30,327 bases of DNA, from positions 1 to 30,327 of the forward strand of contig JBFGLM010000053.1 of assembly GCA_041576165.1 (NCBI GenBank), written 5' to 3'. The position numbers were made by a program, and so were the translations under genes. Under the pieces are notes generated by a model. That model was not told the DNA's origin. It did not search any database and was given only the letters and a program-made list of their open reading frames with translations. Below, piece after piece: positions 1-30,327 of the stretch. Source of the DNA: Acidimicrobiia bacterium (GTDB taxonomy: Bacteria > Actinomycetota > Acidimicrobiia > Spongiisociales > Spongiisociaceae). Position 1 is the stretch's first letter; every line of letters starts with the position of its first letter.

Positions 1-491
1 CTCGGAATCGTCTCGTTCGTCGCGGCGCTGGTCGCCGGGCTCACTGCCGCCCAGTTCGACACGGCGGCCGCTCCGCAGCTGCCCGGATGGGCCGTCATCG
101 TTGCCGTTGCGGCGGGTCTGGCCGGCTGGGTTCTGGGCATGTGGCGGGACCTCCACACCCTGTGCCGGTGACGAGCGCACCGGCTCCAGCGCCGCCCCTG
201 CTACGACCTGGCAGCGGGCCACACGGTCGTATGGTTGGGCAGGACCCCGGCCTCGGCTGTGATGCGCATCATGGCTCTCGGCGTCGCTGCAATCGGCGTC
301 GTGCTCCGGTGGTTGGCGTCCTGGTGGCTGCAGGCGCGGGTCGGGCGGGGAACGCGCGTGTCGCCGGACCTGGACGTCGCCAGGCTGGTTTAGCCGATGT
401 GATCGATGATCTCGTTGTTCGGGCCGGGCGTTTGGGTCTGTCGCCGGCGCAGGTGTTCGACTTGGTGCCCAAACGTCTTGATCAAACCTGA
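1..491 (+). pseudogene. Probable decayed membrane-protein gene (DUF1648-like) joined to the 3' remnant of a GntR/YtrA-type regulator; 5' end lies outside the window
   Basis: Frame 1 is hydrophobic (LGIVSFVAALVAGL...GWVLGMWRD) and stops at 169-171. Protein-like text continues by switching frames: PVPVTSAPAP (frame 3), YDLAAGHTVVWLGRT...ALGVAAIGVVL and LQARVGRGTRVS (frame 1, GntR wing-like RGRGTxV), then LADVIDDLVVRAGRLGLSPAQVFDLV (frame 3, YtrA-like C-terminal helices) to TGA 489-491. Confidence 0.4.
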
Positions 492-502
492 CCGGCGGCC
501 GG

Positions 503-895
503 TCAGTCGTTCAGCGCGCCGGGGTCGGCCGGCACATCGACCGCATAGAGCTTTAGCACGTCGAGCGGCACGATCTCCAGTGCGCCCTCGTGCGTTGCGG
601 CCAGCACTACCGGCGCGGCGACGCCATCGAGATGGGCGCGCAGCCAGTTGACGGCGGTGACGCACCAGCGGTCGCCCGGCGAGACCCCCGGAAAGCGGTA
701 CGCCGGCATGGGGGTGGTGAGGTCGTTGCCAATGCTGAGCTGGTGCTCGAGGAACTCCTGCGTCACGACCGCACAGATCGTGTGGCTCCCGATGTCCTCC
801 GGTCCCGTATTGCAGGCTCCGTCGCGATAGAAACCGGTCAGTGGATCTGTTCCACATGACTCGAGCCGGCCACCGAGCACGTTGTTGACGCTCAC
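503..895 (-). CDS. DUF2237 family protein
   Basis: Family-typical motifs NVLGGRLESCGTDPLTGFYRDG.C.TG..D.GSHT.CAV, GNDL.TP and PGDRWC; GTG start 7 nt after a CATACT -10-like hexamer. Confidence 0.92.
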   Translation of the reverse strand: MSVNNVLGGRLESCGTDPLTGFYRDGACNTGPEDIGSHTICAVVTQEFLEHQLSIGNDLTTPMPAYRFPGVSPGDRWCVTAVNWLRAHLDGVAAPVVLAATHEGALEIVPLDVLKLYAVDVPADPGALND

Positions 896-998
896 GTCTG
901 CAGTATGCCCGATCGGGCTGCGGCCCGTCGCGAGCCGAGCGGCTCGTCTCGACCGGGCTGGAGGAGAATGTGGTAGACCCCGGGCTAGAGGAGACGGG

Positions 999-3900
999 AT
1001 GCAGCTCGACGCCAGTGCGGGGATGGCGCAAATACCCGCCGAAGCTTTCGTTCGATACGTACCTCGTGTGCTTGCCGAGTGGGAGTTCGATGCCGGGACG
1101 AGCCACCATCAGGAGATCGACGGCAGCCTCGTCCTCGTCGACATATCGGGCTTCACCCCGCTGTCCGAGCGGCTGGCCCGACGAGGCAGGATTGGTGCGG
1201 AGCAGCTCACCGATGTCCTGAATGCCGTGTTCGGCGACATGCTGCGCACCGTCTACAACCGAGGCGGAGCGCTGGTCAAGTTCGGCGGCGACGCTCTGCT
1301 GCTGTTGTTCCGGGACAAAGACCATGCCCGACAGGCCGCAGATGCTGCAGTTGAGATGCGCGGTGCCCTGCGCTCGAGCACTGCCACCAGGCAGCATCTC
1401 GGTTCGGCCGACCTGCGGCTCACTGCGGGCGTGTACAGCGGGCCCGTCCACCTCTTCCGCCCCGGCTCGATTCACCACGAGCTGATCGTGGCCGGACCCG
1501 GCGCCGACTCGGTGGCACGCTTGGAGAAGCAGGCCAGCCCCGGTCAGATCATGGTCTCGCAACAGACCGCGCTCGCCCTGCCGGCGTCGGCAACCCGGCC
1601 GTCGGACGGTGACGGACTCCTGCTGCGTTGGAGGTCGGCTCGCGGAGCCGAGACCGGGTGGACCGCCCGCCGCAGGGTAGACGACGCAATGGTGCGCAAG
1701 TGCATCCCAATCGCGCTGCGTGAGCATCTGGAGCACGGCCCGCCCGATCCCGACCACCGCCAGGCCGTCGCTGCGTTCGTCTCGTTCACAGGGCTCAGCC
1801 AATTGTTGGAGCGCGAGGGACCAGGGGCGCTGGCAGATCATCTTCAGCGGATTGTCGGTTCGGTGCAGGAGCATGCTCGGGAAGAAGGCGCGACCTTTCT
1901 GGCGACAGATGTCGATCGGGACGGTGGCAAGATCATCCTCGCCACCGGCGTTCCGGCCGCCGGAGAGGATCCGGACGGCCAGATGCTGCGGACGGTCCGC
2001 AGCATCATCGACGACGTCGGTTCCCTGGGTGTTCGTGCGGGTGTGGCGCGAGGCCACGTGTTTGCCGGAGACGTGGGTCTCTCCTATCGGAGGACCTACA
2101 CGGTGATTGGCCGGACCGTGAACATTGCAGCCCGCCTGGCTGCGGCCGCGCCGACCGGATCGCTCTTGACCACAGCGGCCGTCCTCAGCCGTGCGCGACC
2201 GCTGTTCCAGACAAAGCGGCTCGAGCCCATGGCGCTGAAAGGACTCGAGGCACCAATCACCCCGTTTCGGGTAGGAGGCGAGCGGGGGGTGCGACCCGAG
2301 GCGGCCGGCGACGTGCGGTTTGTCGGGCGAAGGTCCGAGCTCGACGCGATCTGCGCGGCGGCGCCCGGGCCGGGGTCGACCGGCGCGGTGTTCGGAGTGG
2401 TGGGGGAGCGAGGTATAGGCAAGACCCGGCTCCTCGCCGAAGTGGCGGGCCGGACACAACTCACCGTGTTCGACATCATTTCAGAGCCATACGGCCAAGA
2501 TGCTCCATATCGCGCCATCCGTGATTCGCTCCGCGCTCTGCTGGGCGTTGAACGGGCTCAGCCAGATCGCATGGCCGCCGAAATCCGCGAAGCGATTGCG
2601 GCGGTTCGTCCGGACCTCGCCGGCCTGGCGCCCCTGATCGCTGCCGCGGCCCACGTACCAATGGATGAGACGCCCGACTCAGCAGTCATCGCGCCGCGGT
2701 TTCGTGTTGCACGTACGGCCGACGTCATCATCGCGTTACTCGAGAAACTCCGGCCCGGCCCCTTGCTGCTCCGCGTGGAAGACGTCCATTGGCTGGATGA
2801 TGCGACCGACCAGCTCGTCCAGCGCCTGGCGGCCGCAGCATCGGATCACCCCTGGCTGGTTGTAGGCACCGGGCGCCGACCACCGCAGTTCAGCCATCAT
2901 CTCATCGAGCTGGCGCCCCTGTCGGATGCCGACGCCGCTGCGATGGTCGAGTCGGCAACAGAACACGCGCCACTGCGTCCGCACGACATCCAAGAGCTCG
3001 TGACACGGGCCGCCGGCAATCCTCTGTTCCTAGAGGAGATGCTCCGGGCGGTCACAGTGGATCCCGACGCAGCCGGCCTCCCCGAGGCGATCGATGCGAT
3101 CGTCACGATTCAGATCGACGCCCTCGACCATGGGTCTCGGCGCATCCTGCGGACGGCCAGCGTGCTCGGCCGCAGTTTTCCCGTGGCCGGACTGGCCGCC
3201 CTGCTGCAGCGCGACGGGGGTGATGCTCTTCGAATGGTGCCAGACGCTCTGACTCCGTTCCTCCGGGATGACGGACGCGGGCGACTCTGGTTCCGTAACG
3301 CCCTGGTCCGCGACGTGGCCTACGCCGGTCTCCCCTTCGCCCGCCGGCGTCGCTTGCACTCCTACGCCGCCGAGGTGGTGGAGGAATACTCGGCGGGAGC
3401 CACAGAAGAGGCCTCACCAACTCTGGCGCTCCATTACGCAGCCGCCGGCGACGACGTCAACGCTTGGCGCTATTCGGTGATGGCTGGGCACCATGCGCGG
3501 GCGGCCCACGCCAACGACGATGCCGCCCAGCATTACCGAAGGGGGTTGGAGGCGGCGAGGCGACTGGCCGCGGTCGACGATGCGGCCCGGGCAGAGGTGT
3601 GGTGGGCGCTCGGTGTGGTGTATGAACAAGCGGGCCGGTTCGAAGATTCCCTCGCCGCCCTGCGGCGGGCATCCCGCCTCTTCCGCGCCGACGGGGTCGC
3701 CGTTGCTCGGATACACGTTGACCGGGCACTGGCCAGGATGCGGATCGGTGCCTATCCGGCCGCGCTGGCCGACATTTCTCGCGGCCTGGGGCTCATCGCT
3801 GACGCAGCCGGCGACGAAGCCGAGTCGGTGAGGTGTCAACTCCTCTCCATCCGAGCCAGCGTCCGGCAGGCGCAGTGGAATTCGGCACTTGCGCTCGAGG

Positions 3901-4775
3901 TCGGCAGCGAGGTGGTAGGGCTCGCCAAGAGGGGACGCGACGACAAGGCGCTGGCGCGGGCCCACAGCGTGCTCCATTGGGCCTCGATCATGCAGGGGCT
4001 TCCCGACGCCGGCGACCATGCCCGCGTCGCGATGGAGATTTACGATGAGCTGGCCGATCTCGATGGGACGGCCCACACCACCAACGCAGTCGGGGCCGAG
4101 GCATATTTCGACGGTCGGTGGGACGACGCCATCGAGGCCTATGAAGCGAGCCGGTCCGCATTCGAGCGTGCCGGCAACGAGACGGGCGCAGCGGTTGCAT
4201 CGAGCAACATCGGCGAGGTCATGGTCAACCAGCGCCGGTTCGAGGATGCCCGCCAACTGCTCGTGTCGGCGGTTCGCACCCTCCAGGCGGCGGGGAGCGC
4301 CAACGACACGCTCTTCGCCGAGATTCAGCTGGCTCGGGCTCTCCGGGGCTTGGGCGAGCAGGCCGCCGCCATCTCTGCGCTGGAAGCGGTGCGTGGCCGG
4401 GCACGACGCGAGGGGCAGGTTTTCGCAGCGGTCGAGGCGGCCCTCCACCTGGCGCACGCGCTCGTCGACGCGGGCCAACTCGGCCGGGCCGGAGCATTGC
4501 TCCGCGAGGCTGAAGACGGCGCCGGCGCCGACGACGTCGTGGTCACAACCACCATTGCACGACTGCAGGCAGAACTGGACATCAGCCGCGGCCGGGCGGC
4601 CGTGGCTCGCCGGCGTCTCGATCGAGCACTCGAGCTGGCGACCGCCCACGGCTTGTTGCACGAACAATTCGAGTGTCGCGAGTTGGCGGCGCGGATGCAC
4701 GACGCCGGTGAAAGGCACGTTCTATCTGACCCCGAGATCAGCCGGCTGGCGGGCCGCCTCGGGATCCAGGTGTGA
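999..4775 (+). CDS. Class III adenylate/guanylate cyclase with two cyclase domains, a STAND-like P-loop NTPase and TPR-like repeats
   Basis: Cyclase 1: LVDISGFT and KFGGDA. Cyclase 2: YTVIGRTVNIAARL. Walker A GERGIGKT, Walker B LLRVEDVHWLD, GNPLFLEE, followed by Ala-rich helical repeats. ATG 999 follows AGAGGAG. Confidence 0.9.
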   Translation: MQLDASAGMAQIPAEAFVRYVPRVLAEWEFDAGTSHHQEIDGSLVLVDISGFTPLSERLARRGRIGAEQLTDVLNAVFGDMLRTVYNRGGALVKFGGDALLLLFRDKDHARQAADAAVEMRGALRSSTATRQHLGSADLRLTAGVYSGPVHLFRPGSIHHELIVAGPGADSVARLEKQASPGQIMVSQQTALALPASATRPSDGDGLLLRWRSARGAETGWTARRRVDDAMVRKCIPIALREHLEHGPPDPDHRQAVAAFVSFTGLSQLLEREGPGALADHLQRIVGSVQEHAREEGATFLATDVDRDGGKIILATGVPAAGEDPDGQMLRTVRSIIDDVGSLGVRAGVARGHVFAGDVGLSYRRTYTVIGRTVNIAARLAAAAPTGSLLTTAAVLSRARPLFQTKRLEPMALKGLEAPITPFRVGGERGVRPEAAGDVRFVGRRSELDAICAAAPGPGSTGAVFGVVGERGIGKTRLLAEVAGRTQLTVFDIISEPYGQDAPYRAIRDSLRALLGVERAQPDRMAAEIREAIAAVRPDLAGLAPLIAAAAHVPMDETPDSAVIAPRFRVARTADVIIALLEKLRPGPLLLRVEDVHWLDDATDQLVQRLAAAASDHPWLVVGTGRRPPQFSHHLIELAPLSDADAAAMVESATEHAPLRPHDIQELVTRAAGNPLFLEEMLRAVTVDPDAAGLPEAIDAIVTIQIDALDHGSRRILRTASVLGRSFPVAGLAALLQRDGGDALRMVPDALTPFLRDDGRGRLWFRNALVRDVAYAGLPFARRRRLHSYAAEVVEEYSAGATEEASPTLALHYAAAGDDVNAWRYSVMAGHHARAAHANDDAAQHYRRGLEAARRLAAVDDAARAEVWWALGVVYEQAGRFEDSLAALRRASRLFRADGVAVARIHVDRALARMRIGAYPAALADISRGLGLIADAAGDEAESVRCQLLSIRASVRQAQWNSALALEVGSEVVGLAKRGRDDKALARAHSVLHWASIMQGLPDAGDHARVAMEIYDELADLDGTAHTTNAVGAEAYFDGRWDDAIEAYEASRSAFERAGNETGAAVASSNIGEVMVNQRRFEDARQLLVSAVRTLQAAGSANDTLFAEIQLARALRGLGEQAAAISALEAVRGRARREGQVFAAVEAALHLAHALVDAGQLGRAGALLREAEDGAGADDVVVTTTIARLQAELDISRGRAAVARRRLDRALELATAHGLLHEQFECRELAARMHDAGERHVLSDPEISRLAGRLGIQV

Positions 4776-4777
4776 TG

Positions 4778-6046
4778 TCAATGCGGCCGGAAATTCGGAT
4801 CGTCTTCTCCGAAGAGGAACCACTCAGTCTGGGTATTGCCGGTGCCGGTGACCGATGTGGTCTCCGACACGATGCAATACGTCTCACCGGCGGGCAGCGT
4901 CGCCCCGATCACGGCTCCCGATGCATTGGTCTGCACGGCCTCGCACCACTGAACCGGCACGAACGCACCGGACCCGTCCTTGTCGTAGTCGATGCCCGTA
5001 TGGAGCCCGTCTGCCTCGGCCGTGGTTGGCAAGAACGTGATCGTCACCAGATAGGCCGCGGATTGGGCTGGTCCGGAAGGAGCGAACGAGACTTCCTCGA
5101 AGGGCGCCGCAGTTGCGTCCAGGTTGTAGGGCTTGGGCACACAGGCCGACCCGTCGGTGTTGTCCAGCCGGGTGACTTCCGCCAAGGGGACGGTGGTGCC
5201 GCTGCCTTCGGTGATGGTCTGGCCGCAGTCCAGTGTCCCGTCGAATTGCTGCACGATGTGGAATAGGGAATCGTTGGTCGACAGGATTTCACCCAGCGAC
5301 GGGGTGCTGGACGGGTTGTCCGGGTCGCACGACGCCGTCACGCAGGCGGCGGTCCCGTCGGCCCCACCTTCGAGCGAGCCGGCGGCGTTGGGCTGGGTCG
5401 CGATGAGCGAGAAAACAATCTGGTCGAAGGTCTCGCCGTTTGATGCCTGGAGCAGCCACCGGAAGTTGTCGCCGTCGGCCGAGTCGGGCCCGCAGTCGGA
5501 CCCGGCAGGCGAGCAGTCCAGAAGCACAGAGTCTTGCAGCACGCCATCCCGCAGCAGGTCGGCCTGAAGGACGGCGTCGAATTTGAGTTCGACGTCGACT
5601 TCGCCGAAGTCCATCACCATTCCGGCCAGCTCGTCGTCGGTGCGAGTCGGATCATCAACCAGAGCCATCGACATTTGCTCGGTGTTGTTCAGCTGGCCGC
5701 AGGGCGCGCCTTGCGAGCCGCTGATGCGCACCCCGAGGCCGTCGTCGAATATCCCGATACTGCCGATCGCGGTGAGCGAGACGAGTGGTCCCGCCACGGT
5801 CAACTGGCATTTCCCGGACGGGGGGCCCACCGGCTGGACGGTTCCGACCGAAAAGCCTCCTGCACCGTCGGCAGGATCAAATCGGAAATAGTCGGAGTCC
5901 GCGCCCAGGTGAAGCCGCAACACGCCCTGCTCGATCATGATCCCGGGGGGCTGGCCCACGGCCTGTCTCGTCAATCCGACGGTCGTCACGACGATCGCGA
6001 CGGCCGTGGTCAGGATGACGACCTTGTTACGGATACGAGCAAACAC
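4778..6046 (-). CDS. Secreted hypothetical protein, Cys/Asp/Thr-rich
   Basis: GTG 6046 follows GGAGGT; signal-peptide-like N-terminus (MFARIRNKVVILTTAVAIVVTTVGL...AVG); 10 Cys in the mature part; DYDKDG motif. Confidence 0.8.
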   Translation of the reverse strand: MFARIRNKVVILTTAVAIVVTTVGLTRQAVGQPPGIMIEQGVLRLHLGADSDYFRFDPADGAGGFSVGTVQPVGPPSGKCQLTVAGPLVSLTAIGSIGIFDDGLGVRISGSQGAPCGQLNNTEQMSMALVDDPTRTDDELAGMVMDFGEVDVELKFDAVLQADLLRDGVLQDSVLLDCSPAGSDCGPDSADGDNFRWLLQASNGETFDQIVFSLIATQPNAAGSLEGGADGTAACVTASCDPDNPSSTPSLGEILSTNDSLFHIVQQFDGTLDCGQTITEGSGTTVPLAEVTRLDNTDGSACVPKPYNLDATAAPFEEVSFAPSGPAQSAAYLVTITFLPTTAEADGLHTGIDYDKDGSGAFVPVQWCEAVQTNASGAVIGATLPAGETYCIVSETTSVTGTGNTQTEWFLFGEDDPNFRPH

Positions 6047-6228
6047 GATCCCACCTCCCAGATCAGACCACAGCGGCTTCCTGAGTGGGGTGTCGCCGCA
6101 GAGGGCGGTGGCACACAGCTCGGGCCGAACCGAGCCCCGCACGGGCGAACTCCCAACCAGCTTCGTCGGAAGCTACACGAGCCGGAGCGGGCCGGCGGGC
6201 GCGGGAGCCACCGTCTCGGCTTCGGCCC

Positions 6229-6648
6229 TCACGGCTCGGCGAGGATCCGCACTCGACCCGTCTGCGAGACCGTGACGTGCGCGCCGTCCCGGATGACCGA
6301 GCACGCCGCAGGCATTACCACCACCGGACATGGACGGTCCGGATACATCTCCGCTGCGACCAAGGCGCCCAGTGCAAGTATCGAGTCGGCCTGTTCCATC
6401 ACCAACGCCACCGGCCCGGTCTGTGCGCGGATGCACTCCGCCAGGACCGAAGAGGACGATGACGATCCTCGCCCGTGGGGGAGCACCAGCACGCAGCCGG
6501 CGGTGCCGGCCCCGGCCCGGGGATGATGTTGATCGGTGATCACTCCGGTGTGAGGGTCGACGCCGCCCCACAGGCTCAACGGCTCACTCAGAACCAGCGC
6601 TGGGCCCTCGGCGTTGCCGGCGACCAGTACGTGGGCGGTCAGTTCCAT
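6229..6648 (-). CDS. Aconitase X small (swivel, DUF126) subunit
   Basis: G.AEGPALVL.EPLSLWGGVDP.TG.I.D.HHP and GRGSSSSSSVL; overlaps the large-subunit stop by 10 bp. Confidence 0.9.
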   Translation of the reverse strand: MELTAHVLVAGNAEGPALVLSEPLSLWGGVDPHTGVITDQHHPRAGAGTAGCVLVLPHGRGSSSSSSVLAECIRAQTGPVALVMEQADSILALGALVAAEMYPDRPCPVVVMPAACSVIRDGAHVTVSQTGRVRILAEP

Positions 6649-7892
6649 TGGTCGTCCAGGTTTCGCACCTCGCCGGCGACGGCCGACTCGACGCATTCCG
6701 TGAGCGAGGCGAAGACGACGTCCAGTCCCAGGTTGCCCGGCGCGTAGTGGGCCCACTTGGCTGAATCAGTCATGGCGGTTCCTTCCCCGTCCAAAATGGC
6801 AGTGACATAAGTACAGGTGTCGGTCACGACCCGCACGCCCAGACGCGCCAGGGCTTCGGCGGCGCCGCTCTCCGCCAGAACCTCGCGACCCGTGTTCACG
6901 TACAGACTCACCCGGGGGCTGACCGCCCGCCCGGCGAGCAGGTGCACCAGTGTCCGGAGTTGCGTGGCCGAGTAATGGGGGGTGCCAAGGTTGATCGTAC
7001 GGAGCGGCCGGTCGCCGCGGCGCAAGGTCAAATCCGCCCGCACCTGCTGGATTCGGCTGGGCGTGACCCCAACGGTGCGCACAATCTCGCCCCGGCCGGA
7101 GGCGGCGTCCAGGGTCGGGGCCTCGGGTGTGACACCGACCACGTGGATCAGGCCGACCGTGCCCGAGGCCGCGGCAGCTGCTCCAAGGGCCTTCAGTTGA
7201 TCCTCTTCGGCGTGGTCGATTCCGACGACCGCCGGCACCGCAAGCTCCGTGTCGCGTCCCACCAGGTATCCCAAGACGGCGAAGAAGGCGTCGCTTGCGC
7301 GGAGATCAGCCGACAAGCCGGACACGTCGTAGGCGACCGTCGCCCATCGGTTGTGGTCGAGGTGGAGGCCTGCGGACGGAGCCCGACCAGTGACGGCGGC
7401 GGCGATGTCGATGAAATCTCCGTACCGGTCGCTGCGGGCTCCCAACACCGAGTTGACGAACGCGATCGCGTTCGATTCTGCCCAGGCCACGTGCTCGCCG
7501 AACCGTGGTCGTTCCGGGAGCTGGTAGGGAGCGCACGTCCACGTCGGGCGACATCCCATGGCAAGGTAGGCGTCCATCAGGCGGCGACTCGCTTCCTGCG
7601 TTGCGAGGTCGGAGCGGATCAGCTCTGGATGGAGCAGGTCTAGAGACGATACGTTGAGCGTGGTGGGAACCGTCACGCTCGCCCCGAGGTCGGCAAGGCG
7701 TGCGGCGTAGTCGAGGATGGCCGGCCCGTGATAGAGGCAGCCATCCACGTGGGCGCCGGAAATGTCAAGCAGCTCTACGGCGCCGACCGTCCGAGCCATA
7801 CCCACCACTATCCGCATGGCCATCGCCGACGCCGGGCCATGCTCGCCTTCCAGCATCGCCTCATCGGCCGCGGACAGTTGCAGCATCGTCAT
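6639..7892 (-). CDS. Aconitase X large (catalytic, DUF521) subunit
   Basis: AHVDGCLY, TCAPY, VAWAESNA...NSVLGAR, LKALGAAAAASG...HVVGVTPEA, DTC and MTDSAKWAHY.PG motifs. Confidence 0.9.
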   Translation of the reverse strand: MTMLQLSAADEAMLEGEHGPASAMAMRIVVGMARTVGAVELLDISGAHVDGCLYHGPAILDYAARLADLGASVTVPTTLNVSSLDLLHPELIRSDLATQEASRRLMDAYLAMGCRPTWTCAPYQLPERPRFGEHVAWAESNAIAFVNSVLGARSDRYGDFIDIAAAVTGRAPSAGLHLDHNRWATVAYDVSGLSADLRASDAFFAVLGYLVGRDTELAVPAVVGIDHAEEDQLKALGAAAAASGTVGLIHVVGVTPEAPTLDAASGRGEIVRTVGVTPSRIQQVRADLTLRRGDRPLRTINLGTPHYSATQLRTLVHLLAGRAVSPRVSLYVNTGREVLAESGAAEALARLGVRVVTDTCTYVTAILDGEGTAMTDSAKWAHYAPGNLGLDVVFASLTECVESAVAGEVRNLDDQWN

Positions 7893-7945
7893 GGTCGACC
7901 GAGAGCGTAGGGCATTGTGCGTCGGTCCCCGGTACCGTGCAGGGC

Positions 7946-9067
7946 ATGGATGCGCTGACCAGCTATCGATCGTCATTCACTGAGTCGCCCAGGTTCATGA
8001 ACTTCGCGGGAATCGGCCCCATGTCGCGTAGGGCTGTGGCGGGGCTGGAGGAGCACATCGCGATGCTCACCGTGGGTGACGACTCTTGTATCGAGCTGTT
8101 GTTAGACGCGTGGCAGCACGCCAAGGAGCTCGGCGCCGAACTGCTCGGGATTGACGCCGATCATGTCACGTTCCCATCATCGACCTCGCATGGTTTGTTC
8201 AGTACGGCGTTCGGTCTGTCGGGTGGCAACGCTGTGGTTCCGGCGAACGAATTCCCCGCCAACCTGTACCCGTGGATTCGCGCCGAGCAAATGGGGCGCT
8301 TCGAGCTGCGGCGGGTGCCGGTTCCCGACGGTCGGGTGACAGTCGACTGCTTGCGCGCGGCGGTGGATCGGGACACTGTGGCAGTGGCGGTGAGCGCCGT
8401 GGGGTACACAACCGGGTATCGAGCTGACCTGGCGGCACTTCGGGAAATGGCCGGTGAGGCGCTGCTGGTGGTGGACGCAGTGCAGGCACTGGGAGCGTTG
8501 GGCGTCGACATGTCGCATGCGGACGTGGTCACGGCCGGCTCGCAGAAATGGATGCGGGCCGGAATCGGTTCGGCAATCATCGGCGTATCGGACCGCATGC
8601 TCGAGCGTTACCAACCCGCCCTCACCGGATGGACCGGGGTGGAAGAGATGTTCGGGCCGGCGCCGGCCCCGCACGAGCCCTTGCCGAGCGCTGAGCGCCT
8701 GGCGATGGGATCACCCCCGCTGATGGCGGTAGGAGCGTGGCGGGGTGCGCTCTCGCTGACTCTGGAGGCCGGGATCGCCAACATCGAGCGCTCGGTGCTC
8801 ACCCGTGCGGAGGCGTTTCGTGACGCGCTGGCCGGCACCGGCGTCGAATTCGTCCTGCCCGATCCCGACCGGTCCGAGCTGTCGAGTATCCTCTCGTTCA
8901 CAACTCCGGGTCATGACATCGCCGATGTCGCGGCTTCGCTCGATGCCGAAGGGTTTGTGCTGACATACCGTCCCGAAGAAGGTGTGATCCGGGTGTCGCC
9001 GCACGCCACCACACCTCTCGAGTCGGCGGATGATCTCGGCGAAGCGCTGCGCAAATTGCTGAACTGA
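7946..9067 (+). CDS. Aminotransferase class V fold PLP-dependent enzyme
   Basis: STSHG, EFPANLYPW, VVDAVQ, PLP-lysine motif AGSQKW and IRVSPH. No catalytic Cys loop (RxGHHC/SxGSAC), so probably not a cysteine desulfurase. ATG lies 7 nt after TACCGT. Confidence 0.88.
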   Translation: MDALTSYRSSFTESPRFMNFAGIGPMSRRAVAGLEEHIAMLTVGDDSCIELLLDAWQHAKELGAELLGIDADHVTFPSSTSHGLFSTAFGLSGGNAVVPANEFPANLYPWIRAEQMGRFELRRVPVPDGRVTVDCLRAAVDRDTVAVAVSAVGYTTGYRADLAALREMAGEALLVVDAVQALGALGVDMSHADVVTAGSQKWMRAGIGSAIIGVSDRMLERYQPALTGWTGVEEMFGPAPAPHEPLPSAERLAMGSPPLMAVGAWRGALSLTLEAGIANIERSVLTRAEAFRDALAGTGVEFVLPDPDRSELSSILSFTTPGHDIADVAASLDAEGFVLTYRPEEGVIRVSPHATTPLESADDLGEALRKLLN

Positions 9068-9139
9068 GCGCGTCGGCCGATCGGCCCGGACGGCCCTGGA
9101 TTCCAGATTCCGTCACAGCGGCTCGGTATCGTGACCGCC

Positions 9140-10816
9140 ATGCAGGATCGGAGTGAAGCCGCCAGCCGACCCCGGCGAAGCGATCAGCGGACCACCGCCC
9201 AGCACGAGTTGGCGGACGAGTTCGCGTCCGACATTTCGATGGTTCCGGATTCGGACATAGATCTGGGTGCCGGGGAGGGTGCCCGGCGGGGCCCCACCTC
9301 GACCTCGCCCTTCGGCGCGGGCCGGCGGGAAAACCACGACGCATCGGCGTTTTACAACCGGTTCACGCCTCCGGTCATCTCCGACGACGACAGGATCAAC
9401 CCGATCCCGGCGGACGTCGAAGCCCAGCCCTGCCGGCTGGGAGACAGTTGCTCGATGAGTGTCCTGCCGGACAACTGCGTGGCGCTGGTGGTGACCTCGC
9501 CCCCGTATTTCGTGGGCAAGGAGTATGAGGTGGCGGTCACCGGCGATCCGGACACCAAAGCGTCCGCCGGCAGCATCCCGACCTCCTACCTCGACTATCT
9601 GGAGATGTTGCGAGACGTTTTTCGGGAGTGCGTGCGGGTGCTGGAGCCGGGCGGGCGAATTGCGGTCAACGTGGCGAACCTCGGCCGCAAGCCGTATCGC
9701 AGCCTGTCGGCCGATGTGATATCGATCCTCCAGGACGACCTGGGGTTGCTGCTCCGCGGGGAGATAATCTGGCACAAAGCCGATGGTGCCACCGGGTCGG
9801 TGGCGTGGGGGTCGTACAAATCAGCCGCCAACCCGGTGCTCCGCGATCTCACCGAGCGGGTGATCGTTGCGTCGAAAGGCAGGTTCGATCGAGCCCAGGC
9901 AAAAAGCCGCGCCGCGAACGGGCTGCCCTACGAGAACACGCTCAGCGCCGACGACTTCATGGAGGCCACCCTCGACGTGTGGCGCATAGATCCGGAAAGC
10001 GCCCGCCGGGTGAACCATCCGGCACCGTTTCCGATCGAGCTGCCCCGGCGGCTGATCGATCTGTATACCTACCGTGGCGATGTAGTGCTCGATCCGTTCA
10101 TGGGGTCGGGGACGACACTGGTCGCGGCCGCCCGGACCGAGCGCCGGGGGGTGGGGTTCGACACCGAACCGGAGTATGTCGAGATCGCCCGCGCTCGGGT
10201 GGCAAGCGAAAAGGAGCGGCGGCTGCCGCGGGTCTTTGCGTACGACGGCGAGACGCCGCTGCCGCTCCCGATTCCCGATAGTCCCGAGGAGCGGATCGAG
10301 CATTTCCAGGCGCGGGCTACTGAGGAGGGGAAGAAGGCCCACGATCTCGCCAAGACGCTGCTGGAGGAACAAACTGAGTTCGAGATCGTCGCCGAAAACA
10401 CGAAGGTGAAGGGCGCGGGGGTTCAGTTCAATTTCCTGGTGGCGTCGAGCGAGGGGAGGCGATGGTACGTCGACGTGTCGGGAGCCTTCACCACCGTACG
10501 TCCGGGGCTCATGCGAACCGACACGCTGTGGAAGACGCTGGGCCGCATCCATGTCGTCAAGCAACCCCAGTTCGGCGACCACACCGGCCCCGTGGAGGTC
10601 CTCGTGATCACATCCAACCTGCCCAAACCGGGGAGCGAGGGCGACAAGGCGATACGGGCGGTGGGGCCCGCCAACGTGTTCGACGCGATCGAAATCTTCG
10701 ACACGAGCGAAGGGGGTGGCGTCGCCCGGCTCGGCGCGTATGCCACGTTCGGGGATGGGGAGCGGCCGCTGCCCGGATTCTGGACGGATGACGACATCGA
10801 CCAGCGCTACCCCTGA
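9140..10816 (+). CDS. Beta-class amino-DNA methyltransferase (SPPY, probably N4-C) fused to a C-terminal degenerate PD-(D/E)XK-like domain
   Basis: Motif IV VTSPPY precedes HPAPFP and motif I VLDPFMGSGTT (beta order). An extra ~180-aa tail has restriction-fold-like elements (GKKAHDLA..LLEE, GVQFNFLV, WYVDVSG, RPGLMRTDTLWKTLG). ATG 9140 lies 7 nt after TATCGT; GTG 9131 is an alternative start. Confidence 0.88.
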   Translation: MQDRSEAASRPRRSDQRTTAQHELADEFASDISMVPDSDIDLGAGEGARRGPTSTSPFGAGRRENHDASAFYNRFTPPVISDDDRINPIPADVEAQPCRLGDSCSMSVLPDNCVALVVTSPPYFVGKEYEVAVTGDPDTKASAGSIPTSYLDYLEMLRDVFRECVRVLEPGGRIAVNVANLGRKPYRSLSADVISILQDDLGLLLRGEIIWHKADGATGSVAWGSYKSAANPVLRDLTERVIVASKGRFDRAQAKSRAANGLPYENTLSADDFMEATLDVWRIDPESARRVNHPAPFPIELPRRLIDLYTYRGDVVLDPFMGSGTTLVAAARTERRGVGFDTEPEYVEIARARVASEKERRLPRVFAYDGETPLPLPIPDSPEERIEHFQARATEEGKKAHDLAKTLLEEQTEFEIVAENTKVKGAGVQFNFLVASSEGRRWYVDVSGAFTTVRPGLMRTDTLWKTLGRIHVVKQPQFGDHTGPVEVLVITSNLPKPGSEGDKAIRAVGPANVFDAIEIFDTSEGGGVARLGAYATFGDGERPLPGFWTDDDIDQRYP

Positions 10817-10817
10817 C

Positions 10818-11135
10818 ATGAGCGTCGTGGCGTGTGCGGTGGTGCACTCCGTACCGCCATCCGTCTACCTGGCCGTGGACATCGAAGTGCTGCATCGGGT
10901 CCTGGCCCTCGAGGTGGTAGCGCGGACCGACACGGCGTTGTTGGGGACAGCGGTAGCCGACGTACGAGACGCACTCCTCCAGGAGCGGTGGGGGGATGCG
11001 GCCGCGGCCTGGATCAGAGCAACCGGCATCGGCATCGATGTCTACCCCAACATCAGCGTCTATTCGCCCGAGGACCTTCCGCCCGACCTCATCGGGGCGC
11101 AGCTGCAGTTCGCGCCGCTGTTCCGGGCGCCCTGA
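10818..11135 (+). CDS. Hypothetical protein (105 aa), middle gene of the methyltransferase operon
   Basis: ATG is 1 nt after the MTase stop, and its TGA overlaps the next ATG (TGATG 11133-11137); protein-like composition (MSVVACAVVHSVPPSVYLAVD...LQFAPLFRAP). Confidence 0.75.
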   Translation: MSVVACAVVHSVPPSVYLAVDIEVLHRVLALEVVARTDTALLGTAVADVRDALLQERWGDAAAAWIRATGIGIDVYPNISVYSPEDLPPDLIGAQLQFAPLFRAP

Positions 11136-12142
11136 TGGCCTCGATCAGGACCGAGATCACCGAGATAACCACCGGGCTGGCGATGCTCGGGTTTCGGGAT
11201 CTGGCGACGGCGCTGGACGTCGAACCGGCCGCGATCGCGCACGTATCGTCCGAACATTTCACTCGCCTCCGGGACGCCTATGCGAGTGGCGAGAACAAAG
11301 CGGACTTCACGACTGCCTGGGCCAACGGGCGAGCGTTCGCCCGCTCCGGTGACGGGCTGCGGGGCCGCCCGCCGTGGGTGGTCGAATGGAAGGGATCGCA
11401 CAAGCCGCCGGGGTACGAGCAGGTTCCGGCTGATTTGCGGGTCGATCACGTGTACCTGGTGAGCTGCAAATACGGGTCGAACATCCTGCACAACGTATCG
11501 CCGGCCCATCTTTTTGACCGGCTGCTGGTCGAGAGGCCGGGGCGTAGCTCGGACTGGTTCTTGGAGGTGGCCCCCGAGGCCTACCAGGAGTTGTACGACG
11601 CTTGCCGCCGCCATCTCGGCATCCCGGCGCTGCCGGCCGCCGTGGGCGACGTCGGCCCGGACGAGCGACGGCTGCTGAAGGCGGGTCTCAAGCGGCGCTG
11701 GCCCTCCGGAATCCAGCCGGTGTACGAGGCGCTGGCGTACGAGGTCGCCCGCCACTCCGTGGAACGGTGGCGCAGGAATCTGTCATCCCGGGGGCGGCGG
11801 GAGGAAATGGTCTGGCGCCTGCTCCGCTTTCAGGCGTCGCCCTATTTCGTCCTGGGTGCAGCGATGGACGGCACCCCATTGCGATATCGGGTGGCGACGC
11901 CCTGGGACTTCCGGGAGCGGTACCACCTGACCCAGTTCGGCTCATGGCCGGATGTTGCCGGTCAGCCGATCGTCCGGTGGCGGGTAGAGGCCGAGGATAC
12001 GTTGCTGGGCGAAACACAAGCCGTTGAGGGGCACGTCGAGATCCGCTGGAGTCACGGCCGGTTCGGTCAGGTGCCCGAGGCCAAGGTCTACCTGGACAGC
12101 TCCCACCACGGTGTGCCCGGCTACTTCTCACTCGGGGAGTGA
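11135..12142 (+). CDS. Hypothetical protein, putative PD-(D/E)XK-fold (PD...SxK variant) endonuclease
   Basis: 335 aa, TGATG-coupled start; VPADLRVDHVYLVSCKYGS resembles PD...SxK active sites; C-terminal EIRWSHGRF...PEAKVY. The CDS is solid and the function is inferred. Confidence 0.7.
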   Translation: MASIRTEITEITTGLAMLGFRDLATALDVEPAAIAHVSSEHFTRLRDAYASGENKADFTTAWANGRAFARSGDGLRGRPPWVVEWKGSHKPPGYEQVPADLRVDHVYLVSCKYGSNILHNVSPAHLFDRLLVERPGRSSDWFLEVAPEAYQELYDACRRHLGIPALPAAVGDVGPDERRLLKAGLKRRWPSGIQPVYEALAYEVARHSVERWRRNLSSRGRREEMVWRLLRFQASPYFVLGAAMDGTPLRYRVATPWDFRERYHLTQFGSWPDVAGQPIVRWRVEAEDTLLGETQAVEGHVEIRWSHGRFGQVPEAKVYLDSSHHGVPGYFSLGE

Positions 12143-12276
12143 ATAGACACGGCGACGGCAGCCCCGCTTCGAGTTGGATAACTGACCACCGCCTGGAGTA
12201 ACCTTGCGGCTCGGCGCTGCACGCGGGCAGTGCCGATTTGTTGTTCAGGGCATTGCCAGGATTGGAGTCAGGCACC

Positions 12277-12861
12277 ATGCGGCGGATCATGTTCCTGGTC
12301 GCGCTCGCCATGTTTCTCACACAGCCGACGTTCACGTCGGCGGCGGGTGCCACGGATGACTTCACGATCGAAGCTTTCCCACACTCGGATGTGAACATCG
12401 AGTTTGCCAACGACTGGGGCCGGCCCCGCTCCGGCGGCCGGACCCACAAGGGGACCGACATCTTCAGCCCCAAGGGTTCCCCGGTCGTGGCGGTGGCCGA
12501 CGGCTTCGTCGAGTACATGGCGAAATGGCCCACCGCCGGCTTTGCCTTGATCATCCGGCACGCGGATGACTGGTCGTCCCACTACTACCACCTCAACAAC
12601 GACAAACCCGGTGCCGACCGTGGGGCCGGCGGCTGGGAGGCTGCATTCGCGCCCGGTCTGGAGGAGGGCGACTTCGTGTCGGCCGGTCAGCTGGTCGGTT
12701 TCGTGGGTGATTCTGGCAACGCCGAGTCCGCCCGGGCCCACACGCATTTCGAACTGCATGATGGCTCGCGGGTCGTCAACCCGTTCCCGTTCCTCGAAGA
12801 GGCCTACCAGCGAATGGAACTGCTGGCGGAGCTCGAAAGCCTCGGCATCCCCATCGAGTGA
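12277..12861 (+). CDS. M23 family metallopeptidase, secreted
   Basis: Signal peptide MRRIMFLVALAMFL; HKGTD (HxxxD), YYHL, G.VGDSGNA and HTHFE (HxH); GGAG RBS upstream. Confidence 0.92.
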   Translation: MRRIMFLVALAMFLTQPTFTSAAGATDDFTIEAFPHSDVNIEFANDWGRPRSGGRTHKGTDIFSPKGSPVVAVADGFVEYMAKWPTAGFALIIRHADDWSSHYYHLNNDKPGADRGAGGWEAAFAPGLEEGDFVSAGQLVGFVGDSGNAESARAHTHFELHDGSRVVNPFPFLEEAYQRMELLAELESLGIPIE

Positions 12862-12878
12862 CGTGCCGCCGCCCCTCA

Positions 12879-13334
12879 TCAGATCTCGACGGCGTCCTCC
12901 AGATCGGCCACCTCTGACGCAACCTCGGCCGGCGGACGGCCGGCGGTGGCCACCACTCTGACCTCGGGAGCGCATTCCGACACATCGCCCAGTTGGGTGC
13001 CGGGCGTTTCGACCCAGATGGCACGGGTCACCCCCGAGGACCGCAGCGCGTTGGCCCAGCCCGCCACCGCCGCCTGCGGTCCGGCAAACGCCAGCTCTCG
13101 ACCGTCGTGGGCAGCTTCGGTGACCAGCACCGCGCAGAAACAGTTGGTGCATGCTCCCTCTACGTGTGACACATCGGACAGGTCGCCGGTGGCCACCTTC
13201 ACCTCGGTCGCTCGGAGCGCCTCGCCGGTGGACTCGTCGCTGACGAATGCACGAACCTCGCCGGCCCGCTCACGCAGCAGGGTGAGGATGGCAGCACCGG
13301 TCGGCGTGTCTGCGCCTATCACGATCACAGGCAT
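12879..13334 (-). CDS. Short NAD(P)-binding Rossmann-like (NmrA-like) protein
   Basis: N-terminal VIVIGADTPTG, VRAFV and KVATGDLSD; only 151 aa. Confidence 0.75.
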   Translation of the reverse strand: MPVIVIGADTPTGAAILTLLRERAGEVRAFVSDESTGEALRATEVKVATGDLSDVSHVEGACTNCFCAVLVTEAAHDGRELAFAGPQAAVAGWANALRSSGVTRAIWVETPGTQLGDVSECAPEVRVVATAGRPPAEVASEVADLEDAVEI

Positions 13335-13429
13335 GGGCCCAACCTAGTGAGATGTCGCCGTCATACCGCTCTGGCTGGCGTTGGCGGCCCGGATCCGCCC
13401 AACCTCACCCGTTCAGCGGGTGGCAGCCG

Positions 13430-13467
13430 GAAGCAGGCTTGAAACCGGCTCGAAACACGCTCGTAAC
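13430..13467 (+). promoter_or_regulatory. Putative GlnR-type binding site upstream of gltB
   Basis: GAAGC-n6-GAAAC-n6-GAAAC-n6-GTAAC with 11-bp periodicity, similar to the actinobacterial GlnR box gTnAc-n6-GaAAc; -10-like TATGAT at 13496-13501. Confidence 0.65.
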
Positions 13468-13651
13468 ACTCGTCGGGGCCGGGTGGCCGGGCCGGTATGA
13501 TGCGAGCTCCGCCCCAGGGTCGATAGCCCTTCCGGCACGTATATGACGTCGCCGGGCACCACCCCAGGCGCCGGCCAAACTGCGCCCAGTTGGGGCTGGC
13601 GGCATGGGTTGCGGATGCGTGACAATTGACGAAGACGACGGAGGTGACGCC

Positions 13652-16600
13652 ATGCGAGGGCTGTACGATTCAGCGTTCGAGCACGATGCCTGCGGAGTCA
13701 ACTTCGTCGCCGATCTGAAGGGACGCCGCAACCACACCATCGTTCAGATGGGCATCGGCGCCGTGTGCAACCTGGAACACCGCGGGGCGTCGGGCGCGGA
13801 CCCCAACACGGGTGATGGGGCCGGCATTCTGCTCCAAGTGCCGGATCGATTCTTCCGTGATGTTGTCCCGTTCGAGCTGCCGCCCGAGGGTGCGTACGCC
13901 ACCGGCATGGCCTTCCTGCCCCAGGATGAAACCCAGGCGGAGATCGGAGCAGCTGCCTGCGAGGACATCGTGCGGGATGAAGGCTTCGACGTGTTGGGCT
14001 GGCGGCACGTGCCGGTGGAGCCGTCCATGCTGGGCAAAGCCGCCGCCGAGACCCGGCCGACATTCCGTCAGCTGTTCATCGCCAAACCCGGCGTCGCCGG
14101 CATGGCGCTCGAGCGGCACGCCTACGTCATCCGGAAACGATTCGAGCACGAGATCCACCTCCGGGCGGGCAAGGACGAGATCAACGAGGCCATTGGCGGG
14201 GCGACCGAAATGCACGACGGGGTCTACTTCCCCAGCCTGTCGGGCCGGACTTTCGTCTACAAAGGCATGCTGACTTCTCCCCAGCTGGCCGACTTCTATT
14301 CCGACCTGCACGACGACCGGGTCGAGTCGGCACTGGTGCTGGTGCACTCCCGGTTCTCGACCAACACGTTCCCGATGTGGCCGTTAGCGCACCCCTACCG
14401 CATGATCGCCCACAATGGTGAAATCAATACCATTCAGGGCAACCGCAACTTCATGCGGGCCCGAGAGGCCCTGCTTGCCACCGACCTGATCCCCGGGGAT
14501 CTCGACCGCATCTTCCCGGTGTGCACTCCTGGTGCGTCGGACACCGCGGGCTTCGACGAGGCTCTCGAGCTGCTGTACATGGGCGGGTACTCGTTGCCAG
14601 AAGCCGTCCTCATGATGATTCCCGAGCCGTGGGAGAACCATGAGCACATGACGCCCGAGATCCGGGCCTTTTACCAGTACCACGCGTCGCTGATGGAGCC
14701 ATGGGACGGTCCCGCCTCGATTGCGTTCACCGATGGCCGGGTCATTGGAGCAGTTCTCGACCGCAACGGCTTGCGTCCTTCACGTTATTGGGTAACCGAC
14801 GACGACCTGGTGGTCATGGCCTCCGAGGTTGGAGTGGTCGACATTCCCCAGGATCGAATCATCGAGAAGGGCCGGCTCCAGCCCGGCAAGATGTTCCTGA
14901 TCGACACCCGCCAGGGCCGGATCATCCGCGACGATGAGCTCAAAGCCCAGCTGGCCTCGGCCCGGCCGTACCAAGAGTGGCTCGACCGCAACTTGCTGCA
15001 TCTCGACGACGTGGCGAAACGCGATTCGACCCGTACAGCCGGAGCGCCGCTGGTGCAACGCCAGCAGGTTCACGGCTATACCCACGAGGAACTCAAGCTG
15101 CTGCTGGCGCCCATGGCGCGGGACGGGAAAGAGGCGCTGGGCTCGATGGGCACCGACACCCCGATCGCGGTGCTCTCCAACCGGGCGCGGCTGCTGTACG
15201 ACTATTTCTCCCAGTTGTTCGCGCAGGTCACGAATCCGCCACTTGATGCGATTCGGGAAGAACTGGTGACGTCGCTGCGGACCATGCTCGGGCCGGAAGG
15301 AAACCTCTTCGCTCCCGATGAGCGGTCTTGCTCGATGGTCGAACTCGACAGTCCAATCATCGCCAACGACCAGCTCGAGCAGCTGTTGCATTTGGACGAG
15401 ATCCCCACTGTGGACGGCTTCACTGCGGTGGTGCGGTGCCTGTATCCGGTCGCCGAGGGTGGGCCGGGGTTGGAGGCGGCGCTGGAACGGGTCTTCGCTG
15501 AGGTTGACCAGCTCATTACAGAAGGTGTCTCGCGTGTGGTGCTGTCCGACCGAGGGGTCACCGCCGAGCTCGCACCGATTCCGGCTCTATTGGTGACGGC
15601 CGGCGTGCACCATCACCTGATCCGATCCAAACAGCGAACCAAGGTCGGCCTGATCGTGGAGTCGGGCGAGGCGCGCGAGGTGCACCATCTGTGTCTGCTG
15701 CTCGGCTACGGGGCCGCTGCCGTGAACCCCTACTTGGCGTTCGAGACGATCGACGCCATGGTCGAGGGAGGGCTCCATGACCTGGGGACCCTGGACCGGG
15801 AGACCGCCCACGCGAACTACATCAAGGCGGCGGGCAAAGGGGTGCTCAAGGTCATGTCCAAGATGGGCATCTCGACCGTGGCCTCCTACATCGGCGCGCA
15901 GATCTTCGAGGCGATTGGTCTGGGGGAGAGACTGGTTGATCGCTACTTCACAGGCACGACGAGCCGTCTGGGCGGGATCGACCTCGACGTGATTGCGGCC
16001 GAAGTAGCGAAGCGCCACGCTATTGCATTCGCCGACCAGCCCGAAGAGCGTGCCCATCGCGACCTCGAGGTGGGCGGGGAATACCAGTGGCGTCGTGAGG
16101 GCGAATATCACCTCTTCAACCCGGAGACCGTTTTCAAGCTGCAGCACTCGACCCGGGACGGTCGCTACGACATCTTCAAGGAGTACACGAGCCGGGTTGA
16201 TGAGCAATCCCGCCAGCTGGCGACTCTTCGCGGAATGTTCCGGTTCCGCGTCGAGGACCGGACGCCGATCCCGATTGACGAGGTAGAGCCGGTTTCGGAG
16301 ATCGTGAAGCGTTTTTCGACCGGGGCGATGTCGTATGGCTCGATCTCCAAGGAGGCACACGAAACGCTGGCGATCGCGATGAACCGCATCGGCGGAAAGT
16401 CGAACACTGGGGAAGGCGGTGAAGACCCCGACCGTTACACACCCGACGAGAACGGCGACCTGCGGCGCAGCGCTATCAAGCAGGTGGCTTCGGGCCGCTT
16501 CGGTGTCACTTCCGAATACCTCGTCAATGCAGATGACCTGCAGATCAAGATGGCGCAGGGAGCCAAGCCCGGTGAAGGTGGTCAGCTGCCGGGCCACAAG

Positions 16601-18229
16601 GTCTACCCGTGGATCGCCAAGACTCGCTTTTCGACACCCGGCGTGGGCCTCATATCCCCGCCTCCCCATCACGACATCTACTCGATAGAAGACATCAAGC
16701 AGCTGATCCACGATCTGAAGAACTCCAACCCCCGGGCCCGGGTGCACGTGAAGCTCGTGGCGCAGATGGGAGTGGGGACCGTGGCGGCTGGAGTAGCCAA
16801 AGCAAAATCGGACGTCGTGCTGATCTCCGGCCACGACGGTGGCACCGGCGCGTCTCCGCTCACCTCCATCAAACACGCCGGCGGCCCGTGGGAAGTGGGC
16901 CTGGCGGAGACCCAGCAGACGCTGTTGCTGAATGAGCTGCGGGACCGGATCGTGGTGCAGGTCGACGGGCAGCTGAAGACCGGGCGCGACGTGATGATCG
17001 CAAGCCTGCTGGGGGCGGACGAGTTCGGATTCGCCACCGCGCCGCTGGTCGTGTCCGGCTGCGTGATGATGCGGGTCTGTCACCTCGACACGTGCCCCGT
17101 CGGAATCGCCACTCAGAATCCGCTCCTGCGAGAACGATTCACCGGCAAGGCCGAGTTCGTCGTGAACTTCATGAAGTTTGTGGCCCAGGAGGTGCGCGAA
17201 TACCTGGCGCTGCTCGGCTTTCGGAGCCTGGAGGAGGCCATCGGCCGGGCCGAACTCCTGGACGTGGGCGATGCGGTCAGGCACTGGAAGCTGGACGGGT
17301 TGGACCTCTCGCCGATCTTCTACGTGCCCGACATTCACCCGGACGCGCCGCGGAGCCAGAAGGGGGGTCAGGACCACGGCTTGGACCTGGCGCTCGACCA
17401 GACCCTCATCCAGCTCTCCGAGGGGGCGCTCGGGCACAAGGAACCGGTGACCCTCGACCTGCCCATCCGCAACGTCAACCGGACGGTGGGCACCCTCCTG
17501 GGATACGAGGTGACCAAGCGTTTCGGCGGAGAGGGCCTACCGGACGACACGATCATCCTCAACTTCACCGGCTCGGCCGGCATGAGCTTCGGGGCGTTTG
17601 TGCCGAGCGGCATCACGATGCGGTTGATCGGCGACGCCAATGACTATGTCGGGAAGGGTCTTTCCGGAGGGCGCATAATCGTGCAGCCACCAACCGAGGC
17701 CCCGCTCGTAGCGGAGGAGAACATCATCGCCGGGAACGTGATCCTGTACGGAGCCACCGCAGGTGAGATGTTCCTGCGCGGCATCGTCGGAGAGCGCTTC
17801 TGTGTTCGCAACTCCGGCGCGGTCGCCGTCGTGGAGGGCGTCGGTGATCACGGTTGTGAATACATGACGGGAGGACGGGCGGTGATTCTGGGACCTACCG
17901 GTCGCAACTTCGCCGCCGGTATGTCGGGTGGGATCGCCTACGTACTGGACGAGGCGGGAGACTTCACCACCAAGGTGAACATGGAGATGGTGGATCTCGA
18001 TCCGCTCGACGACGATGATCGAACCTTCCTACGGGATCGTGTCGAGGCGCATCTGCGCGAGACGGGATCGGGTGTCGCCCGCCGCCTGCTCCACGATTGG
18101 CCGGCTGCGCTCACCAGATTCGTGAAGGTAATGCCCAAGGATTTCAAGCGGGTGCTGGCTGCAGCCCGTCGGGCGGAGGAGACGGGCGAGCCGGTGCTCG
18201 ACGCGATCATGGCAGCCGCTCATGGCTGA
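13652..18229 (+). CDS. gltB: Glutamate synthase large subunit
   Basis: EHDACGV (Ntn Cys), [56 protein letters not shown] (3Fe-4S) and GXGXG C-domain; GGAGG RBS. Confidence 0.98.
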
Positions 18230-19685
18230 TCCCCGCGGATTCCTCAAACACCGGCGCAACGAGCCAACCCGGCGTCCGGTCGAGCTCCGCATCCGGGACT
18301 GGAACGAGGTCTACAACCCTTACCCCCGGTCCGACCTCCGCGACCAGGCAGCCCGCTGCATGGACTGCGGCATACCGTTCTGCAACAGCGGCTGCCCCCT
18401 CGGCAACCTCATCCCGGACTGGAACGATCTCGTCTATCACGATCTCTGGCGTGACGCCATCGACCGACTGCACGCGACCAATAACTTCCCCGAGTTCACC
18501 GGGCGGCTGTGCCCGGCGCCGTGCGAAGCGGCCTGCGTGCTCGGCATCAACGACGATCCCGTGACCATCAAGCAGGTTGAGCTCACCATCATCGAGCACG
18601 CGTTCGAGAAGGGCTGGATCCGCCCCGTCATGCCGACCACCCGCACCGGCCGCTCGGTCGCCGTGGTCGGTTCCGGTCCCGCCGGTTTGGCTGCTGCCCA
18701 ACAGCTGACCCGGGCCGGCCACGACGTGGTCGTGTTTGAGCGCGACGACCGGGTCGGTGGGCTCCTGCGATACGGCATACCGGAATTCAAGATGGAAAAG
18801 CGCTACGTCGACCGCCGGATGGCGCAAATGGAGGCGGAAGGCACCCGGTTCCGGGTCAACACCGAAATCGGCGTCGAGGTCGCAGCGGATCAACTGCGGG
18901 CAGAGTTCGACGCCGTGATACTCGCTGGTGGCGCCACGGCGTGGCGCGATCTACCCATCCCCGGCCGCGAATTGAACGGCATCCATCAGGCGATGGAATA
19001 CCTGCCTCTCGCCAACCGGGTGCAACTGGGCGACCTGGAATCGTCTCCGGTGGATGTGGGCGGAAAGCACGTGATCATCATCGGCGGCGGCGATACTGGG
19101 GCAGATTGTTTGGGCACGGCCCACCGACAGGGAGCTGCCTCGATTCATCAGTTCGAGATCATGCCCCGCCCCCCGGATGAGCGTGCTGCCACGACCCCCT
19201 GGCCGACCTGGCCGCTCATGCACCGCACCTCCTCCGCCCACGAGGAAGGCGGCGAGCGTGAATATGCGATCAACACCGAAATGTTCGTCGACGATGGCCG
19301 CGGCAACGTCGCCGCCCTCAAGACTCACCGAGTAGAGCAGAGGTTGGTCGACGGCCGGATGACGTTCCGGAGAATCGACGGTACCGATCAGGACTACCGC
19401 GCCGACGTCGTGCTCCTCGCCATGGGCTTCGTCGGCCCGGAGCGCAGCGCGATGCTCGAACAATTCGGAGTGGAGTTCACGGAACGAGGCAACGTTGTCC
19501 GGGACGTCGACTGGGCTACGAACGTGCCCGGCGTGTTCGTGGCCGGCGACATGGGACGGGGCCAATCGCTGATCGTGTGGGCCATTGCCGAAGGGCGAGC
19601 AGCCGCGGCGAGCGTCGACCGCTATCTCATGGGTGAGACGCTGTTGCCGACCCCGTTGGAGCCCTCAGCTTCGCCGCTGCGATAG
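18222..19685 (+). CDS. gltD: Glutamate synthase small subunit
   Basis: [10 protein letters not shown]...[36 protein letters not shown] and [10 protein letters not shown]; overlaps the gltB end. Confidence 0.97.
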
Positions 19686-19973
19686 AGGTGCCACGAGGCC
19701 CGATGGCCACGTTGAGTGGTCTCCCGGCGTCGCACCGCCTCGACGGGGGCCGTTTCTTCCATAAATAGGTAGAAGTACTAGTCCTTTTTGGGCGATCCCG
19801 GCGCCCCGCCGGGTAGCGGCGAAACCCGCATGAATGCTGGATTTCGGGTCACTAGGCCACACAGCGCGGTCATGGTGATCGTCCTATACCGGACAGAGCG
19901 GGATCACCCGAGGATCACTGCGAAAATCCGAAAACCAGTGAACCTTTCGCGACTGGGGAGCGAGTTCACCGAC

Positions 19974-21125
19974 GTGAGCACGACTAAGCCAGGGCCCGAT
20001 CTCGGGTCGGACTCACGCGGGCGCCTTCCGGTGGTTAGGGGTCTACAGCTCGATACCGGGCTGCGGACCGGGCCGCTCTCAGGCCTGATGCACGTGTTGG
20101 GCCGTCGCTACGAGCAGCGCATCCCGATGACCACTGATGATCGCACGCGGATCATCCAGGTCCTGTACCCAGAGGGCATGAAATTCGGTCCTTTTGCGCG
20201 TCGTTTCACCCTGCTCGAGTCGGTTGCGGTGGCCATTGCCGTGTTCGGCCTGGTGTCTGACTCCACTGCGGTTGTGATCGGAGCCATGCTCGTGGCTCCG
20301 CTGCTGACGCCGGTGCTGGGGTTGGGAGCCGCAGTCATCATGGGCTGGCCCCGTCGGGTCGTCCGCTATCTGGTGATCGTTGCCATGGCATCGGCCGGCT
20401 CAATCGCGCTCTCGTACGGGATGGGATCGCTCATGCGATTGGAGCTCGACCCGATCCCGGGTGAATTGCTCGCCCGCACTGCTCCCAACCTGCTGGACCT
20501 CGGTATTGCGGTTTCGGCCGGAACGGCGGGGGCGTTCGCAATCGTGCGGCGCCAGGCTGGCGATGCCATGAGCGGCGCGGCCGTTGCGGTCGCTCTCGTC
20601 CCTCCGCTGAGCTCGGTTGGAATTCTCGCCCAGCAGGGTGAGATCGATTTGGCAGTCGGAGCCCTGCTGCTGTTTCTCACCAACGTGGCAGGCGTTGTGA
20701 TGGCCGGCACCATCACATTCATCGCCAGCGGGTTCGTACCGGGAATGCAACTCCTGTACGGGGCCCGGAGCACCATCGGGCGGCTGCGGTGGATCGCCCT
20801 CGCAGTGGTGGTCGTGGTCCTGCCGCTGCAGCTGGATCAACCCGGCCTGATATCGCCGGCCCCGGCGTTCGGTGATGTTGAGGCGATCATCGATGACTGG
20901 ATCGCGGTATCGGGCATGTCCGAGGCCATCGAGGTCGTGGATCTCGTGGTCGACGTCGACAACGGCGAGGTGGCGATCGACTTGGTACTGGCGGCCTCCA
21001 AAGCTCCGCCTCCGCCCGACGCCCTGGCGGAGTCGCTGTCTGCTGATCTCAACCGCAAGGTGACCCTGGCAATCAAGTCCGTGCCGTCGCAATCGACGTC
21101 GGCGTCGGCCGACGCCGACGGCTGA
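19974..21125 (+). CDS. DUF389 family membrane protein (start codon uncertain)
   Basis: DSTAVVIGAMLVAPLLTP, ELLARTAPNLLDLGIA, GAAVAVALVPPL and GALLLFLTN; multiple hydrophobic segments. The start could be GTG 19974, ATG 20088 or ATG 20127. Confidence 0.85.
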   Translation: MSTTKPGPDLGSDSRGRLPVVRGLQLDTGLRTGPLSGLMHVLGRRYEQRIPMTTDDRTRIIQVLYPEGMKFGPFARRFTLLESVAVAIAVFGLVSDSTAVVIGAMLVAPLLTPVLGLGAAVIMGWPRRVVRYLVIVAMASAGSIALSYGMGSLMRLELDPIPGELLARTAPNLLDLGIAVSAGTAGAFAIVRRQAGDAMSGAAVAVALVPPLSSVGILAQQGEIDLAVGALLLFLTNVAGVVMAGTITFIASGFVPGMQLLYGARSTIGRLRWIALAVVVVVLPLQLDQPGLISPAPAFGDVEAIIDDWIAVSGMSEAIEVVDLVVDVDNGEVAIDLVLAASKAPPPPDALAESLSADLNRKVTLAIKSVPSQSTSASADADG

Positions 21126-21187
21126 CCGCGACCTGCCCATCAGAGCAATCAACTACGCGGCGGTTTGCTGATCGGGAGTATCGAGTA

Positions 21188-21216
21188 CAATTCCCACATA
21201 CGCGTAGTGGAAATTG
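21188..21216. promoter_or_regulatory. Palindromic operator-like site upstream of sufB, overlapping a TACAAT -10 element
   Basis: CAATTCCCAC-ATACGCGTA-GTGGAAATTG (9/10 inverted arms); TACAAT at 21186-21191; similar to the site at 27794-27819. Confidence 0.6.
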
Positions 21217-21230
21217 AAACGAGGTAGCCG

Positions 21231-22643
21231 ATGGCCACCGTCGACATCGATCTTGGTTCCTACAAGCTCGGGTGGAGCGACCCAGAGGACGACTATGTCT
21301 TCAAACCCGAAAAAGGCCTGAACGAGGACATCATTCGCCAGATGTCGTCGATCAAGGGCGAGCCAGAGTGGATGCTCAGTTTCCGGCTGAAGGCCTATCA
21401 GCGTTTCCTGCGCAAGCCGATGCCTACGTGGGGCGGCGGCGGCCTGCTCGCCGAGATCGACTTCGACGACATCTACTACTACGTCAAGCCGGCCGAGGAG
21501 CAGGCGAAGGATTGGGACATGGTTCCCGAGTCCATCAAGGACACGTACGAGAAGCTGGGCATTCCCGAAGCTGAGCGAAAGTTTCTGGCCGGGGTCACGG
21601 CGCAGTACGAGTCCGAAGTCGTGTACCACAAGAACCGCGAGGACTTGGAGTCGATGGGTGTCCTGTTCTGCGACATGGACACTGCGGTCCGCGAGTATCC
21701 CGACATCGTGCAGGAATACTTCGGGACGATCATTCCCCCCAATGACAACAAGTTTGCCGCGCTCAACTCGGCCGTATGGTCCGGCGGTTCGTTCATCTAC
21801 GTGCCGCCGGGCGTCAGCGTTGATCAGCCGCTGCAGGCCTACTTCCGCATCAACTCCGAGAACATGGGCCAGTTCGAGCGGACGCTGATCATCGTCGACG
21901 AGGATGCGTTCTGTCACTACGTCGAGGGGTGTTCGGCCCCGGTGTACTCGAGTGACTCGCTGCACTCGGCGGTGGTGGAGATCGTGGTCAAGCGCGGCGG
22001 CCGCTGCCGGTATACCACCATTCAGAACTGGTCCAACAACGTTTACAACCTGGTCACGAAGCGGGCGGCGACGTACGGCAACGCCACCATGGAATGGGTG
22101 GACGGCAACCTCGGGTCGAAGCTGACAATGAAGTATCCGGCCGTGTGGCTGATGGAACCCGGAGCGCACGGAGAGGTCCTGTCGATCGCGTTTGCCGGCG
22201 ACGGCCAGCACCAGGACACCGGAGCCAAGATGGTGCATGCGGCATCCGACACCACCTCGACCATCGTTTCCAAATCCATCTCCAAGGGAGGTGGCCGGGC
22301 AGGCTACCGCGGCCTGGTCCGGGTCGAGCCGGGTGCCGAACGCGCCAAGTCGTTCGTACGTTGTGATGCGCTGATCCTGGACGATCAATCTCGCTCGGAT
22401 ACCTATCCGTACATGGAGATCGAAGAAGCCGACACTGAGATCGGTCACGAGGCGACCGTTTCCAAGGTGGGCGAGGAGCAACTGTTCTACCTGATGAGCC
22501 GTGGTCTCACCGAAGACGAAGCCACCTCGATGATCGTTGCCGGGTTCATCGAGCCGATCGTGAAGGAACTCCCAATGGAGTATGCGGTTGAGATGAACCG
22601 CCTGATCGAGCTCAACATGGCCGAAGCCGGAGCCGTCGGGTAG
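21231..22643 (+). CDS. sufB: Fe-S cluster assembly protein SufB
   Basis: [62 protein letters not shown] and LFYLMSRG. Confidence 0.97.
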
Positions 22644-22734
22644 CCGGGGACGCCCCTGCCTGGTCGGCGGCCGGCCCCACGCACCCGCCCGGCGCCCGAG
22701 GCTCAGCCAGGCGAGATGCTCCTGCGCCGGGTTC

Positions 22735-22765
22735 TTGACTTCAACCTCACTTCAAGTTGTACGGT
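22735..22765 (+). promoter_or_regulatory. MerR/SoxR-family-type promoter with a 19-bp spacer and internal dyad
   Basis: TTGACT (22735-40), 19 nt, TACGGT (22760-65); dyad ACTTCAA-n6-TTCAAGT (one mismatch); an ATG lies at 22772, the expected +1. Confidence 0.75.
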
Positions 22766-22905
22766 TGCTGCATGCATCCAACCGACTCACCACTGCGGAT
22801 AGTCACCCACCCCGGCCCCCACCACCGGCTGTCCCTTACTCTGCGTCTTGTGGTCCTCGCCGATCCGGACCGAACCGGGGTGGCCCGGCATCACGAGGAA
22901 ACGCC

Positions 22906-23289
22906 ATGCCTGTTCAGCTGAACCACACAATCGTGGCCGCCCGCGACCACGTGACGTCGGCCGAGTTTCTCGCCAGGATCCTGGGTCTGGCTCCGCCCCG
23001 GGCATTCGCACACTTCATGGTCGTAACAACCGCCAACGACGTCTCGCTCGACTATCGGGCTGTCGAGGGCGAGATCAATTCTCAGCACTATGCGTTTCTG
23101 GTGGCAGAGGAAGAGTTCGATGAGATCTTCGACCGGATTTCCGCCGAGTTGCCGTACTGGGCGGATCCGGGTCGGAGCCGGCCCGGCGAGATCAACCGGC
23201 GTGATGGCGGCCGGGGCGTGTATTTCCAGGATCCCAATGGCCACCTGCTCGAGATCCTCACCCGGCCCTACGGAAGCGGCAATGGCTGA
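22906..23289 (+). CDS. VOC (glyoxalase/bleomycin resistance) family protein
   Basis: LNHTIV, SAEFLA.ILGL, QHYAFLV.E.EFD.IF.RI and GGRGVYF.DPNGH.LEI.TRPYG; GAGGA RBS. Confidence 0.93.
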   Translation: MPVQLNHTIVAARDHVTSAEFLARILGLAPPRAFAHFMVVTTANDVSLDYRAVEGEINSQHYAFLVAEEEFDEIFDRISAELPYWADPGRSRPGEINRRDGGRGVYFQDPNGHLLEILTRPYGSGNG

Positions 23290-23344
23290 AGGCGCCCGGC
23301 TGGGATCAACTCGCCAGCGCGGTGGGAGGCGCCGGCACGCCCCG

Positions 23345-23669
23345 GTCTCGCCGGAGCAGCTGAGCTAACCTCGAGAGGGAACGGCGCTTGGCGCGCCTCA
23401 CGTCACTCCGATCGGGATGTGGCGCTACAACGGCCGAGAGCACACCATCGACGTGACGGGCCGCCGCTTCTCCTCCACCAAGAAGTATCGCAACGTTCGG
23501 AATGACCGACACGCCGCCTTGCGACGATGTGGCGTCGGTCGAGCCGTCGCGGCCCCGGGCGGTGATCGCGGAGGGCCCGGCTGAGGCCATCCCGGCCGGC
23601 CACGGCCATGGACCACTCATCAGGATCACCACCGAGCGGATCACCTCTTGCGGACTCGACGACGATTGA
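23345..23669 (+). pseudogene. Frameshifted remnant of a PPOX-class F420-dependent oxidoreductase (MSMEG_5819-like)
   Basis: Joining frames gives SPEQLS*/LERERRLARL/PHVTPIGMWRYN/TIDVTGRRFSSTKKYRNVRNDRHAAL/DDVASVEPSRPRAVIAEGPAEAIP...LIRITTERITSCGLDDD*. TAA at 23366-68, several indels, no start codon. Confidence 0.75.
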
Positions 23670-23709
23670 CCCCTGGCCCTGTCATCATCCGGCGGTGACC
23701 CTCACTCGG

Positions 23710-23736
23710 CCGGGCGATTCGTTGATCCTCGCCCGG
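23710..23736 (-). terminator. GC-rich stem-loop between convergent genes, possible terminator
   Basis: CCGGGCGA-11 nt-TCGCCCGG immediately after the stop of the 23738-23998 gene; no U-tract. Confidence 0.4.
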
Positions 23737-23737
23737 G

Positions 23738-23998
23738 TCAATCGTGCGACCGGCCTCCGGAGACGAGGTTCAGCACCGCCACGAACAACGCCGAGCCTAT
23801 TACCGCCCAGATCACCGGGAAGTCATTGAATGTTGGTCCCGTGCCGAGATCGAATTGCTCCGCGAGCCAGCTGCCCACTAGTGCGCCGACGAACCCAAGC
23901 GCGATGGACGTGAGGCAGCCATCTATCCGGCGCCCGGCCAGCCTGGCGCCGATCGATCCCGAGAGGGCAGCTATCACGATGAGTACGACCCAGCGCAT
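23738..23998 (-). CDS. GlsB/YeaQ/YmgE family (transglycosylase-associated) membrane protein
   Basis: 86 aa, three hydrophobic helices, GCLTSIALGFVGALVGSWLA and FPVIWAVIGSALFV. Confidence 0.88.
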   Translation of the reverse strand: MRWVVLIVIAALSGSIGARLAGRRIDGCLTSIALGFVGALVGSWLAEQFDLGTGPTFNDFPVIWAVIGSALFVAVLNLVSGGRSHD

Positions 23999-24031
23999 AC
24001 CGCTGCACGCTACCCGCGGTGAGGTGTCCGG

Positions 24032-24295
24032 TCAGGTCGTACTGGTGCTGACCAGGTAGGCGGCGACGAGCCCGGCCAAACCGCTCCACACCAGCGGGTA
24101 GCCCTCGACATCGAGCAGGCTGCGGACGTCCAGGAGACGGAGTACGGTTCCGGTGGACAGGCCCACGATGGCGCCGATGAGAATCGACACGATGACGTTC
24201 TTGCTGGCGCTGGTGAGCGCCCCGCCGATCAGACCTCCGAGTGCTGATGCCCCGATGGCCGCCAATACCCCCGGCGGAATTGCCTCGATTCCCAT
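24032..24295 (-). CDS. Small membrane protein, probable divergent GlsB/YeaQ/YmgE-like paralog
   Basis: 87 aa, Gly-rich helices; SILIGAIVG and GYPLVWSGLAG align by eye with the neighbouring gene's SIALGFVG and DFPVIWAVIG. Confidence 0.7.
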   Translation of the reverse strand: MGIEAIPPGVLAAIGASALGGLIGGALTSASKNVIVSILIGAIVGLSTGTVLRLLDVRSLLDVEGYPLVWSGLAGLVAAYLVSTSTT

Positions 24296-24429
24296 GACCG
24301 GTCTATCGGCTCAATTGGCTCCCACCCTGAGCTTTGTAATCGCGCAGACTGCCCGCCCGAAATCCCCAAGCCGGACCGGGCCATCAGGGACCGGTGGCTG
24401 CCGGCTCTGGACCTCCTGTCCGCCTACCT

Positions 24430-25362
24430 CTAGAGCAGGTGCTCCAACTCGAACGCGGTCGAGGGGTGGCGCAGTTTGGCCAGCGCTCGTCCCTCGATCT
24501 GACGAATTCGCTCTCGGGTGAGGTTGAAGATCTTCCCGACGTCGGACAGCGTCCGTGGCTCGCCGCCGTCGAGCCCGTACCGGAGCAACACGACCTCACG
24601 CTCATCGTCGTCGAGAATCTCGAGCGCTCGCACCAGTTGATCGGTTCGCAGCACGTCGGCCGCATGCGTGAAGGGATCGGGCGCCCGGTCGTCCTCGACG
24701 AAGTCCTGCAGCGCTGCGTCACCGTCGTCGCCGACCGGCCGGTCGAGGGACACCGTGTCCGACGGCGCCTCGAGCGCGGCTATGACCCGCTCACAATCCA
24801 GCCCGCTGAAATCGGCAATCTCCTCGACCGAGGGTGCCCGGTGCAGATCCTCTGCGAGGGCCTGAGCGGTCTCCTGCACGGTTCTGACCACATCGACCAT
24901 GTGGACGGGTAGCCGGATCGTGCGTGCTTGGTTGCCCAAACCCCGGGTGATCGCCTGCCGGATCCACCACGTGGCATAAGTCGAGAACTTGAAGCCCTTC
25001 CGCCAGTCGAACTTCTCCACAGCGCGGATGAGGCCCATATTGCCTTCCTGAATCAGGTCGAGCAGATCGAGGCCGCGTCCGGTGTAGCGCTTGGCGATGG
25101 AGATCACCAGCCGGAGGTTGGAGCGAATGAAAGCCATCTTGGCTTCCTCGCCCGCATGGATCAGCCGGTAAAGCTTGGCTCGCTCGGCCGGGGTGAGATC
25201 GTCGGGTTGGTCCAGTTTCCGGAGCGCTCGCTGGCCCAGTTCCATGGCCCGGGCAAGTTCGACCTCGTCGTCGGCCGTCAGCAGCGAGTGCGAAGAGACC
25301 TCTTCCAGATACATGCCGATTGTGTCCGAAACCGGCAGTGCGTCCCGGGTGATTGATGCCAC
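24430..25362 (-). CDS. RNA polymerase sigma-70 factor, RpoD/SigA-like without region 1.1 (group 2-like)
   Basis: Region 1.2 MYLEEV..HSLLTADDEVELA; region 2 NLRLVISIAKRY..DLIQEGNMGLIRAVEKFD..KGFKFSTYATWWIRQAITR; region 4 LTRERIRQIE. GTG 25362 follows GAGGGGG. Confidence 0.94.
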   Translation of the reverse strand: MASITRDALPVSDTIGMYLEEVSSHSLLTADDEVELARAMELGQRALRKLDQPDDLTPAERAKLYRLIHAGEEAKMAFIRSNLRLVISIAKRYTGRGLDLLDLIQEGNMGLIRAVEKFDWRKGFKFSTYATWWIRQAITRGLGNQARTIRLPVHMVDVVRTVQETAQALAEDLHRAPSVEEIADFSGLDCERVIAALEAPSDTVSLDRPVGDDGDAALQDFVEDDRAPDPFTHAADVLRTDQLVRALEILDDDEREVVLLRYGLDGGEPRTLSDVGKIFNLTRERIRQIEGRALAKLRHPSTAFELEHLL

Positions 25363-25414
25363 GTTCCCGTAGCCCCCCTCTGTGTTGTGAACGAACCGAT
25401 GGGACCGTATCAGC

Positions 25415-25423
25415 TGTGGATAA
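25415..25423 (-). promoter_or_regulatory. Perfect DnaA box (TTATCCACA) in the sigma-factor/lipoprotein divergent intergenic region
   Basis: The + strand reads TGTGGATAA; a degenerate co-oriented copy TGTGAACGA lies at 25386-25394. Confidence 0.5.
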
Positions 25424-25490
25424 GTGTCGCAATGGGAATATTTGCCATACTCGCCGATCCGACCGGCGACGCCGCCACTACCATGCTCGG

Positions 25491-27092
25491 ATGCCTGCGT
25501 TTCGCAGACTGATCCGCTGCGCCCTACTCGCCACCCCACTGCTCACCGCCTGCGTGAGCACGTCGGCCGTGGTGGTGGGGGAGTCTCCGATTCCGCCCCC
25601 GACCAACATCCCCGTTGTGCCGGTGGCGGTGGTCGACGAATTGGGCGACCCGGTGCCGGCAGCGTTGATGACGGTCGGCGAGCAGGTTGTCGAAGCCGAC
25701 GACCTCGGGGTCGGTCTCGTGGAGTGGCAGGGCCGGCCGATGAATGTGTCAATTCAGGCGCCTGGCTTCTTTCCCGGCGCGGTCGCGGTCGAACAGTTCA
25801 CCAACGAGCCCGTCTCTCTGGAGCTGCGCCCGGTGGTACTGCGGGGGACCGTGACAGATTCGGCCGGGTACGGGCTGAGCGGGGCCACCGTCGCGCTCGG
25901 GGGACACACGGTTGTGACCGCCGACGATGGCAGTTTTGAGATCGCCAAAGCCGTACCGGGTGAGCTGATGGTCACACGCCCCGGATGGCAAGGGGCCAGC
26001 TTCGACTGGCAGGGAGCCTCCCTCTCGACATCCGTCGCTCTGGAACCGAGGATCATCCGGGGATTGCACGTGGCCGGCGTGATCATCGGCAACGACGAGG
26101 AGTGGAAGGAGCTGCTGACCATTGCGGATGAGACGGTGGTCAACTCGCTCGTGATCGACCTCAAGGATGAGAGCGGCCGCGTGTTCTACGACTCCAAGGT
26201 GCCGCTGGCCAAAGAGGTGGGGGCAGTGCAACCGGCATTCGCGCTCGAGACCGCCATCAACGACATGCGGGAACGCGACCTGTACATCATCGGACGGATC
26301 GTGTCGTTCCAAGATCCCGTTGCCGCGCAGCGTCAGCCGGAGCTGGCCGTTTTCGATACGGCTACGGGTGGGCCGTACCAGAACCGAGGGCAGTACTTCC
26401 TCGATCCGACCGATCCGGGTGCTCGCCAGTATGCCCTAGACCTCGCAGTGGAAGCGTGCGATGCGGGAGTGGATGAGATTCAGTTCGACTACGTGAGGTA
26501 TCCCGACGGATTCCCCGCATCGGCGCGCTTCGACGGCGGGGCGGACGCCGAGACGCGGACTACAACAATCACGACGTTCCTGGAAGGTGCCGGCCATCTC
26601 TTGCATCCGATGGGCTGTTCGGTGGCGGCCGACATTTTCGGCTTCATCACCTCGACGCCCCAGGACGGCGGCATCGGCCAGCAATTCGAGATGTTGGTTG
26701 AGGTCACCGATGTGATCTCGCCGATGATCTATCCGAGTCACTACTCGTCGGGCTGGTTTGGCTTCTCGTCGCCCAATGACCACCCGGGTCCCGTCATCGC
26801 TTCGGCCCTCGACGACGGTCTCGAGCGTCTGGCTGGCGCAGCGATCGTCCGGCCGTGGCTCCAGGATTTCTTCTACGACGCGTCCCAGGTGCGAGCCCAG
26901 ATCGAAGCAGCCGAGGCGCGCTCGGTGGGATGGATGCTGTGGAACGCCTCGAGCAACTTCCAGACCGGAGCGCTCGACGCAGATCCCGCCGCGGCGGGAT
27001 CTGCCCCGGCGGTTCCCGCCGGCCAAGGGGAACTCGACGCCCCAGCGGACGAGCCCGGCGAGGTGGGCGGCCCCGCTCCGGCGGGAAGTTGA
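25491..27092 (+). CDS. Lipoprotein with carboxypeptidase-regulatory-like beta domains and a DUF4015 putative glycoside hydrolase domain
   Basis: Lipobox LLTAC; LRGTVTDSAG..LSGATV; VNSLVIDLKDESG, GRIVSFQD, DEIQFDYVRYP, SPMIYPSHY, RPWLQDF and WMLWNA. Confidence 0.88.
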   Translation: MPAFRRLIRCALLATPLLTACVSTSAVVVGESPIPPPTNIPVVPVAVVDELGDPVPAALMTVGEQVVEADDLGVGLVEWQGRPMNVSIQAPGFFPGAVAVEQFTNEPVSLELRPVVLRGTVTDSAGYGLSGATVALGGHTVVTADDGSFEIAKAVPGELMVTRPGWQGASFDWQGASLSTSVALEPRIIRGLHVAGVIIGNDEEWKELLTIADETVVNSLVIDLKDESGRVFYDSKVPLAKEVGAVQPAFALETAINDMRERDLYIIGRIVSFQDPVAAQRQPELAVFDTATGGPYQNRGQYFLDPTDPGARQYALDLAVEACDAGVDEIQFDYVRYPDGFPASARFDGGADAETRTTTITTFLEGAGHLLHPMGCSVAADIFGFITSTPQDGGIGQQFEMLVEVTDVISPMIYPSHYSSGWFGFSSPNDHPGPVIASALDDGLERLAGAAIVRPWLQDFFYDASQVRAQIEAAEARSVGWMLWNASSNFQTGALDADPAAAGSAPAVPAGQGELDAPADEPGEVGGPAPAGS

Positions 27093-27102
27093 CCGGCCGG
27101 AT

Positions 27103-27783
27103 GTGAATCTGCACCACGTCGAACAGCAGCTGATCGAATGCCGGCGTTGTCCCCGGTTGGTTGACTGGCGCGAGCAGGTGGCCAGAGAGAAGCGGGCGTC
27201 GTTCCGGGGCGACGAGTACTGGGGCAAGCCCGTGCCGGGGTTCGGTGATCCCCGGGCGGGGCTGCTGATCGTCGGGCTGGCGCCGGCCGCGCATGGCGCC
27301 AACCGCACGGGGCGCATGTTCACCGGTGACCGCTCGGGCGATTGGCTCTATCGAGCGTTACACCGCGCCGGCTTCGCCAACCAGCCGGTGGCAACCTCTC
27401 GCTTCGACGGGCTGCGTCTGGTCGATGCCTTCATCACGGCGATCGTGCATTGTGCCCCGCCTGCCAACAAGCCGACCGCCGACGAACGCACCGCGTGCGC
27501 CGACTGGTTGCGCCGCGAGATCGATCTGATTGAAACCGCCCAAGTGGTCGTCAGCCTCGGAGGGATGGCGTTTGGCCAGGTACTGAGACTCCTGGCAGAA
27601 CGCGGTGCGGACATTCCGCGTCCCCGTCCCAAGTTCGGTCACGGTGCCGAGGTTCCGCTCGATCCGCCATTTCCAACCGTCATCGGCAGCTATCACCCCA
27701 GCCAGCAGAACACTTTCACCGGCCGCCTGTCCGAGGCGATGTTGGACGCAGTCTTCGCACGGGCCCGGACGCTGCTCGCATGA
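27103..27783 (+). CDS. udgB: Uracil-DNA glycosylase family 5 (UdgB-like, 4Fe-4S)
   Basis: CRRCPRL, YWGKPVPGFGD, GLAPAAHGANRTGRMFTGD, HCAPPANKP and SYHPSQQNT. Confidence 0.92.
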   Translation: MNLHHVEQQLIECRRCPRLVDWREQVAREKRASFRGDEYWGKPVPGFGDPRAGLLIVGLAPAAHGANRTGRMFTGDRSGDWLYRALHRAGFANQPVATSRFDGLRLVDAFITAIVHCAPPANKPTADERTACADWLRREIDLIETAQVVVSLGGMAFGQVLRLLAERGADIPRPRPKFGHGAEVPLDPPFPTVIGSYHPSQQNTFTGRLSEAMLDAVFARARTLLA

Positions 27784-27793
27784 CCAGCCGGTA

Positions 27794-27819
27794 ATTCGCA
27801 CTACCGCCGTAGTGCGAAT
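27794..27819. promoter_or_regulatory. Perfect 11-bp inverted repeat upstream of sufD (operator or terminator hairpin)
   Basis: ATTCGCACTAC-CGCC-GTAGTGCGAAT; resembles the palindrome upstream of sufB. Confidence 0.6.
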
Positions 27820-27860
27820 ACCATCCGAGCGTCCCACAGATTCTCAGGAGTCGATCCCCC

Positions 27861-29132
27861 GTGACCTTGGCGGAACACGCTGCGCGATTGGTTGACGACG
27901 CTCCCGGGTGGCTCAAAGAACCCCGGCGGGCCGGCGCCCAGCAGCTCGAAATCCAGGCCATGCCCTCGCCCAAGGACGAGGTTTGGCGCTATGTCGAGCT
28001 CGGCTTCGATCTGGCGAGCTATGCGCCTGCGGCCGAACCGGGGAGGCCGATGGCAGAGGGCCCGTATCTCGCCGCCTTGGCCGCGCGGGCGGGCTCGGCC
28101 ACCATGGTCGATGGATACGTCACCGAAGCCGACTCCGCCGGCGATGTGACCGTGGCCCCCGCCGAGTCGGATCGGGCCGGGGCGGTCCAAGCGCGCTGGG
28201 GATCGAGGCTGCACCCCACCCGGGATATCTTCACTGCCGCTCACGCCGCTTTCAGCCCCGGTGGAGTGGTGGTGCGCGCACCCAAGAATCTTTCGGCGAC
28301 CGATCCGATCGTTGTCGACAGCCAATCGGTCACTGCCGGTGCTTCCACCTTTCCACACATCACCGTGGTCTTGGAGCGCAATGCCGAGCTCTCGGTCGTG
28401 GTCGTGCACCGGTCGCCCGATGGCGTCGATCTGGTACAGGTGCCCCACGTGGAAGCGTTTGTGGAGGACGGATCCCGACTGCGGATCACGACCGTGCAGG
28501 TGCTGGGAGCAGGAGCGAGATCGGTCGGCACACAGGAGATCGTCGCGGAACGAGATGCAGGAGTGCGCCTCGGCGAGATCGGGCTGGGCGGGGATTACGC
28601 CCGGCTGCGCCTCGGTGTGCACCTGGCCGGCGCCGGCTCCAGCTTCAATGGGGCCGGGCTGTATTTCGGTGACGGCGACCAGGTCCACGACTACCGCGTC
28701 TTCATCACGCACAGCGGTCCACGGAGCACCTCGGACCTGTTTCTGAAAGGTGCCGTCGAGGACAACGCTCAGGCCGTGTGGACCGGCCTGGTTCGGATCG
28801 AGCACACTGCAGTGGGAACGTCGGCTTTCGAGACCAACCGGAACCTCGTGCTCTCGGAAGGCGCTCGGGTGAACAGTGTCCCGAACCTGGAGATCCTCAC
28901 CGACGACCTGCAGTGTGGGCACGGCTCCAGCTCGGGCCCGCTCGATGAGGAGCACCTGTACTACTTGATGAGCCGGGGCATGCGCCGAGACCGGGCCGAG
29001 CGCCTGCTCGTACGCGGGTTCTTCGAGGAGATCATCAGCCGCCTGCCCGAGAGCGATACGCTCGCCGGCCCCACCCGCACTGCCGTGTACGAGAAGTTCG
29101 TTGCCGCGCAAGAAGCAGGCCGAGTCCTATGA
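27861..29132 (+). CDS. sufD: Fe-S cluster assembly protein SufD
   Basis: P.PKDEVWRY, SDLFLKGAV, NRNLVLS, SVPNLEI.TDDLQCGHG and YYLMSRG; AGGAG RBS. Confidence 0.93.
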   Translation: MTLAEHAARLVDDAPGWLKEPRRAGAQQLEIQAMPSPKDEVWRYVELGFDLASYAPAAEPGRPMAEGPYLAALAARAGSATMVDGYVTEADSAGDVTVAPAESDRAGAVQARWGSRLHPTRDIFTAAHAAFSPGGVVVRAPKNLSATDPIVVDSQSVTAGASTFPHITVVLERNAELSVVVVHRSPDGVDLVQVPHVEAFVEDGSRLRITTVQVLGAGARSVGTQEIVAERDAGVRLGEIGLGGDYARLRLGVHLAGAGSSFNGAGLYFGDGDQVHDYRVFITHSGPRSTSDLFLKGAVEDNAQAVWTGLVRIEHTAVGTSAFETNRNLVLSEGARVNSVPNLEILTDDLQCGHGSSSGPLDEEHLYYLMSRGMRRDRAERLLVRGFFEEIISRLPESDTLAGPTRTAVYEKFVAAQEAGRVL

Positions 29133-29455
29133 GCGAGTGGATTCGGATCGCGGCGCTGCAGGAGTTGCCGTCTGGCCGGGGAGTACGCGTCGAAGCTCTC
29201 GGCCACCGAGTGGCGGTGTTCCGGATCAATGCCGACGTCTACGCGATCGGCGATCGCTGCTCCCACGCCGAGGCCTCTCTGGCCGAGGGGGAGCTGTTCG
29301 ATCAAGAGGTGGAGTGCCCCCGTCACGGATCAGAGTTCGATATCACCACCGGAAAGCCCCAGTCCTTGCCGGCCACCAAGCCGGTTCCCGTCTATGACAC
29401 GAAGGTTGAAGCGGGGGAGGTATTTCTGCGGCTGTCTGAGATGGAGGAAACGTGA
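29129..29455 (+). CDS. Rieske-type 2Fe-2S ferredoxin
   Basis: CSH...CPRHGSEFD Rieske motifs; ATGA overlap with the sufD stop. Confidence 0.93.
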   Translation: MSEWIRIAALQELPSGRGVRVEALGHRVAVFRINADVYAIGDRCSHAEASLAEGELFDQEVECPRHGSEFDITTGKPQSLPATKPVPVYDTKVEAGEVFLRLSEMEET

Positions 29456-30231
29456 GTGCGCCAGCCCTCAAGGTCGAGCGCCTCACGGCCTCGATCGGTG
29501 ATACGGAGATCCTCAAGGGAGTGGATCTCGAGGTTCCGTTCGGGGAGGTCCACGCCATCATGGGCCCTAACGGCTCCGGAAAGTCGACGTTCGCCCACGT
29601 CCTCACCGGAAGATCCGGCTTTGGCGTCTCGGGTTCGGCTGAGCTGGCGGGTCAGTCCCTCATGGAGCTCACCGTCGACGAGCGGGCCCGGGCCGGCTTC
29701 ATGCAGGCGTTCCAGTACCCGGTGGAGATCCCGGGGGTCGAGATGGCCAACTTCGTGCGCGAAGTCGGCGACGAGCATGGCATCGAAGCTGCCGAGCTGG
29801 AGGAGCGGATCGCAGCTGCCGCCGAGCGGTTCGACATGGAGCGCTTCCTCGACCGGGCGGTCAATGATGAGCTGTCCGGAGGCGAGAAGAAGCGCTCCGA
29901 GATCTTCCAAATGTCGGTGGTCAAGCCGAAGGTCGCGTTGCTGGACGAGATCGATTCGGGGCTGGATATCGACGCAGTGCGCGAGGTGGCCGCGGCGGTC
30001 GAGGACATGCGCGGGCCCGACGTCGGCGTGGTGATGATCACGCACTACAGCCGGATCCTGCGCTACGTCACCCCGGACCGGGTCCACATCATGCTCGACG
30101 GTCGCATTGTTTCCTCCGGCGGTCCTGAGCTAGCCGAGGAGCTCGAGTCGGCCGGTTACGAGGGCATTCGGGCGAGGCTGGGAATGGCGGACGCGTCCCA
30201 AGCCGCTGTGGCCACTCCCTTCGACGTCTGA
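29452..30231 (+). CDS. sufC: Fe-S cluster assembly ATPase SufC
   Basis: GPNGSGKST, AFQYPVEIPGV, LSGGEKKRSE, LDEIDSGLDIDA and ITHY; GTGA overlap. Confidence 0.96.
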   Translation: MSAPALKVERLTASIGDTEILKGVDLEVPFGEVHAIMGPNGSGKSTFAHVLTGRSGFGVSGSAELAGQSLMELTVDERARAGFMQAFQYPVEIPGVEMANFVREVGDEHGIEAAELEERIAAAAERFDMERFLDRAVNDELSGGEKKRSEIFQMSVVKPKVALLDEIDSGLDIDAVREVAAAVEDMRGPDVGVVMITHYSRILRYVTPDRVHIMLDGRIVSSGGPELAEELESAGYEGIRARLGMADASQAAVATPFDV

Positions 30232-30262
30232 GGCACTGGGCTCCAGGTCCGCCCCGGGGGCG

Positions 30263-30327
30263 TCAGTCCGAGCGCCCCGTCCACAACGTCGAAGCCAGCA
30301 CCGCGATGCCGATGCCGATGATCGCCA
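30263..30327 (-). CDS. 3' end of a membrane-protein gene entering from the right edge
   Basis: ...AIIGIGIAVLASTLWTGRSD*; hydrophobic, with the stop at 30263-30265. Confidence 0.5.
   Translation of the reverse strand, partial: AIIGIGIAVLASTLWTGRSD

Follow-up and report, generated by a model that had tools for sequence, protein, structure and literature searches.

A putatively damage-inducible operon joining a class-wide Acidimicrobiia DNA methylase to a candidate restriction-type nuclease

Three genes in one orientation occupy the forward (+) strand between positions 9140 and 12142 of a 30,327-nucleotide stretch of an Acidimicrobiia genome (contig JBFGLM010000053.1; this whole stretch is hereafter called the window). 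From the open reading frames, gene 1 extends over 9140..10816, gene 2 over 10818..11135, and gene 3 over 11135..12142. A gap of 1 nt separates the TGA of gene 1 (10814-10816) from the ATG of gene 2 at 10818, and the TGA of gene 2 (11133-11135) overlaps the ATG of gene 3 (11135-11137) as TGATG. On re-reading the coordinates, the gap, the overlap, and the shared orientation all agree with a preliminary description of the locus. Gene 1 encodes 558 amino acids counted from the ATG at 9140; a GTG lies further upstream at 9131. On the same strand, a terminator-like hairpin at 12211..12246, which starts 69 nt past the gene 3 stop and has a stem of 10 pairs, 7 of them GC, ahead of the T-rich tail TTTGTTGTTC, is the probable operon end. 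The operon has a GC fraction of 0.65-0.67, against 0.62-0.69 in its flanks and 0.653 in the whole genome, which fits the native-looking composition reported earlier. The accompanying statement that no mobility genes are present holds inside the window, but IS elements occur near related loci, and in one relative an IS630-like transposase gene splits gene 3 while the methylase stays intact. Homologue searches returned 3685 database homologues of gene 3, 295 of gene 2, and 462 of the C-terminal tail of gene 1.

The sequence just ahead of gene 1 has the layout of a PafBC-type promoter, GTCac-N10-TA-N3-T, at 9112..9132 (+): GTCACA at 9112-9117 is followed after 9 nt by the -10 hexamer TATCGT at 9127-9132. 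Since this hexamer ends 7 nt before the ATG at 9140, the predicted transcript is leaderless. The preliminary description had recorded a leaderless-type promoter with TATCGT, and that element is present, but its damage-type layout had gone unnoticed. The mycobacterial PafBC motif is given as tGTCgg(N10)tA(N3)T with its element at -26 (PMC8635444). The window box agrees with it in GTC, the N10 spacing, and TAnnnT, whereas the bases after GTC are AC, not GG. GTCACA precedes the methylase in 43/62 related loci. The strict box heads 12/13 methylase-gene 3 operons of relatives and 30/60 wider loci, compared with 1/19 methylase-only genomes; it was found before none of 13 solitary gene 3 genes and none of four variants in which a small nuclease follows the methylase and gene 2. 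In this genome, the box also lies 5' of RadA-like, UvrD-like, NurA-like, NERD, RecB-like, and HNH/DUF222 genes, and two adjacent WYL-domain genes resemble pafBC. Genome-wide, a loose form of the pattern occurs 22 times against 29 expected from composition, i.e., with no excess. Taken by analogy with mycobacteria, the operon has a putative promoter of the PafBC DNA-damage type. Directly 5' of the box lies the palindrome CTGGA-T-TCCAG (9096..9106, no strand assigned). It exists as first described but is not conserved: the exact palindrome was found in 1/63 upstream regions of related methylase genes, namely that of the window itself. A palindrome of 5+5 in a spacer this short can arise by chance, and this one is probably incidental.

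Gene 1 had been called a beta-class SPPY methyltransferase, and its motif order and profile score uphold this. Beta-class enzymes carry motif IV, (D/S)PP(Y/F), N-terminal to motif I, FxGxG. In gene 1, SPPY (9497-9508, aa 120-123) precedes the SAM motif DPFMGSGTT (10091-10117, aa 318-326), and the Pfam family N6_N4_Mtase (PF01555) spans aa 114-350 (nt 9479-10189; E 4.6e-40; 138.4 bits, cut-off 26.7). Because motif IV precedes motif I and the profile score lies above the cut-off, gene 1 is assigned by its sequence to the beta-class DNA amino-methyltransferases. It also matches PADLOC MTase_II (PDLC03350, E 9.9e-81), among solved chains it is closest to 2zie (TTHA0409, E 2.1e-31), and it is the sole match in the genome to the four DNA-methylase Pfam families searched.

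N4-cytosine methylases usually carry SPP(Y/F) as motif IV, and gene 1 probably modifies N4 of cytosine. The N4-cytosine enzyme N4CMT has SPPY and CcrM has DPPY (PMC10406627), and TTHA0409 has been termed a putative N4-cytosine methyltransferase (PMC5173035). The leading guess for the site is CGCG because this motif is methylated in every Acidimicrobiia MAG of a metagenomic methylome study (PMC8919816). The same study reports BAAAA as methylated in all of these MAGs and describes one MAG whose single detected methylase made BAAAA, so gene 1 could alternatively be the class-wide BAAAA N6-adenine enzyme (PMC8919816). Genome word statistics gave no clearly avoided palindrome (CGCG O/E 0.75, CTAG 0.52).

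Beyond its methylase domain, gene 1 carries a C-terminal tail (aa 387-558, about 10298..10813, +). The preliminary description saw here an extra nuclease-fold-like pseudonuclease, a view that the AF2 fold (pLDDT 82.9) and the loss of residues relative to active paralogues both favor. The best structural matches in VIA-align, XisH-like 2okf (Z 9.3), Cdn1 (8.5), AF1548 (8.4), BsoBI (8.3), and BstEII (8.3), are all of the restriction-endonuclease fold, with Z from 9.3 to 8.0; the small subunit of BspD6I (Z 7.4) and BbvCI (Z 6.0) are also among the matches listed, and Foldseek rows were weak. At three related loci (L117, L118, and L120), the gene after gene 2 encodes a stand-alone tail paralogue of 138-142 aa with an intact D...ExK. 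Aligned with the paralogues from L117 and L120, the tail reads GVQFNF (10418-10435, +) in place of GVEID and YVDVSG (10466-10483, +) in place of FEYKG, so that D becomes N and ExK becomes DxS. Catalytic residues are gone in every tail aligned; in the database, the tail is joined to the methylase in 462 proteins. An active PD-(D/E)XK nuclease was considered for the tail and rejected, the fold being present (Z 9.3-8.0) with its catalytic residues replaced (N, DxS). As N and DxS occupy the catalytic columns, the tail is scaffold-like rather than an enzyme. On alignment and modeled fold, then, it is paralogous to a small PD-(D/E)XK nuclease but inactivated, and would work like a scaffold. It is not a paralogue of gene 3 of the window (hhalign probability 0.2).

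Gene 2 (10818..11135, +) encodes a 105-aa protein whose 295 homologues, at ~70% identity, are all unnamed. It had been described as having no recognized motif and as not an obvious helix-turn-helix controller protein, and our searches support this: no family was found in Pfam, NCBIfam, or PADLOC, no helix-turn-helix at E up to 1, and, with a profile searched against the PDB at E up to 10, no solved chain, XisI-type entries included. In restriction-modification (R-M) systems, the controller (C) protein is a small helix-turn-helix DNA binder encoded before the nuclease gene. The size and position of gene 2 agree with those of C proteins, but the helix-turn-helix was not detected at that threshold. 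Gene 2 is present in 25/201 genomes of the class, always adjoins the methylase when the two share a contig, and was seen solely directly 3' of tail-bearing methylases.

Gene 3 (11135..12142, +) encodes a 335-aa restriction-endonuclease-like protein. Its candidate active site, drawn from conserved columns, comprises E10, D100, and S110-x-K112 (motif nt 11426-11473, +), and two further conserved motifs, HVEIRWSHGRF (12032-12064, +) and PEAKVY (12074-12091, +), lie in its C-terminal sheet. The sequence reads P98-A-D100 ... S110-C-K112, in which D100 and (S/Q)xK112 are conserved in the family, so the PAD...SCK motif from which a nuclease had been proposed is indeed present. Serine replaces the second catalytic acid in most family members, however, and nuclease activity is therefore not assured. 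The AF2 model (pLDDT 95.8, pTM 0.91) predicts a catalytic sheet, a second sheet, and a helical insert of ~100 residues. In VIA-align it matches HinP1I (Z 6.5, 188 aligned), MspI (5.5, 176 aligned), Hjc (4.2), and HhaI (4.1, 140 aligned). HinP1I, MspI, and HhaI rank 1, 2, and 5 of 48,161 chains, with modest Z scores in the VIA-align grey zone; structural matches to the model are solely of restriction type. Foldseek gave no matches with this model, and no sequence relation to MspI, HinP1I, or HhaI was detected. PADLOC REase_II (PDLC03456) weakly matches 34/46 members of the family (best E 2.6e-6), and a language-model lead points to a cluster 10% of whose proteins carry RE_HaeIII; the gene 3 family itself is not described in Pfam, NCBIfam, or PADLOC. 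The modeled structure thus looks like a PD-(D/E)XK restriction-type nuclease closest to the monomeric 4-bp cutters HinP1I, MspI, and HhaI.

The three genes differ widely in their distribution. Among 201 genomes of the class, the methylase core is found in 176, gene 3 in 40, and gene 2 in the 25 mentioned above. The dedicated system methylase implied by the preliminary description is at odds with this breadth. Judged by orthology, gene 1 is the local copy of a class-wide methylase and not a private part of a mobile system, with genes 2 and 3 as accessories. At the same time, the three-gene order is conserved, which had been proposed as a check on the system: the full trio recurs in that order in 51/80 related loci, and in 4/13 loci of relatives, and is thus a real conserved unit. 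The methylase lies directly upstream of gene 3 in 13/13 relatives' loci and 62/80 wider loci, the rest of which are mostly solitary gene 3 genes or truncated contigs. Gene 3 occurs in 14/41 relatives, all 14 of which also have the methylase; five genomes with a solitary gene 3 were tested, and each carries the methylase elsewhere. Gene 3 without a methylase was never found among the genomes examined. Where gene 3 stands alone (12/80 loci), it has housekeeping surroundings (nadE...glnA, or beside carD) and an ordinary promoter, which suggests a domesticated gene rather than a defence island. Its identity is 50-60% within an order, with lower values over the class as a whole, which is unusually strong conservation for a restriction enzyme. 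Architectures shift frequently: in a methylase tree of 100 rows, their labels change at least 16 times. Gene 2, the tail, and gene 3 are each dispensable in some lineages. As a system, the trio is undescribed in Pfam, NCBIfam, and PADLOC, in the last of which the methylase alone has a strong match; this agrees with the candidate status first given to it.

We favor, with a probability of roughly 55%, the explanation that this is an R-M-derived, damage-inducible operon built round a near-universal Acidimicrobiia methylase. Gene 1 would place N4-methylcytosine at a short site, with CGCG as the favored guess, and gene 3 would cleave that site if unmethylated. A PafBC-like activator would turn on methylase and nuclease together upon the appearance of single-stranded or damaged DNA, be it phage infection or genotoxic stress that produces it. 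The inactive tail, with gene 2, could dock or control the nuclease partner; where the small active tail paralogue replaces gene 3, at sister loci, this paralogue could pair with the tail. The multi-subunit module proposed in the preliminary description is likewise hypothetical.

A possible but clearly less probable explanation is that the operon serves DNA repair, not defence. Damage-induced gene 3 would then act on the cell's own DNA, at breaks or lesions, tethered to the methylase by the tail and gene 2, and the class-wide methyl mark would perhaps tell strands or old and new DNA apart; MutH, which uses Dam methylation, provides an analogy. Several observations are consistent with this: the PafBC-type promoter is common to the repair-type and HNH/DUF222 genes listed above, the methylase is class-wide as Dam or CcrM are in their lineages, the identity of gene 3 drops with taxonomic distance, and solitary gene 3 genes sit in conserved housekeeping contexts. 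However, damage induction is no constant property of gene 3 because its solitary genes lack the box. Absence from 161/201 class genomes would be odd for a core repair gene, the IS insertion that knocks out gene 3 while the methylase persists is what is expected of a dispensable restriction gene, and most family members match a restriction-enzyme profile.

Returning to the R-M-derived operon, a more specific and more doubtful form of it would be a new R-M architecture. Here, a nuclease made only on PafBC induction would enforce a class-wide mark, probably N4-methyl-CGCG, while held on the methylase through the dead-nuclease dock and gene 2 as an adaptor. Cleavage would need the complex, not the free enzyme, and the nuclease module would be exchangeable between gene 3 and the small active tail paralogue.

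It is improbable that the arrangement is a positional accident, in which a housekeeping methylase captured a separate two-part nuclease cassette, a tail-like nuclease with gene 2 in the manner of XisH/XisI or a toxin-antitoxin pair, and gene 3 is an independent passenger. The XisH-like 2okf as top structural match of the tail, the small-partner size of gene 2 and its constant place after the tail, the active stand-alone paralogues directly after gene 2, and the frequent changes of architecture would all suit such a capture. Against it, the fused tail is not an active toxin or nuclease, because catalytic residues are lost in every aligned tail; gene 2 matches no solved chain at E up to 10, XisI-type included; and the order of methylase-tail, gene 2, and gene 3 is kept, with coupled stops and starts, in the 51 trio loci. 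Finally, an orphan epigenetic methylase with functionally unrelated neighbors is very improbable and already disfavored: although most genomes have the methylase without gene 3, and methylase-only genomes use a different promoter, the same translationally coupled order and strand recur over many genera, and gene 3 never appeared in a methylase-less genome.

An R-M-derived operon of this kind may be relevant in several ways. First, although soil, sea, and wastewater all harbor abundant Acidimicrobiia, the class is almost uncultured, and the operon supplies a candidate gene for one class-wide methylated motif of the published metagenomic methylome. Second, one methylase found in several states, with a nuclease partner attached or alone, offers a natural series for the passage from R-M to a housekeeping methylase such as CcrM or Dam. 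Third, gene 3 would represent a new restriction-like nuclease family absent from the three collections searched, and gene 1 a new fusion of a methylase with a nuclease that has lost its catalytic residues and whose active paralogue takes the place of gene 3 in sister loci. Finally, the actinobacterial DNA-damage activator appears to control an operon of methylase and nuclease, which would be new and, if true, would couple the damage response to defence or to cleavage of the cell's own DNA.

It is useful to compare the operon with known systems. The mycobacterial PafBC regulon, a RecA-independent response to DNA damage, combines a GTC element ~26 nt upstream with a SigA-type TAnnnT -10, at a spacing identical to that of the operon box, and a tandem WYL-domain gene pair is present here too. 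The genes headed by the box in this genome are likewise DNA-repair enzymes and DUF222/HNH proteins. The element reads GTCgg in mycobacteria but GTCac here, in a host from another class of Actinomycetota, and a non-exhaustive literature search found no operon of methylase and nuclease reported as part of a PafBC regulon. CcrM and Dam are lineage-wide conserved methylases, and CcrM, like gene 1, is beta-class and kept across a bacterial class. CcrM differs in having DPPY rather than SPPY, in making N6-methyladenine, and in lacking a nuclease partner operon, whereas about a fifth of the genomes here have a nuclease-like partner. CcrM is also C-terminally extended, and its extension binds the non-target strand (PMC6787082, PMC10406627); that extension is not a nuclease fold, as the tail of gene 1 is.

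In the heterodimers BbvCI, BspD6I, and BsrDI/BtsI, one subunit is inactive or small, and related nuclease-fold units may pair with each other. The sister loci, with an active tail paralogue after gene 2, resemble this arrangement. Unlike in these enzymes, the inactive unit here is fused to a methylase, gene 3 is not a tail paralogue, and any pairing is hypothetical. Type IIG and IIC enzymes, as gene 1, combine a nuclease fold and a methylase in one polypeptide. In type IIG enzymes, an active nuclease precedes a gamma-class methylase within the same polypeptide. Gene 1 was rejected as type IIG, its nuclease fold being C-terminal and degenerate and its methylase beta-class. The earlier statement that the layout matches neither standard type II nor type IIG systems is supported.

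The type II systems of MspI, HinP1I, and HhaI nevertheless share much with the operon. They too have separate, adjoining methylase and nuclease genes, in type II systems the nuclease is likewise always accompanied by the methylase, which itself is often found alone, and these enzymes are the best structural matches of gene 3, with one sheet for catalysis and one for recognition where its model has a catalytic and a second sheet, and with no sequence relation found. In the MspI, HinP1I, and HhaI systems the methylase is a C5 enzyme, whereas that of the operon is a beta-class amino-methylase, class-wide rather than strain-specific. The HhaI motif is SD-X11-EAK (PMC7026639), which the AD-X9-SCK of gene 3 resembles but with serine for the second acid. 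To this type II plan the operon adds the pseudonuclease tail, gene 2, an apparent damage-type promoter, and the predicted ~100-residue helical insert of gene 3.

Three co-oriented genes on the forward strand make up the operon: a methylase gene with a C-terminal tail (g1, 9140-10816), a gene for a 105-residue protein (g2, 10818-11135), and a gene for a 335-residue, restriction-type nuclease-like protein (g3, 11135-12142). We put at roughly 0.55 the probability that it is a damage-inducible module derived from a restriction-modification system. A single base separates the g1 stop codon (10814-10816) from the g2 start at 10818, and in TGATG (11133-11137) one A is common to the g2 stop and the g3 start, just as the preliminary description had it. 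That description also placed TATCGT (9127-9132) and the palindrome CTGGATTCCAG (9096-9106) correctly, and its impression of a native composition agrees with an operon GC content of 0.65-0.67, in line with the flanks and with the genome value of 0.653. The palindrome is rejected as an operator because it is not conserved upstream of related methylase genes. A hairpin followed by a T-run (12211-12246, forward strand) could terminate the operon. Database homologues number 3685 for g3, every one unnamed, and 295 for g2, and the tail is fused to a methylase in 462 proteins; on these counts, all three are real genes. Two relatives carry integrase-core (rve) transposase genes or fragments at most 2-3 kb away from the methylase-g3 pair (L015, 3409-4260, and L016, 4299-4658, both on the reverse strand); unlike these loci, the window shows nothing of the kind close to the operon.

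The core of g1 matches Pfam N6_N4_Mtase (residues 114-350, E = 4.6e-40) and the PADLOC model MTase_II PDLC03350 (residues 48-361, E = 9.9e-81). Its SPPY motif (residues 120-123) lies N-terminal of DPFMGSGTT (residues 318-326), the beta-class order, and together with the Pfam match this upholds the beta-class SPPY assignment first made from the sequence. The tail (residues ∼387-558) had been called a pseudonuclease, and that name holds. A model built from 38 sequences (pLDDT 82.9) matched XisH-like 2okf (Z 9.3), Cdn1 (8.5), AF1548 (8.4), BsoBI (8.3), and BstEII (8.3), followed by Can2, SfsA, and BsaWI; all of the good matches have the restriction-endonuclease fold, and the weak rows returned by Foldseek against the PDB are of the same kind. 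Three other genomes carry a stand-alone paralogue of the tail in the position after g2 that g3 takes here: a small nuclease of 138-142 residues with 27-29% identity (E = 1e-9 to 8e-7), located at L117 3906-4334, L120 3146-3562, and L118 ∼3544-3936 (reverse strand). These paralogues keep an intact D...ExK site, in the form GVEID and FEYKG, whereas the same columns read N and DxS in every tail aligned. Thus, judging from these residues, the tail is an inactivated nuclease copy. At a fourth locus, L119, the unit ends with g2.

Structure also suggests that g3 resembles restriction enzymes, with values in the grey zone of the comparison tool. A comparison of its model (46 sequences, pLDDT 95.8, pTM 0.91) with 48,161 chains put HinP1I at the top (Z 6.5, 188 residues aligned), ahead of MspI (Z 5.5, 176 residues); then came Hjc (Z 4.2), HhaI in fifth place (Z 4.1), and further restriction-fold proteins. 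HinP1I, MspI, and HhaI form one structural family of monomeric 4-bp cutters, according to PMC7026639. Conserved columns in the g3 family are E10, P98, D100, S110, C111, and K112, with E302-R304-W305-H307 and E315-K317 toward the C terminus; a few members have QxK in place of SxK. PADLOC REase_II PDLC03456 matches the g3 of the window weakly (E = 0.008) and 34 of 46 family members (best E = 2.6e-6). Foldseek of the model against the PDB gave nothing usable, and sequence and profile searches of the PDB gave nothing meaningful. When all 46 members were scanned with Pfam at E up to 10, no family recurred; since RE_HaeIII matched 0/46, the Atlas pointer to that family is only a lead. Comparison of the tail with g3 by hhalign found no relation between them (probability 0.2, with the column cut slightly off).

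The middle protein offers less. No family matched g2 in Pfam, NCBIfam, or PADLOC, its profile found nothing meaningful among PDB sequences, and an Atlas search returned unnamed clusters only. The idea that tail and g2 form a XisH/XisI pair was supported by fold on the tail side, gained nothing on the g2 side, and was set aside. Any contact among tail, g2, and nuclease is conjecture: a complex prediction for the three with g2 as the scored partner gave 0.00 in both runs (mark, 0.32), which, without controls, favors neither contact nor its absence.

The order of the genes is kept well beyond this genome, as the preliminary description had proposed should be checked. At least 597 species genomes carry a g3 relative, and the best 80 of these loci are almost all labelled Acidimicrobiia. 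Among those 80, the full trio of tailed methylase, g2, and g3 occurs at 51, tailed methylase with g3 at eight, methylase with g3 at three, and g3 alone with ≥5 kb of upstream sequence present at 12; at six the contig is too short to tell. The MAGs behind two loci, L043 and L028, bear the labels Gammaproteobacteria and Acidobacteria, and the operons there nest among those of Acidimicrobiia; these bins are likely mislabelled or chimeric. Solitary g3 genes have conserved housekeeping neighbors. They fall into two sets (L060, L063, L064, and L076; L096, L099-L102, and L104): one group lies between the NAD synthase and glutamine synthetase genes (nadE...g3...glnA), and the other adjoins carD and a PolB-exonuclease-like gene. 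All five solitary-g3 genomes tested have a methylase-plus-tail gene elsewhere, with neither g2 nor g3 beside it.

Among 41 relatives, the host genome included, 36 have the methylase and 14 have g3, and all 14 g3 carriers have the methylase. It lies immediately upstream of g3 at 13/13 loci, of which four hold the full trio, eight a tail-less methylase without g2, and one a g3 broken by an insertion sequence. In that last case (L025, G007:C1:765526-777660), g3 fragments at 6007-6135 and 7414-7548 bracket an ORF (6319-7416) with DDE_3 and HTH domains, IS630-like, and the adjoining methylase is intact. Flanking genes vary from genus to genus, and none of the 13 loci shares synteny with the flanks of the window. 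In a sample of 201 genomes of the class, each at least 90% complete (G028 and G203, both flagged unpublished, enter the tallies only), the methylase occurs in 176 genomes and 106 of 114 genera, g3 in 40 genomes and 34 genera, and g2 in 25 genomes and 20 genera. All 12 genomes of ∼1 Mb have the methylase. Nineteen of the 25 g2 carriers also have g3, and wherever both could be placed on one contig, g2 is directly downstream of a tail-bearing methylase. Some families lack the methylase wholly or in part (f25, 0/6; f24, 1/9; f18, 15/24), and the few lineages without it mostly have small genomes of 1.5-2.6 Mb. For the freshwater Acidimicrobiia MAG BS4 (CL500-29 group), PMC6329791 reports no methylated motif, no methylase, and low coverage.

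The case for damage induction comes from the promoter. GTCACA stands upstream of the methylase in 43/62 loci, commonly as tGTCACAcccc, a short spacer, and TAnnnT or cAnnnT, often with ATG 7 nt beyond. In the window, GTCACA (9112-9117), 9 nt, TATCGT (9127-9132), and 7 nt precede the ATG at 9140, all on the forward strand, so that the box has the form GTCac-N10-TA-N3-T. In mycobacteria, the PafBC motif is tGTCgg(N10)tA(N3)T; the PafBC element lies at −26, and the −10 is a SigA one (PMC8635444). GTC, the N10 spacing, and TA-N3-T are alike, whereas GTCac here replaces GTCgg there. A strict form, GTC[AG][CG]-N10-TAN3T within 400 nt, is expected ∼0.013 times per region from base composition. It was found at 12/13 methylase-g3 operons of relatives, 30/60 wider loci, 3/6 unlinked methylase-plus-tail genes, and 1/19 methylase-only genomes, and at neither solitary g3 genes (0/13, 200 nt searched) nor methylase-g2 loci lacking g3 (0/4, three having the small nuclease after g2). 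Some solitary g3 genes have a TTGACA...TTAGAG promoter-like site instead. ATG or GTG follows the −10 by 6-9 nt in 19 of 43 strict boxes, a count in which some genomes enter twice (L013-L025 overlaps L026-L105); this spacing would fit leaderless transcripts and a start at ATG 9140.

A looser box, GTCACA-N8-10-TAN3T, is in no overall excess in the host genome (22 found, 29 expected from composition), yet the genes behind it are telling: a RecB-like PDDEXK_1 nuclease, a NurA-like protein, a RadA-like ATPase, a UvrD-type helicase, a NERD protein, three DUF222/HNH proteins, and the methylase-g2-g3 operon. Box-headed genes, whose start is often leaderless-type, lie at C4:17244-18047 (+), C4:100627-101655 (−), C4 from ∼22362 (+), C6:32857-34158 (−), C16:7317-8423 (+), C70:20000-21208 (+), C78:9514-10656 (−), and C95:4259-4951 (−), and two tandem WYL-domain genes, pafB/pafC-like, at C32:15518-16638. 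These repair and nuclease genes are a candidate PafBC-type DNA-damage regulon. In such company, a role for g3 in DNA repair is the second-ranked explanation, though in our estimate an unlikely one. Derivation from restriction-modification is favored by the dependency between the genes: no genome examined has the nuclease but lacks the methylase, the methylase often occurs by itself, and an IS insertion has cost one relative its nuclease.

How this host came by the operon is a separate matter. In a tree built quickly from 100 methylase cores (3 duplicates removed; loci lacking a stop-free match of >280 residues excluded), layouts cluster yet intermix, and labels change at least 16 times. The window methylase belongs to a clade of 25 rows made up of full trios (support 98), apart from the genomes of its own family; it groups with trios from other, unplaced MAGs and is 82% identical to that of L034. 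The family itself (G001-G024 compared) has the tail-less two-gene form, and the host assembly has a contamination rating of 7.5%. The placement points to operon transfer or a misbinned contig.

For the target site, CGCG is our leading guess. It is favored by SPPY, by an N4C-like closest relative, and by a partner resembling 4-bp CG-site cutters. Indeed, the closest solved chain to g1 is TTHA0409 (2zie, E = 2.1e-31), termed a putative N4-cytosine methylase (PMC5173035), and the N4-cytosine enzyme N4CMT has SPPY where CcrM has DPPY (PMC10406627). According to PMC8919816, CGCG and BAAAA were methylated in every Acidimicrobiia genome recovered in a metagenomic methylome study, and two BAAAA N6-adenine methylases were verified experimentally. 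Against CGCG, the single methylase detected in one published MAG made BAAAA, and CGCG is only mildly under-represented in the host genome (O/E 0.75), where genome-wide palindrome avoidance gave no clear signal. A search of that genome with four DNA-methylase Pfam families (PF01555, PF02384, PF02086, and PF00145) matched g1 alone.

Literature searches for a methylase-nuclease system in Acidimicrobiia led only to PMC8919816 and PMC6329791, whose accessible parts do not describe this operon. Several of its features are unusual: the methylase is class-wide and carries a fused, dead nuclease domain, to which g2 is linked in turn, and the nuclease is exchangeable. Finally, a damage-type promoter goes with methylase and g3 as one operon, the box also occurring at some unlinked tailed methylases and one methylase-only genome.
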